A stretch of 64,000 nt of DNA, taken from the NCBI GenBank assembly GCA_963789265.1, contig CAWBKB010000001.1, positions 768,001 through 832,000 on the forward strand, read 5' to 3'. Within the stretch, counting starts at the first letter, position 1; each line of letters opens with the position of its first letter. This document shows, one piece after another, positions 1 through 64,000 of this stretch. Under the pieces are notes generated by a model. That model was not told where the DNA came from. It did no database searches and saw only the letters and a list, made by a program, of their open reading frames with translations. The position numbers and the translations under genes were made by a program. The stretch comes from an uncultured delta proteobacterium. Its GTDB lineage: Bacteria; Desulfobacterota; Desulfomonilia; Desulfomonilales; Desulfomonilaceae.

Positions 1-125
1 CCCTGGGCGACCGCCGGTCGCCCCTACAGTCCCCGGATCGAAGTCAGGGGTGATCCCACACGGAACGCGGGATGCCCCACCATATCCTCGCGAGGATTGT
101 CACTTGTTTGATGGCGCACCGGTAT
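1..125. repeat. Composite dispersed REP/MITE-like repeat (GTAG-type REP + CCCCGGATCGAAGTC motif + ATCCC..GGGAT hairpin), truncated by the window start
   Basis: Aligns by eye with 35166-35310 (shared gcccctacag..ccccggatcgaagtc..gggatgcc.caccatatcctcgc..ggattgt); tail ttgtcact.gtttga.ggcgca also seen at 3186-3210. Confidence 0.8.
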
Positions 126-279
126 AAGAATACGTCACACCAGGTTTTATGATCCGACCTTAAGTTATCTATGAATGTCAGTCCGGGAGCGCGGAAATTT
201 ATTGCTGAGAGTCATGGACGGCTTGGGGATGCCGATTCCTCCGATAGGAATTCCGGGAAGCGGCTGGATTCCGAGCCTG

Positions 280-2295
280 CTATTTTATGGGCGTACCGGC
301 AGGAATGCTCGGATCCACCTTACAGATTGCGACCTTTCCATCTTTGTCCGCGGCCGCGAGGATCATACCGTGGCTTGTGCCGAATCTCATCTTTCTCGGT
401 TTGAGATTGGCAACGACCAGCACGGTTTCCCCTACCAATTCCGAAGGTTCATAAGATGCTTTAATGCCGGCCAAAACGATGCGGCTTTCACGGCCCAGAT
501 CCACTTCCAGCTTAAGGAGCCGGTCTGAGTTCTCGACCGTGTCTGCTGACTTGACCTTTGCTGCTCGGATGTCTATCTCGGAAAAATCCTCGATGGTAAT
601 CTCATCTTTAAAGGGCGGCGCCTCAGGTGCCTCCTCTGCTTCTTCGTCGGTACCGCTTTGAAGGGCCGATTCCACCAGCTTTTCCATTGCCCGTGGTTCG
701 AGGCGTTCGAGGAGTTTATCAAAAGTCCCTATTTCGCGATTCTCCAAATTAAACGTTGCATCCTCCCAGGTGAGATCTCCCAGTTGCAGGATTTCTTCGA
801 CTCTACGGCAGTACGAGGGAAGGATGGGCTTCAGCAGGACTGTAATTATTCCTATGCAGTTCACCGCGAAGGTGAGATCGTTCCTTGCCCGATCTTGGTC
901 GGTCTTGATCGCGGTCCACGGAGCATTTTGCTGAATGTAATTGTTGGCAAGGTCTGAGATAGATAGGATGCTGCGTGTGACATGGTTGAAACGAAGTTTC
1001 GCATAATCGGTCCTGGCCCTATCGACGTAACCTTCGATCTCCTGCACGAGTGTATGCGCTGAATCGGGCAAGCTCCCGAGTCGCGAGTCCAGCCTCTTGT
1101 TGAGAAAACCGACCGTACGGCTGATGAGATTGGTGATATTGTTCACAAGTTCCGCATTGGTTCGGTTCACAAACTCTTCTATGTTCAAGTCGAGATCGTC
1201 GATGGAGTCACTCATCTTGGTCGAATAATAGTAGCGGAGATACCATGGGTTCAGAGAATCCGCGAACTTTCGAGCTGTTATGAAGGTTCCCCGGCTCTTG
1301 GACATTTTGCGCCCGTCGATGGTGAGAAAACCGTGGACATGGACGGCGGTCGGGGTTCGATACTCGGCGGCCTTCAGTATTGCCGGCCAAAACAAGGTAT
1401 GGAAATACGCTATGTCCTTGCCGATAAAGTGATGAATCTCCGTGTCGGCCGAAGGGTCCATCCAGTAGTCTTGGACTTCTCTGTTCCCTACACGGGCGCA
1501 ATAGTGCTCGGTAGCAGCGATGTACCCTATGGGAGCATCCAACCACACATAGAAATATTTGTTCTCTTCTCCCGGGATCTTGAACCCGAAATAAGGCCCA
1601 TCCCTGGAAATGTCCCAGTCCTGAAGGCCCTCTTCGATCCAGGTATTAACAAAAGCTCGGACTTCAGCTTGCAAATGTCCGGGTTCCACGATCCAATGGC
1701 TCAGGAAATCGCTGAAGTCTTTGAGTTGGAAGAAGAAGTGCTTGGAGGTTCGGAGTGAGGGTGTGGCTCCGCATATCGCGCATCTCGCGTCGAGTAATTC
1801 CGTCGGCCGATATATAGCACCGCATACCTCGCACACGTCCCCATATTGATCGGCGGCTCCGCACTTGGGACACGTCCCCTTAATGTATCTATCGGGGAGG
1901 AAACGCCCGCAGGTATCGCAATAGAATTGCTCGATTTCACGCGTGCTGATATGGCCCTTATCCAGGGCTTTCAGATAGATAGTCTCACAATGGCGCCGAT
2001 TTTCGGGTGAATCAGTGGTGTAGAATTCGTCAAATCCCACTTCAAATTCGTCAAAATCCCTTTTGTGCCTTTCGTGGAACTCATGAACGAGCTGTTGGGG
2101 GCTGATCCCTCTTTTGGTCGCGTTGATCTCGATGGGAGTGCCGTGCGCATCCGACGCGCACACGTAGATCACGTCCTCTCCTATGAGGCGAAGAAATCTC
2201 ACATAGATGTCAGTCTGAATGTATTCCACGAGGTGCCCCAGGTGTACGTCGCCGTTGGCGTAGGGAAGGGCGCTCGTGACGAGGAACTTTGGCAA
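280..2295 (-). CDS. metG: Methionyl-tRNA synthetase with C-terminal tRNA-binding (Trbp111-like) domain
   Basis: ALPYANGDVHLGH (HIGH-like), KMSKS, two Zn knuckles, YVWLDAPIGY, C-terminal OB domain (ANLKPRKMRFGTSHGM). Confidence 0.98.
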   Translation of the reverse strand: MPKFLVTSALPYANGDVHLGHLVEYIQTDIYVRFLRLIGEDVIYVCASDAHGTPIEINATKRGISPQQLVHEFHERHKRDFDEFEVGFDEFYTTDSPENRRHCETIYLKALDKGHISTREIEQFYCDTCGRFLPDRYIKGTCPKCGAADQYGDVCEVCGAIYRPTELLDARCAICGATPSLRTSKHFFFQLKDFSDFLSHWIVEPGHLQAEVRAFVNTWIEEGLQDWDISRDGPYFGFKIPGEENKYFYVWLDAPIGYIAATEHYCARVGNREVQDYWMDPSADTEIHHFIGKDIAYFHTLFWPAILKAAEYRTPTAVHVHGFLTIDGRKMSKSRGTFITARKFADSLNPWYLRYYYSTKMSDSIDDLDLNIEEFVNRTNAELVNNITNLISRTVGFLNKRLDSRLGSLPDSAHTLVQEIEGYVDRARTDYAKLRFNHVTRSILSISDLANNYIQQNAPWTAIKTDQDRARNDLTFAVNCIGIITVLLKPILPSYCRRVEEILQLGDLTWEDATFNLENREIGTFDKLLERLEPRAMEKLVESALQSGTDEEAEEAPEAPPFKDEITIEDFSEIDIRAAKVKSADTVENSDRLLKLEVDLGRESRIVLAGIKASYEPSELVGETVLVVANLKPRKMRFGTSHGMILAAADKDGKVAICKVDPSIPAGTPIK

Positions 2296-2337
2296 AATTC
2301 ACTCCTGTTTTGCTTGGTTTTGAGCTGCGAGGGGCAT

Positions 2338-2748
2338 TTACTCGGGTACTATTTCGAGGGCTTCAAGGTTTGGGTCTTTTTCCTTGTCAATCTTAAAAAC
2401 CTTGGCTTTCATCACAATGGTTTCCATCTCCTTCAGGGTGTCCAAGACCTTTGCTTTGTCCTTTTTCATCCGAACCTTATTAAGGGTAATGTAGCTGACA
2501 CGATCAGCCACTATGAAGTTAACGTAATCATCTCCCAACGGACACGGAAGGTCCCCTTTCTTGTAGTATCGCACCGAGATTACGATCACCTTGTCGAGAA
2601 ATTTCGTCGGATTCTCTGTCAAGGTTACGATAGTCAAGTTTTCGTTCAGATTTCTATAGATTCCTCCCTTGAGATAGTTGCCAGCGCTGCAAGCCGTGAT
2701 GGCGAAACATGCAAAGAGAATCGCAAGAAGTCTGTTATGAGAGGCCAT
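2338..2748 (-). CDS. Hypothetical lipoprotein
   Basis: 136-aa ORF with signal peptide and lipobox-like ITAC, co-oriented upstream of metG. Confidence 0.75.
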   Translation of the reverse strand: MASHNRLLAILFACFAITACSAGNYLKGGIYRNLNENLTIVTLTENPTKFLDKVIVISVRYYKKGDLPCPLGDDYVNFIVADRVSYITLNKVRMKKDKAKVLDTLKEMETIVMKAKVFKIDKEKDPNLEALEIVPE

Positions 2749-3116
2749 ACCCTATCTTTCGTGACACTACTTACACGGTCGTACAGCATAGAGTAGAGGG
2801 GTAGGAAAGTCAAAAAGATTTGATTTAACCGAAGAAACGGAAGTCCAGTGCAGGGTGTGGACCGCTCGCGGCAGAGCGTCGTGCAGTATTGTTCTTTCGC
2901 CAATTCCGAATCCTTTCCGAGCTGATGCGGAGCGCATTCCTCTCACATCAAGGGAATGTCAAAAGGTCCGCAAACTAAAAAAATCGTCTACAAGACCCTC
3001 TATCAGAATTGCCTGATACTGATTCGCTTCCATGTACGTGACACCATATTTCCGGCATGGGCGGGTGTCAAACCAGCTCTTACATGTCGTCATGTCCACG
3101 TACACGGGCATCAATT

Positions 3117-3210
3117 GTAGGGGCAGACCTATGTGTCTGCCCTGGGCGGACACGCGGGTCCGCCCCTACCAAATATTCTCTAAGGTTGTCACTCGTTTGA
3201 CGGCGCATTG
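3117..3210. repeat. GTAG-type REP doublet
   Basis: gtaggggcagac..gtctgccc tgggcggac..gtccgcccctac (3117-3169) plus tail shared with the 1-125 repeat. Confidence 0.8.
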
Positions 3211-3613
3211 ATACGAGACGGGATTGTACCGAACCGCGCGCTGTCTCGCCAATCCTAGAATCCTAAACCCACCCATCGGGTCAGGTGCTACGATCCATTC
3301 TTCGTTTGAAATCGGGTGCCGATTACGCAGGACCGCGCATTGACCGGTCAGGTGCGGCCGTGTGCTTCGTCCGGTCCGACCGTGTTATGCTGTAGACGCA
3401 GGTCCAATCGCCTCTCTTCACGCACTGAGTCTGCTTGACTCTTCCGTCTCCTACGCCGCAAATATACAAAATGCCTTCAAAAACTCCCTCAATCAGGGCA
3501 CAATAGTAACTCGGGGATGAAGTTTGGTTTCTCCCCCTTTCCTTGAAAGAAGAAACTACCTTTAGTTTCTCCGCATACCTACTCGAATGTGCCAGGATCA
3601 AATATATTTTTCT

Positions 3614-3659
3614 TTGTTGCAACAACGAGTTTGACAAGTCCGCTTTTCGGTGCTAAAAG
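3614..3659 (+). promoter_or_regulatory. Candidate sigma70 promoter with upstream palindromic operator
   Basis: TTGTTGCAACAA palindrome 3614-3625; TTGACA 3631-3636, 17-bp spacer, TGnTAAAAG ending 3659. Confidence 0.4.
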
Positions 3660-4157
3660 TATCAATAGCGATGAAGTGAGACTATATTCAGAAAAACTTC
3701 ATCCTGGGATCTTCCCCCGAAGATAGTACCGGCCTTAAGAAATTGACTTAAACCATCTAAACTGACCCTTGAGTTGTATGGCCCTTCGTCGAAGGGATTT
3801 CTTGGCCTGAAAGTTTTTTTATCATAGGGCCTCTTTGGGGATCGAACTTTTACTTTGCTGGAATGTCATCATCAACAAGGGCGGGCTTTCTAGAGTTCAA
3901 TCCGTGGCGCATATAGTTAGGAATCAGGTCTTAGGGGCGCGTCGCGGCTCAAATGCTCCCCGCGGTGAGGAGTTGGTGATCACTCTTTGCATCCGGCTAT
4001 AGAACGCACTTGAAATTGTGACGTGAGGTCCGCGAGGGACTTCACCCTCGCCCTCCCAGGGCTGTGCCGGCGGTATATTAAAGCAACCCGTGAAACGCCA
4101 AGTCATTGAGATTTCGCATCAAGTTATCTCGCAAGCGCACATGTTGCCTAAAAACAG

Positions 4158-4186
4158 TTGACAACATCGGTGCGACCCAATATAGA
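4158..4186 (+). promoter_or_regulatory. Sigma70 promoter upstream of the Zn-finger microprotein
   Basis: TTGACA (4158-4163) - 17 bp - TATAGA (4181-4186). Confidence 0.55.
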
Positions 4187-4300
4187 CCGGCCTTCACCTC
4201 GAACACCAGCGTGGAGGGAAGTTTTTTATCAGCCCCCTTCGTAAGAAACGGGTGGACCCGTAACACAGAGTGGCCTAGAAGAGGCCAAGGAGGAAGTATT

Positions 4301-4507
4301 TTGGAAAGATGTAAGACCTGTGGCAAAGAGTACACTGCTAATCAAACCATGACGTATTCAGTGTACGGCTACTGTTCGTGGGACTGCCTCATGAACAAAT
4401 CACACCGCTACAACAACCAGAACAGACCTAATCGCCGAAACAACGGGCAACGCAACGAGCAACGCAACGAACCGCGGCATCGTTCAAAGTGGGTTCAAAA
4501 CTACTGA
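4301..4507 (+). CDS. 68-aa Zn-finger microprotein (CxxC..YCSxxC) with N/Q/R-rich tail
   Basis: AAGGAGG RBS just upstream of TTG at 4301; MERCKTCGKEY...YGYCSWDC; C-terminal part of ORF 4106..4507. Confidence 0.7.
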   Translation: MERCKTCGKEYTANQTMTYSVYGYCSWDCLMNKSHRYNNQNRPNRRNNGQRNEQRNEPRHRSKWVQNY

Positions 4508-4936
4508 TGTGACCACAGATGGAATCACCTGATTTTGGGCCCTCTCATCGAACGTCCGGAACGTGGATCCGAAATGGTAATGACGGGGCGTAGGCAGCAT
4601 ACAAATTGGTCGGCATGATTTTTCTTTTGCCGCCCGTCGCTGAATCGACAGGCTTCCACACTCAGAGAAAAAGACAAAACTGGGCATCGGGTGGATCCCG
4701 GCGGCAATGCGCCCTGCCGGAACCGAAATCCTGACAGCCGAGTACTGAAGCAATGAACGTGCATTTGCCTTCAATTTGGACGTACGGGGGAGAATAGCGC
4801 CCATCGGCGTAGAAAATTCCGAATACACCGGTATTAGTATGTCGGCCGCGGTTGTGACACTTGAGAACTTTGGACAAAGGGGCCATTCCACTACTATACG
4901 GTTTTTCGTGTCTCCGGTTTCTCGCAGGAAAAGACC

Positions 4937-6424
4937 TTGAGCCAGCTTACAGTTGAGAACGTCGTGAAGGAGATAGACGCGGTTCATCGTGAACTTGCTC
5001 GCTTGTCGGTAGATCAACTCCGAGGTGTGCCTTCTGCCGTGAACATACTCGATATCATCGAGTCTCACCCAATTCCCCTGAGACCTAAGACCGTAACATT
5101 TCTTCGCAAAGCTATGAGAGCGGCGGAAAGCATAGAGGCAGCGCGGCGAATAGATCGAATCATCTTCGGATGTATGGATCTGGCGGTGGAAGAACAGACA
5201 GCCTCCCTTGAAGACATGCTTAAGTTCTATCTTGAGCGAGGATGGATGCATGTGGGGACTGAAAAGATCCCCGCCTTGGAGGTCGTCCTGTGGCTGCAGG
5301 TTCAGTCGGACTTTAGCAAGCGGGAGATAATGCAAAAAGAGAACACGATTTTCCTCAAGGGAATTGTGAATCCCATGCTGTTGGGGATTCTCGAACTCTC
5401 CATACGAACCGTGGCTCAGCAATTTGGCTTCGAGAACTACGCGCGGTTCTCGGAGGCCAAGAAGCAGGTTTCCTTTGACGAGCAGGCCCGGATCTTCTTG
5501 AATTACCTCGACAAGACTTCAGGAACTTACCGTAAAAATATGGCTCCCTGGGTAGAAGAGAAGATCGGCAAGCCCTTTGAGAATCTGAGCCGTTATCATG
5601 CCCTGTATCTCTTGCGTATCCAAAGATTTGACAGTTTTTTCCCGGTGTCCCGACTCAAGACGATCGTCGGCGATACCTTCAAGGGCTTAGGTTTTGATTT
5701 ATCGTCACGATCCGACGTTATCGCGCACACTTCCAACTCGCCGGCGAAGAACCCCAACGGCATGTGCATCGGCGTAGAGATACCCGGGGAAGTGCACGTG
5801 CTTATGAAGCCGGTGGGTGGACTCATAGACGTGGAGACGCTGCTGCATGAAACCGGCCACGCTTTCTTCTTGAGCCACTTCGATCCGTCACTTCCTATCG
5901 AAGATCGGCGTCTCTACCGTTCCACGGGACTCGACGAAGCGTTTGCCTTTCTTTTCATGGACCTAATAGACAATCCTGCTTGGTTGACCGGGACGGCGGA
6001 GATGCCCGCAAAGGAAGCGGATGCGCTGGTCAGACGTGTGCGGACCAAACGATTATGTCTGGTGCGTCGCTACATTGGCAAGTTTCTGGCAGAAAAAGAG
6101 TTCCACGAAACAGGAGACATCAAGAATACGGACTCCTATTGTCGGCACCTCAACGCAGCAACCGGTTTCGTATACGAGCCCGCGGGCTATCTTGTCGACA
6201 TGGAGCCTGACTTCTATGCGCTTGACTATTTGCATGGTTGGGCGGCCGCTCATGTGCTTCGAGGCTTTCTTGAGGCGCACTTCGGAGCGAAATGGTTCCA
6301 GAGGGCCGAGGCCGGAGCGTTCTTGCGGGAAATCGCAGCATCCGGGCGTCGGAATTCAGTGGACCATGTCATTCAGTCCTTCTGCGGTGAGCCTCCGCGA
6401 CTTCCCAATTTTTCCGATAATTGA
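4937..6424 (+). CDS. Zincin metallopeptidase, M3/M32-like
   Basis: LLHETGH (HExxH) and downstream DEAFA glutamate ligand; 495 aa. Confidence 0.75.
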   Translation: MSQLTVENVVKEIDAVHRELARLSVDQLRGVPSAVNILDIIESHPIPLRPKTVTFLRKAMRAAESIEAARRIDRIIFGCMDLAVEEQTASLEDMLKFYLERGWMHVGTEKIPALEVVLWLQVQSDFSKREIMQKENTIFLKGIVNPMLLGILELSIRTVAQQFGFENYARFSEAKKQVSFDEQARIFLNYLDKTSGTYRKNMAPWVEEKIGKPFENLSRYHALYLLRIQRFDSFFPVSRLKTIVGDTFKGLGFDLSSRSDVIAHTSNSPAKNPNGMCIGVEIPGEVHVLMKPVGGLIDVETLLHETGHAFFLSHFDPSLPIEDRRLYRSTGLDEAFAFLFMDLIDNPAWLTGTAEMPAKEADALVRRVRTKRLCLVRRYIGKFLAEKEFHETGDIKNTDSYCRHLNAATGFVYEPAGYLVDMEPDFYALDYLHGWAAAHVLRGFLEAHFGAKWFQRAEAGAFLREIAASGRRNSVDHVIQSFCGEPPRLPNFSDN

Positions 6425-6810
6425 TTTCGGAATTATTCACTTGACACGACCAACCTTCTGATGTAAATCCTACCCCAGTCGAAGTGCCCTCGCAAGAATT
6501 AAATGAAGCGGGAAGGCCCGCGCGCAAGTATGCGAATTGGTTCTCATTTTTCATTGACATTGTACTGAATGTTTGATTTAAGGCTCATAACGAACGGAAC
6601 CGAGTGACCTTTTGCTTGGCGGCAATCACTCGGTTCAGAAAGGCGGTGCGATAACTTTTTTGAGGGGGGGGGCTAGAAAAAGGTACTCTTTCTTTTTCAA
6701 CCGAACCGGCGATTTGCGTTCATCGGTTCGTATCCCTTAAGTTTTGTCTAGTTGCTTGAGACGTAATTGTCAAGCAATTTCGGCTTGAGGCAATAGTAAA
6801 GGACAAGACA

Positions 6811-7128
6811 ATGATCTCTGAAACCTGGCTTGATTACGTACAGTCTATAGACCTTCTTGAAGGTGAATTTTGTGACCCCGTTGACAAAACACGTAGCATC
6901 ATTGCTCCCCAGCCAAAACACGTGTGGGAGCGGGCCTTTACCCCTGAATGGCTTGAAAAGTATTCAGTTCCGACCATTATAATAGATGACTATTCCGTCA
7001 ACGACCTTGATTCAATGAGCGAGATAACCTTAGCGCTCGAAATGCTGCTTCGACTGGTGTCTAATGACTATGATGAGGTTACTTTTGGAGAGCCACATCC
7101 GCTTCCGCCTGTAGCTGCAACGGAGTAG
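6811..7128 (+). CDS. Acidic hypothetical protein (IS cargo)
   Basis: 105-aa ORF with AAAGGA RBS, followed by a hairpin terminator; 21 D/E versus 6 K/R. Confidence 0.65.
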   Translation: MISETWLDYVQSIDLLEGEFCDPVDKTRSIIAPQPKHVWERAFTPEWLEKYSVPTIIIDDYSVNDLDSMSEITLALEMLLRLVSNDYDEVTFGEPHPLPPVAATE

Positions 7129-7141
7129 TTTGTATAGTGTT

Positions 7142-7186
7142 AGGGGCCGCATAGTTCCTGTGCAAGTTCACGCGGCCCCTTCTTTC
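7142..7186. terminator. Hairpin between convergent cargo genes
   Basis: aggggccgc (7142-7150) / gcggcccct (7172-7180) followed by pyrimidine tract. Confidence 0.55.
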
Positions 7187-7187
7187 T

Positions 7188-8928
7188 CTAAAGCAGCTTC
7201 CCCTGCTCTGGGCTTAGTTCTTTATATTTTCGTTCAGCCTTCTTGAATGTGGTCACTAACATACGCGGATACTTAATCTGTGCGCCGGCAAGCAACTCAG
7301 CGATAGTGACAATTTGGATCTTCGGAACGGTATGTTCCTTAACAAGGTGTTCGGGGGAGTAATACCCCGCCGCGAGAGCTTCTTTTTTCATAGGACCCGT
7401 AGCTAGTTCGAGCGTGACAAACACGCCAATGACAGCCTTTTCGCGATCTACAACGGCCTTCAAATCCCGTATTTGGCTTGCGTTCACGTGCCCGCTCTTG
7501 ACCTGAACAATGATCTTCTTGGCTTTTCCGCTTCCGTCGTCAAAGAAGTTGATATATCCATCAATGCCTGAATCCGCACCTTTCTTCTTGTCCTGAGCAG
7601 GACGCGCCCTCCACAAGACTGAGTGCCCACCACTCGAATTGATACCGGTCTTGAAGAGCAAGGGCCTTCGCACTAGACAAGTCTTTAGGAGAGCCCAGGA
7701 CCTCGTAGGGGGAAAGCTCAGTTGCGAACGTATCTTGAAGACGGTTCCTGATAAGCGCAATTGCGAGGTGGGTGATATCAATCCCGATCCAGCGTCTATG
7801 TAATCGCTCGGCAACATTGATCGTGGTTCCGCAACCACAGAAAGGATCGAGTACGATATCGCCTTCAATGCTAGAAGCTTTGATTATGCGTTCTAGGAGC
7901 GCCTCAGGTTTTTGTGTAGGGTAGCCGAGGCGCTCTTGGGAACCAGCAACAATAGGACCCAAGTCTGTCCATACGTCCTGAAGGGGCACACCAGGCATTT
8001 CGTCAAGAAATCGCTTGTACTCAGGCATTCCATCAAAAGTGTGCCGGAGGCGTCCGTCCAGGGCAAATTTCTTCATGTTCTCCTTTGAATACGCCCAATA
8101 TCGACCTTTATATGGACGGACAGCCGCATATTCCCAGCCCTCCTTAGGGTCTAGGTACTCATCCAGTAGGTCAGCAATCCACCGCTCGTGACTTCCTGCA
8201 TGCTTCTTGACTCGCCATCCATAATTGGTGTCGCCTCCGGGTCGCGCGGCAGTGAGATCACCGCGTCGAAACCTGCGTCCGGTCTCTTCGTCGATGAGGC
8301 GATAGTCTCGACCGACGTACGGTTCATTGTATTCTGTGAACTGGGGGTTCCAGATTGTTTCTTGTCCGCATGTGTAATAGAGCAAGACGTCATGGATGTG
8401 ACCGTAGTTCTTCAGTCCCTGCTTGGTATCGCTATGAGCACTGCTTCGCTTCCAGATTAACTCAGAGCGGAAAAGTTCCGGTCCGAACACCGAATCCATC
8501 AGAAGCTTGATATAGTGGCTCGTCGTCGGATCGCAGTGAAGATAAATGCTGCCAGTCGGTTTCAAGATGCGACGCAACTCCACAAGCCTCGCGGCCATCA
8601 TGACAAGGTAGGCCATCATGTCGTTTGTGCCAAGAAAGCCCCTTAATGCCTGGATTAAGTCAGAGAGCTTCTTTGAGGCGTTAATTACAAGTTCATGATA
8701 AGTTTAGTTAGATTCGTCTCCCCATTCCCATGTATCATCGAATGCTGCTATTTGGGCTTCAGAGTGCGATCCGTTTTTCTCTCCGAACAGCACGTTGTAG
8801 GTAGCTTTACTGTTGAACGGCGGATCGAGGTAGATCAGATCAACAGACTCATCGGCAACATACTCTTTGAGGATTTGTAGGTTATCTCCAAAGTAGAGCT
8901 TATTCTTCCAAGCCGTTTCGATGCTCAC
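7188..8928 (-). pseudogene. N4/N6 DNA methyltransferase (beta class) fused to a C-terminal Mrr-like PD-(D/E)xK domain; interrupted
   Basis: YLDPPF motif [17 protein letters not shown] motif I, then GIDG..IVQVKSG; in-frame TAA at 8704-8706 and +1 frameshift near 7607-7609 join ORFs 8704..8928, 7561..8619 and 7188..7868. Confidence 0.88.
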
Positions 8929-9119
8929 GTAACCGCCTCACGAGCTTTCTTCTTACGTTTCCGTTCCTTTTTTTCTTCTCTTTCCCTCTTTTCCTGCTCC
9001 CATAGCGGCTTTGGGTCCGCCGACATTACGCACCTTATCAACTCTTCCAGGGTCATCCCCTCCGACGAGAGGCGTTTCAGTCTCTCAGACCTCTTTTTCC
9101 TTTCGGTTCTCTTCTCCAT
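8925..9119 (-). CDS. Small highly charged protein downstream of the transposase, coupled to the MTase by a GTGA overlap
   Basis: 64-aa K/R/E-rich ORF; its stop overlaps the GTG start of the MTase. Confidence 0.6.
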   Translation of the reverse strand: MEKRTERKKRSERLKRLSSEGMTLEELIRCVMSADPKPLWEQEKREREEKKERKRKKKAREAVT

Positions 9120-9156
9120 CCGGCCTTTCTCCTACCAGAAAGTCTCTCTCTTCTTC

Positions 9157-10079
9157 TCAGTTCAATACCGTTCCGGCTTCGCTTGGTTTGTAGGACAGCC
9201 TCTTGCCGACGATGCCTTGAATAGCCTCTATTGCTCGTTCGCCGTCATCAACCTTTCTCAGGTTCCACCTGAACGAGAATTCATCGCAATATCTGTGCAG
9301 ATGATTCTTGGAAACATGATGGAATATGCCGTGGATGCCTCTCTTCAGAAGAGCGAAGTAGGATTCAACGGAGTTTGTGAAAGCGTCATCCCTAACATAT
9401 TCTCCGTTTCCGTGATTGACAACTTCATGACCGCCCTTGAATTCAGGTACCGATGCCTCTATAAGCAGCCCATTCATCGGTCATGATACGAGAATCTCTA
9501 TGCACGTTTCTCTCTAATTGCACCTTTCAGGGTCTTCGCATTCACTCTTACAATCGGCTTAGACCGGACCCTTCCGTCTCTCTCTACTAGGGCAACTACA
9601 GGAACCTTTCGCTCAGAGCCCCGGCCCCGTTTTCCTTCTCGGGTCTTGCCGCCGACATAAGTTTCATCAACTTCGACTGTACCACAAAGGGGTGGACAAA
9701 GCGTTCCTTCGGTCATCGCGTACCTGATTCTGTGCGCTAGATGCCACGCGCTCTTGTATGAGCCTAAACCCAGGTTGCGTTGCAACTGCAATGCAGATAC
9801 ACCCTTCTTCGAGGAAGTCATAAGACAGAAAGCCATAAGCCAATGTCGGATAGGAATATGCGAGCCGTGCATAACTGTTCCGACCGTCACGGAGAATTCT
9901 TTGCGGCAACTTTCGCACTTGTAAACCCCGGCGCGCGCTGCTTTCACCTTCCAAGCCTCTTTTGATCTGCAGTGAGGGCATGTCACCCCCTCCGGCCAAA
10001 GAATAGCCTCGAAATATTCACGGGCTTGATCTTCTGTTAATTCGGTGGCTTGTGCGAATGTGAGGCTTATTGCTTGCAT
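9157..10079 (-). CDS. tnp: IS1595-family (ISXO2-like) transposase, split by two +1 frameshifts
   Basis: CPHC..CESC Zn ribbon, EVDETYVGG, reconstructed IMTDEW, VNH, TNSVESYF, YCDEFSFRWN; shifts near 9508 and 9447. Confidence 0.92.
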
Positions 10080-10101
10080 TTTCCGTCCCCTTTCTGACTA
10101 T

Positions 10102-10130
10102 AATCTATCACAAGGGACAGGTCGTGTCAA
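10102..10130 (-). promoter_or_regulatory. Transposase promoter with its -35 inside the TIR
   Basis: Minus strand TTGACA (10130-10125) - 17 bp - TGnTAGATT (-10 at 10107-10102). Confidence 0.65.
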
Positions 10131-10290
10131 GTGAATAATTCCGATTGATTTTTCTCCGGGACAAAATTTATATAGAATTTGAATATGGTCTTGCACCAGG
10201 CCAAGACCTGTCAAATTGCGACGATGAGTTACTCTATTTCCTAAACACAGTTACACGACATACCAGCGCGTGTGAGAGAAATGCTTTTGG

Positions 10291-10365
10291 TTGGGTGCCA
10301 CTGCGGGCTTGCCCAGCAGTGCCAGCTCGAAAAACACTGCTGGGCAAGCCCGCAGTGGCACCCAA
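10291..10365. repeat. Perfect 31-bp inverted repeat (GGGTGCCACTG-type REP pair)
   Basis: 10291-10321 is the exact reverse complement of 10335-10365. Confidence 0.85.
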
Positions 10366-10453
10366 ATACGCGACCGTGGTTCCGTAACGCAGTACTAAGT
10401 ATTGTGAGGCGCGAAGGGGAGAGTGCAGCGGTCGTACGCAGGCGGTGGTTCCA

Positions 10454-10790
10454 TCAATCCGGGAGTTGCCGCGCATAAGAGCCGATCGACCGCGAGAATC
10501 GGGAAGACCAAAAGAAGGGGGCCAACGATGAAAACGGCCATCCACGGGCTGGTGGGCGACGGGGCCGATCCCCGTCCTGCGATGCCAAAAATAATGAGGA
10601 TCAGACCGTAAACCGCTAGAAGCTTTCCGCCGTAGGCGTTGATGTCGTACCAATTGCGGTCTGATTTGAATGCCTTCGGAACACGAACTCCATAAAATCG
10701 GTTCATCGGCACCATACGCAAAGCGAGGGGGACTGAGGTAGCAGTGATTACTGAACCGATTCCGCAGTGAACAACAACGGGAGGTATCAT
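10454..10790 (-). CDS. SdpI/YhfL-family membrane protein (+1 frameshift near 10490; corrected end ..AVIGSYARQLPD*)
   Basis: MNRFYGVRVPKAFKSDRNWYDINAYGGK signature with three TM segments. Confidence 0.8.
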
Positions 10791-11130
10791 CGCATGCGCC
10801 GCCTATATCGTGACAAGTACGTCATCGGTTCCGGTTGCTCGACCCGAACCGCGCATCTGATTTTTGAGAATCAGGACCTAGAGGAATCCACTTTGGGATG
10901 GTGCAACCATTTCTATGCTGACATATACTCCACGGGCAAACTTGCGGTCAAGTTCGACGGCGGTGACGTTCACTTCAATTCGGGAGTAATTTGCTATAGA
11001 ATAAAAGTCTGTGATGTGACAGACCTAATTACGCCGCGCAAGCTCCGGACTTGACAGAGCGGAAGCGGCGGAAAGAAGCGTCGTGCACCCTTAATAGGAC
11101 TGCCGATATGTGTTGAAGGAATTTTGCATT

Positions 11131-12309
11131 ATGGCAATTGGATCCATTAAAGAATATGCCGATTCGGACGGCCTGTACGGCCCGGCGAGCACTCAGTTCG
11201 CTGAATTCGATGGGATCACCCTGGAGTCGGGGGCCTTCCTGGGGCCGCTCACAGTTGCCTACGAGACATACGGGACATTATCGCCCGAGCGTGACAACGC
11301 GGTGTTGATACTGCATGCACTTTCCGGTGATGCTCATGCTGCCGGAATCGACGCGAACGGCAGACTCGGGTGGTGGGATGCAATGATCGGCCCGGGAAAA
11401 GGGATCGATACGAACAGGTACTTTGTTATCTCATCCAATTGTCTTGGCGGCTGCAAAGGGACCACCGGCCCGTGCAGCATCAACCCCGCCACGAGGAAGC
11501 CTTATGGGCGCTCATTCCCGCTCATCACTATGGGAGATATGGTTAACGTCCAGGCATTACTAGTGCAACACTTGGGCATCGAGAAGCTCCACAACGTTGT
11601 CGGCGGGTCTATGGGGGGGATGCAGGCGCTGCAGTGGGCGGTCCACCATCCGGACCAGGTCCGCTCGGCGATTGTCATCGCCGCTACGGCAAGACTCTCT
11701 CCTCAAGGGATCGCGTTCAACTGGGTAGGCCGAAACGCCATTTACAGCGATCCCGCCCAAGTATGTCCGGATGCAGAAGCAGGACATGTGTACCAGAGGA
11801 TGGGCAGAGGCTTGGCCGTTGCGCGCATGATCGGCCACATCACGTATCTATCCGAAGAAACTATGGAGGCCAAGTTCGGGCGGAAACTCAAGCTCAAAGA
11901 TATAGACGGATATAGTTACAGCCTGGGAGAGAACGGTATGGAGGGCGGCGAGTTCGAAGTGGAATCTTACCTGGAGCATCAGGGGAGCAGCTTCATGCGC
12001 AGATTCGACGAGGATTCGTACATCATCATCACCAAGGCCATTGATTACTTCGACCTTGCAGCTCCGGACGGAGACCTGGTATCTGCATTCGAGAACATTT
12101 CGGGCAAGATGTTGATTCTCTCTTTCAACTCAGATTGGCTCTATCCCACTTCCATGTCATTGGCCATGGTTAGAGCGCTACAGGCTGCTAAAAAGCATGT
12201 GTCCTTTGTCGAACTGGATTTGCCCTACGGGCATGATTCCTTTCTCGTAAGTGCCGGCATGCCGAGTCTGACTCGAATCGCAAAGGGGTTTCTGAACGGT
12301 GCCCGCTGA
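11131..12309 (+). CDS. metX: Homoserine O-acetyltransferase
   Basis: HALSGDAH, GWWD, GGSMGGMQAL, GHDSFL; followed by metW. Confidence 0.95.
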   Translation: MAIGSIKEYADSDGLYGPASTQFAEFDGITLESGAFLGPLTVAYETYGTLSPERDNAVLILHALSGDAHAAGIDANGRLGWWDAMIGPGKGIDTNRYFVISSNCLGGCKGTTGPCSINPATRKPYGRSFPLITMGDMVNVQALLVQHLGIEKLHNVVGGSMGGMQALQWAVHHPDQVRSAIVIAATARLSPQGIAFNWVGRNAIYSDPAQVCPDAEAGHVYQRMGRGLAVARMIGHITYLSEETMEAKFGRKLKLKDIDGYSYSLGENGMEGGEFEVESYLEHQGSSFMRRFDEDSYIIITKAIDYFDLAAPDGDLVSAFENISGKMLILSFNSDWLYPTSMSLAMVRALQAAKKHVSFVELDLPYGHDSFLVSAGMPSLTRIAKGFLNGAR

Positions 12310-12928
12310 TATCACTGAAATTCGCACGCCTTTCCATCAGTTTGAGGTCGGCTTCAATATAATCATCGATCTCATTACGCCGGGAACCCGCGTCCTAGAC
12401 CTTGGATGCGGCTCGGGGACCTTGCTTCAGCGCCTTAGAGACGAAAAGGATGTGGAAGGATGCGGTGTTGAACTGGACCAGGAAAGGGTTATTCGGTGCA
12501 TAGAAAGAGGAATCCGGGTAATGACACTGGACTTGGACGAGGGACTGGAGGGATTCCCGGATTTGAGCTACGAATACGTGGTCCTGAGTCGAACGCTTCA
12601 GCAGTTGATGAATCCGGAAAGGCTTATCAGAGAGATGCTGAGGGTCGGTTCCAAGTCAATAATCACATTTCCTAATTTCGGACATTGGAGAGTTATCCTT
12701 GAATATGTCCTGAAAGGGCGCACACCGGTCTGTGAGACTCATCCGCATCCGTGGTACAACACCCCTGACATTCATCGTCTCACCGTCAAGGATTTTAGGG
12801 CCTTTATCAAAGAGGTGGGCGCCAAGATAGAGAGAGAAATCCACATAATAGACAATATCTCCTACGAGGGCGCTTTCTGGGCCAACCGAAGAGCCGAATG
12901 GGGATGTTGTCTTATCTCAGCTTCTTAG
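12299..12928 (+). CDS. metW: Methionine biosynthesis protein MetW
   Basis: VLDLGCGSG, FPNFGHW, WYNTPDIH; overlaps the metX stop. Confidence 0.93.
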   Translation: MPADITEIRTPFHQFEVGFNIIIDLITPGTRVLDLGCGSGTLLQRLRDEKDVEGCGVELDQERVIRCIERGIRVMTLDLDEGLEGFPDLSYEYVVLSRTLQQLMNPERLIREMLRVGSKSIITFPNFGHWRVILEYVLKGRTPVCETHPHPWYNTPDIHRLTVKDFRAFIKEVGAKIEREIHIIDNISYEGAFWANRRAEWGCCLISAS

Positions 12929-13220
12929 CCTGATTAAGGAAACCTGTTTGAAATGATGGCGGAGAAGCTCCTTTAAATTCCCACACATAACGGAATGATC
13001 ACCTTGTCTGCGTTTTTGGGCTTGCTCTAGGCACTCGCACAAATTATACTTCGTTCGATGGCCATCAACATTTTGATAGCTTAAAGACAGATTGTTTCGA
13101 TTCGGGGTTCGGCTGTGGGGTGCTGTGGGCGACGATGCCGTTTAACCCCTGTGCAGCCGGCTGAACGGAGAATCGTGCAACGGAGGCCTGATACGACTTC
13201 GCGTTCAAAGTTATGAGAAA

Positions 13221-13260
13221 ATCTCCTCTTCCCCCTTTAGTAAAGGGGGAATGAGGGATC
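13221..13260. repeat. Short palindromic REP-like element
   Basis: atctcctcttcccccttt agt aaagggggaatgagggat. Confidence 0.5.
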
Positions 13261-13439
13261 ATGAATGGGAATTGGTATGCGGCGCCAAGTTCCTGCGCTG
13301 CCATCTGCGAAGTCAATGATAGGGATTTTCAAAGTGCGCCAAAATTGCGCCTGGGCCTATATTATCGCTCGCGGCCAAGCCTCGGTATCGAAAGGTGCTG
13401 CTCCTAAACCGAAATGCCGGCCCCGTAGGTTGGAAGTCG

Positions 13440-14179
13440 ATGCAGACCAAATACAAATTTGAGGATGAGGAATCCTCATTTTCTTTGGTAGAAGAGCCTC
13501 GTTTTTACAGACTCAGAGTGGAGAGGTCCGCGATCGAGGAGGAGCATGTAGAGGAGTTCCTTGATCGAACCGTCGAGTGGCTCAGCAAGAACCCTCTCAA
13601 AGGACTATTGATTGATTTCAAGAAGGTGAAGTCTGTCTGTGACGAATTCTCCCTTAACTGTACGCTCGTACTATGAAGACGTAAGAAACAAGGGGCTTAA
13701 AGTCCGCTTCGTCAATGTTGACCCCGACATCAAAGCCTTCATCAGCGATGCAAACATTTCCGTAGTTTCTTAAGGCAAACTCGGGCAAGATCGTGCTAAG
13801 CGCGCGGGTGCTGCTTGAAGACCTGTCCAGGAATCTGTCCGATGAAGAACTAATGAAAAAACATAAGCTTTCCGCCAAGGGGCTGACGAGTCTCTTCCGA
13901 AAGCTGTTACGCAAAGGATTGGTCACTCGTCAGGCTTTGGCCAAACGAATGGGCGTAGAGACATGTGAAATTAGTGTCCCTTTCGATGGAAAAGCGAGCA
14001 AGATCAGAGTCAGCACAGCGGATGTGCTTAAAGATCTTGGTGAGAATGCGTCTGAAAGCGACCTGATGCATAAATACAAGCTTTCTCCGAGAGGGCTTCG
14101 CAGCCTGCTTATGAAGTTGTACCGCAAAGGTCTTATTCCCAAGCCCAGTTTTTCCGAACGCAAATCTGTTCAGAAGTAG
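13440..14179 (+). CDS. STAS-like domain plus two tandem HTH-like repeats (two +1 frameshifts)
   Basis: LLIDFKKVKSV..YYEDVRNKGLKVRFVNV reconstructed across shifts near 13665 and 13767, then two ~46-aa repeats DL....D.ELM.K.KLS.kGL.SL..KL.RKGL. Confidence 0.7.
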
Positions 14180-14232
14180 TGTCTTCCTCTATTCTCTTGC
14201 GCACGGCCGGACCCCTTGCCCGTGACCAGGCA

Positions 14233-14959
14233 CTATCCTGTGACGGCAAACTTCTCGGTATTTCTCTTCGGAATTCCTGGAGCCAGGTTGATGCCGGCGG
14301 CGTCCCGATATCCTTGCTGAAAAGCGCCCGCGCTGATCACCCTTCTAGCTGCCCGTTCCATTCTGATGTTAGGGAAGGCCTCGGCCATGTAATTCCGGAT
14401 CGTATGTTCCTTGGCCAAAACCAGCGCTTTGCATCCGCGGTGTTCGGCAGCCCTTACCGTTTGGGTTTGCTCCTGGAACCGTTCTCCGATTCTTTTTACC
14501 GCACCATCCAGATAGGCGTACCTCAGAGAAGCAGTGCTCCAGAACCTGTTCTCACGCTTAAGCCTGGGGAGTGCCCTGTCAACGAGTCTGTTCAGCTCGC
14601 GGAAGAGAAATTGGAACGTGTACACGGCAATCTCAGTATCGGCCGCGGTTCCGATAAACGTCAGGACGGGGTCCGCGTAACACTGCCGACGGATGATGTG
14701 CTCACAGTCGAATCCGTAAGCAACGTGAATGAGCAACCCTTTAACCCAGTTTCTTACCACACCTCCGACTCCCACTGATGCCTCTTTGACGGCGATGGCA
14801 CTCTGCATGTCATCCGTTGGAAGCTCCGCTATGCTCAGGTTATCAGCGCGACAACAGCTCACGGGCCTTCGCAGCGGCCAGAGCAGCCTCATTTTCATTT
14901 GAAGAATTAGAAAGTTCGAAGAGCTTCCGAACTTTCAGAGCAACTTGTTCTCTGGTCAT
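14233..14959 (-). CDS. DUF2786-domain protein (+1 frameshift near 14844)
   Basis: MTREQVALKVRKLFELSNSSNENEAALAAAKARELLSR[Y]NL N-terminus; C-terminal AFQQGYRDA..I.L. Confidence 0.8.
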
Positions 14960-15144
14960 CAACCGGCTTTCTCCCTATCGGCTCAACAACGGACCTGGGT
15001 ACATCGAATGAGCCGTGCGTATATCAAATTGGTGGATTGAGTCAAGAAAATTTCGATAAGGAGTCGGTCTCCGTTGGTTCGCGTAATGACTTGACACTCG
15101 CCTAACAGTGTGGCAGGCTCGTTACAAGCCCTGTCGGAGGAACC

Positions 15145-15403
15145 ATGATCAAAAGATTTCTAGCAGTCGGGCTATGTCTGCTCGCTGTGGCTACCCCTGT
15201 AGTCTGCTTGGGGGGCTCCTCTGAGCTCACTGATTCTTCGGTACTGGGCGAAACTTGTACACGAGGAGAATTCATTAGCGGCGAGCGTGCTATATTTGCC
15301 CTACATGATCATCCTGGGTCCCGCTCGAATTATTGATGGCATAGTTAATCCCAAGCCCACCAGTCAGTGCACAATTCCGCCAGCGGCTCACAGGGCACAC
15401 TAA
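15145..15403 (+). CDS. Small secreted/membrane hypothetical protein (+1 frameshift near 15280)
   Basis: GGAGG RBS and signal peptide; corrected frame reads ASVLYLPYMIILGPARIIDGIVNPKP..AH*. Confidence 0.55.
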
Positions 15404-15418
15404 ATCAACACGTACAGG

Positions 15419-15606
15419 TTCACAGCGGAAACCGCAGAGTCCGGAGAGAATTTCGTTTTCCCGGCATGACTGCGCGATGATGCACGGCGAATTCCGGTCG
15501 GTGAACCGCGAGACGCGGAGAGGGGAGTGCAGATCTGACTGCACGCGCGAGTGAATCGCACGCAATCGAATAAGCTATCATTTTTCTCTGGTGACTCTGC
15601 GGTGGA
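15419..15606. repeat. TTCACCGC-type inverted-end repeat
   Basis: ttcacagcggaaaccgcagag ... ctctggtgactctgcggtgga; related to 47977-48167. Confidence 0.45.
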
Positions 15607-15688
15607 TCACGATTTTCCGTATGAAAGGTTGCTTCACCGCGAACCAATAATGACTGTGGCTTGGAAACCCGACCCCGCGGGTCCGCGC

Positions 15689-15777
15689 AAAAAAAAGCCG
15701 GACTCGCATCAAGCCCGGCAGTTAGGAGGTAAAGGAGTGTTGAAGTTCTCGTTGTTAATTTAGTGCTTCAACATTCG
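15689..15777 (-). ncRNA. Candidate orphan sRNA with anti-Shine-Dalgarno linker
   Basis: Minus-strand TTGACA (15812-15807) -18 bp- TGnTAGGTT; 5' stem GAAUGUUGAAG/CUUCAACACUC; linker CUUUACCUCCUAA; GC-rich terminator plus U8. Confidence 0.6.
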
Positions 15778-15873
15778 TGCATAACCTATCAAAAAATGAT
15801 GGTATTTGTCAACAAAAAAAGTCTAGAAGCGTGTCGTTTCAGTTTTCCGGGGGCATAGATCTGTTCAAGCCGG

Positions 15874-16037
15874 TGTCATTGCGAGGAATGTAAGGTGGGA
15901 CGGTCCCGCGCCTCGCGGGACAGCCTGCCTATCCGGGATGACGGGCAATCCCGCGTTCCGCGCGGGACGTCCCACTGGCAATCTGAGCGGAGTCTAAAGG
16001 AAGAGATTGCTTCGTCGCTTTGCTCCTCGCAGTGACA
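15874..16037. repeat. TGTCATTGCGAG...CTCGCAGTGACA palindromic repeat containing nested hairpin elements
   Basis: Terminal IR tgtcattgcgagga / tcctcgcagtgaca; inner GTCCCGCGCCTCGCGGGAC (15903-15921) and ATCCCGCGTTCCGCGCGGGAC (15948-15968). Confidence 0.8.
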
Positions 16038-16071
16038 ATTTCCCGCCCGTAATTACTAGGTTTGTAAGAAA

Positions 16072-16533
16072 CTATGAAGCCGGCCTTTTCGGTGAGAGCG
16101 CCTTGTCTAACGATCGATTCCCGAAGAGCCACCCGAGAGCCACCACGTTCAGACCAAGGCTGCCGAATTCGAGGACTCGAGTGAGACCCGAGTCGAGGAA
16201 GCCTTCCTGGCCGAGTCGAACGACGTGAAACAGCAATACAGGCGTGTCCACCATGAGAAAGATGATGGCCGGTATGACAACCCATTTCTTTTCGTTCCAC
16301 AAGGCCAATGCCATAATCAGAACAGGGATCATGGTGACGGCGAAATAGATTGTCTCAAACGTCACGGCACTGGAATAGGGCGGCGGTTCCAAGCCTGCCA
16401 TGTAGATGTAGCAGAGGTACAGGAAGGTCTTCAGGTAGAACCACAGGCCCGCAAACCAGAACGCCAGCGGAAAATCGGCATCAAATCTCCTCTGGGGGAA
16501 CCATTCAAAAGGCATCCATTGTCGATTTTTCAT
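16072..16533 (-). CDS. Hypothetical 4-TM membrane protein
   Basis: ATGA overlap with the glyA stop; four hydrophobic segments. Confidence 0.75.
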
Positions 16534-17789
16534 GATTCTTCCTGTTGTCCTCTCGAATATAAGGGGAACCGATCGCACAACTCGGTGACCTGAGCCTTGA
16601 CCCGAGCGATAATGTCCTCGTCTCCGGGGTTAGTCAATACCTGCGATATGAACGATCCGATCATCCTCATCTCATCAGGCCCCATGTTCCTTGTAGTTAC
16701 TGCCGGCGTGCCGATTCGAATCCCGGAAGCTTTGCTCGGAGGCCGCGAATCAAAGGGGATCGAGTTCTTATTGACGGTTATTCCGGCGCGTTCCAACACT
16801 TCCTGAGCTTCGGCTCCGTCTACAGCCTGGTGTGTCAGGTCAATGAGTATGAGATGGTTGTCCGTGCCGCCGGAGATCAGAGTGAAACCGTCTTCCAGAA
16901 GGCTTTCAGCCAGGCATCGAGCGTTGAGGACAATTTCCTTCTGGTAATCGCGAAACTCCTGCGTCGCGGCTTCGGCAAAGGACACGGCTTTTGCCGCAAT
17001 GACGTGCATCAGGGGGCCTCCCTGCATTCCGGGGAATATGCAGGAGTCTAAAGCCGTCGCGTAATGTTTGCGACACATCACCATCCCACCTCGGGGGCCT
17101 CTAAGGGTCTTGTGGGTGGTTGTCGTGACGAAGTCGGCGTGAGGGATGGGGGATGGATGCAACTCTGCCACAATGAGACCGGCAATATGGGCAATGTCAG
17201 CCATGAGCACCGCGCCTGTCTCCCGGGCAATGTCGGCAAAGGCGCTGTAGTCGATAATTCTCGGGTACGCGCTGGCTCCGGCGATGATCATCCGGGGCCG
17301 ATGTTTGCGTGCAAGATCCCGTACCTGGTCGTAATCGATCCTATGATCGTTGTGCCGCACGGAGTACGGAACCACGCGATAAATCTTGCCTGAAAAATTT
17401 TTCGGATGCCCCATGGACAAATGGCCTCCGTGGGCAAGATCCATCCCCAAATAGGTATCTCCCGGCTTCATGACCGAAAAATAAACCGCCATGTTGGCTT
17501 GAGTGCCGGAGTGGGGCTGAACGTTTACATGATCGCACCCGAAAAGCGCCGCAGCGCGATCCCGCGCCAGATTTTCCACCACATCAGCGTGAATGCAACC
17601 GCCGTAGTATCGTTTGCCAGGGTATCCTTCCGCGTACTTGTTTGTCAGGATGCTACCCTGTGCCTCCATCACTGCCGGAGAAGTGAAATTCTCGGAAGCG
17701 ATCAGTTCCAGGCGGTGCTCCTGTCGGCTCTTTTCATTGGCGATGATTCTGAATATTTCCGGGTCGGTGTGCTCGAGCGGGGTCATCAT
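16530..17789 (-). CDS. glyA: Serine hydroxymethyltransferase
   Basis: [37 protein letters not shown]. Confidence 0.98.
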
Positions 17790-17845
17790 TTTCCTTCGTA
17801 CCGATATGTCAATAGACGATGATGATTCTGATGGTTGTCGGGGGG

Positions 17846-18280
17846 TCAAGGATTTTCAATCCGATCGATTCGCCTCTTATGCCTCCCGCCCTCGAATGAG
17901 GTTACAAGCCAGATCTTAACCATAGAGAGGGCTATTTCCGTTCCGGTAATCCTCCCTCCTATGACAAGCACATTGGCATCGTTGTGGGCTCGACTCATGC
18001 GTGCCTGATATTCGCTGGTGCACAGAGCCGCGCGAATCCCGCCAAACCGGTTGGCCGCCATGGACATACCCAAGCCGGTCCCGCATATAAGAATTCCGCG
18101 AGATGCCTCACCCTTTAGAATCCTTTCACAAAGCAATCTTGCATAGTCCGGATAGTTGCAAGAGATCTCTGTAATGCACCCTACATCCACGACCCTGAAA
18201 CCATCTCGCTCTATGTCCTCTTTCAAGAGGGTCTTCAGGGCGAATCCCGCATGATCGGAGCCTATGAGGATTGTTTCCAT
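17846..18280 (-). CDS. rpiB: Ribose-5-phosphate isomerase B
   Basis: [26 protein letters not shown]. Confidence 0.97.
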
Positions 18281-19524
18281 TATACCACCCGTTTCAGAAC
18301 CAGGCTGGCGTTTTGCCCTCCGAAAGCAAAGCTGTTGGAAAGGCCGTATTCCATTTCCCTTGCAACAGGCTTATTCGGCGTATAATCCAAGTCGCAATCG
18401 GGGTCCGGGGTTTCAAGGTTAATAGTAGGGGGGACCACACCGTTGTTAAGCGCCAATAGGGTATAAATTGCCTCCACCGCGCCCGCAGCTCCTATCATGT
18501 GGCCTGTCATGGATTTTGTCGAACTGATTGAGACTTTTTGGCACGCTGGGCCGAAAAGCCTCTTGATCGCCTGAGTCTCCATCTTGTCGTTAAGATCCGT
18601 AGAGGTCCCGTGGGCATTAATATAGTCGATCCGGGAGGGTTCAATCCCGGCCTCTTCCACAGCTTGCTTCATACACCTGTACGCTCCTTCGCCGTCGGGG
18701 CAGGGCATTACATAGTGATAAGCGTCGTCCGTTGCGCCGTAGCCCACTATCTCTCCCAGTATTTTGGCGCTTCGCCTTTGGGCGTGTTCCAGAGTTTCAA
18801 GAACCAGAATGCCCGCGCCCTCCGAAATTACAAAGCCATCGCGGTCCAGATCGAAGGGGCGGGAAGCCTTGTGAGGCTCCCCGTTGCGGCAGGACAGGGC
18901 CCGTAGCGCGTTGAAAGCGGCAACGGACAGAATTGTTACAACCGCTTCGGTTCCACCAGTTAACATGACATCTGCCCGGCCTTCGCGTACCATTCTGAAA
19001 GCCTCTCCGATGGCGGAGGTGCCGGAGGTGCAAGCATTCACCACTCCGAAATTCGGCCCTTTGAATCCGTACTTGATGGACAGCATGCCCGGAGCCAAAT
19101 TGATAACTGCCTTGGGTATAGTTAAAGGATGTACCCCCTTGGGCCCTTTTTCGTGAACGCCTATCACTCCGATTTCTATGGTGGCCAGTCCTCCTATTCC
19201 CGATCCGACGATTGCGCCGCACCGGTAAGGATCTTCCGGAGGGCTGGGCAAGCCGGACCGGGCGAAAGCTTCCCCGGCGGCTATCATGGCAAACTGTTGA
19301 TAGCGATCCATGCGGCGCAATTCTTTTGTCGGAATGTGGCCCGCAGGATCGAAGTTGCCACGGACTTCTCCGGCTATTTGCGTAGCCAATCGCTCGGCAT
19401 CAAAGAGCGTAATGGGTCCTATGCCTGAACGAGCGGCCATCAAAGCCTCCCAATTAGCTTCAACGCCGCTGCCCAAACATGTGACCACTCCCATTCCCGT
19501 GATGACAACTCTGTGCTGCACCAT
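18280..19524 (-). CDS. fabF: 3-oxoacyl-ACP synthase II
   Basis: NACTSG, NAHGTST, KSMTGHMIGAAG, NSFAFGG. Confidence 0.96.
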   Translation of the reverse strand: MVQHRVVITGMGVVTCLGSGVEANWEALMAARSGIGPITLFDAERLATQIAGEVRGNFDPAGHIPTKELRRMDRYQQFAMIAAGEAFARSGLPSPPEDPYRCGAIVGSGIGGLATIEIGVIGVHEKGPKGVHPLTIPKAVINLAPGMLSIKYGFKGPNFGVVNACTSGTSAIGEAFRMVREGRADVMLTGGTEAVVTILSVAAFNALRALSCRNGEPHKASRPFDLDRDGFVISEGAGILVLETLEHAQRRSAKILGEIVGYGATDDAYHYVMPCPDGEGAYRCMKQAVEEAGIEPSRIDYINAHGTSTDLNDKMETQAIKRLFGPACQKVSISSTKSMTGHMIGAAGAVEAIYTLLALNNGVVPPTINLETPDPDCDLDYTPNKPVAREMEYGLSNSFAFGGQNASLVLKRVV

Positions 19525-19561
19525 CTCCTCCTGGGCGTGTCACTTATTTTGCCGGTCCGAG

Positions 19562-19807
19562 TTAAGAGGCTTTCTTGTGCTCGCGTATAAAGTCAGCCAC
19601 ATCCTGGACCGTGTGAATCTTTTCGACTTCTTCGTCGGTGATTTCAAGACCGAACTCATCTTCGAGGAGGGCAATCATGTCGTAGATGTCCAGCGATTCA
19701 GCGCCCAGGTCTTCCACGATCTTTGAACTCATCTCGATGTTATCTTTATTTACATCAACAAGCACCTCGGCAACCAGTTCCACGACTCTCTTTTCCAAAT
19801 CGTCCAT
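19562..19807 (-). CDS. acpP: Acyl carrier protein
   Basis: Acidic 81 aa; DLGAESLD phosphopantetheine Ser motif; fab context. Confidence 0.93.
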   Translation of the reverse strand: MDDLEKRVVELVAEVLVDVNKDNIEMSSKIVEDLGAESLDIYDMIALLEDEFGLEITDEEVEKIHTVQDVADFIREHKKAS

Positions 19808-19906
19808 GTTGGATATCCTCCAGCCGTATTAAATGGTAGGCATCGTCGGAGTCGGCCGGCCGGTCTCCAAGCCGGCTCCGATATGTCTAAGGATCCGGCG
19901 GCTGCT

Positions 19907-20674
19907 CTACATGTACAGCCCGCCATTGACCCGAATCACCTGACCTGTCACGTACTCGGACATACCGGAACAAAGGAACAGAACAGCGGCGGCGACGTCT
20001 TCCGGTTTTCCGCTCCTGCGAAGTGGGATGTGTGATCGAATAGCTTCCAACTGGGCCTCTGTCAGCTCATCGCTCATGCCGCCGGCGATAATTCCTGGTG
20101 AGACACAGTTGACGAGTATGTTTCTGGGGGCCAGTTCCCTTGCCAATGCCTTGGTAAATCCGATCAAACCGGCCTTAGATGCGGAATAGTTCACTTGTCC
20201 CGCGTTTCCGGCCTCGCCGGATGTCGACGCCACATTGACTATTCTGCCGGCCCTTTTTCTAATCATTATCTTGCTCACGGTCCGACACAAGCGAAACGCA
20301 CCGGACAGATTTGTCTCCAGGACTGCATCCCAGTCGGCGTCCTTCATCCTGCCGATCAAGCCGTCATTGGAGATTCCGGCGTTATTTACAAGAATATCTA
20401 TTCCGGAGCGCTCCTTGAGTAGATCCGCCACCCCTGCTTCCACTTCCGCAGCATCTCTGACGTCAAACCGGACAATCTTGCCGGTTCCTCCCTTCTCGTG
20501 GATCAAATCAAGGGTGAGACGAGCAGCTTCTTCATTGCTACTGTAGTTGACTGCAACGAACGCTCCGGCGTCCGCCAGTGAAAGACAAATCGCCCTTCCA
20601 ATTCCCCGAGATCCGCCGGTAACCAAGGCAGTTTTCTCATCCAGGCTTACCTTGCGGCTCGGCTCTGCGCTCAT
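19907..20674 (-). CDS. fabG: 3-oxoacyl-ACP reductase
   Basis: TGGSRGIG, NNAG, GNAGQVNYSASKAG. Confidence 0.96.
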   Translation of the reverse strand: MSAEPSRKVSLDEKTALVTGGSRGIGRAICLSLADAGAFVAVNYSSNEEAARLTLDLIHEKGGTGKIVRFDVRDAAEVEAGVADLLKERSGIDILVNNAGISNDGLIGRMKDADWDAVLETNLSGAFRLCRTVSKIMIRKRAGRIVNVASTSGEAGNAGQVNYSASKAGLIGFTKALARELAPRNILVNCVSPGIIAGGMSDELTEAQLEAIRSHIPLRRSGKPEDVAAAVLFLCSGMSEYVTGQVIRVNGGLYM

Positions 20675-21636
20675 GCCCAAACCTCTTGGAAAGATCGAAC
20701 CCCTGCCGGGTCGGAAATACTGACACTCGCGGCCTCTCTGTCGATTCGACGCAATAGACCTGCCAATACTTTCCCCGGTCCGATCTCCACAAAGGTTTCT
20801 GCACCGCTATCTCTCATGGTCCGGATGCAATCTTCCCATAGAACCGGCTGCACCACTTGTTCCTTCAAGAGTTGCTTTACCCCGTGATCCGAAGTCGGAT
20901 ATGTTCGGGCATTTACATTCGCTACAACCGGGAATGTCGGAATTCCGGCCGACAGATTTTCCAATCGAGCTTCCAGGGCCTTTTTTGCAGGCTGCATGAG
21001 ACTGGTGTGAAACGCCGATGAAACCGGCAGCATAACCGCCCTGGATCTTTTCACTTTTTTGGCTGCTTCCACTGCACGAGTCACGGCTTCGAGATGGCCT
21101 GAGATCACTATTTGATCCGGTGCGTTGAAATTAGCTGCCTCCAGCACCTTCTCACCCCTATGTGTTTCCACAAGCCGCAGCACTTCTTCTTTTGGAAGGC
21201 CCACCACGGCGGCCATACAGCAGGTCCCTGCCGGCTGCGCGCTATCCATTTGCTCGGCACGAACACGAATGAGATCAAGGGCCGTATCAAACGAAAGAAC
21301 TCCGGCCGCACAGAGGGCTGAATATTCACCTAATGAGTGGCCGGCGGCCATGATCGGATCAAGCTGAACGCAGCTTCGAAGAACCTCGAACAGGGCCATG
21401 GAATGGACAAAGACCGCCGGCTGAGTATGAACTGTCCGATTCAGGTCGTCTGCACGATCTCCCATCATGATGCGGCTCAGGGGGTAGCCCAGAATATCGT
21501 CCGCGCGCTGCAATAGTGCTCGCGCCTGGGGACTTTCTGCCACCAGGTCCGCAGCCATTCCAGGGAACTGAGACCCCTGGCCGGGGAACATCAACGCGAT
21601 CGAGCCCGGATTCTTTTCTGTTGCAGATGGCATCAT
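20671..21636 (-). CDS. fabD: Malonyl-CoA:ACP transacylase
   Basis: FPGQGSQ, GHSLGEY, SAFH, EIGPGKVL. Confidence 0.96.
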   Translation of the reverse strand: MMPSATEKNPGSIALMFPGQGSQFPGMAADLVAESPQARALLQRADDILGYPLSRIMMGDRADDLNRTVHTQPAVFVHSMALFEVLRSCVQLDPIMAAGHSLGEYSALCAAGVLSFDTALDLIRVRAEQMDSAQPAGTCCMAAVVGLPKEEVLRLVETHRGEKVLEAANFNAPDQIVISGHLEAVTRAVEAAKKVKRSRAVMLPVSSAFHTSLMQPAKKALEARLENLSAGIPTFPVVANVNARTYPTSDHGVKQLLKEQVVQPVLWEDCIRTMRDSGAETFVEIGPGKVLAGLLRRIDREAASVSISDPAGVRSFQEVWA

Positions 21637-21646
21637 GTTGCCGGAC

Positions 21647-21826
21647 TTACGCCTCGGTCTCGATCACGGATCTGCCCTTGTAAAATCCGCAACCAGGGCA
21701 CACCCTATGAGGCATCATAAATTGAGAGCAGTGGGGACACTTGACAAGGTTCACCGGGGTCAGTTTCTTGTGAGTTCGGCGTTTGTCCCGCCTCGTGCGG
21801 GACACCCGTTTTTTCGGCACAGGCAT
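21647..21826 (-). CDS. rpmF: 50S ribosomal protein L32 (Zn-binding form); missing from the ORF track (59 aa)
   Basis: Hand translation MPVPKKRVSRTRRDKRRTHKKLTPVNLVKCPHCSQFMMPHRVCPGCGFYKGRSVIETEA*. Confidence 0.96.
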   Translation of the reverse strand: MPVPKKRVSRTRRDKRRTHKKLTPVNLVKCPHCSQFMMPHRVCPGCGFYKGRSVIETEA

Positions 21827-21982
21827 AGCTCATCCTCTTCCATTCTATCTGTATCAGTTCAGGCGCCGCCTAAACCTGCTTCAGCATTGCAGGCGCTTTG
21901 CAGATCTCGGCCGTTCGCCTGAATTCCGACCGGCCGCGGCAATCGCATCTTATCAAAGATTTGTCCGCGGCCTGCGGAGGAT

Positions 21983-22528
21983 TCATTTTGCAATCCGGTC
22001 CTTTATCCGGGCCAGCGTTTTCCACCTTAGGTCCTCGGGACCGGCATCGGAACAGGTACACTCCTTGGATCCTTTCAACGCGCCGCAGCTTGGACAAAGG
22101 CCCGGGCAATCTTTGCGGCACAAGGGCTTCATGGGAAGATTGAGAAGGACTTCCTGAACAATGAGTTCACCAGGATCCATTTCGGATTCCTTGCTCAGCA
22201 CAGCATCGGCTTCCGGCTGTTCGCGTTCCTCTCCAACGCCAGGCCCGGTCCCGCCGCGACGAATGACCAAGTTGATCTCCGTATCGTTGTCCACGGCAAA
22301 ATCGGTAAGACACCGGGAGCATTGGAGATGCACAAGTGCGCTGACTCTCCCGACAAAAAAAATGTCATCTCCGCTGACCGAGATACGGACATGACCCTTT
22401 ATATGCGGATCTACAGATATCCCTACGGATTTGGGGATAGTTTCCAGGGCCGGGGACAGTATGTCCTGCTCCCCAGAAAAATTCAATTCCAAACCTTCTT
22501 CAGGGATATCTTCGATTCGAATTTTCAT
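21983..22528 (-). CDS. yceD: YceD/DUF177 protein
   Basis: CSRCL, LPMKPLCRKDCPGLCPSCG, DLRW; upstream of rpmF. Confidence 0.93.
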   Translation of the reverse strand: MKIRIEDIPEEGLELNFSGEQDILSPALETIPKSVGISVDPHIKGHVRISVSGDDIFFVGRVSALVHLQCSRCLTDFAVDNDTEINLVIRRGGTGPGVGEEREQPEADAVLSKESEMDPGELIVQEVLLNLPMKPLCRKDCPGLCPSCGALKGSKECTCSDAGPEDLRWKTLARIKDRIAK

Positions 22529-22829
22529 TGCTTGGGGGCTTCTCCGTTGCCCAAGAGTAAACTAAAAGAATATAGCTGCTTATAAATTGAAGTCAAGCAA
22601 AAGCTGTGCGTGCGCATAAGCCCCTGGGTACGTTAGGGATTCTTAAATCCCGCGGCACAAGCAATTCAGTGCCCCAAGTCGGCCCGCGCGCTTGACAGTG
22701 GACGCCATAGTTTAAAGTAATTTATGTGATATATGACAAACAGATTGATATTAATTGGAAATAGCTTGAGTTTTTCCTGCGGAGACGATATAATACTTTC
22801 AACGGACTTTATTATTGGAGGTCTGGCAC

Positions 22830-23108
22830 ATGACCAAGAAGAGTCTTATATGTTTGACCGCCTCACTGTTCTTGATTCTTAGCCTGGCCCCTGACGCCTT
22901 CTGTGGTTTTCTCTATGCGTACGCTCCTATGAATGCAGTCACTGCGCAGCCGGACACCCCTTATAACCTAGATGCCATACCCGAATGCTCAAGGGTTTAC
23001 TATGTCCCCTGTCCCACTTGGGGCCCCTTCGCTGAATATCTCCCAGACGTTCCTCCGGTCCGGCAGCCCTTTCCGGGGCCTTTCGGAATTTGTGTCCCTG
23101 TGCCGTAG
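22830..23108 (+). CDS. Small exported Pro/Cys-rich protein
   Basis: GGAGG RBS, Sec signal (AFC), Pro-rich mature part. Confidence 0.6.
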   Translation: MTKKSLICLTASLFLILSLAPDAFCGFLYAYAPMNAVTAQPDTPYNLDAIPECSRVYYVPCPTWGPFAEYLPDVPPVRQPFPGPFGICVPVP

Positions 23109-23141
23109 GCCGGCCAAAACGTACAAAGATTTCGACTATTG

Positions 23142-24278
23142 TTATGAAGGTTCGGGGGCGGATCGCATTCCGCAAGGATGATCCTCCGCTACGTCATGGT
23201 CCTCCAGCCATTTCAGTATGTGCGGAAAGACTTCGTGGTCCGACCTGATACCGACAAGCAGGTCCGTGTGGCCATAATCTTCCACGCACCCTGTCTTTTT
23301 TCCGAATATCCTGCAATTTCGCTCCCCCGATTGCTCTCCCGTTTGACAAGCAGCTATGACAGACTCTTCCGGAGCCATCATGTCTGCTGTGCCCGCAACA
23401 AAAAAGATGGGGATCTTGGACCCCGTTAATTCTTCAAGGTACGGCTTGCCGTTCTCCGGGGCAAACCGACCGTTGGCCAAGAAGCTGCCGAAATTGAGCC
23501 ACATGCTGTTGGAAGCGACGAGTTCCGATGCCAATGCCATCACCTTCCGTGCTACTATCGGTTCGATGTTCGATGAATAGTATGGACCGCCCAAGTACGG
23601 CGACATCTTGTGGGCGACCGGTAGAACCAGCCGGGCCAGCAAAGGAAGAGGAAACACCGGCAAATATTGGAGCAGGCCACGCACGTTCAGCAAAGCGCCG
23701 AATGCTCGGTTATCTATTTTTGTGAAATCCGCGGGTGATCCGATCGCAATGGCGGAAGCCACACCGGGATTCTCATGCTGGGCCAAATGTGCCAAACCTA
23801 GCATGCCTCCCATGCTATGACCCACCCAATGGACTTGTGTGAATCCAGTCAGAGCGAGCACGCGCGATATAATCGCGGGCAAGTCGCAACGAAGATGGTC
23901 TTCAAATGCCCAGGAGTAGGGCACATCAGCGCGAAACATGCCAGGACGATCGCTCAGGCCTGAGCCGCGCAGTTCCGCAACCCAAACGTCTCTTCCGTGA
24001 TCTCTGAAAAATCTTGCCAGGCTTGGAGCGCCGGGAAGATCAAACGCGTAACGGTTGCTGCTCAATCCATGGCAGAGGATCACAGGCGCGCCCCTTGCAT
24101 CACCCTGGGGTCGGTAGCGATGCAGCGCGAGACGCCATCCGTCGTCTGTTGGTACGTAGAAAGTCTCGTCCTGGCCTGTGGGAGCTGAGTAGAACGCTTT
24201 CCAAAAGTATCCGCAGACGATCACGAACGCGACGGCTAAGATAAGGGAGTAAACAATCGTGAGAAAGGACTCGAGCAA
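23142..24278 (-). CDS. Membrane-anchored alpha/beta hydrolase
   Basis: CHGLSS, GHSMGG nucleophile elbow, DYGHTDL; GGAGG before TTG at 24278. Confidence 0.88.
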   Translation of the reverse strand: MLESFLTIVYSLILAVAFVIVCGYFWKAFYSAPTGQDETFYVPTDDGWRLALHRYRPQGDARGAPVILCHGLSSNRYAFDLPGAPSLARFFRDHGRDVWVAELRGSGLSDRPGMFRADVPYSWAFEDHLRCDLPAIISRVLALTGFTQVHWVGHSMGGMLGLAHLAQHENPGVASAIAIGSPADFTKIDNRAFGALLNVRGLLQYLPVFPLPLLARLVLPVAHKMSPYLGGPYYSSNIEPIVARKVMALASELVASNSMWLNFGSFLANGRFAPENGKPYLEELTGSKIPIFFVAGTADMMAPEESVIAACQTGEQSGERNCRIFGKKTGCVEDYGHTDLLVGIRSDHEVFPHILKWLEDHDVAEDHPCGMRSAPEPS

Positions 24279-24289
24279 GGAGCCTCCAG

Positions 24290-24733
24290 CTAAAGCAACC
24301 TTGCAAGCCACGCGATTATCAACGCAGCCACAACGAACCAAGTTATGTAGTGCCCGTGCTCTTCCATGATCCGAAGCAAAGGGGCGGCGCTTCCGACGTT
24401 GAAGTACGCGAGAACCCGGTAAGGAATCTGAAGGAAACAAAGGACGAACAACATTGGCCCACAGTGATTAAACTGCCAAGCGGCAGGGATCTCTCCGCGC
24501 GCCATGGCCGCGAAGCTACGAGTGAGACCGCAGCCCGGGCATGAAATGCCGAGAAGCGAGCGACTCCAGCACATATTGGGCAGGGTCAGCCGCGTGCCCG
24601 ATAGAGGCACCGTCAGATAGAGGCACGAGTCGCCCTTAGGGTGCAGGAGGCAAGAGCCGATGAGGGCAATCAGACCCAATGCCAGGATCCAGAGGTGTTC
24701 AATCCTTGGCATGCTTACTTCGTTGCCGGGCAT
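24290..24733 (-). CDS. DUF2752-family membrane protein
   Basis: GISCPGCGLTRS..AWQFN motif. Confidence 0.85.
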   Translation of the reverse strand: MPGNEVSMPRIEHLWILALGLIALIGSCLLHPKGDSCLYLTVPLSGTRLTLPNMCWSRSLLGISCPGCGLTRSFAAMARGEIPAAWQFNHCGPMLFVLCFLQIPYRVLAYFNVGSAAPLLRIMEEHGHYITWFVVAALIIAWLARLL

Positions 24734-24960
24734 GGCCTCAACATAGAGCTCCGGGTTGGTTTGTCAAGTGCCGACACGGGCGCCACTGATGAAGAGTGCG
24801 CCCATTTGCCACGAATCGGAGAAAGAAAAGGCTGCGTCTAACCTGTCTTGGGGAGGGATATTTTATTATAATTCTTGACAATATTCCCATCCTCTGCTAA
24901 TTCCTCCCAAAACAGTGAGTCCTGCATATGCGTGGCGACTCAATTCAAGGGAGAATGTGT

Positions 24961-26031
24961 ATGGGATCCTTATTCAGGGGCCGGTTCCATCCAATCGCGA
25001 TGGTGGGCGTCACCCTGATACTCTATCTTTGTTCCACATGTTCACTTTATGCAGATGACTGCAAAAGGGTGTCCAACATCCTGGTACTTTTCGATGCTTC
25101 GGGATATATGAAGGAGAAGGACCGGTACGAATCACTTTTGAGGCAGATGAGCTTCTTCGAAAAGGCCATGCCCGTAACTGCCGACGGCTTCTTCAATGTT
25201 GGACTGCGGGACTACGGACTGAAAGTTGGGATGGGATGCGAGAACACTGAGAGTATCCTGGCCATTCAGCCCTGGGATCCCGAGAAATTCTTGAACGCCT
25301 TCCCAAAATCGGTTTCTTACGGGGTAAGCTCCCTTTCCGCGGGTTTGAGGGCGGCGGCCGACGACGTGGCCTCGGCTAAGGGCAAGAGCATTATATTGCT
25401 CATTGGAGGAGGAATCGAGTCGTGCAAAGCCGATCCGGTGACGACAGCCGAGCAAATAAGTAGAAACAATCCTGACCTTGAGATCCACACATTTCAGATT
25501 GGAAGTACCCCGGACGGCAGCTATTTCCTCAAAGCCATAGCCGAGAAGGGTAGGGGCACGTACAACAGGGCCAATGCCACTGATAGTCCGGCAGCTTGGT
25601 ATGCGTGGATGAAAAGAAACCTGGTCACCGCCTGCGCCTCTTCTGTCGTTCCCCCCGGCGGAGGCAAGGCGTCTGCCACCATCCCCCCTATAACATTTGA
25701 TTACAACAGTTTCTCGGTGAGATCTTCCGATCCCTCGGTTGATGCCTCAAATCAGGCGGCGCTTCAAGCAGTCCAACAAGCCCTCGCAGCAAATCCAAAC
25801 GCTCGCGTGGTTCTTCACGGATTTGCGGACAGCAAGGGGAACCCGGCTTACAATCTGAAACTCTCGCGTAAGAGAGCTAAAGCCGTTGCCGACTATCTAG
25901 TGAAAACGTACGGAATCCCTACCTTCCAAATAGGTGTTGTTGCGCATGGCTCAACTCAGGCACAGCCAGGGGGTGCGTCAGGGGCACCGGAAAGATACGG
26001 GCGCCGAGTAGAAATTGAGATCACACAGTAG
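24961..26031 (+). CDS. Exported vWA + OmpA-like peptidoglycan-binding protein
   Basis: LFDASG, ESCKADP, IHTFQIG; HGFADSKG..YNLKLSRKRA..RRVEI. Confidence 0.85.
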   Translation: MGSLFRGRFHPIAMVGVTLILYLCSTCSLYADDCKRVSNILVLFDASGYMKEKDRYESLLRQMSFFEKAMPVTADGFFNVGLRDYGLKVGMGCENTESILAIQPWDPEKFLNAFPKSVSYGVSSLSAGLRAAADDVASAKGKSIILLIGGGIESCKADPVTTAEQISRNNPDLEIHTFQIGSTPDGSYFLKAIAEKGRGTYNRANATDSPAAWYAWMKRNLVTACASSVVPPGGGKASATIPPITFDYNSFSVRSSDPSVDASNQAALQAVQQALAANPNARVVLHGFADSKGNPAYNLKLSRKRAKAVADYLVKTYGIPTFQIGVVAHGSTQAQPGGASGAPERYGRRVEIEITQ

Positions 26032-26193
26032 CCTCCAAGCCTCAGCCAAACCCGGGAGTGCCACAGCGATGCCCTACAGGGATGAGTTGGTACGCGGAAG
26101 TGCAGTGCAAAACGACTTGGATCTCCATTTCTTGACGGCGGTGCCACTTGCGCTACCGCGTAAGTGAATAACTATCCGTTCGGGACGTTTGCC

Positions 26194-26290
26194 CTTGAGC
26201 CCCATCGGGCGATTGAAAGTACACCGGTGCTTCATGGCCGGGCTGTCATGCCGTGGCACAATGCCGGACATCAAAATAGGTTTGATACGG
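26194..26290. repeat. Degenerate partial copy of the 30.4-kb MITE
   Basis: cttgagcccca..gggcgattga.agt..ccgg..gccgggctg..catcaaaatag.tttga aligns with 30531-30628. Confidence 0.7.
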
Positions 26291-26357
26291 CGTCTCGCCT
26301 GCCTACCGCCGGAATGTCTTTCTGAATCACTTTTTTGTCTGTAATATAGATTCCACT

Positions 26358-26918
26358 ATGCAATTTCTTTTGAGAGCAGATTCTTCTCCGGGATACTGTT
26401 TTGCGCTCCTTGGCCGGTGGCTCGTCTTAGGGGCTCTGGTTTTACTTCCGTCACTATCCCACGCCAGTGGCCAACGGGCAATAACCGCGGATGAATTGTT
26501 AAAGACAGGCCAGTTACTTATAGAGAAAACGAACTACCTCGAGGCGCTCGACCTTCTTGACGAAGCCAGGGACCTGCTGAGCGCTTCGGGAAAGGATCAG
26601 ACGGCGCTGTACGCGGATGTCTTGTATAGTCTGGCTCAAGCCAAGATCAAAGCACGACTTCATCAGGACTTCCCTGCATATTATGTAAAAACCGCACTCC
26701 GAGAAATTCAAGCGGCCAACAAATTGCGAGACAGACTTGGCGACGTGCTTCCCCAGAAGTTAGCTGAGGGTTATTATCTTGAAGGATACATACAAAAGAA
26801 GTTCTTTATGCGTAAGAATGCGGCGAGGTTGTGCTTCAAAAAAGCAACGGCTATTGACCCCGGATCTGCCTCGGCTAAAAGGGAATTGTACGAACTCGAC
26901 TCCGAAGACCGAAAATAG
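26358..26918 (+). CDS. Exported TPR-like helical protein
   Basis: Signal peptide; TPR-like helices (FKKATAIDPG). Confidence 0.7.
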   Translation: MQFLLRADSSPGYCFALLGRWLVLGALVLLPSLSHASGQRAITADELLKTGQLLIEKTNYLEALDLLDEARDLLSASGKDQTALYADVLYSLAQAKIKARLHQDFPAYYVKTALREIQAANKLRDRLGDVLPQKLAEGYYLEGYIQKKFFMRKNAARLCFKKATAIDPGSASAKRELYELDSEDRK

Positions 26919-26995
26919 CCTCGAAAAGACGGAGTATCCGGGATACAAGACACTCAACCGCCCGCGTGATTCAACCCACCAAGAGATGAGTTATC

Positions 26996-27241
26996 ATGAT
27001 GAAGAAAGCCAGGGAACAAGAAGAAGGAGCCGAACATTTTGATCAGCAGTTGGAGAAGCTCAGGTCCATTGTTGACAGGATGGAACACGGCGGTTTGAGC
27101 TTGGAAGAAAGCCTGAAACTGTTTGAGGAGGGGATCGGTTTATCCCGTAGCCTGTTTGATATACTGAACCGTGCCGAAGGAAAGGTTGAAGAGTTGTTGG
27201 CGACGATGGAACGAATCCCTTTTACTCGCGGGGAAGAATAG
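26996..27241 (+). CDS. xseB: Exodeoxyribonuclease VII small subunit
   Basis: FDQQLEKLRSIV..LSLEESLKLFEEG; xseB-ispA-dxs synteny. Confidence 0.92.
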   Translation: MMKKAREQEEGAEHFDQQLEKLRSIVDRMEHGGLSLEESLKLFEEGIGLSRSLFDILNRAEGKVEELLATMERIPFTRGEE

Positions 27242-27243
27242 TC

Positions 27244-28144
27244 GTGAAAGTCGTGAACCTTGAGGATTGGCTGTCCGCCAAGCGGCAATTGGTCGATAAG
27301 GCCCTTGACGACATGCTGCCGAAAGAGGATAATACGCCGGCTATATTACACCGGGCTATGAGGTACAGCGTTTTTGCCGGCGGAAAGAGGGTGCGCCCTA
27401 TATTGGCCATAGCGGCCGCCGACGTGGTCAACGAGGGTCCTCCAGGGGTATCTTCCGCTGGCGGCAGCTCTCGAGTGTATCCACACGTATTCCCTGATTC
27501 ACGATGACCTGCCGGCGATGGACGATGACGACTTGCGACGTGGGAAGCCTGCGGCACACAAAGTTTTTGGAGAGGCTGTGGCGATCTTAGCCGGGGACGC
27601 ACTTCTCACGTGTGCCTTTGGGCTGCTAACTTCGCCGGAAGTAATGCGTGTTTATGTGCCTCAAAAACTGATGGGTGTGATTGGCGAACTAGCTTACGCG
27701 GCGGGGTCAACCAATCTGATAGCCGGTCAGGTAATGGATATAACCAGCGAGGGCAAGCTTGCGGACGCGGAAACGGCAAACTTCATTGTACGGTGCAAAA
27801 CCGGGGCCCTGATTCGGGCCTCCTTGACCGGCGGAGCACGGCTGGTCGGGGGTAGCCGGGAGCAAATCGAGATTCTCGGACAATTTGGCGAGAAGTTAGG
27901 GGCTGTGTTTCAAATTAAGGATGACCTGCTTGATCTCGAAGGAGATCCCGCCAAACTGGGGAAAGCTGTCAAGAAAGACCGAGGCCGCGGAAAGGTTACG
28001 TACCCCGTGGTCTTGGGGATTGAAAAAACAAGGGAAATGATGCAGTCGATTTTAGATTCCGCACTGGCCGCGCTCCAGCCTCTAGGCCACAAAGCGGGTC
28101 ATCTTGCACTGATTGCAAAGTATATCGGCGAGCGCATGAGCTAG
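27244..28144 (+). CDS. ispA: Farnesyl diphosphate synthase (+1 frameshift near 27445)
   Basis: GGKRVRP; corrected ECIHTYSLIHDDLPAMDDDDLRRGKP; FQIKDDLLD. Confidence 0.93.
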
Positions 28145-28158
28145 CTTTTGGTCAATGT

Positions 28159-30099
28159 ATGGAAGCACCAATAATTACTAGTGAAAATTCAATCCTTGCT
28201 CGGATAAACTCGCCGGATGACGTCAAAGCTCTCTCTGCGGAGAGCTTGAAAGTGTTGTCCGTCGAGGTTCGTGAACTCATTATCCGAACAGTCTCTCAAC
28301 GGGGAGGACATTTGGCCTCCAGCCTGGGAGTCGTCGAACTTACCCTCGCGATACTCAAAGTCTTTTCTCCGCCAAAAGACCGGATAGTATTCGATGTCGG
28401 CCACCAAGCTTACGCATACAAGATCCTCACCGGACGCCGTGACGCCTTTCATACCCTGCGAACCAGAGGCGGCATCTCGGGTTTCCCCAGAAGGGATGAG
28501 AGCGACTACGATTTTTTCGACGTAGGGCATGCCGGGAACGCCATCAGCGTTGCCGCAGGGCTGGCCCAGGCGCGCTGCTTCAGCGGACATGAACACAAGG
28601 TAATCGCTGTGGTCGGCGACGGATCTTTGACCTGCGGCGTCTCGTATGAGGGCTTAAATCAGGCAGGGGCTGCCAAGAAAGACCTGATCATAGTCCTAAA
28701 CGACAATGAAATGTCCATCTCTCACAATGTCGGGGCGATGGCCGCATATCTGAACCGTATCATGACCGGCCAAATTGTGACTCGTTTTCGGGACGAGGTT
28801 AAGAATATCCTGAAGAATATCCCTGGGGTTGGGCCGTCCATGTATTCCGTTGCCAAGCAGTTCGAAGATGCGCTGAAGAATTTCATCACACCCGGGCGAC
28901 TTTTCGAGGAACTCGGCTTCATGTACGTGGGCCCCATCGATGGGCACCAAATAAAGCATCTGACAGACACATTTGCGAATGTGCAACGATTTCATGAGCC
29001 TGTGCTAATTCACACGATCACTTGCAAGGGGAAGGGATATTGCCACGCAGAGGAGGATCCGAGCAGATTCCACGGCGTGGGACCATTTGAAATCCGAACG
29101 GGTAGGGTGGCTGAATCCGAAGGTCCCCCGACTTATACATCCGTTTTCGGCAAGACAATGGTAAAGTTGGCGGCCAAGGACCCCAGGATCGTAGCCGTAA
29201 CAGCGGCCATGGAATACGGGACGGGCCTGGCTGAATTCGCCCGCCTCTACCCGAAGCGTTTCTTCGACGTGGGAATAGCCGAGCAACATGGGATCGTTTT
29301 CGCAGCGGGCCTGGCGAAAGAAGGTTACCGTCCGGTGGTAGCCATATATTCCACTTTCATTCAGAGGGGCTACGATCACCTCATACACGACTTGTGCATG
29401 CAGAAGTTTCCGGTGGTTCTCGCCTTGGATCGCGCCGGGTTGGTAGGTGAGGATGGCCCCACGCATCATGGGGTGTTCGACATGGCCTTTACGCGATGCA
29501 TCCCAAATCTAGTGGTCATGGCGCCGGGAGACGAGGACGAGCTTGCCGACATGCTTGCCACCGCTCTGGATTCGGGCGTTCCCTGCGCGATTCGTTACCC
29601 CCGTGCCAACGGGCTGGGAGTCGCACTGAAAAAGGATCCGGTCATCCTGCCTATTGGTAGAGCCCGGATGGTCTCCGAGGGCGAGGACGTCCTGATTATT
29701 TCCGTAGGCTCTATGGTGGGAGAGGCCATTGAAGCGTCCCGCATCCTCAAAGGGGAAGGTATCGCCGCGGGCGTCTTGAACCCTCGCTTTCTTAAGCCCC
29801 TCGATGAGGACATGATTACCTCGAAAGCCGCCTCTGTCGGGAAGGTCCTGATAGTGGAGGAGGGGGTCCTGCAAGGTGGATTTGGCAGTGCCGTGTTAGA
29901 GCTGTTTTCAGATCAGAGGCTAGCAAATGTGAAGACCGCCCGGTTGGGCATCGCCGATAGATTTGTAGAGCATGGAACAAGATCGGAACTATTGGCGGAT
30001 TTTGGTTTAACAGCAGAAGGCATTGCGGATCGTGCTCGCTCAATTCTCAACGGTCGACTGCAAGCAAACGTGAGACGCATTTCATACAATAGACAATAG
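28159..30099 (+). CDS. dxs: 1-deoxy-D-xylulose-5-phosphate synthase
   Basis: GGHLASSLG, DVGHQ, GDGS..NDN, GIAEQH, GEDGPTHHG. Confidence 0.98.
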   Translation: MEAPIITSENSILARINSPDDVKALSAESLKVLSVEVRELIIRTVSQRGGHLASSLGVVELTLAILKVFSPPKDRIVFDVGHQAYAYKILTGRRDAFHTLRTRGGISGFPRRDESDYDFFDVGHAGNAISVAAGLAQARCFSGHEHKVIAVVGDGSLTCGVSYEGLNQAGAAKKDLIIVLNDNEMSISHNVGAMAAYLNRIMTGQIVTRFRDEVKNILKNIPGVGPSMYSVAKQFEDALKNFITPGRLFEELGFMYVGPIDGHQIKHLTDTFANVQRFHEPVLIHTITCKGKGYCHAEEDPSRFHGVGPFEIRTGRVAESEGPPTYTSVFGKTMVKLAAKDPRIVAVTAAMEYGTGLAEFARLYPKRFFDVGIAEQHGIVFAAGLAKEGYRPVVAIYSTFIQRGYDHLIHDLCMQKFPVVLALDRAGLVGEDGPTHHGVFDMAFTRCIPNLVVMAPGDEDELADMLATALDSGVPCAIRYPRANGLGVALKKDPVILPIGRARMVSEGEDVLIISVGSMVGEAIEASRILKGEGIAAGVLNPRFLKPLDEDMITSKAASVGKVLIVEEGVLQGGFGSAVLELFSDQRLANVKTARLGIADRFVEHGTRSELLADFGLTAEGIADRARSILNGRLQANVRRISYNRQ

Positions 30100-30110
30100 C
30101 ATTCGCGCAA

Positions 30111-30338
30111 CTACCGGTTCCCGACGACCGATCGCAACCTATCCTTCAGATCCAGAAAAGAATCCATCATCAAGTTATGAATCAATACCAGCCTATTATG
30201 CCTGGACCCTGCTTTTCTAAGCATTTCGTCAATTTCGTGCTGAAGCGGCCTGAGTTCAGGGTGCTTGTTCAGGAAACTATCCCTTCGCTTGAGAGCTTTT
30301 GCAGACCGGCTTGACTCAATTCTTATCACTTTGCCCAT
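30111..30338 (-). CDS. Small helical hypothetical protein (DUF3135-like)
   Basis: 75 aa, PELRPLQHEIDEMLRKAG..NRL; RBS present. Confidence 0.55.
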   Translation of the reverse strand: MGKVIRIESSRSAKALKRRDSFLNKHPELRPLQHEIDEMLRKAGSRHNRLVLIHNLMMDSFLDLKDRLRSVVGNR

Positions 30339-30420
30339 ACTGCACCACCCCATGTATCAATTAGCTTACATTAGTATATAGCCTCCCATGACCTCGGTCC
30401 AGAATCGGTGGGACAGACTG

Positions 30421-30634
30421 TACGACACTGTCTCAAAACCCTTGAACACGACGAAATCGTACCACGAATGCCCCTTTTCCCCGGCAATGTATTACCGGGC
30501 TACTGTCCCCGGTCCCTGCGGGGCGCCAGCACTTGAGCCCCATTGGGGCGATTGAGAGTAGCCCGGCACTTTAGTGCCGGGCTGCCATCGTGCCACGATT
30601 CCGAGCATCAAAATAGTTTTGAGACAGTTTCATA
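30421..30634. mobile_element. MITE-like element
   Basis: Perfect 13-bp TIR ACTGTCTCAAAAC (30427-30439 / 30616-30628), extendable with 2 mismatches; internal palindromes; second partial copy at 26194-26290. Confidence 0.7.
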
Positions 30635-30664
30635 CTGAGATTCACTCTTGAATCTTCCTTCAGG

Positions 30665-32065
30665 CTAGCCTTCGGCCGAAGTATCAGAAGGAGGTTGGTC
30701 TATCTCATATTCTTTGAGCTTGTGTTGTAGCGTCCGACGGGTTATGCCCAGGACACGAGCGGAATGGGTCCGATTGCCGTCGTTGTCTTCGAGGGTTTTA
30801 ATTATTAGCTCGCGCTCCATTTCACGTATGGTCATGCCCGGTCGTATACCTTCGAGCATCCCCTTGGAGAGGGGATCACCAGTAGCTTCCCGGATCGATT
30901 CCGGAAGTTCGGAAAACGGAACATAATCGTCCCGCGTGAGAATAACTGCCCGCTCCACTACGTTTTCCAGCTCCCGAATGTTCCCGGGCCACGAATAGCG
31001 CATGAGCGCATCCAATGCTCGAGGGTGGAACCCTTGAAGATTACGCCCATTTTTTTCGTTGTAGATTTTTAGAAAATGCTCGATGAGCAGAGGAATGTCT
31101 TCTTTTCTTTCCCTTAAACCGGGCAAGAGGATGGGGACAACATTGAGCCTGTAAAAGAGGTCCTCGCGAAACGTTCCCTTCTTCACCTCATCTTTGAGTA
31201 CTCTGTTGGATGCAGTGATTATCCGAATGTCCACCTTCACGGTGCGGGTGGAGCCCAACGGCTCAAACTCTCTTTCCTGGAGGACACGGAGCAGCTTGGA
31301 CTGCGTAGCCAAACTCATTTCGCCGATCTCGTCCAGGAATATGCTGCCGCCGTCAGCAAGTTCGAAACGACCAGGCCGCCGGCCGACAGCGCCGGTGAAG
31401 GCCCCTTTTTCATGCCCGAAAAGCTCGCTCTCTAACAGGGTCTCAGGAAGAGCAGCACAATTGACCTTGATGAATCGCTTTTCCGTCCTGGTCGAACCCT
31501 GGTGCAGAGCATTGGCAATCAACTCCTTGCCTGTTCCGGATTCGCCGAGGATCAGCACCGAAGCTTCCGTAGGAGCCACCATTGCAACCGTTTCCAGGAC
31601 TTCCTTCATCTTCACCGAGCGCCCCACGATGCGCGACGCATCGAAGAGGTTCTCTATCCGCCTTCGTTGAAGAAGGTTGTCTTCTTTAAGCCTCCAGAAC
31701 TCCAGCGATTGTTGGACTTTTATCTTAAGCTCCTCAATGTCCAGAGGCTTCGTGAGGTAATCGTGGGCTCCGGCTTGCAGAGCTTCGACCGCAGTCTCAA
31801 CAGACGCATAAGCCGTTATGATGATCACCGGGATTCCCGGAGATATTTGTTTTATTTGTTTGAGCGCTTCAATGCCATCCATATTGGACATTCTGTTATC
31901 CATAAGGATCAAATCGAAGAACTCATTGGAGACTTTGGAGATGGCATCACTGCCGTCGTCCGCCTCAAAGACCCGATATCCCTCCAGTGAGAGGTTTGCC
32001 TGAAGCATTTTTCGCTGGGATGGTTCGTCATCTACGACGAGGATCTTTTCCTTAATATCTGTCAT
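30665..32065 (-). CDS. Sigma54-dependent response regulator (ZraR/AtoC-like)
   Basis: REC domain, GESGTGKE, GAFTGA, WPGNIRELEN, Fis HTH. Confidence 0.96.
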   Translation of the reverse strand: MTDIKEKILVVDDEPSQRKMLQANLSLEGYRVFEADDGSDAISKVSNEFFDLILMDNRMSNMDGIEALKQIKQISPGIPVIIITAYASVETAVEALQAGAHDYLTKPLDIEELKIKVQQSLEFWRLKEDNLLQRRRIENLFDASRIVGRSVKMKEVLETVAMVAPTEASVLILGESGTGKELIANALHQGSTRTEKRFIKVNCAALPETLLESELFGHEKGAFTGAVGRRPGRFELADGGSIFLDEIGEMSLATQSKLLRVLQEREFEPLGSTRTVKVDIRIITASNRVLKDEVKKGTFREDLFYRLNVVPILLPGLRERKEDIPLLIEHFLKIYNEKNGRNLQGFHPRALDALMRYSWPGNIRELENVVERAVILTRDDYVPFSELPESIREATGDPLSKGMLEGIRPGMTIREMERELIIKTLEDNDGNRTHSARVLGITRRTLQHKLKEYEIDQPPSDTSAEG

Positions 32066-32124
32066 TGAATTCCCTATGTACGAATATGAGCGCGGGTCGA
32101 AGCCGGATGAATGAGCGACAGCGC

Positions 32125-33946
32125 TCAGATAGGAGAGGCTGCATCCGGTGATCTGCCCAAGTTCACGGTGGTCTCTTGGATTTCATTTTGATTGGACGCT
32201 CGATACGCGGCCAGCGTAACAATGAACCGACTTCCCTTGCCCTTTTCCGACTCTACCTCGATCTCTCCATCGTGCCCTTGGATAATGCTCTTGACAATAG
32301 CCAATCCCAAACCCGTCCCCTTCTTCTTGGTCGTAAAGAAAGGATCAAAGAGCTTGTCGAGATCTTCACGCGGGATTCCGCCGCCGGTGTCTTCTACGGC
32401 TATCTGCACGCGGCCCTTGCCGTCGCTCTCATGGCCCACGATCACCTTTCCACCCTTGGGAGTTGCCTCGATGGCGTTGATGAGAATGTTGAGGAAGACC
32501 TGGGTCATCTGATCAGTATCCATCATGACAAGCGGAAGATCGTTTCCACAGGGGTTCCGAACCAGTTCCACCCCTGCCTCCGCCGCCTCCCGTTCCACCA
32601 CTCGGATACAGTGATCCAGGATTTCATCGGGAGATCTGATGCCTAAGCGGGGTTCACGAGGTTTGGAATAAGCAAGAAGTTTGGAAATCACTCTGTTCAG
32701 GCGATCAACTTCCGTGAGCATCAAATCCGTATAACGATAATCCTCTACATCAAGTGGAAGCTTCTTCTGAAAGTACTGTATGAAACCGCGGATTGAATTG
32801 AGTGGATTGCGTATCTCATGAGCCACTCCCGCAGAGAGACGGCCCAGCGCCGCGAACTTTTCGCTCACGATAACTTTCTGTTCCAGTTCGCGAATCAGCG
32901 TGAGATCCCTTAGGATTACCACGGCTCCGCGAGTGATCGAGGATTCCGGATCTTTGAGCGGTGAGACTGAAACGCCTACAAAGCTTTTGCCTTTCCCTTC
33001 AGTGGACAGCTTTACTTCTTTCTCCAGAACCGCGTCGGTATCCGACAAAACGCGCCTGATCTCGTCGTCAATGGGCAAGAGTTCTGAAATCGGACGTCCC
33101 TCCACCTCTTCCTTGGGCTTCCTGAGAATTTCGAGCGCCGTGGGATTGAAGGTTGCCACCCTCAGAGAGCGATCGACCGATATAAGCCCATTTGCCATGC
33201 TCTCCAGGACGTTTCGCGTATAGGTCCGCATTTCGTCGAGAGTGCGACGAACCAGATACGCGTTCTGGACCACGAAAATGAAATATACACTGGCAGACCC
33301 GATAACAAAAAGCACGGCTCCCATAAATATCGCAAAAAGTACGTCCTGATGCTGGATCTGCTTGAAACGGTCCATTTTTAAACCAAGGAACAGGACCTGC
33401 TTTTGCTGGCGGTCAAATACATCCAACAACTCTTTGCCTATACGTGTGTGGCGGGCAATAAGATCCTTCTGGGCAATTTGATCCGGGAATGGGGTGAAAG
33501 GCTTCCAGATTTCGAATATCTGTCGTCCGTCCGGCAACCCCCGCTTGAAGGAAAGTGGTTCCCCGGTGCGTATCACTGTGTTGACCACATTCATTTCACT
33601 TCCCATCAAGAGGCGGAGGCCGATCTTGGCCGGTTCGCTGTGCGCGATGATGACTCCGTCGCTGTTGATGAGACCTACCCATTCGACGTCAGGATCTTTC
33701 GCCGCCTGTTCGATGAGCATCTGAAGATGTTCGATACCCCAGTCGCCTTCCATAAATCCCGTACCAGGTACCTGCCTCCAATGTACGTATGACTGAAACT
33801 CCCTGTCGGATGGTAAACTCTTCCATGCGCTCATTCTGGGTATTTATGTTGCGAAGGGTAAAGAGGATGACGATCACAAGAAGGATCCCCGCCACCAGCA
33901 CGATGGACAAAACGGGGAGATATTTTAAAAATACCCTGGACTTCAT
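32125..33946 (-). CDS. Membrane PAS sensor histidine kinase (ZraS-like; +1 frameshift near 33765)
   Basis: 2 TM, PAS, AHEIRNPL, DTGGGI, GTGLGL; N-terminus lies in ORF 33689..33973. Confidence 0.92.
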
Positions 33947-34464
33947 CTTATTCGGTCCGCGAGCGCGAATCACCTTTCATTCCGAACCCGCATAAGCGAG
34001 AATGCGCGCCGAAGCAGCGACATCACAAAATGAGACAATTGGGTGCGTCAGCGGATTTTTCTCCGAGGTCGGCGCGATTTGATCTTGGCGAATAACGGCC
34101 ATGATACGACCCGTGATTCGGGGTGTCCCGCAAGAGGACTATTGAAGTTTTACCATCTTCCGCGCCAACCTTCAACCTGCATACTCGAACCTACCGGACC
34201 GAGCGGAGTCTATAGGTGTGGGTACCACGGAGAACGGAAAGTTATCTTAATTTGGTCCGGGCACCAAAAGTGGTTGAAAATCTACCGGAAGTGTGTTAAG
34301 CATACACATTAGCAAGTGGGGTTAACTGACAAAACATATTAGTTAATTCTGTATTGCTGGTGTAAGTTTTCCCCGGCATGCCGAACTTCAAGCCCGGATT
34401 TACATCCGTTAGGCTCGCACAAGAGGCGAATCAACCATCCCAAGCAGATTGAGACGAGCAGCCC

Positions 34465-35074
34465 ATGATCCAAACCAATGCTGACGTGCCTGAAATCTCT
34501 TTGGTTGCCAAAGGACGCGAATTCCTGGAGAAAGGGGATATTCCTGCCGCCTTGGAATGTTACAGGCAGGTTTACGACCCTGATGCGCTCGATGAGACCG
34601 AAGCCCGCAACATGTTAATCGAAGCCCGCGCTCACCTTTCTCGTAAGCACCTTCTGGAGGCCCTGGAAAGCTTCGAGGAGGCGCTGATGATGGGGACGGA
34701 CGTCCAACGGCGGCAGGCCTTGGACGGGATATCTGCTCTCGGGGAAATCAGGGTCGGCCTGCGTTCCCTGACGGCGAGCCTGAAAAAGGGACTCAAAGAA
34801 GTCTTCGGCCAGCAAAGACTGAGTTCATGGGGAATCGCTCTCATTTCGGATGGAGAAAACTTTGTTCTTATCTCCGAGGAAGCTGTTCAGAGTCTGCCGG
34901 CTTCTCTGGCAAAGGTAGGGAGGATTAGTCGGCTTCCCTCACATCTGGCGGATTATCAATTACCCTTTGAGACGAATAAGTGTATCCCGTACGTGAATGA
35001 AGATGACGTACGGTTCGATTCTCGATGTGGCCGCGGCTCTGAGGGATTCACGACAGCCTGCGCGAACCCTGTGA
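34465..35074 (+). CDS. TPR-like hypothetical protein (+1 frameshift near 35017)
   Basis: Helical repeats; corrected end RFILDVAAALRDSRQPARTL*. Confidence 0.65.
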
Positions 35075-35107
35075 AGGGGGCAGTGGCTTTCCCGGCGGAG
35101 CAGTTTG

Positions 35108-35310
35108 GTAGGGGCGGGTTTCAAACCCGCCCCTACATGTTGTCATGCCTGTGCATGCGGGCAATGTAGGAGCGACCGGCGGTCGCCCAGGGCGAATGCC
35201 ATTCGCCCCTACAGGCCCCGGATCGAAGTCCGGGTCGATCTCGCGTTCCGCGCGGGATGCCTCACCATATCCTCGCCGGGATTGTTACTCCTTTGCCGGT
35301 GCATCGGTCT
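35108..35310. repeat. GTAG-type REP cluster plus composite repeat
   Basis: gtaggggcgggtttcaaacccgcccctac (35108-35136); doublet 35166-35212; tail homologous to 1-125. Confidence 0.85.
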
Positions 35311-35482
35311 CACGTCATGTTCTTGGGCATGGAGGCCGTGGCGCGATTCCCGCGCCAACTTGAATTCGAGCGCGCTATTTCGACGCTCTCCCGCCAGGCC
35401 TGTCTGGCAGCCTTGACAGTGGCTCGATAATTAATTACATCTGTGCCACCCGACGATGGGCCGATGATTATACTTTATTGAT

Positions 35483-35929
35483 ATGAGGCAGCCTTCTTTG
35501 CGCATTCTTGGTTTGGACTTAGGATCGAAGAGAATCGGAATCGCACTCAGTGACGAATTGGGATTCACTGCTCAGGGAATGGAGACGCTGGTCTGTGGCA
35601 CCTTGGAAGAGGACGTCGATCGTATCGTGGAGCTTGCCACCAAACATGGAGTTCAAGAAATTGTGGTGGGGATGCCATACAATATGGACGGGAGTGAGGG
35701 GCCACAGGTCCGCAAGGTACGAGCATTTATGGAACTCATCAGCCGGCGGTTAAATATCCCCCTGCGTGAGTGGGATGAACGGCTGTCAACCGTGGCCGCG
35801 GAACGGACTTTGTTGGAAGCTGACATGAGCCGTTCGAAGCGCCGTAAGGTAATCGACAAGCTTGCCGCGGTTATAATTCTCCAGGGCTATCTGGATAGCC
35901 AATATTCCAGGGGAATGTCTCGATCATGA
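35483..35929 (+). CDS. ruvX: RuvX/YqgF pre-16S rRNA nuclease
   Basis: LGLDLGSKRIGIA, WDERLST, IDKLAAVIILQ. Confidence 0.95.
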   Translation: MRQPSLRILGLDLGSKRIGIALSDELGFTAQGMETLVCGTLEEDVDRIVELATKHGVQEIVVGMPYNMDGSEGPQVRKVRAFMELISRRLNIPLREWDERLSTVAAERTLLEADMSRSKRRKVIDKLAAVIILQGYLDSQYSRGMSRS

Positions 35930-36988
35930 GATCTCCGATTATTTCTGCGATAAAGATTGTGGTGGTCGTCTCGGTCCTGACAGGGTTGGGTGTCGCGGGG
36001 TACTGGGCTTATTCTCGACTGCCCGGCCTTCTTAATGAGTTGGCCTCGCCTCAAACCAAGGCTCCAACGCCCGCGGGCAAGGAAGTGATAGTAACAATTC
36101 CCAAGGGGGCTTCCCTTTCTCAGGTAGGGACTATTCTGCAGGCGAACGGGATAATCTCGAGCAGGCTTTTGTTCAAACTCGTGGCAATGATCCGCGGTGA
36201 GCAGCGCAAGATCAAGGCGGGGGACTATGCCCTGAAAACCGGTAGCGACGCCGGGGACGTGCTGGATCAGTTAATCTCCGGCAAAACCTTTGTGATTTCA
36301 CTCACCATTCCCGAAGGCTACAACATATTCCAGGTCGCCGATCTGTTTGAGAAAGCCGAGATAATGTCCAGAAATGACTTCGTGAATGTGGCTTGCGACG
36401 CTGCCTTCCTCAAAGAATTGGGAGTAGAAGGGACTTCTTTAGAAGGGTACCTTTTCCCGGATACATACTTCCTTCGGCCGTCGGAGATGAGTGATGGGAA
36501 GCTGATCATTCGCAAAATGGTGCAGAGGTTCCATGAAGTGTACGACAATTACGCGCGGGCAAAAGCCGAAGAGAAAGGGTGGACGACTCTCCAGGTGGTT
36601 ACGTTGGCCTCGCTCATAGAAAAGGAAGCCAAGCCGTCGGAGCACCGTCTTGTTTCCGCTGTATTTCACAACCGTTTACGCCACAACATGCGTCTCCAAT
36701 CAGATCCGACGGTCATCTACGGGATCAAGCCCATGGGTTCAAAGATCACGCGTGAGGATCTAAACCGGAAACAACCGTACAACACTTATCAGATCCTGGG
36801 GCTCCCCCCCGGCCCTATCGCGAATCCCGGCAAGGAATCTCTTATCGGCGCGGTAAATCCTGCCGACGTTGATTATCTCTACTTCGTCGCCAAAAATGAC
36901 GGAACGCATCAGTTTCTCATCGAGTCTTCAAGAGCACAACCGCTGGGTCAACCTTTACCAGCGGCAGTCCCGCCATATTGTTCGCTGA
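35926..36988 (+). CDS. mltG: Endolytic transglycosylase MltG (+1 frameshift near 36914)
   Basis: LEGYLFPDTY, LASLIEKE, LQSDPT, YNTY..GLPPGPI; corrected end HQFSSSLQEHNRWVNLYQ..VR*. Confidence 0.93.
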
Positions 36989-36996
36989 GTCGATTC

Positions 36997-37269
36997 TTAG
37001 AAGTTGTTCTCCATATTCCAGGGCTGCTGCCTTTTCTTTTGCCACTCATCCCATTTTGTTCTCGCTTCGCTGGGAGGCGGCACAAGGTTGGAGAGGGTTT
37101 TAAGCCCCGGAATGTGTCGTGAAGCCCAGCTCTCCTCGTCGGCGTCCAACGCGGACTTTCCAGCGTCAAACCCTGCCTTTATCGGGCTTCCGGTATGCAA
37201 GGCTGAACATGAGGCAAGGAGGGTGACAGCGAAGAACATTGTGAGGCAGCACGCTGAAATCCATTTCAT
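36997..37269 (-). CDS. Small lipoprotein
   Basis: Signal peptide with LASC lipobox. Confidence 0.65.
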   Translation of the reverse strand: MKWISACCLTMFFAVTLLASCSALHTGSPIKAGFDAGKSALDADEESWASRHIPGLKTLSNLVPPPSEARTKWDEWQKKRQQPWNMENNF

Positions 37270-37560
37270 TAAAATTACCTCTGTTGGCAATTAGTTGATG
37301 CGCTACAGCCAACCCGAGGCGGGCTTATATCTCTTATTGTTTATCATCACAAGAAATTTATGGCGTACCTAAAAAAAATTATCAATCCCATGTACCTAAC
37401 TTCCGGTGCCCCATGATTCGTCTAAGAATATATTGGAAGTTGGGGAAAAAAAAGCCTTATGATGGGAGCAAAAGACGAAAGAACTCTATCCCGGGCGGTT
37501 ACGACTGACGTGCAATAGAAGGCCGAAATAAGGCAACTCGACAGGCCGCCGCTTATATGC

Positions 37561-38073
37561 TCACTTAGATTCGAACCTCTCGCGATCGGTGTTCGCTTCT
37601 TCACCGGCCCCCAACCACTTTTCCATTACCAATGCGTCATCCTTTGAGGCAGCGTAGTACTGTTTTCGAAATCCGATGGAGCGAAAACCTATTCTCCGGT
37701 AGAGCCGTCTGGCGGGTAGATTGCGTCTGCCCACTTCCAGAATGAGGCGCTTGACTCCCTTCTGCAAACACCAGAATTCCAGATATGCCAAAATTGCCGT
37801 GCCGTGGCCTCTGCCCCGTTGTTCAGGATGCACTGCTATGTTCATGATATGAGCCTCATCCAAAACCACCCAGAAACAGATGTACCCGACCATTTTCCCC
37901 TCCAGTCGGAAGACCAGGAGTCGTGCATTGCGGTTGCCCAACTCTTCCAGGAACATGTCTCTTGACCACGGGCTGGTAAAAGAAGCCTTTTCTATGGCTA
38001 ACACATCCTCCAGGTCTGATAGCTGCATCTGCACTGGCTGTAGGGGGGAGTTCAATCGCATCCTGTTGTCCAT
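37561..38073 (-). CDS. rimI: Ribosomal protein S18 alanine N-acetyltransferase
   Basis: IEKASFTSPW, EAHIMNIAVHP, LEV..N..ARRLY, YY..DALVM. Confidence 0.92.
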   Translation of the reverse strand: MDNRMRLNSPLQPVQMQLSDLEDVLAIEKASFTSPWSRDMFLEELGNRNARLLVFRLEGKMVGYICFWVVLDEAHIMNIAVHPEQRGRGHGTAILAYLEFWCLQKGVKRLILEVGRRNLPARRLYRRIGFRSIGFRKQYYAASKDDALVMEKWLGAGEEANTDRERFESK

Positions 38074-38186
38074 TCAATTCGCTCGAAACAATGCTTTCTT
38101 GAATGTACTCCGGCGCAGGAAAAACGCAAGCTGAGCTTGAGGAAGTTGTATGCATTCAGTTACAGCCGGAATTTACGGGTGGCTTC

Positions 38187-38265
38187 GTAGGGTGGGCTTT
38201 CTAGCCCGCCATTGAACAGGGGTTTCCCCGGCAGGCTGTCCCGCGCCTCGCGGGACTGCCCCACA
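38187..38265. repeat. GTAG-type REP pair with an inserted 19-bp hairpin
   Basis: gtagggtgggctttctagcccgcc ... ggcaggct GTCCCGCGCCTCGCGGGAC tgccccac. Confidence 0.7.
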
Positions 38266-38514
38266 AGACTGAATGGTTAGAAGAAGTTCCGGCAGGCGAG
38301 AAGAACCCGAGCCTTGCCGCCCACGCGAGTCGCAGGCTCACGGCAATCTAGGCGAGCAGACAGATGTTCCTTCAAGACCCGGTATTCCGCGGGTGACTCG
38401 TGCAAAGGATTATTCTTATGACTACGGGAATTTTGCGGATTTTAAACGGGAGAGAAAAGAGACTCTAAGGACCGTAGACCTCAACCGGCCGGTAATTAAG
38501 CCTAACGAGAGCCT

Positions 38515-38952
38515 TCAGCCTTGTTTTTCGCCTGCTGCTCGCTTAGCGAGCCTCTGTCTCAGGAATTCGCTTGCCAGATAGATATTCTCTTTGCCGGCTT
38601 CGGAAGCGATCTTCGCCAAAGCCCGAAGATCGTAGTCCGCTTTGCCGTTGATGGCCTTGATAATCATTGGGAGATTCAGACCGGTTACAACCTCGACTTT
38701 CCCGTCTTCCAGGAAGGAAAGTGATAAATTGGTAGGGGTCCCGCCGAAAAGATCGGTCAGAATGAGCACTCCGTTGCCACGATCAACGCTCTTGATGGAT
38801 TCGGCCACCTGATCCCGAAGCAGATCCGGCGAGTCAGTCGGATCAATGCCCAGAGCCAAGACGGATTCTTCCGAATTCAGCCCTATCAGGCGAGCCGTCG
38901 TGAGGAATTGTCGCCCAAGTTCTCCGTGAGTCAATAACAGGATTCCGATCAT
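38515..38952 (-). CDS. PTS mannose-class EIIA component
   Basis: MIGILLLTHG, LTDLFGGTPTN, GLNLPM. Confidence 0.93.
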   Translation of the reverse strand: MIGILLLTHGELGRQFLTTARLIGLNSEESVLALGIDPTDSPDLLRDQVAESIKSVDRGNGVLILTDLFGGTPTNLSLSFLEDGKVEVVTGLNLPMIIKAINGKADYDLRALAKIASEAGKENIYLASEFLRQRLAKRAAGEKQG

Positions 38953-38988
38953 GATTGAGTTACCCGATAATAGGCGATTACAACCGAA

Positions 38989-39849
38989 TTACGGGGCTAA
39001 TTCCCTATGTCTGACCTCTACGCTGGTAAAACCGTTTCGCTTCAGGAGCTTGGCCACGTGCTCCGCCACCGCAACCGATCTGTGGCGTCCTCCTGTGCAT
39101 CCTATCGAAATAGTAAGGTACTGCTTACCCTCTCGTATGTAAAGAGGTAAAAGAAAAACTAACATATCCTCGAGTTTTTCCAGGAACCGCGTCGTTACCT
39201 CGTGTGAGAATACCCAGGAAGATACCTCGAAATTCCTTCCGTCCAACTGTTTGAGTTCTTCTACAAAATAGGGATTAGGAAGAAATCTGACATCGAGAAC
39301 CAGGTCAGATTCCATTGGCACGCCCCGTCCGTATCCGAATGAGGTGACCACAATTTTGAGCGCGTCGCTGCGGAGTGTCCCAAAGATCTTCTTTATCTCC
39401 TCGCGCAACTGGTGCACAGTCATGTCCGAAGTGTCCATTACCCAGTCGGCCGTCTCTTTTATTTCACTAAGTTGCAGGCGCTCTCTTTTGATCCCGTCGA
39501 TAGCATTTCCGGTAGGGGCCAATGGGTGCTGGCGTCGTGTCTCGCTGTAGCGGCGCACAAGAACTTCGTCCCTCGCATCCAGGAAGAGAATTTCCAGTGA
39601 GGTTCCTGAGAGTTCCAACGAGTTAAATATGGCCGAATATCGTGGAAAGAATTTCCTCTGGCGCAAATCTATTACGAGGGCCAGGCGGGACAGTTCGGTC
39701 GACTGCGAGTTTACCAGCTCCAACAGTTTGGGGAGGAGATCAACGGGAAGGTTGTCTACGCAAAAGAAGCCGGCATCTTCAAGAGTGTGTGCTACGGTGG
39801 ATTTGCCGGATCCGGACATGCCCGTGACTATAACGACTTTTCTTTGCAT
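38989..39849 (-). CDS. rapZ: RNase adapter RapZ
   Basis: TGMSGSGKS, CVDNLP, TRRQHPL, DVRFLPNP, GCTGGRHRSV. Confidence 0.96.
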   Translation of the reverse strand: MQRKVVIVTGMSGSGKSTVAHTLEDAGFFCVDNLPVDLLPKLLELVNSQSTELSRLALVIDLRQRKFFPRYSAIFNSLELSGTSLEILFLDARDEVLVRRYSETRRQHPLAPTGNAIDGIKRERLQLSEIKETADWVMDTSDMTVHQLREEIKKIFGTLRSDALKIVVTSFGYGRGVPMESDLVLDVRFLPNPYFVEELKQLDGRNFEVSSWVFSHEVTTRFLEKLEDMLVFLLPLYIREGKQYLTISIGCTGGRHRSVAVAEHVAKLLKRNGFTSVEVRHRELAP

Positions 39850-40340
39850 TAAGGTGTGACCGTTCCGCTTTCTCTGAAATGCCATGCCAGAAGCTCGATC
39901 AGAAGTCCGGGGTCCACTCCGGTCGGCACCGGTACACGCACCGTCAAAAGGTCGTGTTCCAGTATGCGGAACCTCCCCGTTTCAGGGACAATCCGGCCCG
40001 CATCTGTGGGATGGTCATAGGTGTCCAGATCAACTATAAAGTCTATGGGTGCCGACGAAGCCACTGCATCGCGAAACAGGGTGTGGGCTGGAAAGACTCC
40101 CAAACCCCTAACTTCGATGCGAACTTCCTGTTCCACGGATCTGCCTATTGGCACCCCTTGGGGACCCCGGACCACTTCAACGAGATCATCCGATATCAGG
40201 CTGTGCCCCCGCCGCATAAGGCTGAGCGCTGCAAGCGATTTTCCCACTCCGGAGTGCCCGCGGATAAGCACCCCCACGCCGTGGACCTTTACCAGGACAC
40301 CTCTTATCTTCCTTTCATCCATTGCTTCGTTACATACCAT
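39849..40340 (-). CDS. hprK: HPr kinase/phosphorylase, catalytic domain only
   Basis: GVLIRGHSGVGKS, LISDD, IEVRGLG; only 163 aa. Confidence 0.8.
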   Translation of the reverse strand: MVCNEAMDERKIRGVLVKVHGVGVLIRGHSGVGKSLAALSLMRRGHSLISDDLVEVVRGPQGVPIGRSVEQEVRIEVRGLGVFPAHTLFRDAVASSAPIDFIVDLDTYDHPTDAGRIVPETGRFRILEHDLLTVRVPVPTGVDPGLLIELLAWHFRESGTVTP

Positions 40341-40456
40341 GCCCCGCCGAGCCGATCAATTGCAAGCCCACGGCAAATGGTGTACAAACACATTGACATC
40401 CGTTGTTATATATTATAATGTTCATATCTATATTTAAGAATAAGGGCGGAGGCCAA

Positions 40457-41119
40457 ATGAGATCCTCGCATATCAATTCAGCACACAAATTCTTTGTATT
40501 CGCATTGTTCGCCTTCTTCTTCTCAGGAACCGCATTCGCTTCTGACCTTGCCTCGGACGCAAACATTTTTATGTACCCTAAGCCGTTCAAAATTGCGGAT
40601 CTAAGATTACAGAATACTTCAGGCCAAATGGTATCTTTGGCTGATTTCAAAGGAAAGGTAGTACTTCTACATTTCTGGTCCATCCGATGCCCTGCCTGCC
40701 GTATGGAAGAGCCGCTTCTCCGCGCGGTCAAGAAGAATTATGGGCCGGCCGGCCTCGAAATCCTGTGGGTTGATCTGGTCGATCCACCTCAGGCCGTCGC
40801 GGAGCACGCTGCGACTAACAGGATGCCGATCCCGGTCCTCCACGGGAGCAGTCATGGGGCTAGTTTAAGGGTGGTAAACGTCGGCAGCAAGACTACAGCT
40901 TTCGTGGTAAATCTGGCAATGGAGGCTATCCTTGAAGTTCCGGCCTTTCCGACTACCTACATCATAGACTGCACGGGGAGCGCTGTCGGGTACAGCGTCG
41001 GCAGTGCCAGGTGGAATGACAAGAGTGCCGTCGGACTTATTCAGGCGCTGCTTGCGCAGAGGAAAACCTGTGCCTCTAACAGTTTCATGCCTGTACAAAA
41101 GCGGTACTCGATGCGGTAG
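40457..41119 (+). CDS. TlpA-family thiol-disulfide oxidoreductase
   Basis: Signal peptide, KGKVVLLHFWSIRCPAC, FPTTYIID. Confidence 0.88.
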   Translation: MRSSHINSAHKFFVFALFAFFFSGTAFASDLASDANIFMYPKPFKIADLRLQNTSGQMVSLADFKGKVVLLHFWSIRCPACRMEEPLLRAVKKNYGPAGLEILWVDLVDPPQAVAEHAATNRMPIPVLHGSSHGASLRVVNVGSKTTAFVVNLAMEAILEVPAFPTTYIIDCTGSAVGYSVGSARWNDKSAVGLIQALLAQRKTCASNSFMPVQKRYSMR

Positions 41120-41300
41120 CTCTTTGGTGTTATGTTCTGAAACGATACTACGGTTGCTCTTCCATTGGCGCGTATGGGACCAGGAGGAAGCTCTGTAACG
41201 CGAGGGCCGGATCGGCTCTTGTATATCACTCATTGGGTTGATCCTCCTTGTTTTCGCTTGACTTTTCTTTGACGCATTGCTAGCGTCTAGCGCGGACAGA

Positions 41301-41375
41301 AGGCGCGTAGCTCAGGGGGAGAGCATCACCTTGACGCGGTGAGGGTTTGGGGTTCAAATCCCCACGCGCCTACCA
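41301..41375 (+). tRNA. tRNA-Val (GAC)
   Basis: Acceptor AGGCGCG/CGCGCCT, D arm TAGCTCAG, anticodon arm TCACC-TTGACGC-GGTGA, GGTTCAAATCC, 3' ACCA. Confidence 0.96.
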
Positions 41376-41723
41376 ATCTAGGCAGAAGAGAGTTTTCCTT
41401 AGGAAAACTCCCCTCAAAGAGGAGGAGGGATATCGATTCGATGGCATTTAACGGGTTGTGGGACACACCCTCCGCCTTTGAAGCGAATCTTTTGAGAGCA
41501 TGAAGCCCTCCATCAAGATTCAGGTCCAAGGCACAAAGTTTTACCCGCCTGGCATCATTCCCGGAGAAATTCTAACGGAGCCGTCTGCTTCAGGTCTTCA
41601 GTGGGGCCACGCTCATCGTCTTTCTAAGAACTGTTATCGCAGGTTCCGGAAAAAGTTGATAGACATGTTTAGCAAAATGCGGCGTTTGTCCGCAGAATGG
41701 TTCTTTTTAAGGGGGCTTTTTAC

Positions 41724-42260
41724 ATGAAAGGTAGACCAAGAGGTCCCGTTGTGGCGGAACCTAAGGTCAGGGTGAACCAGAGGATACGAGCTGCGAAAGT
41801 GCGGGTAATTTCCCCGGATGGAGAGCAGCTTGGAATCCTGGAAGTTCCGGAAGCTCTTGCCAAGTCTGAAGAATTCGGCCTTGATCTCGTCGAAGTTGCT
41901 CCCAACGTGGATCCTCCCGTGTGCAAGATCATGGACTACGGGAAATATCGATATGAGGAGAGCAAGAAAGAACACGAGAGAAAGAAAAAGCAAGCCACAG
42001 TCGTGCTGAAGGAGATCAAGCTGAGGCCCAAGACTGAAGAGCATGATTTGGATTACAAGGTTAAAAGGCTCAAGCGCTTTCTTGCCGACGACTGCAAGGT
42101 TAAAGTCACCATCATGTTTCGGGGGCGGGAAATAACTCATCCCGAGCAAGCCCGTTTGCTAATGGATCGAGTCCTTGAAAAGGTCGGTGAAGAAGCGCAA
42201 GTGGAGCAGTCGGCTAAATTTGAGGGGAGGAACATGACGCTTGTCCTTGCCCCCAAATGA
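41724..42260 (+). CDS. infC: Translation initiation factor IF-3
   Basis: RVNQRIRA..VRVI, LDLVEVAP..PPVCKIMDYGK, KEIKLRP, FRGRE. Confidence 0.97.
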   Translation: MKGRPRGPVVAEPKVRVNQRIRAAKVRVISPDGEQLGILEVPEALAKSEEFGLDLVEVAPNVDPPVCKIMDYGKYRYEESKKEHERKKKQATVVLKEIKLRPKTEEHDLDYKVKRLKRFLADDCKVKVTIMFRGREITHPEQARLLMDRVLEKVGEEAQVEQSAKFEGRNMTLVLAPK

Positions 42261-42483
42261 GCCCGAAGCTTTCTGATGCCGATTTTCAAGGGCTTCCACT
42301 TTCGATCTTCAAGATTTTGTCCCGGGTCTGTTACTTTTGTTCGGGTGGGGGCCTAAAATGCAGCCGGCATGAGGACAAGATCCGACTAATTGCATGTGGC
42401 CGATGGGGATCTGTTTATTGCTTCGATCTGAAATAGGTCTAACTGGGACTAGAATGTGATTTCGAGTCCATGGCAGCCAGGCG

Positions 42484-42885
42484 GTGACGCAGATGCCCTT
42501 TGACGAGAAGAGAAAATTTACACGTGTACTTTTCGAGACAGCAATCAAAGTCACCGCCGGCCCAACGGTCATAGTCTCCAATCGCTTACGAGATATCAGC
42601 CTCGGTGGGGCTTTCGTGTTCACATCTAGTAATGCATTGGCGGAAAGGGCGTCATGTGTCTTGGAGATAGAGTTAATAGGTCGCGCCAGTCTCTTGCGGG
42701 TACAAGTGGAAGGCGAAGTTGTGAGGGTCGATCGGGAGGGGATCGCGGTAAAATTCACGAAGATCGACCTTGACAGCCTTGTGCATCTTCGTCACATGGT
42801 CAGGATACACGCACGTGATCCGCAATTGGTGGATGAGGAGTACGCCACGGCCCTGCTGGAGCTTGACTCGGATCAAACGCATTAA
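42484..42885 (+). CDS. PilZ-domain protein
   Basis: EKRKFTRV (RxxxR) and DISLGG. Confidence 0.9.
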   Translation: MTQMPFDEKRKFTRVLFETAIKVTAGPTVIVSNRLRDISLGGAFVFTSSNALAERASCVLEIELIGRASLLRVQVEGEVVRVDREGIAVKFTKIDLDSLVHLRHMVRIHARDPQLVDEEYATALLELDSDQTH

Positions 42886-43189
42886 GAGGTTGTAGTGTGG
42901 TGCCTTTTCTCGCGAAACTTTTCAGAATTCCGGCCGCGGTGGTCCGAGTAAAATCTAACTTGACCGACACTTCGATATCATTTATGCTTGAACCGGTTGT
43001 TTGGTAGTAGGCTGCGTTCGAATCCGGGGCTGATTCACCGACGTAAGGAGCCCCTTTTACCCTGCTTCTCCCGGTGCCGTAGACAATTACCAATCTTTTT
43101 TGGGGGTTGGGGCATGGCGTACGTTGGAACTTGGCGCAAACCTCAACGCGCTTCACCACCAATTTAGTAACAAATGAGGAATCTCATCA

Positions 43190-44662
43190 ATGAAAGCACT
43201 ACTAGTCTATCCTTCGATACCCGATACATTCTGGAGCTTCAAGCACGTACTGAAGTTCATCCACAAACGGGCCGCTCATGTCCCCCTAGGATTGTTGACC
43301 GTAGGAGGAATGATGCCCCACGACTGGGAAGTGCGTCTCATCGATATGAACGTGGAAACGCTTACGGATGAATGCATTGGGTGGGCCGACATGGTGTTCA
43401 TCGGGGCTATGGTGGTTCAAAAGGAATCCGTACGGGAAGTCGTAACGCGATGCAGCGCGTTGGGCAAACCCACCGTGGCCGGCGGCCCTCTTTTTGCGAG
43501 TTGCTCGGACGAATACCCTGAGATCGATCATTTCGTGCTTAATGAGGCTGAAATCACGCTACCAATGTTCCTTAAGGACCTTGCTGCGGGGAACCCGCGC
43601 CGACTTTACGCAACCCAAGAAAAGCCGGACATCACCCGTACCCCATTGCCCCGGTGGGATCTCATAAACATGAAGTATTACGCTTCCATGTCGGTGCAAT
43701 ATTCAAGGGGATGCCCTTTTGACTGTGAGTTCTGCGACATCGTCAACCTTAACGGCCGCAAGCCGCGGGTGAAATCCAACGACCAAATGATTCGGGAATT
43801 GCAACGACTCTACGATTTAGGCTGGCGCGGACGCCTCTTCATAGTTGACGACAACTTTATCGGGAATCATACGAAGGTGAAATCGTTGCTCAGGAGCCTT
43901 ATTCCCTGGCAAGAGGCCAAACGTTACCCCTTTTCGCTATTCACGGAAGCCTCGGTGAATCTCGCTCAGGACGAACAACTGATGAAACTCATGGCGTCCG
44001 CGGGCTTCGATGCTGTATTTCTGGGATTGGAGACACCTGCGGAGGAATGTTTGGCTGAATGCGGAAAGCACCAGAACTGCTCCATTGACCTCCTGGAGGC
44101 AGTTAAGACAATTCAAAGAAACGGCATGGAGGTTATGGGGGGCTTTATTATCGGTTTTGACAACGATCCACCCAACATCTTCGAGCGTCAAATCAAGTTC
44201 ATCCAGAACAGCGGAGTCGTCAAAGCGATGATCGGCCTCTTGAATGCCATCCCGGGCACCAGGCTGTACCAACGTCTGAAAGCGGAAGGGCGGCTGCTCA
44301 AGGATTGCACGGGGGACAACTGTGATGGGTCGTTGAACTTTGTGCCCAAGATGGATGCGCAAACTGTGAGAGAAGGGTACCAGGCAGTTTTGAATTGTGT
44401 CTATTCACCCAAAGAATACTATAACCGGATCCTGGAATTCCTTAAAGATTATAAGCCGATCCGTCGCAGACGGTTGAACCGGAATGAAATAATGGCTTTC
44501 TTGAAGTCTATAGTTTACTTGGGAATTTTGGACAAAGGTAAGAGCAAGATCTATTACTGGAAGCTCTTGATCAAGGCGTTTCTATTTCACCGACGATCTT
44601 TCGGGGAGGCTGTCTCCAGTGCGATTTACGGGTACCATTTCCGAAAGTTGCTGAGCAAATAA
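43190..44662 (+). CDS. B12-binding radical SAM protein (DUF4070 type)
   Basis: PLGLLTV cobalamin domain, RGCPFDCEFC, VDDNFIG, GGFIIGFDND. Confidence 0.92.
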   Translation: MKALLVYPSIPDTFWSFKHVLKFIHKRAAHVPLGLLTVGGMMPHDWEVRLIDMNVETLTDECIGWADMVFIGAMVVQKESVREVVTRCSALGKPTVAGGPLFASCSDEYPEIDHFVLNEAEITLPMFLKDLAAGNPRRLYATQEKPDITRTPLPRWDLINMKYYASMSVQYSRGCPFDCEFCDIVNLNGRKPRVKSNDQMIRELQRLYDLGWRGRLFIVDDNFIGNHTKVKSLLRSLIPWQEAKRYPFSLFTEASVNLAQDEQLMKLMASAGFDAVFLGLETPAEECLAECGKHQNCSIDLLEAVKTIQRNGMEVMGGFIIGFDNDPPNIFERQIKFIQNSGVVKAMIGLLNAIPGTRLYQRLKAEGRLLKDCTGDNCDGSLNFVPKMDAQTVREGYQAVLNCVYSPKEYYNRILEFLKDYKPIRRRRLNRNEIMAFLKSIVYLGILDKGKSKIYYWKLLIKAFLFHRRSFGEAVSSAIYGYHFRKLLSK

Positions 44663-44701
44663 GAGACTTCAGAGAGTGGGAAGCGGGGCGAACATTCAAC
44701 T

Positions 44702-45373
44702 CTATGCCGTGTAGCCTTCTCCTCTCCTCACAAATACCTCGTGGTCCAACTCCATCCTCCAAACGTCGTTCTCAAGGTACGGGCGTTTGTCAATGTGCCA
44801 GGTTTCCCACAGCCCAGCTATGCCTATCGAGAGGGATTCATCCTCGATACGCACATGTCCGCCGGTGAGAGCGGTGTGCCGACTTCTGAAATCACCCTGT
44901 CCATTTGGCCGAATAACTATACGGGTTCCTGTTTTGCCCACCCATTCGCCCGCAAAAACAAGCTGATCCGGTCGGAGCGGAGTGCTCCTCCAAGTCCAGA
45001 CAAGGTCTTGGACTCGGTGCTGGGCGATGAGCCCCACGAAGATAAATGTTGCGGCGAACAAACAGGTTCCTACGATCCCGAGCGCTTTCCCCACTTTCAA
45101 GGTGCCGATCTTCCGCGATGACATTAGCCCCCTACGGATCCGCTTCAGATCGGAATTTCCCATGATCCAGGCCACAATCCCTAGCGGTCCGCACATGAAC
45201 AGCGAGATAATTCCTAGGAGGAGCACTAATTCCGCATGGTTACTCCGCAACTGCGGAGCCGCTCCGATATGGTCGCCGGGACTGAGCTCCGGGCCCCACG
45301 GATCATTTGGTGCCGTTGTAAAACCTGAGCCGCAATCGCGGGATGAAGAATCAGAACTTTTGTCTTCATTCAT
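44702..45373 (-). CDS. DUF4190-like membrane protein
   Basis: LLLGIISL..GPLGIVAWIMG..DL..I..G..GKALGI; start approximate. Confidence 0.7.
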   Translation of the reverse strand: MNEDKSSDSSSRDCGSGFTTAPNDPWGPELSPGDHIGAAPQLRSNHAELVLLLGIISLFMCGPLGIVAWIMGNSDLKRIRRGLMSSRKIGTLKVGKALGIVGTCLFAATFIFVGLIAQHRVQDLVWTWRSTPLRPDQLVFAGEWVGKTGTRIVIRPNGQGDFRSRHTALTGGHVRIEDESLSIGIAGLWETWHIDKRPYLENDVWRMELDHEVFVRRGEGYTA

Positions 45374-45865
45374 TATTCGTTCCATGCAAACCGGGACCTC
45401 AATTTTCCGGCTCATTGGATAGGAGACCGGCCGGGGAACCAACGAGCGGCAAAACCTGGTCTGGTGGGTCGTAACGCGAATTGGCTGGAAATCAACCGAA
45501 TACCCAAAAAGAAGCCCGACGGATGTGACAAAAGGGTATGGCTCCAAACAAGGAGGATACGGTCGTCCCGCCGGGCGAATTGCAAGGCTAGCGCGTGTAT
45601 GATAAACGTCGTCAAAAAGCATGTCAAGAACTAACTGAAAGACATATTGAAACAACGCGCTATCAGAAGACATATTTCCCGGAATCATTGCATATCGGAA
45701 CCTGGTCTTGTTTCTTGACTTGTTCCCTTCGCGCTATACAATCCCGCTCACTGTGGAGTAAAGGGAGTCCAACATGAGAGGCAATCTCCCTGCTGCAAGA
45801 AGCGAGACATAACCCCATGACACACATGGATCAGATGACGTGTTAGGTAATTGAGACTCTATGAC

Positions 45866-46405
45866 ATGAACATTATCCAAGCCTACGGGACCGTTGACGA
45901 ACTATTTGGGAAATGGAAGCCATATCTTGGACGGGACTATCATGCCTATCGGAACCATGCATATCGCGTCTTCAATCTTTCACGTGCATTAGCGGGGTGC
46001 TCAGAGGACGATCAAGAGAAATTGGCTCTAGCATCTGCGTTCCACGACATCGGCATCTGGCTGGACGACACCTTTGACTATCTGGATCCGTCTGTTCGAA
46101 GGGCGGTAGACTACCTTTCAAGAATTGGCCGCGAATCCTGGTCTGAATGCATTGCTGAAATAATTTATCAACATCATAAGATATTTCCATGGCATGGACG
46201 GGAACAGCATCTCGTCGAGTCTTTTCGAAGAGCCGACTGGCTTGATGTTTGTCTCTTCTCACTTCCAACGCGATTGGAAAGATCCTTCCTGAGGGAAGTC
46301 CTACATACGTTTCCACGACACGGGTTTCATGGTCGATTGGTCCTTCTCACTCTTTATTGGTCCCGTAAACATCCGTTTAACCCATTCCCTATGTTCAGGT
46401 TGTGA
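45866..46405 (+). CDS. HD-domain protein
   Basis: YRNHAYRV, FHDIGIW, HHK, FRRADWLD. Confidence 0.82.
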   Translation: MNIIQAYGTVDELFGKWKPYLGRDYHAYRNHAYRVFNLSRALAGCSEDDQEKLALASAFHDIGIWLDDTFDYLDPSVRRAVDYLSRIGRESWSECIAEIIYQHHKIFPWHGREQHLVESFRRADWLDVCLFSLPTRLERSFLREVLHTFPRHGFHGRLVLLTLYWSRKHPFNPFPMFRL

Positions 46406-46637
46406 GGCGCCTAATTTTCGTTCAAGCAGACGAGCAGGCACAGTTCATAAGTTTTGTCGCGATTCTCTGCTCTCGCTAGCTTGCCACCCAATCGGCACTT
46501 GATGAGAGATAGACGATACGGCATGTGCCCCGCGCGATTGTGTGAGGAAGTTCCTGTATCTTGACTTGTGCCTATTGCGTGAACGGTTCCACTCACCGCG
46601 GAGTAATTTGTGCCCCCATGACTATGAAGGCCCTCTA

Positions 46638-47393
46638 TCAGAAGACATATTTCTCGGAATTGCGAATCATTCTAACCAACACCGGATGAAGAAGGCCCAC
46701 CGATTGCCTGAAAGCCTTCAAGAATGACCACCAATTCAACATTGCCGCAAGATTTGTTCGCAACTCGAGAGGCCGGTGCAAGAATACTTTAGCTCCGGGC
46801 CAATGAGCTAGAGGTGGAGAATCGAGGTCGTCTGAAATCACACGTAGGGATGTGAAAGGCACGGTCAAGCGCCTGGCTTCCAAACCGATGGCGTGACTCT
46901 CCATGTCTACAGCCTCAGCCCCGGTGGTGTTGTGCAAACTCTGACGCTCCTCACGAGCGAATACTGCATTCCGAACTGTGACGAGGCGAGTAACTTTCCA
47001 GGGTAGACCTTCTCCGTGGCATGCCGCGGCAACGGCTTCGACGGCAGGTGAGTGCCATTTGCAGATGCTGTCCGGATCATGGCCGAATAGCGTTTCGGAA
47101 GAGATTACCAGATGACCGACCTTAAGATGAGAGACAAGGCCCCCGGCGGACCCGACGCATAGGATTGTTGAGGGTCTGACATCCAGGTTTCTGACGGATG
47201 CCGCTGCCTTGTCCGGGCCGATGCCGCATCGCACGATCAATAGTCGGTTGCCTTCGAAAAAGGCTTCCCTGTAGGTCGCCTTTCCTCTCTTCCACCGGCG
47301 CCGCACCTCCACTCTATGAATGAACTGGTGCGCCTCAATGCCCATGGGGAAGATAAGGCAGAGCAGACCATTTTCCTTGTTCGCTGCAGACAT
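46638..47393 (-). CDS. PNP/MTAN-family nucleoside phosphorylase
   Basis: GIGPDKA, GSAGGL, AVDMES, LRVISD. Confidence 0.85.
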   Translation of the reverse strand: MSAANKENGLLCLIFPMGIEAHQFIHRVEVRRRWKRGKATYREAFFEGNRLLIVRCGIGPDKAAASVRNLDVRPSTILCVGSAGGLVSHLKVGHLVISSETLFGHDPDSICKWHSPAVEAVAAACHGEGLPWKVTRLVTVRNAVFAREERQSLHNTTGAEAVDMESHAIGLEARRLTVPFTSLRVISDDLDSPPLAHWPGAKVFLHRPLELRTNLAAMLNWWSFLKAFRQSVGLLHPVLVRMIRNSEKYVF

Positions 47394-47435
47394 AGCAGTA
47401 TATAGTAGATGAATCATGAGCCGGAAGCTATAGCT

Positions 47436-47939
47436 ATGTCTCCCGTAGATCTGGACCCGATCGACAAAAAAATCTTGGTGGCGCTCCAGGGCGACTTAGA
47501 CAGTTCAACGGAACCGTATGCCAGGATCGCCTCGTACGCGAATGTGTCGGAAGCGGAAGTGATTCGCCGCATAAAGAGGATGCTGGAAGAGGGCATCATC
47601 CGTAGAATCGGGGCCATGATACGACATATCGAAGCAGGGATCGGTTTCAACGGGATGATAGTCTGGAAGGTTGAACCACACAGAATAGATGAGGTGGGGC
47701 ATGCTATGGCCGAGTTCCCCGAAGTTACCCATTGTTACGAAAGGCCTCCTTTCGGGAAGCACGGGGGAACCCTCTTCACCATGGTCCATGCCTCGTCGCA
47801 AAGAGGCTGTCTCGAGATTGTGGAGCTTATGTCGGAAAAGACAGGTATCAAGGATTACGAAATCCTTTTCAGTGAACGAGAACTGAAAAAGGTCAGCATG
47901 ACCTATTTTGGCAATGAAGACCCCGAACAGGATGACTGA
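47436..47939 (+). CDS. ahbB: Siroheme decarboxylase beta subunit (Lrp/AsnC-like)
   Basis: NGMIVWKV, VTHCYER, LFTMVH, ELKKVSMTYF; next to hemL. Confidence 0.82.
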   Translation: MSPVDLDPIDKKILVALQGDLDSSTEPYARIASYANVSEAEVIRRIKRMLEEGIIRRIGAMIRHIEAGIGFNGMIVWKVEPHRIDEVGHAMAEFPEVTHCYERPPFGKHGGTLFTMVHASSQRGCLEIVELMSEKTGIKDYEILFSERELKKVSMTYFGNEDPEQDD

Positions 47940-47976
47940 CACCAAAAATAGGCAGTCGTTGAGCAGGCAGGTGGGA

Positions 47977-48167
47977 TTTACCGCGGAGGTCGCTGAGACC
48001 GGAGAGAGGAAGAATGTCTCGCACAACACCATGTAAGCCACGCCACCGCTGTGCGCGGTTAGGCCGGAATTGGATTCATTGTCGCAGACCTCAGTTCGCG
48101 AAATCTCATTTCACAGAAATGCAAACAAAACAGAATCCTCTGCGTTCTCGGCGCTCTCCGCGGTGAA
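47977..48167. repeat. Inverted-end repeat (TTYACCGCGGAG type)
   Basis: tttaccgcggag..gctgaga..ggagag / ctctgcgttctcggcgctctccgcggtgaa. Confidence 0.55.
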
Positions 48168-48203
48168 CGATTGCGAAAACAGAAGAATTAGGATGAGTAG
48201 CTG

Positions 48204-49484
48204 ATGAGCATCACCAAGATGTCCGAAGCTCTTTTTGATGAGGCGGAAACAATCATCCCGGGAGGGGTAAATTCGCCGGTACGTGCCTTCAAGGCAGTGG
48301 GGCTTCCGCCGCGTTTCATTCGATCCGGCCGAGGTTCAAGGATTGTCGACGAAGACGGGAACGAGTTTATCGATTATGTCGGCTCCTGGGGCCCGATGAT
48401 CCTTGGGCACGCCCATCCGGAAATCCTGGAAGCCGTCGAGACCGCGATGAGGAGCGGGACCTCGTTCGGTGCTCCTACACGCCGCGAAGTCGAAATGGCC
48501 AAGATCATCACCGAAATGGTCCCGTCCGTCGAGATGGTCAGGCTGGTCAATTCAGGGACCGAGGCCGCCATGAGTGCAATTCGCCTGGCCCGCGGCTACA
48601 CCGGCAGGGACACGATCATCAAATTCTCCGGTTGTTACCACGGCCATAGTGACAGCTTACTTGCTCGGGCAGGCTCGGGGGCGGCAACCTTCGCAATTCC
48701 CGATTCACTCGGGGTGCCGGGGAGTGTCGTGGAACAGACGGTAGTTGTCCCCTACAATGACTTGTCGGCTGTTCGCCTTCAGGTAGAAGAGAATCCGAAC
48801 CGGCTTGCTGCCGTGATAGTGGAACCAATAGCAGGCAACATGGGGGTAGTGCCGCCGCGAGAAGGTTTTTTGCGTGGCCTGAGAGACCTTTGCAGCCGGG
48901 ATGGAGCGCTCCTGATTTTTGACGAAGTCATCACCGGGTTCAGGGTGGGGCCTGGAGGAGCTCAGAAGCTGTACGGAATTAAACCCGATCTGACCTGCCT
49001 GGGGAAAATCATTGGCGGCGGCCTGCCGGCAGCAGCGTTCGGCGGGCCGAAGGCCATTATGGAATATCTGGCACCGGTCGGTGGGGTGTATCAAGCAGGG
49101 ACTCTCTCGGGAAATCCGCTGGCCGTCGCCGCCGGGCTAGCCACGCTCAAGGTCCTCCGGCGAGATAACCCCTACCCGGAACTTGAAAGGAAAGCGGCCT
49201 TGCTCTCAACGGGAATAAAGGAGATCCTTACGCGCAAGAGTGTTGCTCACACGGTCAACAGAGTGGGGTCTATGCTATCCCTCTTCTTCCATTCCGGTCC
49301 GGTAAATTCTTATGAGGAAGCATTGCAATCCGATAAAGAGGCTTTCAGGCAGTTCTTCGCTAAGATGCTGGACAACGGCATTTATTTGGCCCCATCTCCT
49401 TTTGAGGCATGGTTTGTAAATGCGTCGCACACGGAGGAGGACATCGAGAGGACGGTGGGGGCGGTCGAAAAGAGCCTCCAATAG
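48204..49484 (+). CDS. hemL: Glutamate-1-semialdehyde 2,1-aminomutase
   Basis: PGGVNSPVRAF, NSGTEA, FDEVITGFR, GKIIGGG, YQAGTLSGNP. Confidence 0.97.
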   Translation: MSITKMSEALFDEAETIIPGGVNSPVRAFKAVGLPPRFIRSGRGSRIVDEDGNEFIDYVGSWGPMILGHAHPEILEAVETAMRSGTSFGAPTRREVEMAKIITEMVPSVEMVRLVNSGTEAAMSAIRLARGYTGRDTIIKFSGCYHGHSDSLLARAGSGAATFAIPDSLGVPGSVVEQTVVVPYNDLSAVRLQVEENPNRLAAVIVEPIAGNMGVVPPREGFLRGLRDLCSRDGALLIFDEVITGFRVGPGGAQKLYGIKPDLTCLGKIIGGGLPAAAFGGPKAIMEYLAPVGGVYQAGTLSGNPLAVAAGLATLKVLRRDNPYPELERKAALLSTGIKEILTRKSVAHTVNRVGSMLSLFFHSGPVNSYEEALQSDKEAFRQFFAKMLDNGIYLAPSPFEAWFVNASHTEEDIERTVGAVEKSLQ

Positions 49485-49535
49485 TTGCACGCGGGCTGGT
49501 AGCTCGCGCTGCGTAGCATCAAAATAAAAAAAATG

Positions 49536-49550
49536 TGGCACCACCTTTGT
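49536..49550 (+). promoter_or_regulatory. Possible sigma54 -24/-12 promoter for the hydrogenase
   Basis: TGGCAC-N5-TTGT (consensus ends TTGC; one mismatch). Confidence 0.35.
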
Positions 49551-49778
49551 TACTACAGAATTCCCTTGATTTCGGCTCTTATTCACGATAGTGTACAAAG
49601 ATGCGTAAGGATACGCTCTCTATAATAGTGTTGTGTTTGACGGCGTTTCTAAATCCACAGCTACAAATCAACTTTTGACCCAGGGGCTCGAACTGTCGAG
49701 AGGTGTACCTGACTCCTGATTGAGACCTCGCGCCGGGACGAGGCAGGGCAGTATCAAAGAGTCCATGCAAGGAGGTTA

Positions 49779-50723
49779 ATGATGGACAAGTCTATTGACG
49801 TTCCCGAAAGGTTGGCACTGAAGGGCGTTGGCCGCAGGGACTTCATGAAGTTCTGCGGATTCGTGGCGACCGTTTTAGGCCTTCCCATGACCTTTGCTCC
49901 GCGTATAGCTGAGGCTATGGCAACCAAGCAGCGTCCCACGGTGATTTGGCTGAGTATGGCGGAATGCACCGGTTGCACAGAATCCCTTCTCCGCACTGCT
50001 AATCCCTGGATAGCGGACATCATCCTGGATACCATCGACCTGGCCTATCATGAGACGGTCATGGCCGCGGCCGGGCAGCAGGCGGAGCAAGTTCTCGAAG
50101 ACACAATTAAAAAGTACAAAGGTAAGTACATTTGCATCGTGGATGGGTCGATCCCCACAAAGGACAACGGCGCGTACGGCAGGGTCGGCGGAAAAACGAT
50201 GATGGAGATCGTTAAGAATGGCGCGAAGAATGCCGCGGCCGTGATCTGTGTGGGAAATTGTGCCAGCTACGGCGGTATACCTGCGGCCAAACCCAATCCC
50301 ACGGAAGCAAAAACAGTAACAGAAGTAACCGGAGTTAAGACGGTCAACCTCGCGGGTTGCCCGCCCAATGCCGATAACATTGTGGCGACGATTGTTCATT
50401 TTCTCCTGCTGGGCAAACTCCCTGCACTTGATAAGCATGGGAGGCCTCTGTTCGCCTACGGTCAACTAATTCACGACAATTGCGAACGAAGGGGACATTT
50501 TGAAGCTGAAGAGTTTGTGAAGGAATTCGGTGATGAAGGCGCGGCCAAAGGCTGGTGCCTCCGGAAGGTAGGCTGCAACGGTCCTGAGACGCACAGCAAT
50601 TGTCCGAAGATCCGGTGGAACCAGGGGACCAACTGGCCGATCGGCGCGGGCCATCCATGCATTGGGTGCATGGAACCACACTTCTGGGACAACATGAGTC
50701 CTTTCTATGTTGAACGAAGCTAG
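49779..50723 (+). CDS. Periplasmic [NiFe]-hydrogenase small subunit (group 1)
   Basis: Tat RRDFMK, ECTGC, GNCA, GCPP, HDNC, HPCIGC; no C-terminal TM anchor. Confidence 0.96.
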   Translation: MMDKSIDVPERLALKGVGRRDFMKFCGFVATVLGLPMTFAPRIAEAMATKQRPTVIWLSMAECTGCTESLLRTANPWIADIILDTIDLAYHETVMAAAGQQAEQVLEDTIKKYKGKYICIVDGSIPTKDNGAYGRVGGKTMMEIVKNGAKNAAAVICVGNCASYGGIPAAKPNPTEAKTVTEVTGVKTVNLAGCPPNADNIVATIVHFLLLGKLPALDKHGRPLFAYGQLIHDNCERRGHFEAEEFVKEFGDEGAAKGWCLRKVGCNGPETHSNCPKIRWNQGTNWPIGAGHPCIGCMEPHFWDNMSPFYVERS

Positions 50724-50776
50724 GTTCAGTACAAATGTCACCCAATGAAGTGAGTTTTTAGAAAAGGAGCGAAACA

Positions 50777-52445
50777 ATGGCAAGAGTCGTCGTTGACCCC
50801 ATTCCGAGGATTGAGGGTCACCTGCGCATAGAGGTAGAAGTACAGAATGGCAAGGTGAAGGACGCTTGGAGCAGTGGAACGCTCTTCAGGGGGATTGAAA
50901 TAATTCTACAGGGACGTGACCCTCGGGATGCCCACCTGATTACCCAGCGTTCCTGCGGTGTTTGCACCTTAGTCCACTCGTTGGCCTCCGTCAGAGCGGT
51001 GGAGGATGCTCTCAAGATAAAGATTCCCCCCAATGCCAGAATCATACGTAACTTGACCCACACGCCCCAGAAACATGCACGATCACCCGGTCCATTTTTA
51101 TCAATTGTGTGCCCTGGACTGGGTGGACGTAGTATCGGCCCTTCACGCGAACCCAAAGAAGACCGCAGATCTCTCCAACGCGGTCAGCGGCCGGCCTCAG
51201 AGCGCGAAGTATTACGAAGCTCTCAAAGGGAAGTTGAAAGCTTTTGTGGACTCCGGCCAACTGGGTCCCTTTGCTAACGCCTATTGGGGCCACCCTGCTT
51301 ACAAGCTTAATCATGAGGCCAATCTGATGGCCGTGGGGCACTATCTGGATAACCTGCGCAACCAGGTTTATGCTGCTCAGCTCACTGCAATTTGGGGCGC
51401 TAAGAACCCACACCTGCAAGGACATCTGCCCGGCGGCGTGACTGTAGCTCAGCAACTTGCCAGCGTGGAATGGATTGCCAAGTACAAATACATGCTCGCC
51501 GAGCAGATCAAGTTCATCGAGCAAGTCTACATTCCGGACATCTTGGCTGTGGCCGGTTTCTACAAAGACTGGACTAAGATCGGGGGAAACAAGAACTTTC
51601 TCTCCTACGGAGATTTTCCTGAAGGCCCAGAGGAACCGGAGAGCTTCTACTTCAAAAGAGGCGCAATTCTGGACGGAAAACTCAATCTTGTGAAAATCGA
51701 CCCGGGGAAAATTACCGAAGAAGTGGCGCACTCCTGGTATGAGGGGGGGAAGCCGTTACATCCTTACTCAGGTGAAACCCTACCGCTTTCGGGTGACAAG
51801 CTCAAGGGAGCGATTCCCGACACCAAAGACCAGAACGGGAAGTACAGTTGGATCAAGTCGCCCAGGTACGACGGGAAGGTCATGGAAGTAGGCCCGCTGG
51901 CTCAGTGCCTGACGTCCTATGTCGGCGGCAACAAGGAGATCAAAGAGAATGTCGACATGGTGTTGAAGAAGCTCAATGCAAAGCCTGATGCGTTATTCTC
52001 CACCTTAGGACGGATAGGGGCCCGCGGTATCAAGTGCCTGGTTAACGCCAGGAGGGCCCAGAAATGGGTTGACGACCTCGTCGCGAACCTTAAGAAGGGT
52101 GACACAAAGACCTTCACATCATACAAGCTCGACGAGAGTTCCAACGGTGAGGGCATGGGTCTAAATGACGTCGCGTGGGGCTCCCTGGGGCACTGGGTCA
52201 TTATAGAGAAAGGCAAGATCAAGAACTACCAGCAAGTTGTTCCGTCCACGTGGAACCTTGGACCCCGGGATGCTAAAGGGCAGAAGGGACCTGTAGAGAA
52301 CGCTCTTATCGGAACCCCCGTTGCCGATCCGAAAAAGCCTCTTGAAATTCTCCGCACAGTCCATTCCTTCGATCCATGCATTGCCTGCGCGATACACGTG
52401 ATCGATCCCCACACAAACGAGGTCTACAAATTCAGGATCTCCTGA
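50777..52445 (+). CDS. [NiFe]-hydrogenase large subunit (+1 frameshift near 51072)
   Basis: [23 protein letters not shown] with cleavable C-terminal tail. Confidence 0.95.
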
Positions 52446-52466
52446 TAATAGACCGGAACCACTCGC

Positions 52467-52493
52467 AGGGCGGCCGAATGGCCGCCCTTTTTT
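52467..52493 (+). terminator. Intrinsic terminator after the hydrogenase operon
   Basis: agggcggcc gaat ggccgccct followed by a T run. Confidence 0.85.
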
Positions 52494-52537
52494 GTGTGTG
52501 GAACATGATGCGACCGCTCAGTCTCGCAGATGAGATG

Positions 52538-53311
52538 TTATCCCCATATACGAACGGCATCGGTTGGGCACTTCTTGTGGCATTCCAGACAGGAGATGCA
52601 CTCTTCCGGCCGATCGTCGGAGACCCCGAACTCATTGCTGTCGGGTGCAGTTTCCATAGGACATACCTTGTTGCAGGTCCCACACCCGATGCAGTCCTTT
52701 GTGCGTTCCGGGAAAATGGCTGCGAATCGGTTGAATACTGACAGACACGCCCCGAGAGGACAGATGACTTTGCAGAAGAACCGTCGATGCCCCATGATCA
52801 AGATGATCAATCCAAAGAGGATGGCCAGCCGAACAGAGAGGCTCACGACGTGAGTGGTTCCATTGATTACTGCCCAGGGAATCGCGGATTCAATTGTGGC
52901 CACGGGACAAAGCTTGCAAAAATAAAGCGGCGAGTTTGGGGAGAGGAAATAAGGGACGAGGACCAGAAGGCCCACAAATACTCCGTACTTGATGAATCGT
53001 GTCCAAGAAGGAATTTGAAACTTGACATAAGGCACCTTGTAAAGAAGCTCCTGAGCGAGTCCGAAAGGGCAGGCCCAGCCGCACAGGAACCTTCCCGCCA
53101 ATAGCCCGGCCACTGCTATCCCGCCTACTACACTCAATGGGACGATCCCCAGAGAGACGCACTGGCCGATTACCCCCATGGGGCAGGCAAAAACTGACAC
53201 AGGGCAGGAATGACAGTTAAGGACGGGAAAACATATAAAATGCCACTTGAACAGCCCGATATTGAAAAGGGCTGCCAGGACCACCTGGACCTTTAATCTG
53301 ATTCTTTCCAC
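52538..53311 (-). CDS. Membrane 4Fe-4S binding protein (NapH/MauN-like polyferredoxin)
   Basis: LNCHSCP..ACP, GRFLCGWACPFG, FCKLCP, FCKVICPLG, two CxxCxxCxxxCP motifs. Confidence 0.9.
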   Translation of the reverse strand: MERIRLKVQVVLAALFNIGLFKWHFICFPVLNCHSCPVSVFACPMGVIGQCVSLGIVPLSVVGGIAVAGLLAGRFLCGWACPFGLAQELLYKVPYVKFQIPSWTRFIKYGVFVGLLVLVPYFLSPNSPLYFCKLCPVATIESAIPWAVINGTTHVVSLSVRLAILFGLIILIMGHRRFFCKVICPLGACLSVFNRFAAIFPERTKDCIGCGTCNKVCPMETAPDSNEFGVSDDRPEECISCLECHKKCPTDAVRIWG

Positions 53312-53452
53312 TTTTATGAAACCTTGTCCGGAGCCGCCGAGACTCTTGGAAGTCTTAGCAAACGGACTGGCACGCCTTGATGAAGCGGCTCACGGTCTTT
53401 CGAGATTTCTTGTCGTCGAAGCCGTTTCGAATTCCGGCTTCAGTCCGTAGAC

Positions 53453-53477
53453 GGCACCGCAGACCTGCGGTCGCGCC
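53453..53477 (-). promoter_or_regulatory. Candidate bacterial SECIS hairpin
   Basis: GGC-GCG-ACCGCA-GGUC-UGCGGU-GCC directly 3' of the UGA at 53485-53483. Confidence 0.6.
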
Positions 53478-53800
53478 TAGGTTCAGGAAGGACATGGACG
53501 CCGGCCCTTGAGCATTCGCAAGTCCGGATAGTTGGAAATCAGACGCCCGTCCTTGTACTTGCCGATACCGTCAAAGGTTTCGGCATTGACTACTTCGGGC
53601 TCGGTAAACCACTGGGACTGGACCTTGAACTGACCTTTTTTCTGCTCATATCCCGGGATTTTGATGGTGATTCCAACGCCTTTCAGCTTATCAAACTTCT
53701 CGAGGTTGTCGAAAATGAGAAACTTCCGGAAAAAACCGCCATAAACTATTGCGGTGAGACTCATCACCAGCAGGATTGCGAAAAATACTTTTCTAATCAT
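53477..53800 (-). CDS. Small N-terminally membrane-anchored protein; candidate C-terminal CxxU selenoprotein (ends at 53483 if UGA is a stop)
   Basis: N-terminal TM; ends RRPCPS-TGA-ACC-TAG with a SECIS-like hairpin. Confidence 0.65.
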
Positions 53801-53994
53801 CGTAGCCCTTCTCCGACAATCCGCATCTGCCTTGGCCTATTTTGAGAACTGCTGAGCGGAACGGTTGGTCTATCGACCTCGGATTCATAAAATCATTATA
53901 CCCGAATTACGATTGACCCACCATGGCAATCCGTGTCATTAAAGCGGAACTTCTCCAGTAGACGGCAAGTCGCGAACAGGAACGAAGAAAAGGA

Positions 53995-54555
53995 ATGGGA
54001 AAAGGCACCCTTTTTGTCATATCGGCTCCATCAGGGGCAGGAAAATCTACACTAGTGGCTAGAATCCAGCGGATATTTCCGGACATGCTGTATTCCGTGT
54101 CCTGTACCAGTCGGCCCCCGAGAAAAGGCGAAACAGAAGGAGTGGACTACCATTTTGTCAGTCCCGGCGAATTCCGGACGATGATAAAGCGCAGTGAATT
54201 TCTTGAGTGGAAAGAGGTTCACGGTAACTTGTACGGTACACCGGCCGCCCCTGTGAGCAGGGCGCTTGCCGCCTCTCGGCGCATAATACTGGACATTGAT
54301 GTGGAAGGAGCAAAAGAAATCTTCAAAAAAATCCCTCGGGCAGTTGGGATCTTCATCTCAGCGCCTAACATGAGCGCTTTGAAACAAAGGCTCGCTCTAC
54401 GAGGCACCGACTCGGAGGAATCCGTGAAGATTCGGCTGGCCAACGCGGTCCGGGAGATGAAACAGGCCGAAATGTTCAGGCATCAAATTGTTAACGATAA
54501 TCTGGAAGAGGCCGTTGAACAGTTGGCAGGTATTATCAGAAAGGAATCCGAATAG
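53995..54555 (+). CDS. gmk: Guanylate kinase
   Basis: SAPSGAGKST, EGVDYHF, YGT, DIDVEGA, RGTDS. Confidence 0.96.
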   Translation: MGKGTLFVISAPSGAGKSTLVARIQRIFPDMLYSVSCTSRPPRKGETEGVDYHFVSPGEFRTMIKRSEFLEWKEVHGNLYGTPAAPVSRALAASRRIILDIDVEGAKEIFKKIPRAVGIFISAPNMSALKQRLALRGTDSEESVKIRLANAVREMKQAEMFRHQIVNDNLEEAVEQLAGIIRKESE

Positions 54556-54556
54556 T

Positions 54557-55753
54557 CTACTCGGGAGACTTGCCAATTCTTACATCCACTGTGCGAGCCT
54601 GCTTGCCGCGAATGATCGTCATCCTGATGCGATCGCCAGGCTTGGCGGCCGCGACTAAGCGGGAAAGATGGCGGCCGTCGCGGACAGCCCTTCCGTCGGC
54701 ATCCACTATCAAATCGCCTTTTCTCAAACCCGCGTTGTATGCTGGAGTGGAATTAAGAACTTCGTCCACAAGGGTGCCCCGGGGCATCCCGAGTCCATGC
54801 CGCCGCGCCTGCTCCTCAGTGACGTCTTCGACGTAAATCCCGAGCCATCCCCGGAAGATACTCTCGGCATTCATGGGTGCTCGCATGAGTTCGGCCACAT
54901 AGTTCACCGGGATGGAGAAACCGATCCCCTTGCCCGATGCGATGATCGCCGTATTAACTCCGATTACTTCTCCAGCCATATTAAATAAAGGCCCCCCCGA
55001 GTTGCCGGGATTGATCGAGGCGTCGGTTTGGATGAAATTGTCATCCGGGCCCAGGCCGATAAAACGCCCTTTGCCGCTCACAATGCCCACTGTCACTGTC
55101 CGGCCTAGTCCAAAAGGGTTTCCTACGGCCAAGACCCATTCTCCTACTTGGACCTTAGAAGAATCGCCTAGTTTGGCTTTCTGCAACGAATACGGCGGAT
55201 TGATTTTGAGGAGTGCAAGATCAACCTTGGGATGAACGGCAACCACCTTTGCCGACTCAACTTGGCCTGTTGAAAGCGTGACCAGAATTTTTCCGGCACC
55301 TTCTACCACATGGCTGTTCGTGACAATATGCCCCGCGGTGTCGCAAAAGAATCCGCTTCCCAAACTGTCGGCCTGAAATCTGTCTCTGCCCTTGGCATGT
55401 TCATCGAAATAGCCGGGACGAGAACGGAAGAGCGGTGGAGGTTCCGTGGAACTATTCTGAAGTACGTGTCTCTCTATGGAAATATTCACCACCACAGGTG
55501 TCAATTGTTTGATCAAATCTATGAGATCGGGGCACCCTCCAGGTGGTGGTTGGGTCTTCCGAGCCGCTTCATCTCCCGCATGTGCGGGCAACATGCCCAA
55601 ACTTATCGAGAACACAACTGCAAGGAAAAAGAGACCGCATCTGGAACGGATCGTGGCAGCCGCCACAGTGAGGGTATGGAAGATCTCTTGCATAACGCTG
55701 TCTGTATCAGCGTAATCCTTGCGTGTCAACTTCAAGTCTGACCCGGTAGTCAA
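54557..55753 (-). CDS. HtrA/Deg serine protease with one PDZ domain (start uncertain)
   Basis: GSGF, TNSHVV, QTDASINPGNSGGPL, PDZ. Confidence 0.93.
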   Translation of the reverse strand: MTTGSDLKLTRKDYADTDSVMQEIFHTLTVAAATIRSRCGLFFLAVVFSISLGMLPAHAGDEAARKTQPPPGGCPDLIDLIKQLTPVVVNISIERHVLQNSSTEPPPLFRSRPGYFDEHAKGRDRFQADSLGSGFFCDTAGHIVTNSHVVEGAGKILVTLSTGQVESAKVVAVHPKVDLALLKINPPYSLQKAKLGDSSKVQVGEWVLAVGNPFGLGRTVTVGIVSGKGRFIGLGPDDNFIQTDASINPGNSGGPLFNMAGEVIGVNTAIIASGKGIGFSIPVNYVAELMRAPMNAESIFRGWLGIYVEDVTEEQARRHGLGMPRGTLVDEVLNSTPAYNAGLRKGDLIVDADGRAVRDGRHLSRLVAAAKPGDRIRMTIIRGKQARTVDVRIGKSPE

Positions 55754-55790
55754 ATTTCTTAGATTATCAACTCTTCCCGGCGCATATCCT

Positions 55791-56642
55791 TCACCGGTTC
55801 ATTCCTAGAATGAGCAGCAATTCTCGAACAATCTTTGCCGCCGTTATGGTTCCCGCTTCCGAAGGGTCAAGACGGGGATTCAGTTCGACAACATCTGCCC
55901 CGATAACATGCATGCGGCTCAGAGCATGGTAGAATCGCTCCATATCGTCATAAAACCATCCGCCGGCCTCAGGATTCCCTGTAGCCGACAGGCAGGCGGG
56001 ATCCAACACGTCGAGATCGAGGGTAAGATAAACGGAGCAACCACCTACTCTTCGCAACAGGTTTTTTCCCAATCCCGGTCCCCATTGCATCCATGTCCCT
56101 TGCTCGCGCATCCAGGAAAATTCATCTTCGGTCCCTGCGCGCATCCCAAGCTGAATTAACCGATCGGGCCCTGTAATATCAGACACCCTCCGCATTACTG
56201 TGGCGTGGTTGATCGAACTCCCTTCGTACCGGTCCCTTAGGTCCGTGTGAGCGTCCAAATGGATGACGAACGCGCCGGGGTGCATTCTGTTTATCGCCCC
56301 GACCGCCGGGAGGGTAATCGTGTGTTCTCCCCCCAGGCACAGGGGGAGACCTCCTTTGCCCAACACCTTTGAGACAGTGTCTTCGATCCTTTCCAGCGAG
56401 GATCCCAAAGAATCATCGGATAAAGCAATGTTGCCGAGATCGCTGAAAGGGCTCTTTTCAAGATCCGCATCGAGGGATGGGGAGTAAGTTTCAATGGAAT
56501 TGGAAGCGATCCGAATCGCATCCGGAGCTGCTCCGGTACCACTGCGGTAGGTGGAGGTCATGTCCAAGGGGCAGCCGATGAGAGCAGGGCATCCAGCGAC
56601 AATTTCTCGATAAGAGCAGCCAAGAAAAACGTTATCTTGCAT
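55791..56642 (-). CDS. speB: Agmatinase/ureohydrolase
   Basis: GGEHT, HLDAHTD, DLDVLDP, DVVELNP. Confidence 0.93.
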   Translation of the reverse strand: MQDNVFLGCSYREIVAGCPALIGCPLDMTSTYRSGTGAAPDAIRIASNSIETYSPSLDADLEKSPFSDLGNIALSDDSLGSSLERIEDTVSKVLGKGGLPLCLGGEHTITLPAVGAINRMHPGAFVIHLDAHTDLRDRYEGSSINHATVMRRVSDITGPDRLIQLGMRAGTEDEFSWMREQGTWMQWGPGLGKNLLRRVGGCSVYLTLDLDVLDPACLSATGNPEAGGWFYDDMERFYHALSRMHVIGADVVELNPRLDPSEAGTITAAKIVRELLLILGMNR

Positions 56643-56740
56643 CCGATTGGGCACTCTCTATTATTGATTGGGTAAGAGGGACTGCAAAACCAAAATGGGG
56701 ACTACAGCCGGGCTCGTTGCTCTTATGTAGTCAAACGGTT

Positions 56741-57622
56741 TTAAGTACTCGGCACGCCAGGAGCCGCCTCTTCAATCATTTTGCGCACAAAGACGGGTGG
56801 AACAAGAGCGGCCGAATGTACCTCGAAGTCGTAATACTTGAGAGTACGCTTCAGCTCCGGCATCAACTCTACTGTCCATCTCCTCGCCGGGTCACTTGTC
56901 TCGGAGCAGAAGGTGAAAGACCAGAGCCCTCCCGGATACGATGGGATCGTGGCAAAGTAGGGAGTGGCCCCGCCGAATCCGAAGACAAGCCTTAAGTCTC
57001 TGACCGCCTTTGAAAACACGTCTCCCATGAAAAGAGGGCTTTCAGTCTGAAAAATCGCAACCCCACCTTTCTTGAGGCTCTTCTTTATGGACCCATAGAA
57101 CGTGGTTTCGAAGAGCGACACGCCCGGCCCAACCGGATCGGTGGAATCCACAAGGACAAGGTCAAATTCTCGGGTGAAATTTTTTACAAAAGCCGCGCCA
57201 TCCTCATAAGCGATACTTACTCGGGGGTCGGAGAGTCCTTGAGATATCTCGGGGAAATACTCTCGACAGGAATCTACGACCACAGGGTCTATTTCGCAGA
57301 GGGTGACCGATTCCACTCCGGGGTATTTAACAACTTCGGTGACTGCCCCGCCATCGCCCCCGCCTATAATCAGCACGGTTCGCGGTGCAGGCAGTACTGC
57401 CATGGCAAGGTGAACGAGCATCTCATGATAAATGAAAGCATCTTTCTCGGTTACCATAAAGCACCCGTTCAGCAGGAGCACGCGGCCCAACTTGTCAGTA
57501 TCTAAAATCTCGATCCTTTGAAAATCACTGGTGGTATCGAGCAACTTGCGGGAATAACGAACCGAAAAGGCCGTCGCATCACCATAAATCTCAGTAAACC
57601 AATCAGACTCTGTCAGCGACAT
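56741..57622 (-). CDS. speE: Polyamine aminopropyltransferase
   Basis: YHEM, IIGGGDGG, CEID, DSTDP, PSYPGG. Confidence 0.95.
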   Translation of the reverse strand: MSLTESDWFTEIYGDATAFSVRYSRKLLDTTSDFQRIEILDTDKLGRVLLLNGCFMVTEKDAFIYHEMLVHLAMAVLPAPRTVLIIGGGDGGAVTEVVKYPGVESVTLCEIDPVVVDSCREYFPEISQGLSDPRVSIAYEDGAAFVKNFTREFDLVLVDSTDPVGPGVSLFETTFYGSIKKSLKKGGVAIFQTESPLFMGDVFSKAVRDLRLVFGFGGATPYFATIPSYPGGLWSFTFCSETSDPARRWTVELMPELKRTLKYYDFEVHSAALVPPVFVRKMIEEAAPGVPST

Positions 57623-58083
57623 AATACCACCGCAGCGAAAACCGCTCCCACACGCTGAACCGTGAGGGTTGCAGAAATACTCTTGATTTCACGAATACGG
57701 ATGCCCCGTATGACCTCCATGCCTTCACGAACCATTTCGCGGGCAACGACTTCGCATGGGCCTGCCTCACCAATGCGGGAGCATTCCATGATAAGCCCGG
57801 CCGCCGACGGATCTACGGGAATGCCCACAGCCACGGACGCGGAAATAGTTTCCCCCTGTTCCGATGATATGCGATCGCCATACGCCAGCGGCACCAGACA
57901 TCCCTTCGGCAATTCGTAGGGCTCGATCTCTTCGGCTGAAGGCGGAAGTATGCTGCTCAACTTAACCAGGTTCGTGTCTCCTATCTTCGCGTCCAGAAGC
58001 GCTGCATCAAAAGCGTTTAGTCCTGTTGAAGCCTCCCCTCTCCCGGACGTAAGAAAAAATCGTTTCGGAAGGATTCCGAGCAT
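57613..58083 (-). CDS. pdaD: Pyruvoyl-dependent arginine decarboxylase
   Basis: LNAFDAALLDAKIGDTNLVKLSSILP (Ser-Ser cleavage site). Confidence 0.9.
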   Translation of the reverse strand: MLGILPKRFFLTSGRGEASTGLNAFDAALLDAKIGDTNLVKLSSILPPSAEEIEPYELPKGCLVPLAYGDRISSEQGETISASVAVGIPVDPSAAGLIMECSRIGEAGPCEVVAREMVREGMEVIRGIRIREIKSISATLTVQRVGAVFAAVVLCR

Positions 58084-58261
58084 TAACAGCCTCCTAAATT
58101 TGAGAGTGACGGTAATTGTTCCGGACTTCGGAAGGTCGGAATTCTACCCGGAGTGCTCCCTTCTTGTCTACAACTTCTGCATCTCCGCATGGATTGCTTG
58201 AGGCACCGCAACCCGCTTGACCGCCGAAATTGGGGATAATGGGCCTAAAGCGGCCGGACAT

Positions 58262-59584
58262 TCATTCTTGAGCAGAGTCCTTCTTTTGACACTGCCCCAA
58301 GATGTCCGTCTTGATCTGTTCCAATTCTTCTCGGATGGCCTCCCGGCTGCCGTGGATAAACATTTCGTTCTTGACCAGCCGGTCCTCGAGAACCTGGACT
58401 TTAGGAAGCATAAAGAAGACCGTGTACGCTGCAAGTCCCGCGAGCAGGACGAGACAAAAAATTAGGATGATCCATAACCAGAGGTTCCCTGACCGTCTGT
58501 TCGTCCGAGAAGGCACAGAGGAGGGGGCAGCTTCCCCTTGCCCGGGCGGCGCGGATGCTTCTACGGCTTCGGCACTGCGTGACGGTGCGACCGCAGGCTG
58601 GCTGGGACGCGCGGTCTCATTGGTCTGGATGGATTCTCCACCCCCGGTCGACTGTTTCCCCGAAGTCTGAAGATCGGGACTCGTCTTAATCGGAATCTTC
58701 TTGGTATCCTTGACCCGGTTTCCTTGAAATATCTTGATGACGATCGCTTTACCGTTAAGTTGAGCCAGTTGCTCAGGACTATGATCGGGAAATATCAGGA
58801 TGCCGATGCCGGAATCGGACGCGAGGGTGAATCGATTCCAGTCTGCACGGGGGATCGGTTTTTGTTCGGGCTTTCTCACTATTTGGGAATAAACGAGCTC
58901 TTTTTCCGGAAGCTCCACTCCGATTATCTGATCACTTCCCGAACGATTGTCCACATTGAGCCATTCACCTTTCATAAGATTATTTTCATCAAATGTGATG
59001 GAAGTCTTGTCCACATTGATCGAGATCTCTCGTCCGGCCCCCAGGTGTACGGTTCGCTCTTGTTCCGGGATTGCTTCGGCCGAAATCAACTGCTGACCGT
59101 CCACACTAATTGTTAAGAGGTCCGCGACACTCTTGCCCGCGAACAGCTTCACTCTGCTCTTGTCCAAGAGTTTGAGACCAACGGATCTAGTCATGGGTGC
59201 CTGGTAAACTTTCGTGGCCGGGGTGTACAGAGGGCCCGCAAAAGGAAGAGGCTTTCCGGGGCGATTCTGGGCATTCACCCACTCCACGTTCAGCGACGTG
59301 ACGTTGTTGATGAGCTTGTGGTATTTAGAGTTGAGTGTCAGAGCAATTGAATTAAACTTGGCCTGAGGGTCGGTTTTCTTTATAAGAATCTCTTTGCCGC
59401 CCACAGTGATTGTCACCTTGGGGACAAAATTGCCGCGCTGGTCCTTGATGCCGAAGGTTTCGCACGCAGCCTGTGTGGTGAAAGATAAAATACAAATGAG
59501 AACGAGGATGACCGGCAAGCCACCATGCCTGAACTTGCGAAGTCTTCCTGGGGGAGTTGAGATCATCGGGCCTTGCATAGACAC
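58262..59584 (-). CDS. Hypothetical exported protein with C-terminal TM and coiled coil
   Basis: Signal peptide, beta-rich body, P/S/A linker, TM (LWLWIILIFCLVLLAGL), helical tail. Confidence 0.75.
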   Translation of the reverse strand: MSMQGPMISTPPGRLRKFRHGGLPVILVLICILSFTTQAACETFGIKDQRGNFVPKVTITVGGKEILIKKTDPQAKFNSIALTLNSKYHKLINNVTSLNVEWVNAQNRPGKPLPFAGPLYTPATKVYQAPMTRSVGLKLLDKSRVKLFAGKSVADLLTISVDGQQLISAEAIPEQERTVHLGAGREISINVDKTSITFDENNLMKGEWLNVDNRSGSDQIIGVELPEKELVYSQIVRKPEQKPIPRADWNRFTLASDSGIGILIFPDHSPEQLAQLNGKAIVIKIFQGNRVKDTKKIPIKTSPDLQTSGKQSTGGGESIQTNETARPSQPAVAPSRSAEAVEASAPPGQGEAAPSSVPSRTNRRSGNLWLWIILIFCLVLLAGLAAYTVFFMLPKVQVLEDRLVKNEMFIHGSREAIREELEQIKTDILGQCQKKDSAQE

Positions 59585-59735
59585 AATACATGCCTTGAAC
59601 GCAGCGGATTTTCTTACAGTTGCGGTATCTTATCAGTAAAGAGCAAGAAAATCAATGAACAAGTTTGAAGCCATAACATGGTCTTAACTATAATAGCTTA
59701 GGTTCGCGGACCGAAGAGTAGACGGAGACACCTTT

Positions 59736-60917
59736 ATGGAATCTCAAAACATTCCGATTTCGTTGAAGTCCGAAAAGATCCCCCCGTTCCTCGTAATGGA
59801 TGTGCTTGAGCGGGCCATGGAAATGACCGAGGATGGGGAGAATATCATTCATCTGGAGGTAGGCGAGCCGGACTTTGATACACCGAAAAATATCGTAGAA
59901 GCCGGTTTCGCAGCGATGCGCGCAGGCAAAACCCACTACACGCCCAGCACGGGAATACCCGAATTGCGCCGAGCCGTAGCCGCCCATTACTTTGAGACCT
60001 ACGGCGTAGAAGTGGACCCTCGAGACGTGGCGATAACTTCGGGCTCATCGCCGGCAATATTCCTGATCCTCTCAGCTCTGTTGGATCCCGGCAGCGAGGT
60101 TATACTGTCCGACCCCCACTATGCCTGCTATCCAAATTTCATTCGTTTCTTGGAAGGTGTGCCGGTCTTCGTGGCTGCACGGGCTGAAGACGGTTTTCAG
60201 ATAGATCCCGAGGACGTGGAGAAGGCCATCACGGGCAAGACACGGGCGATCATGATTAATTCCCCGTCCAATCCGACCGGCGTGGTGATGGAACCTGAAA
60301 GGATGAAGCGTCTTGCCCAACTGGGTCTGCCAATCATATCCGATGAAATATATCACGGTCTTGTATACGAGGGCCGGGAGCATTCGATTCTGGAATTCAC
60401 CAGAAACGCATTTGTGGTGAACGGCTTCTCAAAGCTCTACGCGATGACCGGTTGGAGGCTGGGTTATTTGATCAGTCTCCCGGACCATGTTCGGCCCATC
60501 CAGAAAATGATACAAAACTTCTTTATCAGCCCGGCGGATTTCGTGCAGTGGGCAGGGCTGGAAGCCCTCACGAATTCGGCGGATCACGTGCGCAGGATGA
60601 AGGAGGTATTTAACCATCGCCGCTTGACAATGATTGCACGGCTCAAGGAAATCGGCTTCGGCATTCAAGTTGACCCGACCGCGGCATTTTATGTTCTTGC
60701 CGACGCGAGGAGATTTTCGGCGGATTCTTACAGGTTTGCCTTTGACATTCTTGAAGACGCGGGTGTCGGAGTGGCCCCAGGGATTGATTTTGGCGGCAAT
60801 GCCGAAGGTTTTATTCGATTTTCTTATACCAATTCTATTGAGAATATCAGTGCCGGCCTGGATCGGATCGAGCTCTACCTCAAGACTCGGTTTGGGCCGG
60901 GATGCAAGACTCGCTGA
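59736..60917 (+). CDS. Class I/II PLP aminotransferase
   Basis: GEPDF, NSPSNPTG, SDEIY, FSKLYAMTGWRLG. Confidence 0.95.
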   Translation: MESQNIPISLKSEKIPPFLVMDVLERAMEMTEDGENIIHLEVGEPDFDTPKNIVEAGFAAMRAGKTHYTPSTGIPELRRAVAAHYFETYGVEVDPRDVAITSGSSPAIFLILSALLDPGSEVILSDPHYACYPNFIRFLEGVPVFVAARAEDGFQIDPEDVEKAITGKTRAIMINSPSNPTGVVMEPERMKRLAQLGLPIISDEIYHGLVYEGREHSILEFTRNAFVVNGFSKLYAMTGWRLGYLISLPDHVRPIQKMIQNFFISPADFVQWAGLEALTNSADHVRRMKEVFNHRRLTMIARLKEIGFGIQVDPTAAFYVLADARRFSADSYRFAFDILEDAGVGVAPGIDFGGNAEGFIRFSYTNSIENISAGLDRIELYLKTRFGPGCKTR

Positions 60918-61697
60918 GTGCGGTTCATCGCAATGGTGAAGTGTCCGAAATTATTTGTATCTCCAGAAGATTTCTCGGCAGACGAGCTTTTGTTATCCGG
61001 GAAAGAGGCACACTATCTCCACAGGGTTCTACGCCTTAAACCGGGAGATCAGTTAGAAATTTGCGACGGCACGCGGGACTACCTGATTCGATTAACCGCC
61101 TGCAACCGCAAAGCCGTTCAGGGAACGGTCATCGAGTCGCGGTCACTGGATACCCCCGATGGGATCGAAATCATTCTGGCCTTTTCGACTGTTCGCCCAG
61201 GGCCGGTCCAGGATATTCTACGGCATGGAACCGAGCTGGGTGTCTCGTGTTTTGTTCCCATATTGAGCCTCCGTGCTAATCGTCGGCCTCAAGTGAAGAA
61301 GGATCGGTGGAGCGCTATCGTGGCATCGGCGTCAGCCCAATCACGGCGGAGCATTATGCCGGAAATTGAGGCCCCGGTGACGCTTGATCGGTTCATTGAA
61401 CAGGATGCCCGCCGCAACGAGTCGCGACTGCTCCTTTCCATCAGCCCCGAAGCTACTCCTATTTTGGCAGCCCTCGAAGCGCTGGCGCCTCGAAAGGTGG
61501 CCATTCTGTCCGGCCCCGAAGGGGGCATGGATCCTTCAGAGGAAAAGAAGGCCATTGATGCCGGGTTTCAACCTGTCAGCCTTGGCCGCGGCATACTGCG
61601 ATCGGAAACCGCGGCAGTGGTAGCCGCCGGGACGATTCTCCTATGGAACGACTGGCTCCGGTTCCGCTGCTCCTCCAGCACACAAGAAGGAAGTTGA
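60918..61697 (+). CDS. rsmE: 16S rRNA m3U1498 methyltransferase
   Basis: HYLHRVLRL, TELGV, GPEGG, LGRGILRSETA. Confidence 0.94.
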   Translation: MRFIAMVKCPKLFVSPEDFSADELLLSGKEAHYLHRVLRLKPGDQLEICDGTRDYLIRLTACNRKAVQGTVIESRSLDTPDGIEIILAFSTVRPGPVQDILRHGTELGVSCFVPILSLRANRRPQVKKDRWSAIVASASAQSRRSIMPEIEAPVTLDRFIEQDARRNESRLLLSISPEATPILAALEALAPRKVAILSGPEGGMDPSEEKKAIDAGFQPVSLGRGILRSETAAVVAAGTILLWNDWLRFRCSSSTQEGS

Positions 61698-61975
61698 TAA
61701 TCCCGGCAGGATTGAATCGTTGAGACAGTGAGCGAGAAAGGCATTTCCACGGATTGACCTAGCGATAGCTTCATGGTATTTTTGAGTCATAGAAAACAGG
61801 CGACACGATCCGATTTCTAAAATGGATCAAACAAGTTAATTCATCCCGAAATTCACGGCTCAAGGGCTTGCCTGGGGTGGATGCCGGCCGACATCAGGTC
61901 GGCGTGCCCAAAACGGCCCACCGCCAATCGAGGCTTCTCATGGCACACGCTGAATCTCGTTGGACGAGGTAATGG

Positions 61976-63322
61976 ATGGCGACTAGGGAACTGGAGGATA
62001 CCTTTCGTTCAGTAGAAGAGTCTCTCATGCTTACAACCGCTCAGTTGCCCCCGTTCCCGACTGAGCGCGCTATACTTGCCGCGTTTCCTGAAATCGTTTC
62101 GTGTGGAGTACCACTTCAAAAGTCGGACTTTCTCTCCTGGGTCAATCTCACACTGGAAAACCCTGACGAGATATGGGAAAGTGACGGGCCTGCCGAGATA
62201 AGATTGTATCATTACTTGAATTACGTCGCAGACGAGGGCAAGGTGCCGTTGTTTGCAGTGGAAGTGGTCTGCGCGGATGAATTCATGGAGGTCAATAATT
62301 ACTCCCTGGTACTCCGGGAAGGCGAATTGAACCTGCTCCGAGCCGGCCATCTTGTGTATTCTCGTGCAATGGAATGGGAGCGAGAAAGAGTTATCAGCGC
62401 CTTGAACGAGAAGGCGCTTGCGAAATATGACGAACACCGTCTGGATGACGCGAGACAACTAATTGACGCGGCGATAAGGCTAAGCGGGGCGGGCAGTGCC
62501 TACTTGTTTAACAATCGTGGGCTTATCTGCTGGAAAATGGGCAAGACTGACCAGGCAAAGGCCGATTTTCGCGCCTCCATCAGTCTGGACCAGGGCAACG
62601 GAGATCCGTTCTTTAACATTGGTTTGATCTACTTCGACGAATCGGATTACAATCGAGCCCTCTATTATCTGCGGCGGGCGGTCGAGATTAACCCCGAGGA
62701 CAGCCAGTTCCTTACGGAGTTGGGGCACCTGTACTTGGAATTGGAGCGCGAAGAAGAGGCCCTGAAGTTGTTCAGGCAGGCATTTGAGAATGATCCCGAC
62801 GATGCGCAGGTCGATTTTCATCTCGGATACTACTTTCTGTACAAAAGGCGCGAACCCCGGGACGCGATAAAATACTATGCCAAAGGACTAAAGAAAGATC
62901 CGGAAGACCAGTTCGCATTGGCGGACCTCGCAGTCGCCCACTGGGTTTTGGGGAACACCCGAAAGACGCTGAAAATACACACGCGTCTTCAGCGATCCTC
63001 CCGCCTGATGCCATACACCATTAGCAGGCTAGTTTACCTAAACATGGAAATGGGAGATTACGAAGCCGCTCTGAAATATTATCGGCAGGCTTTGAGCCAG
63101 ACCGAACCGTTTGAGCCGGAATGGCTTCATTATAACGCGGCAATTGTTTATGCCAAGACGGGCCGTCCAAAGCAGGCCCTGGATATTTTGGACTTGGCTG
63201 TAAAAGCCGGCGGCGAAGCCGTGATCAAGCGCGCCCGGGCTGACAAGGCGTTGCAACCGCTCAAACGAATTCCCGACTTCAAGAAGTTGATCAAAATGCC
63301 TACGAAGCGCAGGATTCGCTGA
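61976..63322 (+). CDS. TPR protein with an N-terminal PBECR2-like segment
   Basis: LTLENPDEIW..YHY followed by several TPRs (NNRG, FNIGLIY, YNAA). Confidence 0.8.
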   Translation: MATRELEDTFRSVEESLMLTTAQLPPFPTERAILAAFPEIVSCGVPLQKSDFLSWVNLTLENPDEIWESDGPAEIRLYHYLNYVADEGKVPLFAVEVVCADEFMEVNNYSLVLREGELNLLRAGHLVYSRAMEWERERVISALNEKALAKYDEHRLDDARQLIDAAIRLSGAGSAYLFNNRGLICWKMGKTDQAKADFRASISLDQGNGDPFFNIGLIYFDESDYNRALYYLRRAVEINPEDSQFLTELGHLYLELEREEEALKLFRQAFENDPDDAQVDFHLGYYFLYKRREPRDAIKYYAKGLKKDPEDQFALADLAVAHWVLGNTRKTLKIHTRLQRSSRLMPYTISRLVYLNMEMGDYEAALKYYRQALSQTEPFEPEWLHYNAAIVYAKTGRPKQALDILDLAVKAGGEAVIKRARADKALQPLKRIPDFKKLIKMPTKRRIR

Positions 63323-63657
63323 GTTCCTGAGAAACCGGTCCCCCAGACTCTGAGAATTGACCTCATGCCTCGAGACTCTCACGCTCGATGGCCTTCCCAT
63401 TTCGTCATTGGGCGATGCAAGCTGTCAATTTTGCTTTGATTCCTGAAGCGGATGGATCTGTTTCAACCACAACGGCCCGTTACGCGGACCGTCAATGTAT
63501 TCCCAGCTTTCCGTATCCCGGGTTCACGACAGCCCCAAGCTTCGGCAACAACGCAAAACCCTGGTATGGTCACGAGCGAAAAAAAGGCGCTTGCGCTGAC
63601 GGTAAAGAGAACTTTATAGTTGCAGTCGTGTCAGCGCTTCACAGGATATCCTGATTC

Positions 63658-64000
63658 ATGGAAAACGACGCTCACTCTCTAAGGGAAGACCTCTATCGCG
63701 TCATTCAACATTACGCTGATTTGGCCGAATTGGCTAAGAAGGGAGAAGTCGACCCGCTTGGGCAAATCGGGAAAATTCTCAAAAAGACAGCCCCTTATCT
63801 TCTCATGGTCATACGAGACTTGCTGCCTCGGCTGGAACGGGATGAATTGACCTATTATGACATGCTCTTCAGCATTGTCAGGGCGGCCCAACAGTTTTCC
63901 GCGCTGGACGTACTCATTGACAGCCGAAAAGAGATCCAGAAGATCGAGAGTGACCAGAAACTCTTTCTCTGTGCGGTCAAGTGGCTGGACGCCCCAAGCA
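63658..64000 (+). CDS. Hypothetical helical protein, runs off the window end
   Basis: Open frame from ATG 63658: MENDAHSLREDLYRVIQHYADLAELAKKG... Confidence 0.65.
   Translation, partial: MENDAHSLREDLYRVIQHYADLAELAKKGEVDPLGQIGKILKKTAPYLLMVIRDLLPRLERDELTYYDMLFSIVRAAQQFSALDVLIDSRKEIQKIESDQKLFLCAVKWLDAPS

Follow-up and report, generated by a model that had tools for sequence, protein, structure and literature searches.

A conserved predicted small RNA with an unpaired anti-Shine–Dalgarno linker in the Desulfomonilaceae

The window analyzed here, the whole 64,000-nucleotide stretch of DNA from an uncultured delta proteobacterium, very probably contains, on its minus strand, a genuine gene specifying a small regulatory RNA (sRNA) of ~88 nt. 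Related copies recur across the Desulfomonilaceae, a family of sulfate-reducing and dehalogenating bacteria, and a vertically inherited, usually single-copy sRNA gene specific to this family appears to be the best explanation of the sequence data. It is the conservation across relatives, rather than any property of the single sequence, that gives the element its more-than-chance status. As to function, we lean toward a reading in which the RNA would be transcribed independently and, probably assisted by Hfq, would base-pair with mRNAs and mask their translation initiation regions (TIRs), an account that we consider reasonably, if not overwhelmingly, probable.

The promoter, 5′ hairpin, linker and GC-rich terminator with eight U residues described in the original prediction are all present on the minus strand between positions 15812 and 15689, in the following arrangement (the basis of each assignment is given in parentheses).

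15807..15812, minus strand: −35 box TTGACA (sequence reading and conservation)
15783..15791, minus strand: extended −10 element TGATAGGTT, consisting of TGn followed by TAGGTT, the latter at 15788-15783
15689..15776, minus strand: predicted sRNA, ~88 nt (fold, homolog lengths, covariance model)
15735..15776, minus strand: 5′ hairpin (sequence, fold, covariation)
15724..15745, minus strand: conserved 22-mer CUUCAACACUCCUUUACCUCCU, read as an anti-translation-initiation-region
15734-15720, minus strand: single-stranded, CU-rich linker CTTTACCTCCTAACT, in RNA CUUUACCUCCUAACU (sequence, fold)
15724..15730, minus strand: ACCUCCU, the anti-Shine–Dalgarno (anti-SD) core within the linker, identical to 7 nt of the 16S rRNA 3′ tail
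15689..15719, minus strand: Rho-independent terminator plus U8 (sequence, fold, terminator scan, covariation)

On the minus strand, the −35 and −10 elements are separated by an 18-nt spacer, the final three bases of which are TGA, and promoter geometry would place the 5′ end of the sRNA at ~15776. The promoter is missing from the list produced by a consensus scan of the window because TAGGTT agrees with TATAAT at only three of six positions, so that the promoter call rests on conservation. The arms of the 5′ hairpin, GAATGTTGAAG at 15776-15766 (RNA, GAAUGUUGAAG) and CTTCAACACTC at 15745-15735 (RNA, CUUCAACACUC), pair at 10 of 11 positions, with one A/C mismatch, and enclose an A-rich loop of 20 nt, AACAACGAGAA. 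The terminator was recovered by a consensus scan (10 pairs, 7 of them G-C, and T8); its stem reads GCCGGGCTTG-ATG-CGAGTCCGGC at 15719-15697 and is followed by T8 at 15696-15689, which in RNA corresponds to GCCGGGCUUG-AUG-CGAGUCCGGC and U8. In the minus-strand RNA, the only frame read that begins with ATG has 4 codons.

The predicted fold of a 94-nt stretch reproduces the same layout of hairpin, linker and terminator, with a minimum free energy of −26.0 kcal/mol, compared with an average of −14.6 (sd 2.7) for dinucleotide shuffles, none of which (0/200) was as stable (z = −4.2). When each of 39 homologs was folded from its predicted start, giving predicted lengths of 79-93 nt (median 88), partition-function calculations left the anti-SD core unpaired with a mean probability of 0.96, and with a probability above 0.8 in 37 of the 39.

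The 39 distinct copies were aligned with MAFFT (alignment A1), and a covariance model, R1, was built from A1; the sRNA of the window itself scores 98.5 bits with this model. Conservation extends from the −35 box to the U tract, which is retained across A1, while the flanks diverge, with only A/T richness shared upstream. The pattern TTGAC[AT]-N14/15-TGnTAnnnT was found in 37 of the distinct copies and a looser form of it (TGnTAnnn[TC]) in all 39. Part of A1 was gathered with a pattern that requires the linker, so that linker counts in this alignment are biased, and it is in this linker-biased sample that the 22-mer is identical in 23/39 distinct copies, CUUCAACACUCC is present in 31/39 and ACCUC[CU] in 39/39. 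As a check on the bias, 20 further matches obtained with R1 only, from lower-scoring genera, were inspected, 4 of which proved to be duplicates of A1 members. All 20 possess the promoter, the terminator and a 5′ hairpin of differing sequence, and 18 carry CCUCC directly 5′ of the terminator, the exceptions being L121 (ACCUCUU) and L120 (CUCCUUUACACC). Genera with very different stems still carry UUACCUCCU just 5′ of the terminator.

The original prediction had regarded the RNA as an orphan, a view that the distribution of the gene overturns. A blastn search (E <= 1e-10) recovered it in 20 of 36 other Desulfomonilaceae genomes and in none of 24 genomes of the sister family, and R1 extended the count to 65 of 70 Desulfomonilaceae genomes, representing 23 of 26 genera; this family-wide gene also has conserved synteny. 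The five family genomes in which R1 gave no match comprise four that are 73-93% complete and one, G031, that is 99% complete. In the sister family, R1 produced a weak match in 1 of 52 genomes. Across an even phylum sample of 151 genomes (E <= 0.01), the genome of the window and both other sampled members of the family were matched, along with three genomes outside the family, all weakly: two of the three genomes of one other genus and one of the four genomes of another family. An exact-pattern scan for the linker and terminator in one genome per prokaryote species yielded 38 loci, 35 of which belong to metagenome-assembled genomes or genomes with labels such as Desulfomonile tiedjei, Desulfomonilaceae, Desulfomonilales, 'Syntrophaceae' or 'delta proteobacterium'; the remaining loci, two in Treponema and one in Bacteroidales, share the terminator and CU tract only and were left out of the alignments.

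Among the 65 R1-positive genomes, 64 carry one copy and one, G006, which belongs to the genus of the window, carries three. The G006 copies (L072/L006; L069:1503-1600, minus strand; L070:1569-1664, plus strand) have the promoter, hairpin and upstream flank in common and differ in their linkers (UUUACCUCCUAAAA, UUAACCUCUUACAG and AUAUACCUCCAAGG), so that by sequence they look like sibling sRNAs. In another genome (G088), the −10 box and 5′ arm of locus L060 are partially duplicated in tandem (~1289-1467, minus strand); a run of N breaks this duplication, which may be an assembly artifact. Outside the family, in two genomes of genus g54 of the Desulfobacterota family f16, elements of ~85 nt (L087:1503-1587 and L088:~279-364, both plus strand) display a 5′ hairpin, a single-stranded CCUUUUUACCUCCUUGUGAA and a terminator with U8, and lie 3′ of a TonB-dependent receptor gene, not of glyA. 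They score weakly with R1 (E = 2e-4 and 1.2e-3) and could be either distant relatives or convergent anti-SD sRNAs.

Both hairpins covary. In a model-fitted alignment of 55 distinct sequences, 83.9% of the cells at paired positions are paired, a value to be read in light of the alignment leaning toward the structure, and two-sided changes are seen in 12 of the 18 pairs (77 cells), including 7 of 10 pairs in the 5′ helix and 5 of 8 in the terminator. None of 500 column shuffles of this alignment matched the observed values, and sliding the 3′ partners by 1-3 columns left only 19-45% of the cells paired. The model-independent MAFFT alignment A1 gave 87.4% paired cells and nine pairs with changes on both sides; its shuffles reached the observed values in 0/500 cases on four of five measures and in 26/500 on the fifth, further pair types. 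RNAalifold, run on the MAFFT alignment, predicted the terminator alone and not the 5′ hairpin, and the latter was accordingly entered by hand for the pair counting. Covarying stems around an invariant single-stranded stretch are the usual signature of a base-pairing sRNA, and it is this signature that the family would appear to bear.

A second short motif, YUCAAC, in the form CUUCAAC or CCUCAAC, is retained upstream of the anti-SD at a distance of 10-30 nt (for instance, in L110, L112, L037 and L038); it lies in the stem in the genus of the window and in the hairpin loop in genus g22. This suggests a second seed or a protein contact.

The 16S rRNA of this genome ends in ...GGAUCACCUCCUUUCUAAGG, and ACCUCCU matches 7 nt of this tail exactly, which bears out the near-copy of the 16S anti-SD noted in the original prediction; in addition, CACUCCUUU corresponds to CACCUCCUUU of the tail less one C, that is, a one-deletion copy. 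Within the 22-mer, CAC constitutes an anti-GUG and CCUCCU, located 7 nt downstream of CAC, an anti-SD, so that CAC-UCCUUUA-CCUCCU, spanning the stem arm and the linker, is the exact complement of AGGAGG, 7 nt and GUG, which together make up a complete model TIR.

Owing to this complementarity, the plus strand resembles a perfect ribosome-binding site (RBS) with a mini-ORF, and one alternative is that a translated plus-strand ORF (AGGAGGT, 7 nt, GTG; MLKFSLLI) is the functional unit and the minus-strand RNA its cis-antisense regulator. The ORF does exist, with a textbook SD, spacing and GTG start and a length of 8 codons (VLKFSLLI*), but neither its length nor its sequence is conserved beyond the RNA stretch: among 30 homologs that keep GTGTTGAAG, its length varies between 6 and at least 39 codons, and shared residues are limited to the first 3-4, which mirror the conserved RNA. 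Moreover, downstream on the plus strand there is only the convergent end of the membrane protein gene described below, and both conserved signals, promoter and terminator, are oriented toward the minus strand. We therefore rejected the mini-ORF as a gene and regard cis-antisense control of it as scarcely credible.

The features of the window around the element are listed below.

15410-15610: 7-copy repeat (own-genome blastn)
15873..16053, no strand assigned: dispersed GC-rich palindromic repeats, with 40-139 blastn copies per 20-nt bin in their own genome
16072..16533, minus strand: gene for a membrane protein of 153 aa, the upstream neighbor of the sRNA and last gene of the rpiB-glyA operon
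16530..17849, minus strand: glyA, serine hydroxymethyltransferase (Pfam SHMT, E = 4.8e-163)
17846-18280, minus strand: rpiB, upstream of glyA
18280-19524, minus strand: fabF, upstream of rpiB

The next minus-strand ORF downstream of the sRNA, at 14233-14898, encodes a DUF7168 protein (E = 5.7e-17). The 153-aa protein is a predicted multi-pass membrane protein that had no meaningful match in Pfam or NCBIfam. Repeats surround the sRNA in the window, and membership in a dispersed repeat, raised earlier as an objection, was checked with blastn against the same genome: positions 15689-15812 yielded one copy, and the 141-nt sRNA region occurs once in the 6.06-Mb genome, so that the element sits amid repeats and is not one itself. 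The ~260 nt of repeats that separate the glyA operon from the sRNA promoter are an insertion found in the genome of the window only.

The other objection raised earlier, that the sequence is part of a read-through 3′ UTR, holds in part. In 29 of the 39 loci, the sRNA lies directly behind the membrane protein gene on the same strand, with glyA also present in 27. The operon's stop codon lies ~20 nt from the −35 box in the closest relatives, with no terminator in the gap; likewise, a scan of the window shows no terminator-like site between the stop codon (16072) and the sRNA promoter. Since, in the closest relatives, there is no room for a separate terminator, that of the sRNA must also end the glyA operon, and because the terminator is shared, the sRNA sequence must there also form the 3′ end of the operon mRNA; it is probably made in this form in most relatives. 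The element could thus be primarily a 3′ end module of the rpiB-glyA-membrane protein operon, comprising a terminator and a structured 3′ UTR, in which the anti-SD would act in cis or have no role and the promoter would be secondary. A cis effect of this kind, with an anti-SD in the 3′ UTR, is reportedly exerted in icaR of Staphylococcus. However, the −35 and extended −10 elements keep a fixed spacing and are conserved in 37 of 39 copies, amid diverging surroundings, and the whole module, together with its promoter, persists in the 10 of 39 loci that have neither the membrane protein gene nor glyA nearby, including the two extra copies in G006. Furthermore, duplexes between the sRNA and the starts of the genes of its own operon (fabF, rpiB, glyA and the membrane protein) are ordinary, at −9.6 to −13.7 kcal/mol versus a genome median of −12.2 kcal/mol. 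As a full account, the 3′ end module is unlikely, and it is in any case compatible with, and not exclusive of, the preferred reading of an sRNA made from its own promoter.

The search for targets gave no mRNA on energetic grounds within a single genome. A scan for contiguous pairing in the genome of the window found no near-perfect site in trans, the best non-self site pairing at 20 of 25 positions. A first genome-wide duplex scan was dropped because its seed ran into the terminator arm, which inflated the scores through loop-rich duplexes. In a ranking at the RBS level, covering 9,909 RBS-like sites near ORF 5′ ends in the same genome, the best duplex of the real seed reached −27.7 kcal/mol, whereas all eight flank-shuffled seeds with an intact ACCUCCU equaled or exceeded it, with top values of −28.0 to −34.4. 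The shuffled seeds being as good, hybridization energy in one genome identifies no target, and the energy-based prediction in this genome performed no better than its shuffled controls. The top 20 RBS candidates share no common functional theme by Pfam. Several individual candidates were discarded: L091 (187 aa) has no ortholog at E <= 1e-10 in the five genera tested; L098 and L099 have several paralogs, making orthology ambiguous; and for a cytochrome c3 gene, complementarity is not kept, with ranks between the 20th and 58th percentile in four diverged genera.

The top site of the ranking is the initiation region of a gene for a secreted protein of 164 aa with the VOC/glyoxalase fold (G000:C5:160124-160618, minus strand). 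Full-length orthologs with 65-77% identity are present in all 10 other genera tested (L130-L134, L140-L144), and the leader AGGAGGUUGGACGAGC-AUG is near-invariant in most of the 11 genera, with divergence farther upstream. The sRNA of each genome was paired with the TIR of its own ortholog, and the resulting duplex was placed by energy among 2,500 RBS-like sites from the same genome. The site falls within the top 1% in 7 of 11 genera, including three of the five with diverged sRNA flanks, a count in which the own-genome case was chosen as the top match and the related genomes are not independent. Specifically, the percentiles are 0.16, 7.6, 0.56, 0.64, 26 and 0.44 in the six genera with the common seed and 0.32, 0.12, 5.5, 32 and 0.28 in the five with diverged flanks, with four genera thus lying at the 5.5th to 32nd percentile. 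For comparison, when the sRNA flanks were shuffled, 10 of 55 trials put the VOC TIRs in the top 1%, the median percentile being 10.6, and the cytochrome c3 gene, used as a comparator, gave the ranks stated above (20th to 58th percentile). The TIR of the VOC-fold gene as a target of the sRNA is suggestive only.

The outcome of the target search is also pertinent to two explanations that dispense with specific mRNA partners. In one, the RNA would bind a protein, serving as a decoy that titrates a reader of the CU-rich 16S tail or of YUCAAC, such as a ribosomal protein, an rRNA maturation factor or Hfq, and would pair with no mRNA. The conservation of up to 22 contiguous nucleotides, which is more than a short seed needs, the retention of YUCAAC in either a stem or a loop and the failure of the energy ranking to yield a specific mRNA would all agree with such a role. 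Nevertheless, the conserved stretch is the precise complement of an SD, a spacer and a start codon, for which pairing is the simpler explanation, and the VOC lead outperforms the shuffled controls. On the protein side, the analysis yielded no candidate; a search of the genome (95.6% complete) found no CsrA, and the RNA is without GGA motifs. We consider a decoy distinctly unlikely. In the other, an abundant mimic of the 16S 3′ tail would compete generally with the ribosome, binding strong SDs transcriptome-wide and tuning global translation. This idea draws on the exact match of an accessible linker to 7 nt of the tail, on target energies devoid of specificity and on a near-consensus promoter that is not preceded by any conserved operator-like sequence, as would suit constitutively high expression; it is at odds with the conservation of the flanks of the core far beyond the anti-SD, which argues for specific partners, and with the G006 paralogs, whose linkers differ in the manner of sibling sRNAs that have distinct targets. 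A general competitor therefore seems to us quite improbable.

According to the preferred reading, that of a base-pairing sRNA, transcription would start from the gene's own strong sigma-70-type promoter (TTGACA, 17-18 nt, TGnTAnnnT) and end at the Rho-independent terminator. The RNA would then pair with the SD and start-codon region of particular mRNAs, and this pairing would exclude the 30S subunit, such that translation is repressed. Recruitment of Hfq would fall to the U-rich 3′ tail, perhaps together with the A-rich loop. The genome encodes Hfq (PF17209, 85.7 bits, G000:C5:806937-807119), and features typical of Hfq-dependent sRNAs, namely, a 10-bp terminator stem and U8, are present; the A-rich loop (AAC AAC GAG AAC) may also suit Hfq binding, judging by known Hfq motifs.

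A more far-reaching scenario, to which we give little credence, combines several of these elements: the RNA would imitate the 16S tail in a self-masked form, act broadly on translation and be coupled to the glyA operon. Here, the 5′ arm AUGUUGAAG would imitate a start-codon region and keep part of the anti-initiation sequence closed, and the free ACCUCCU would compete with 30S subunits at strong SD sites, with the RNA made both constitutively and as the tail of the mRNA of the glyA operon (one-carbon metabolism). If so, global translation initiation would be coupled to expression of that operon, and the modules of hairpin, UUUACCUCCU and terminator in L087 and L088 would mark a wider, undescribed class.

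A near-universal, usually single-copy sRNA with an invariant anti-SD linker offers a good way into the study of post-transcriptional control in organohalide-respiring and sulfate-reducing Desulfobacterota, and the VOC-fold gene provides a testable target lead. The locus is also a clear instance of a housekeeping operon to whose end a predicted sRNA gene has been fused, and alignment A1 and covariance model R1 could seed a new RNA family.

A full-text literature search found no sRNA described for Desulfomonile or its family, and Rfam 15 at gathering thresholds gave nothing at 15689-15812. Elsewhere in the window, it returned only tRNA and an Acido-Lenti-1 RNA match at 30536-30581 on the minus strand (40.6 bits, threshold 37), the occurrence of which in Desulfomonilaceae is outside the phyla named in the title of that family. 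At E <= 10, the sRNA matched L20_leader with 14.4 bits (threshold 58.7) and RsaOG (RF01775) with 19.1 bits (threshold 50); the latter is the only sRNA family with any score, and its E value of 2.9 is at chance level.

In terms of architecture, three groups of known sRNAs invite comparison. RsaE/RoxS of Firmicutes and alpha-r14/NfeR1 of Rhizobiales expose anti-SD motifs rich in pyrimidines, frequently two or more in the same RNA, and through them bind the RBSs of several mRNAs; these motifs, CCCC or CCUCCUCCC, are mostly located in hairpin loops. The Desulfomonilaceae RNA, which matches no Rfam family, has instead a single linker that unites a copy of the 16S tail with an anti-start codon. The enterobacterial sRNAs of the DapZ/MicL type are embedded in 3′ UTRs and have their own promoters. 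As in that type, the sRNA gene described here is found at the end of an operon with which it has the terminator in common, its sequence probably serving as both mRNA 3′ end and primary transcript, and the terminator is of the Hfq type with a long U tail. Unlike in DapZ/MicL, the promoter is situated just past the stop codon, not within the coding sequence, 10 of the 39 loci are apart from the operon, and there is no sequence relationship.

The third group is the cia-dependent csRNAs (Ccn) of Streptococcus, which, as described (PMC3091779), combine two stem-loops with an intervening unpaired region that contains an anti-SD and an anti-start codon and is proposed and shown to block translation initiation; the RNA reported here is of similar size, with two stem-loops and the linker CAC-N7-CCUCCU. 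Both also occur as multiple sibling copies in some species, here in G006. Nonetheless, there is no sequence or model similarity between the two, the phylum is a different one, and the Desulfomonilaceae gene is usually present as one copy. The promoters of csRNAs carry a CiaR site, whereas the promoter in the Desulfomonilaceae host is TTGACA-N17/18-TGnTAnnnT and not CiaR-dependent. Streptococci are not known to have Hfq, which is present in the Desulfomonilaceae genome analyzed here. Overall, the mechanism proposed for this RNA is one already known, and the sRNA family itself is new.

Follow-up and report, generated by a model that had tools for sequence, protein, structure and literature searches.

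The UGA-containing gene at 53477..53800 on the minus strand of the window (the whole stretch of 64,000 nucleotides analysed here) very likely encodes a selenoprotein that annotation has truncated, as judged from its sequence and those of its relatives. We put the probability of the whole explanation, in which a real but truncated selenoprotein gene would receive Sec at its UGA and its product would do redox work with a NapH-like partner, at about 0.85. The open reading frame called from the sequence (53483..53800, minus strand) encodes 105 amino acids, the last of which are RRPCPS. Around its end the minus strand reads CCA TGT CCT TCC TGA ACC TAG GCG CGA CCG CAG GTC TGC GGT GCC, with TGA at 53485-53483 and TAG at 53479-53477. 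The original prediction had pointed to TGT CCT TCC TGA ACC TAG followed by a hairpin, and both are present on this strand as claimed. Translation of the window frame with TGA read as Sec also gives the predicted product ending in CPSUT, with 107 codons (105 plus Sec and Thr) before TAG as the putative true stop. A 46-amino-acid frame overlaps this region in another reading frame (53355..53495); it occurs in 1 of 47 loci, and we accept it neither as a gene nor as a continuation by frameshift.

Comparison with relatives was based on the window and 47 species-level genome loci (48 sequences) together with seven metagenome loci from a subfamily about 35% identical, 55 sequences in total, which are kin, and counts over them overstate their independence. 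All 55 share one layout: CP[ST], TGA, one sense codon, a second stop, and, at a constant distance, a hairpin. Hairpins often occur between the genes of an operon. An alternative explanation is that TGA is the real stop and the protein ends in CPS, with the hairpin stabilizing, attenuating, or terminating mRNA between operon genes and the second stop backing up a leaky UGA; the commonness of such hairpins favors it, but the codon pattern does not. The candidate Sec codon (53483..53485, minus strand), which gene callers read as a stop, is TGA in 48/48 and 7/7 sequences and is never replaced by TAA or TAG in these homologues, as the original prediction had anticipated, yet stop usage in the neighboring genes of these loci is spread about equally over the three codons (TAG 13, TAA 16, and TGA 16 for the NapH-like gene, n = 45; TAG 12, TAA 14, and TGA 12 for gmk, n = 38). 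The second stop, TAG at 53477..53479 (minus strand) in the window, always lies exactly two codons past UGA (55/55), and its identity changes (TAG 24, TAA 14, and TGA 10 among the 48; TAG or TAA in the seven metagenome loci). The codon between them takes ten forms among the 48 sequences but specifies just four similar residues (Ile 31, Leu 8, Thr 6, Val 3), and it encodes no others in any of the 55. One residue-restricted codon followed by an in-frame stop of changing identity is sensible only if the ribosome reads past UGA, although this coding evidence spans two codons and is hence qualitative.

Published bSECIS criteria are a loop of 3-9 nt on an upper stem of 4-16 bp, G at the first two positions of the loop, a distance of 16-37 nt from UGA, and an MFE of -7.5 kcal/mol or lower, as given in one figure legend of a 2026 review (PMC13188914 Fig. 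2 legend). In the window, MFE structures place a SECIS-like element with a lower helix and an upper hairpin at 53445..53481 (minus strand), almost all of it behind the putative true stop. Its upper stem-loop, ACCGCA/GGUC/UGCGGU (53456..53471, minus strand), covers positions 15-30 from the U of UGA, with 17 nt from UGA to the loop, and it falls within all four published limits. Folding of the 61-nt window segment alone was no better than that of its shuffles (z = -1.04; 31/200 equal or better), which favors a real stop at TGA. Family values were obtained from 54 sequences, leaving out L057, which does have the hairpin and was missed by the search pattern. Loop and stem size lie within the limits in 54/54, the required G at the loop start is present in 54/54 as well, and spacing is within range in 50/54, with the other four at 15 nt rather than 16. 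With folding restricted to the perfect upper stem, 28/54 minimal hairpins reach the energy limit and 27/54 satisfy all four criteria, and the weakness of about half of them again fits the explanation that translation ends at TGA.

Conservation of the hairpin was assessed by a loop-anchored analysis of the 3' regions. A hairpin is present in 48/48 sequences; its stem begins 13-15 nt from the U in 41/48, and position 21 is G in 45/48. The perfect stem averages 6.75 bp over the 48, compared to 4.0 bp in shuffles (the highest of 200 shuffle means was 4.48). Canonical pairs are chosen by the hairpin finder by construction, and a value of 100% paired is hence no evidence. The 54 sequences contain 38 different inner hairpins. 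In these, each of the five inner pairs takes 4-6 pair types, with changes on both sides in 16-24 of the 38; permuting the arms among sequences gave 45% pairing on average and 59% at most. When the 3' regions were aligned with MAFFT, differences in loop length put the 3' arms out of register, and RNAalifold found no pairs. The expected hairpin conservation is thus upheld by both the 48- and the 54-sequence analyses, with its place kept, its arms covarying, and G first in its loop. Across the relatives, the pattern is far from what chance would give, and the window hairpin alone is not. A distance to TGA and a G-first loop kept through 38 inner sequences argue against a hairpin that serves only the mRNA, as do the lack of any terminator-like site called at the window hairpin and a U run as tail in just 1/48 sequences (L056, by inspection). 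We therefore regard a real stop at TGA as improbable. Searching 53300-53900 against Rfam gave nothing relevant (one chance match, E 3.8).

Likeness of the apex to the E. coli fdhF SECIS was part of the original prediction. The K-12 record does have the same 10-mer, GCAGGTCTGC, after TGA with GU at positions 23-24, and the apical 10-mer GCAGGUCUGC with its GGUC loop is common to both elements. GU is at positions 22-23 in the window, which puts its apex one base nearer UGA. In contrast to fdhF, the window element lies behind the stop codon and not in coding sequence, and its lower stem differs. By inspection, the exact 10-mer occurs in just 5/48 family members, so identity with fdhF is not the conserved feature and probably represents coincidence or convergence.

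The genome contains SelA (594 bits, cut-off 268), SelB (386 bits, cut-off 242), SelD (360 bits, cut-off 125) with its own in-frame TGA, and tRNA-Sec (71 bits, anticodon TCA), which provides the Sec machinery that the prediction presupposed. UGA is the leakiest stop codon. This property lends something to the idea that near-cognate Trp or Cys tRNA, or simple leakage, reads the UGA instead of Sec-tRNA(Sec) and yields a product ending in CPS-W/C-T. We consider that idea most improbable: a hairpin with the geometry of a bSECIS is kept at a spacing that suits SelB, the genome has all four Sec components, the UGA position completes a CxxU motif, and TGT or TGC would be expected if Cys were tolerated there, yet neither occurs at that position in 55 DNA sequences.

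Cys homologues are a usual, but not obligatory, feature of bacterial selenoproteins. The one expectation of the original prediction that failed was that of Cys variants at the Sec position. There are none among the 120 homologues listed of 190, none among nine matches of an exhaustive profile search, and none in the 55 DNA sequences (0/55), and the family looks Sec-only. One classical line of support is therefore gone, and the conserved codon and second stop past TGA replace it; the missing Cys form in the 120 listed homologues and nine profile matches also fits a protein that really ends in CPS. Searches for Cys/Sec pairs miss the family because no Cys form is known, and searches by ORF extension miss it because read-through adds two residues and the SECIS would lie behind the real stop. 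As predicted, gene callers have missed it: all 120 of the homologues listed (of 190) stop at CP[TSA], and where names are present they are "hypothetical protein."

No Pfam or NCBIfam model matches the small protein (NCBIfam searched with the 105- and 107-amino-acid forms, E up to 1), a PDB sequence search with it gave nothing (best E 3.8), and it is absent from the known-family table of the 2026 review (PMC13188914 Table 1). As for the earlier concern that the family might already be described, no model or paper on it was found; the BSepDB family table (Table S2) was outside this comparison. By sequence criteria, the CP[ST]U proteins are a new family of predicted selenoproteins. The gene is single-copy in 30/30 sampled genomes of the window's family, 29/30 of which have SelA. 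Although it is a core gene throughout a family of anaerobes, its database entries are all truncated and unnamed.

The predicted protein begins with a transmembrane anchor at residues 5-23 (53732..53788, minus strand), in agreement with the earlier description of it as membrane-anchored. Hydropathy gives the segment, AlphaFold gives a helix at residues 2-23 with pLDDT about 90, and the family alignment has invariant columns here, with conserved R3 and K4 before the anchor and invariant Y20 and G21 at its end. Outside the anchor, the AlphaFold2 model of the 105-amino-acid form is poor (mean pLDDT 65, pTM 0.26). Topology is ambiguous, as K+R is 2.0 before the anchor versus 4.7 over the 22 residues that follow. 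At the other end is the predicted redox motif C-P-S-U (Cys103, Pro104, Ser105, Sec106; 53483..53494, minus strand), in which C103 and P104 are invariant, including in the distant subfamily.

A gene for a NapH-like membrane protein of 257 amino acids (52538..53311, minus strand; Pfam Fer4_5 and Fer4_9) follows immediately on the same strand. This arrangement occurs in 47/47 genome and 7/7 metagenome loci, across about 42% identity; gmk, htrA, and an agmatinase gene are the other conserved neighbors. The protein resembles NapH/MauN (TIGR02163) in having four predicted TM helices (from hydropathy), two CX3CP motifs, and a C-terminal pair of 4Fe-4S motifs within a 2x[4Fe-4S] ferredoxin domain, which was the only part matched in a PDB sequence search. 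Unlike NapH/MauN, it has six extra invariant Cys and no nap genes nearby, and its scores are below the curated cut-offs (TIGR02163, 52.7 bits vs. 213.05; NapH equivalog NF007013, 42 vs. 234). C77x3C81P, C180x3C184P, and two copies of CxxCxxCxxxCP are invariant in 32 sequences, and the further invariant C27, C33, C36, C43, C132, and C135 are in two Lys/Arg-poor loops. The constant presence of this neighbor, together with the short [U/C]xxC proteins that accompany its paralogues, leads us to infer that the small selenoprotein and the NapH-like protein form a functional pair, which we hold to be reasonably probable. A complex prediction for the two proteins, run without controls, gave a score of 0.15 (mark 0.32), which weighs neither for nor against the pairing.

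In the proposed mechanism, the ribosome would arrive at UGA after Cys-Pro-Ser, and the hairpin starting about 14 nt downstream would recruit SelB with Sec-tRNA(Sec). Once Sec is inserted, one further residue would follow (Thr in the window, and in relatives Ile, Leu, or Val) before termination at the second stop. The resulting 107-amino-acid protein would have one N-terminal membrane anchor, a domain of about 80 residues, and a C-x-x-U on a flexible C-terminus that could form a selenenylsulfide. Its gene is presumably co-transcribed with that of the adjacent NapH-like polyferredoxin, and the products may work together; a search of sequencing runs gave two DNA runs from a single soil study and no RNA run. 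Electrons could reach the Cys/Sec pair by way of the 4Fe-4S clusters on the cytoplasmic side of the partner and its cysteine motifs at the membrane face. At the membrane surface, most likely the outer one, the pair could in turn act as reductant of a metal(loid) or a thiol/disulfide-type substrate. Judging by these motifs, the two proteins may constitute a membrane selenol/thiol redox relay.

The related polyferredoxin CcoG is a cupric reductase. By analogy, the C-x-x-U tail of a genuine selenoprotein might instead be a ligand for a metal or metalloid (Cu, Hg, As, Ni, or similar), with the NapH-like partner as a metal reductase. The ten invariant non-cluster Cys of the partner, in CxxCP and CX3CP motifs, would suit such a role, and a cation-efflux gene is near one paralogue (L112). 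According to the 2026 review, Sec may act as a metal ligand in several recent families that have it in C-terminal or Cys-adjacent motifs, and metal transporters and chaperones that contain Sec are also listed there (PMC13188914). However, the conserved neighbors of the pair are gmk, htrA, and the agmatinase gene, with no metal transporter or chaperone among them, and the paralogous modules adjoin cytochrome c maturation and thioredoxin-fold genes rather than metal genes. We consider a metal-binding tail unlikely and prefer the redox relay.

Paralogues of the NapH-like protein occur in other families of the phylum. In 20 of 22 such loci, a short anchored protein ending in [U/C]L[SAH]C[IVM]G[IVL]x is encoded just upstream; 13 of these have TGA (Sec) and seven have Cys. 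MFE structures include a SECIS-type hairpin in 9/13 of the Sec forms. These modules often adjoin ccsA/resB, with cytochrome c maturation and thioredoxin-fold genes nearby. Short [U/C]xxC membrane proteins linked to NapH-like proteins thus emerged from the partner analysis as a second and larger group, which offers a testable hypothesis on how reductant is delivered to the periplasm in some anaerobes. The selenoprotein family may belong to a broader module that has yet to be described. As a tentative proposal, a widespread two-gene module of a small anchored protein (with a CxxU or [U/C]xxC end) and a NapH-like polyferredoxin might move reducing power from cytoplasmic Fe-S clusters to the outer face of the membrane. 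It would serve cytochrome c maturation by System II there, along with other thiol reduction in the periplasm, and so be an alternative or supplement to CcdA/DsbD based on Fe-S and selenium. That the pair in the window supplies reductant to the periplasm in the manner of cytochrome c maturation is similarly doubtful. The pair is not beside ccsA or ccdA-type genes in the window genome, which has two DsbD_TM and two ccsA-type genes elsewhere, and strict replacement of CcdA there is unsupported.

Among known systems, the short [U/C]xxC proteins approach the CD1871A family CXXC protein (NF040920), against which they score 13.7-30.7 bits (cut-off 32). The window family shares with CD1871A and its Sec/Cys variants a single N-terminal anchor, a basic N-terminus, Y/F-G-x-F at the end of the anchor, and a redox-type motif at the extreme C-terminus, for which many of the short variants use Sec. 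The gene position directly 5' of a NapH-like 4Fe-4S membrane protein is also shared. The CD1871A-like proteins have about 43-51 amino acids and end in [U/C]xxC-IG[VI]G, whereas members of the window family are predicted to have 107 and to end in CP[ST]U-x, with an extra domain of about 80 residues, Sec last rather than first in the motif, and no Cys forms. The window protein ends in CPSU-T, without CD1871A's C-terminal CxxC and its about four further residues, and NF040920 gave no match to the 107-amino-acid read-through form at E up to 1. Comparison by hhalign with CD1871A-like anchors aligned 27-28 columns, all of them in the TM helix, at probabilities of 67% and 75% (E about 3-5e-5); as nothing but a hydrophobic helix is similar, this does not establish homology.

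The "X-star" families KCU-star (NF033934) and UXX-star (NF041114 and NF041211) have Sec at the C-terminus or next to it, according to the review's family table and a preprint (PMC13188914 Table 1; bioRxiv 10.1101/2022.07.06.499078). They resemble the window protein in being small and in having database entries cut short at a UGA that precedes the real end by a few codons, a position that requires the SECIS to lie largely behind the stop codon. They differ in motif (KCU or Uxx rather than CP[ST]U-x), and NCBIfam models indicate no sequence relation; the N-terminal membrane anchor and obligatory NapH-like neighbor also set the window protein apart from them.

Animal thioredoxin reductase carries a C-terminal Gly-Cys-Sec-Gly tail, uses a eukaryotic SECIS, and receives electrons from its own flavoprotein domain. 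It is an unrelated protein, and its Cys and Sec are adjacent (CU), whereas those of the window protein would form CxxU. Even so, the two would have in common a Cys/Sec pair with Sec in the penultimate position, on a presumably flexible C-terminal tail fed by another redox center.

The candidate gene (window 53477..53800, minus strand) encodes a protein of 107 residues when read through an internal UGA; the mechanical ORF (53483..53800, minus strand) gives 105 residues with the C-terminus RRPCPS. The minus strand reads CCA TGT CCT TCC TGA ACC TAG GCG CGA CCG CAG GTC TGC GGT GCC. Counting from the U of UGA as position 1 (window 53485), the upper hairpin ACCGCA/GGUC/UGCGGU occupies positions 15-30 of this strand, is enclosed by a lower helix, and has its GU at positions 22-23. 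The features on which the original prediction was built (CPS-TGA-ACC-TAG, the hairpin, and its GU) are all present, and its reference is accurate: the E. coli K-12 fdhF record shows GCAGGTCTGC after the Sec-TGA, with GU at 23-24. Alone, the window hairpin is unremarkable (61-nt fold, z = -1.04, matched by 31 of 200 shuffles), and the exact fdhF 10-mer is kept in only five of 48 sequences (window plus 47 related loci). What is conserved is hairpin geometry, not the 10-mer sequence. A 46-aa ORF in another frame (window 53355-53495, minus strand), ending KACQSVC, overlaps the UGA and hairpin; it was rejected as a conserved gene, being present in only one of the 47 related loci.

The DNA of relatives is the decisive evidence for the predicted readthrough. 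A scan of species-representative genomes yielded 47 related loci, from Desulfomonilaceae or Desulfomonile-type MAGs, which were analyzed with the window (48 sequences with 46 different 42-mers). CP[ST] is followed by TGA in all 48, and exactly one sense codon separates this TGA from a second stop. Ten different codons are used at that place, for I (31), L (8), T (6), or V (3), and the second in-frame stop varies (24 TAG, 14 TAA, 10 TGA). Genes neighboring the small gene at these loci provided a control matched in genome and phylogeny; their stops were 13 TAG, 16 TAA, and 16 TGA for the NapH-like gene (n = 45), 12, 14, and 12 for gmk (n = 38), and 15, 11, and 8 for htrA (n = 34). A distant subfamily, represented by seven metagenome loci, has CPS-TGA-(ATT/ATC/GTC)-(TAG/TAA) in seven of seven, and a hairpin whose loop begins with G comes next. 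Termination of homologues by TAA or TAG after CP[ST], against which the prediction was to be checked, was found in neither set. Because the TGA is invariant, the next codon constrained, and the second stop fixed in place with changing identity, the pattern fits UGA translation and not an ordinary stop.

The hairpin, which was expected to be conserved, is kept in place with varied pair types; with a loop-anchored script, all 48 sequences yielded a perfect stem. This stem begins 13-15 nt from the U of UGA in 41 of them, loops open at positions 20-22 in 42, and position 21 is G in 45. Mean stem length is 6.75 bp, compared to 4.0 bp for shuffled sequences (largest of 200 shuffle means, 4.48). Pair diversity was scored in 54 sequences (locus L057 left out) with 38 distinct inner hairpins; the five inner pairs show 4-6 pair types each, and both sides are changed in 16-24 of the 38. 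Pairing was 8-66% when the 3' partner was slid and averaged 45% (maximum 59%) when arms were permuted; the 100% pairing of the observed set is built into the hairpin finder, and the weight rests on the stem-length control and pair-type diversity. A terminator scan of the window called no terminator-like site at the hairpin, and by inspection of the 48 sequences a U run opens the tail in only one (locus L056). Published bSECIS criteria are a spacing of 16-37 nt, an energy of -7.5 kcal/mol or lower, G in the first two loop positions, and loop and stem size (PMC13188914, legend of Fig. 2). Loop and stem size and the G agree in 54 of 54 sequences, spacing in 50 (the other four have 15 nt), and energy, calculated for the perfect upper stem folded alone, in 28. 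All four hold together in 27 of 54, and they hold for the window element.

Selenocysteine insertion depends on dedicated machinery, and the check proposed for this genome (nine contigs, 6.06 Mb) was positive for all four components: SelA (594 bits), SelB (386 bits, cut-off 242), SelD (360 bits), and tRNA-Sec (71 bits, anticodon TCA). SelD is probably itself a selenoprotein, because selD (contig C7 of the window's genome, G000:C7:193442-194362, locus L133) carries one in-frame TGA. At least 10 of the 30 family genomes sampled (G239, G267, G407, G409, G413, G419, G427, G431, G437, and G443) have the small gene and selA on one contig, separated by 8-30 kb; in the window's own genome the two lie on contigs C1 and C5, respectively. 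This proximity may be plain synteny. Overall, the comparison supports a UGA that acts as a sense codon, with a bSECIS-type element after it, in a Sec-competent genome.

A word-indexed protein search gave 190 homologues at E ≤ 0.01, called "hypothetical protein" where named by source. The best 120 of the 190 all terminate in PCP[T/S/A], and 92 of these 120 are exactly 105 aa. Profile searching with HMMER, run exhaustively over 1.84 billion cluster representatives, yielded only nine matches, of which five are full-length (84-102 aa, approximately 29-35% identical) and end in [YF]CP[ST]. Neither the 105-aa nor the 107-aa form is covered by a model in Pfam or NCBIfam (release 20). Cys variants at the Sec position had been expected; none was found among the best 120 of the 190 homologues, the profile-search relatives, or the relatives' DNA. 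In a 401-genome sample of the phylum, the gene is in seven of seven other genomes of the Desulfomonilaceae and in none of 393 outside the family. Among genomes sampled from the class, all 30 of the family carry it as a single copy, and none of the 30 from the sister family does; SelA was found in 29 and 24 of these, respectively. The small gene thus belongs to the core gene set of a single Sec-using family, and a sparse distant branch occurs in metagenomes.

The proposed membrane anchor is borne out by hydropathy (a single transmembrane segment, residues 5-23) and AlphaFold2 (a confident helix at 2-23, with the remainder poorly defined; mean pLDDT 65). Columns invariant in both subfamilies are Y20, G21, W64, E67, T75, G78, G85, C103, and P104. 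Charge leaves the orientation ambiguous (K+R 2.0 ahead of the anchor and 4.7 over the 22 residues behind it); we lean toward N-in/C-out because the N-terminus resembles a signal-anchor n-region.

On the same strand, the small gene is directly followed by a gene for a 257-aa NapH-like protein (52538..53311, minus strand) at all 47 related loci and all seven distant-subfamily loci, with identity falling to 41-43% in the distant branch. NapH proper was rejected as its identity (TIGR02163, 52.7 bits vs. a cut-off of 213). Invariant cysteines in 32 orthologues comprise two CX3CP motifs, the eight of two 4Fe-4S motifs, and six more (C27, C33, C36, C43, C132, and C135). Because Lys/Arg are nearly absent from the two loops holding these six (0.1 and 1.1 K+R; remaining loops 3.0, 5.5, and 12), the positive-inside rule would place them outward and the CX3CP motifs and clusters in the cytoplasm. 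Conserved neighbors in the family are gmk (43/47), an HtrA-type protease (35/47), and agmatinase (29/47); ccsA-type and DsbD_TM genes of the window's genome sit elsewhere, away from the pair. In three distant-subfamily loci (L073, L078, and L079), a gene of approximately 351 aa extends to the small gene's start codon, possibly forming one operon with it. A strong terminator-like hairpin (window 52467-52488, plus strand; nine pairs, then TTTTTGTGTG) lies between the NapH-like gene and a convergent [NiFe] hydrogenase large-subunit gene (50777-52445, plus strand). The latter is divided over two frames, with an N-terminal part bearing RxCGVC from 50777 and the rest (456 aa, ending DPCIACAIH) from 51075; the switch at about 51055-51075 reflects either a true frameshift or an indel in the assembly. 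The hydrogenase small subunit is at 49779-50723.

Weaker relatives of the NapH-like protein (94-196 bits; orthologues 456-494) occur in 110 further genomes of the 401. Directly upstream of the paralogue in 20 of 22 readable loci is a short anchored protein (e.g., L113:975-1109, L128:1257-1394, and L120:1257-1394, all plus strand, from the set L113-L132); in L112 it sits further upstream. These proteins are approximately 43-51 aa, some longer, and end in [U/C]L[SAH]C[IVM]G[IVL]x-stop, the motif codon being TGA in 13 and Cys in seven (n = 20). In drawn MFE structures, a GGGGUC/GGGU/GACCCC-type hairpin lies approximately 16 nt past the TGA in nine of 13 Sec forms, and more distant Cys forms are without it. 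Six of six tested score slightly below the NF040920 cut-off (NCBIfam, "CD1871A family CXXC motif-containing protein"; 13.7-30.7 bits vs. 32). CD1871A had no mention in a literature search, and NF040920 is absent from the accessible text of a 2026 review (PMC13188914); the short proteins are probably a second unrecognized Sec/Cys family. Profile-profile comparison of the two families' anchors (probabilities 67% and 75%, covering the hydrophobic helix and a Y/F-G-x-F motif only) is suggestive of homology, not proof. Genomes of the window's family have only a single NapH-like gene each from the clade that includes these paralogues; therefore, the CP[ST]U protein holds the place taken elsewhere by the short protein.

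Neighbors of the paralogous modules include ccsA-type genes (PF01578) directly upstream (eight loci: L116-L121, L123, and L128), resB-type genes (PF05140; L117, L120, and L126), thioredoxin-fold Redoxin/AhpC-TSA proteins (L114, L119, L127, and L128), TPR proteins, some of which hit the CcmH/CycH TPR model as well (L113, L114, L125, L127, L130, and L131), and multihaem cytochromes c (L113, L114, and L119). At least one is present in 15 of 22 loci (12 without TPR-only loci), counts that are not independent because many loci come from related genera. In L116-L121, L123, L126, and L128, the module comes immediately after genes of the ccsA/resB type for System II cytochrome c biogenesis; thioredoxin-fold, TPR, and multihaem cytochrome genes often adjoin it, also in L113, L114, and L127.

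From these sequence patterns, we consider the small protein to be a selenoprotein with a probability of roughly 0.9. SelB-dependent insertion would place Sec at residue 106, and C103 and U106 could form a selenenylsulfide on the C-terminal tail. The NapH-like partner would supply electrons; functional pairing of the two is somewhat favored. The pair might act as an outward-facing reductase akin to the thiol-reducing arm of cytochrome c maturation; metal handling would be the alternative. A periplasmic-reductant role is at present doubtful. NapH was not found in the literature on cytochrome c maturation, CcsA, or CcdA among the matches listed. Literature outside the BSepDB family table on selenoproteins with Desulfomonile, or with cytochrome c biogenesis/CcsA, gave no description of the family. 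The 2026 review tabulates known and predicted prokaryotic selenoprotein families with domain identifiers, mostly Pfam/NCBIfam, and in the accessible part of its table no model matches the small protein (PMC13188914). Haft and Gwadz (2022), in the portion available, deal with other families. We conclude that the CPSU-T protein represents a new selenoprotein family, with three predicted traits that are unusual: a penultimate Sec, a SECIS located beyond the true stop, and the absence of a Cys form.
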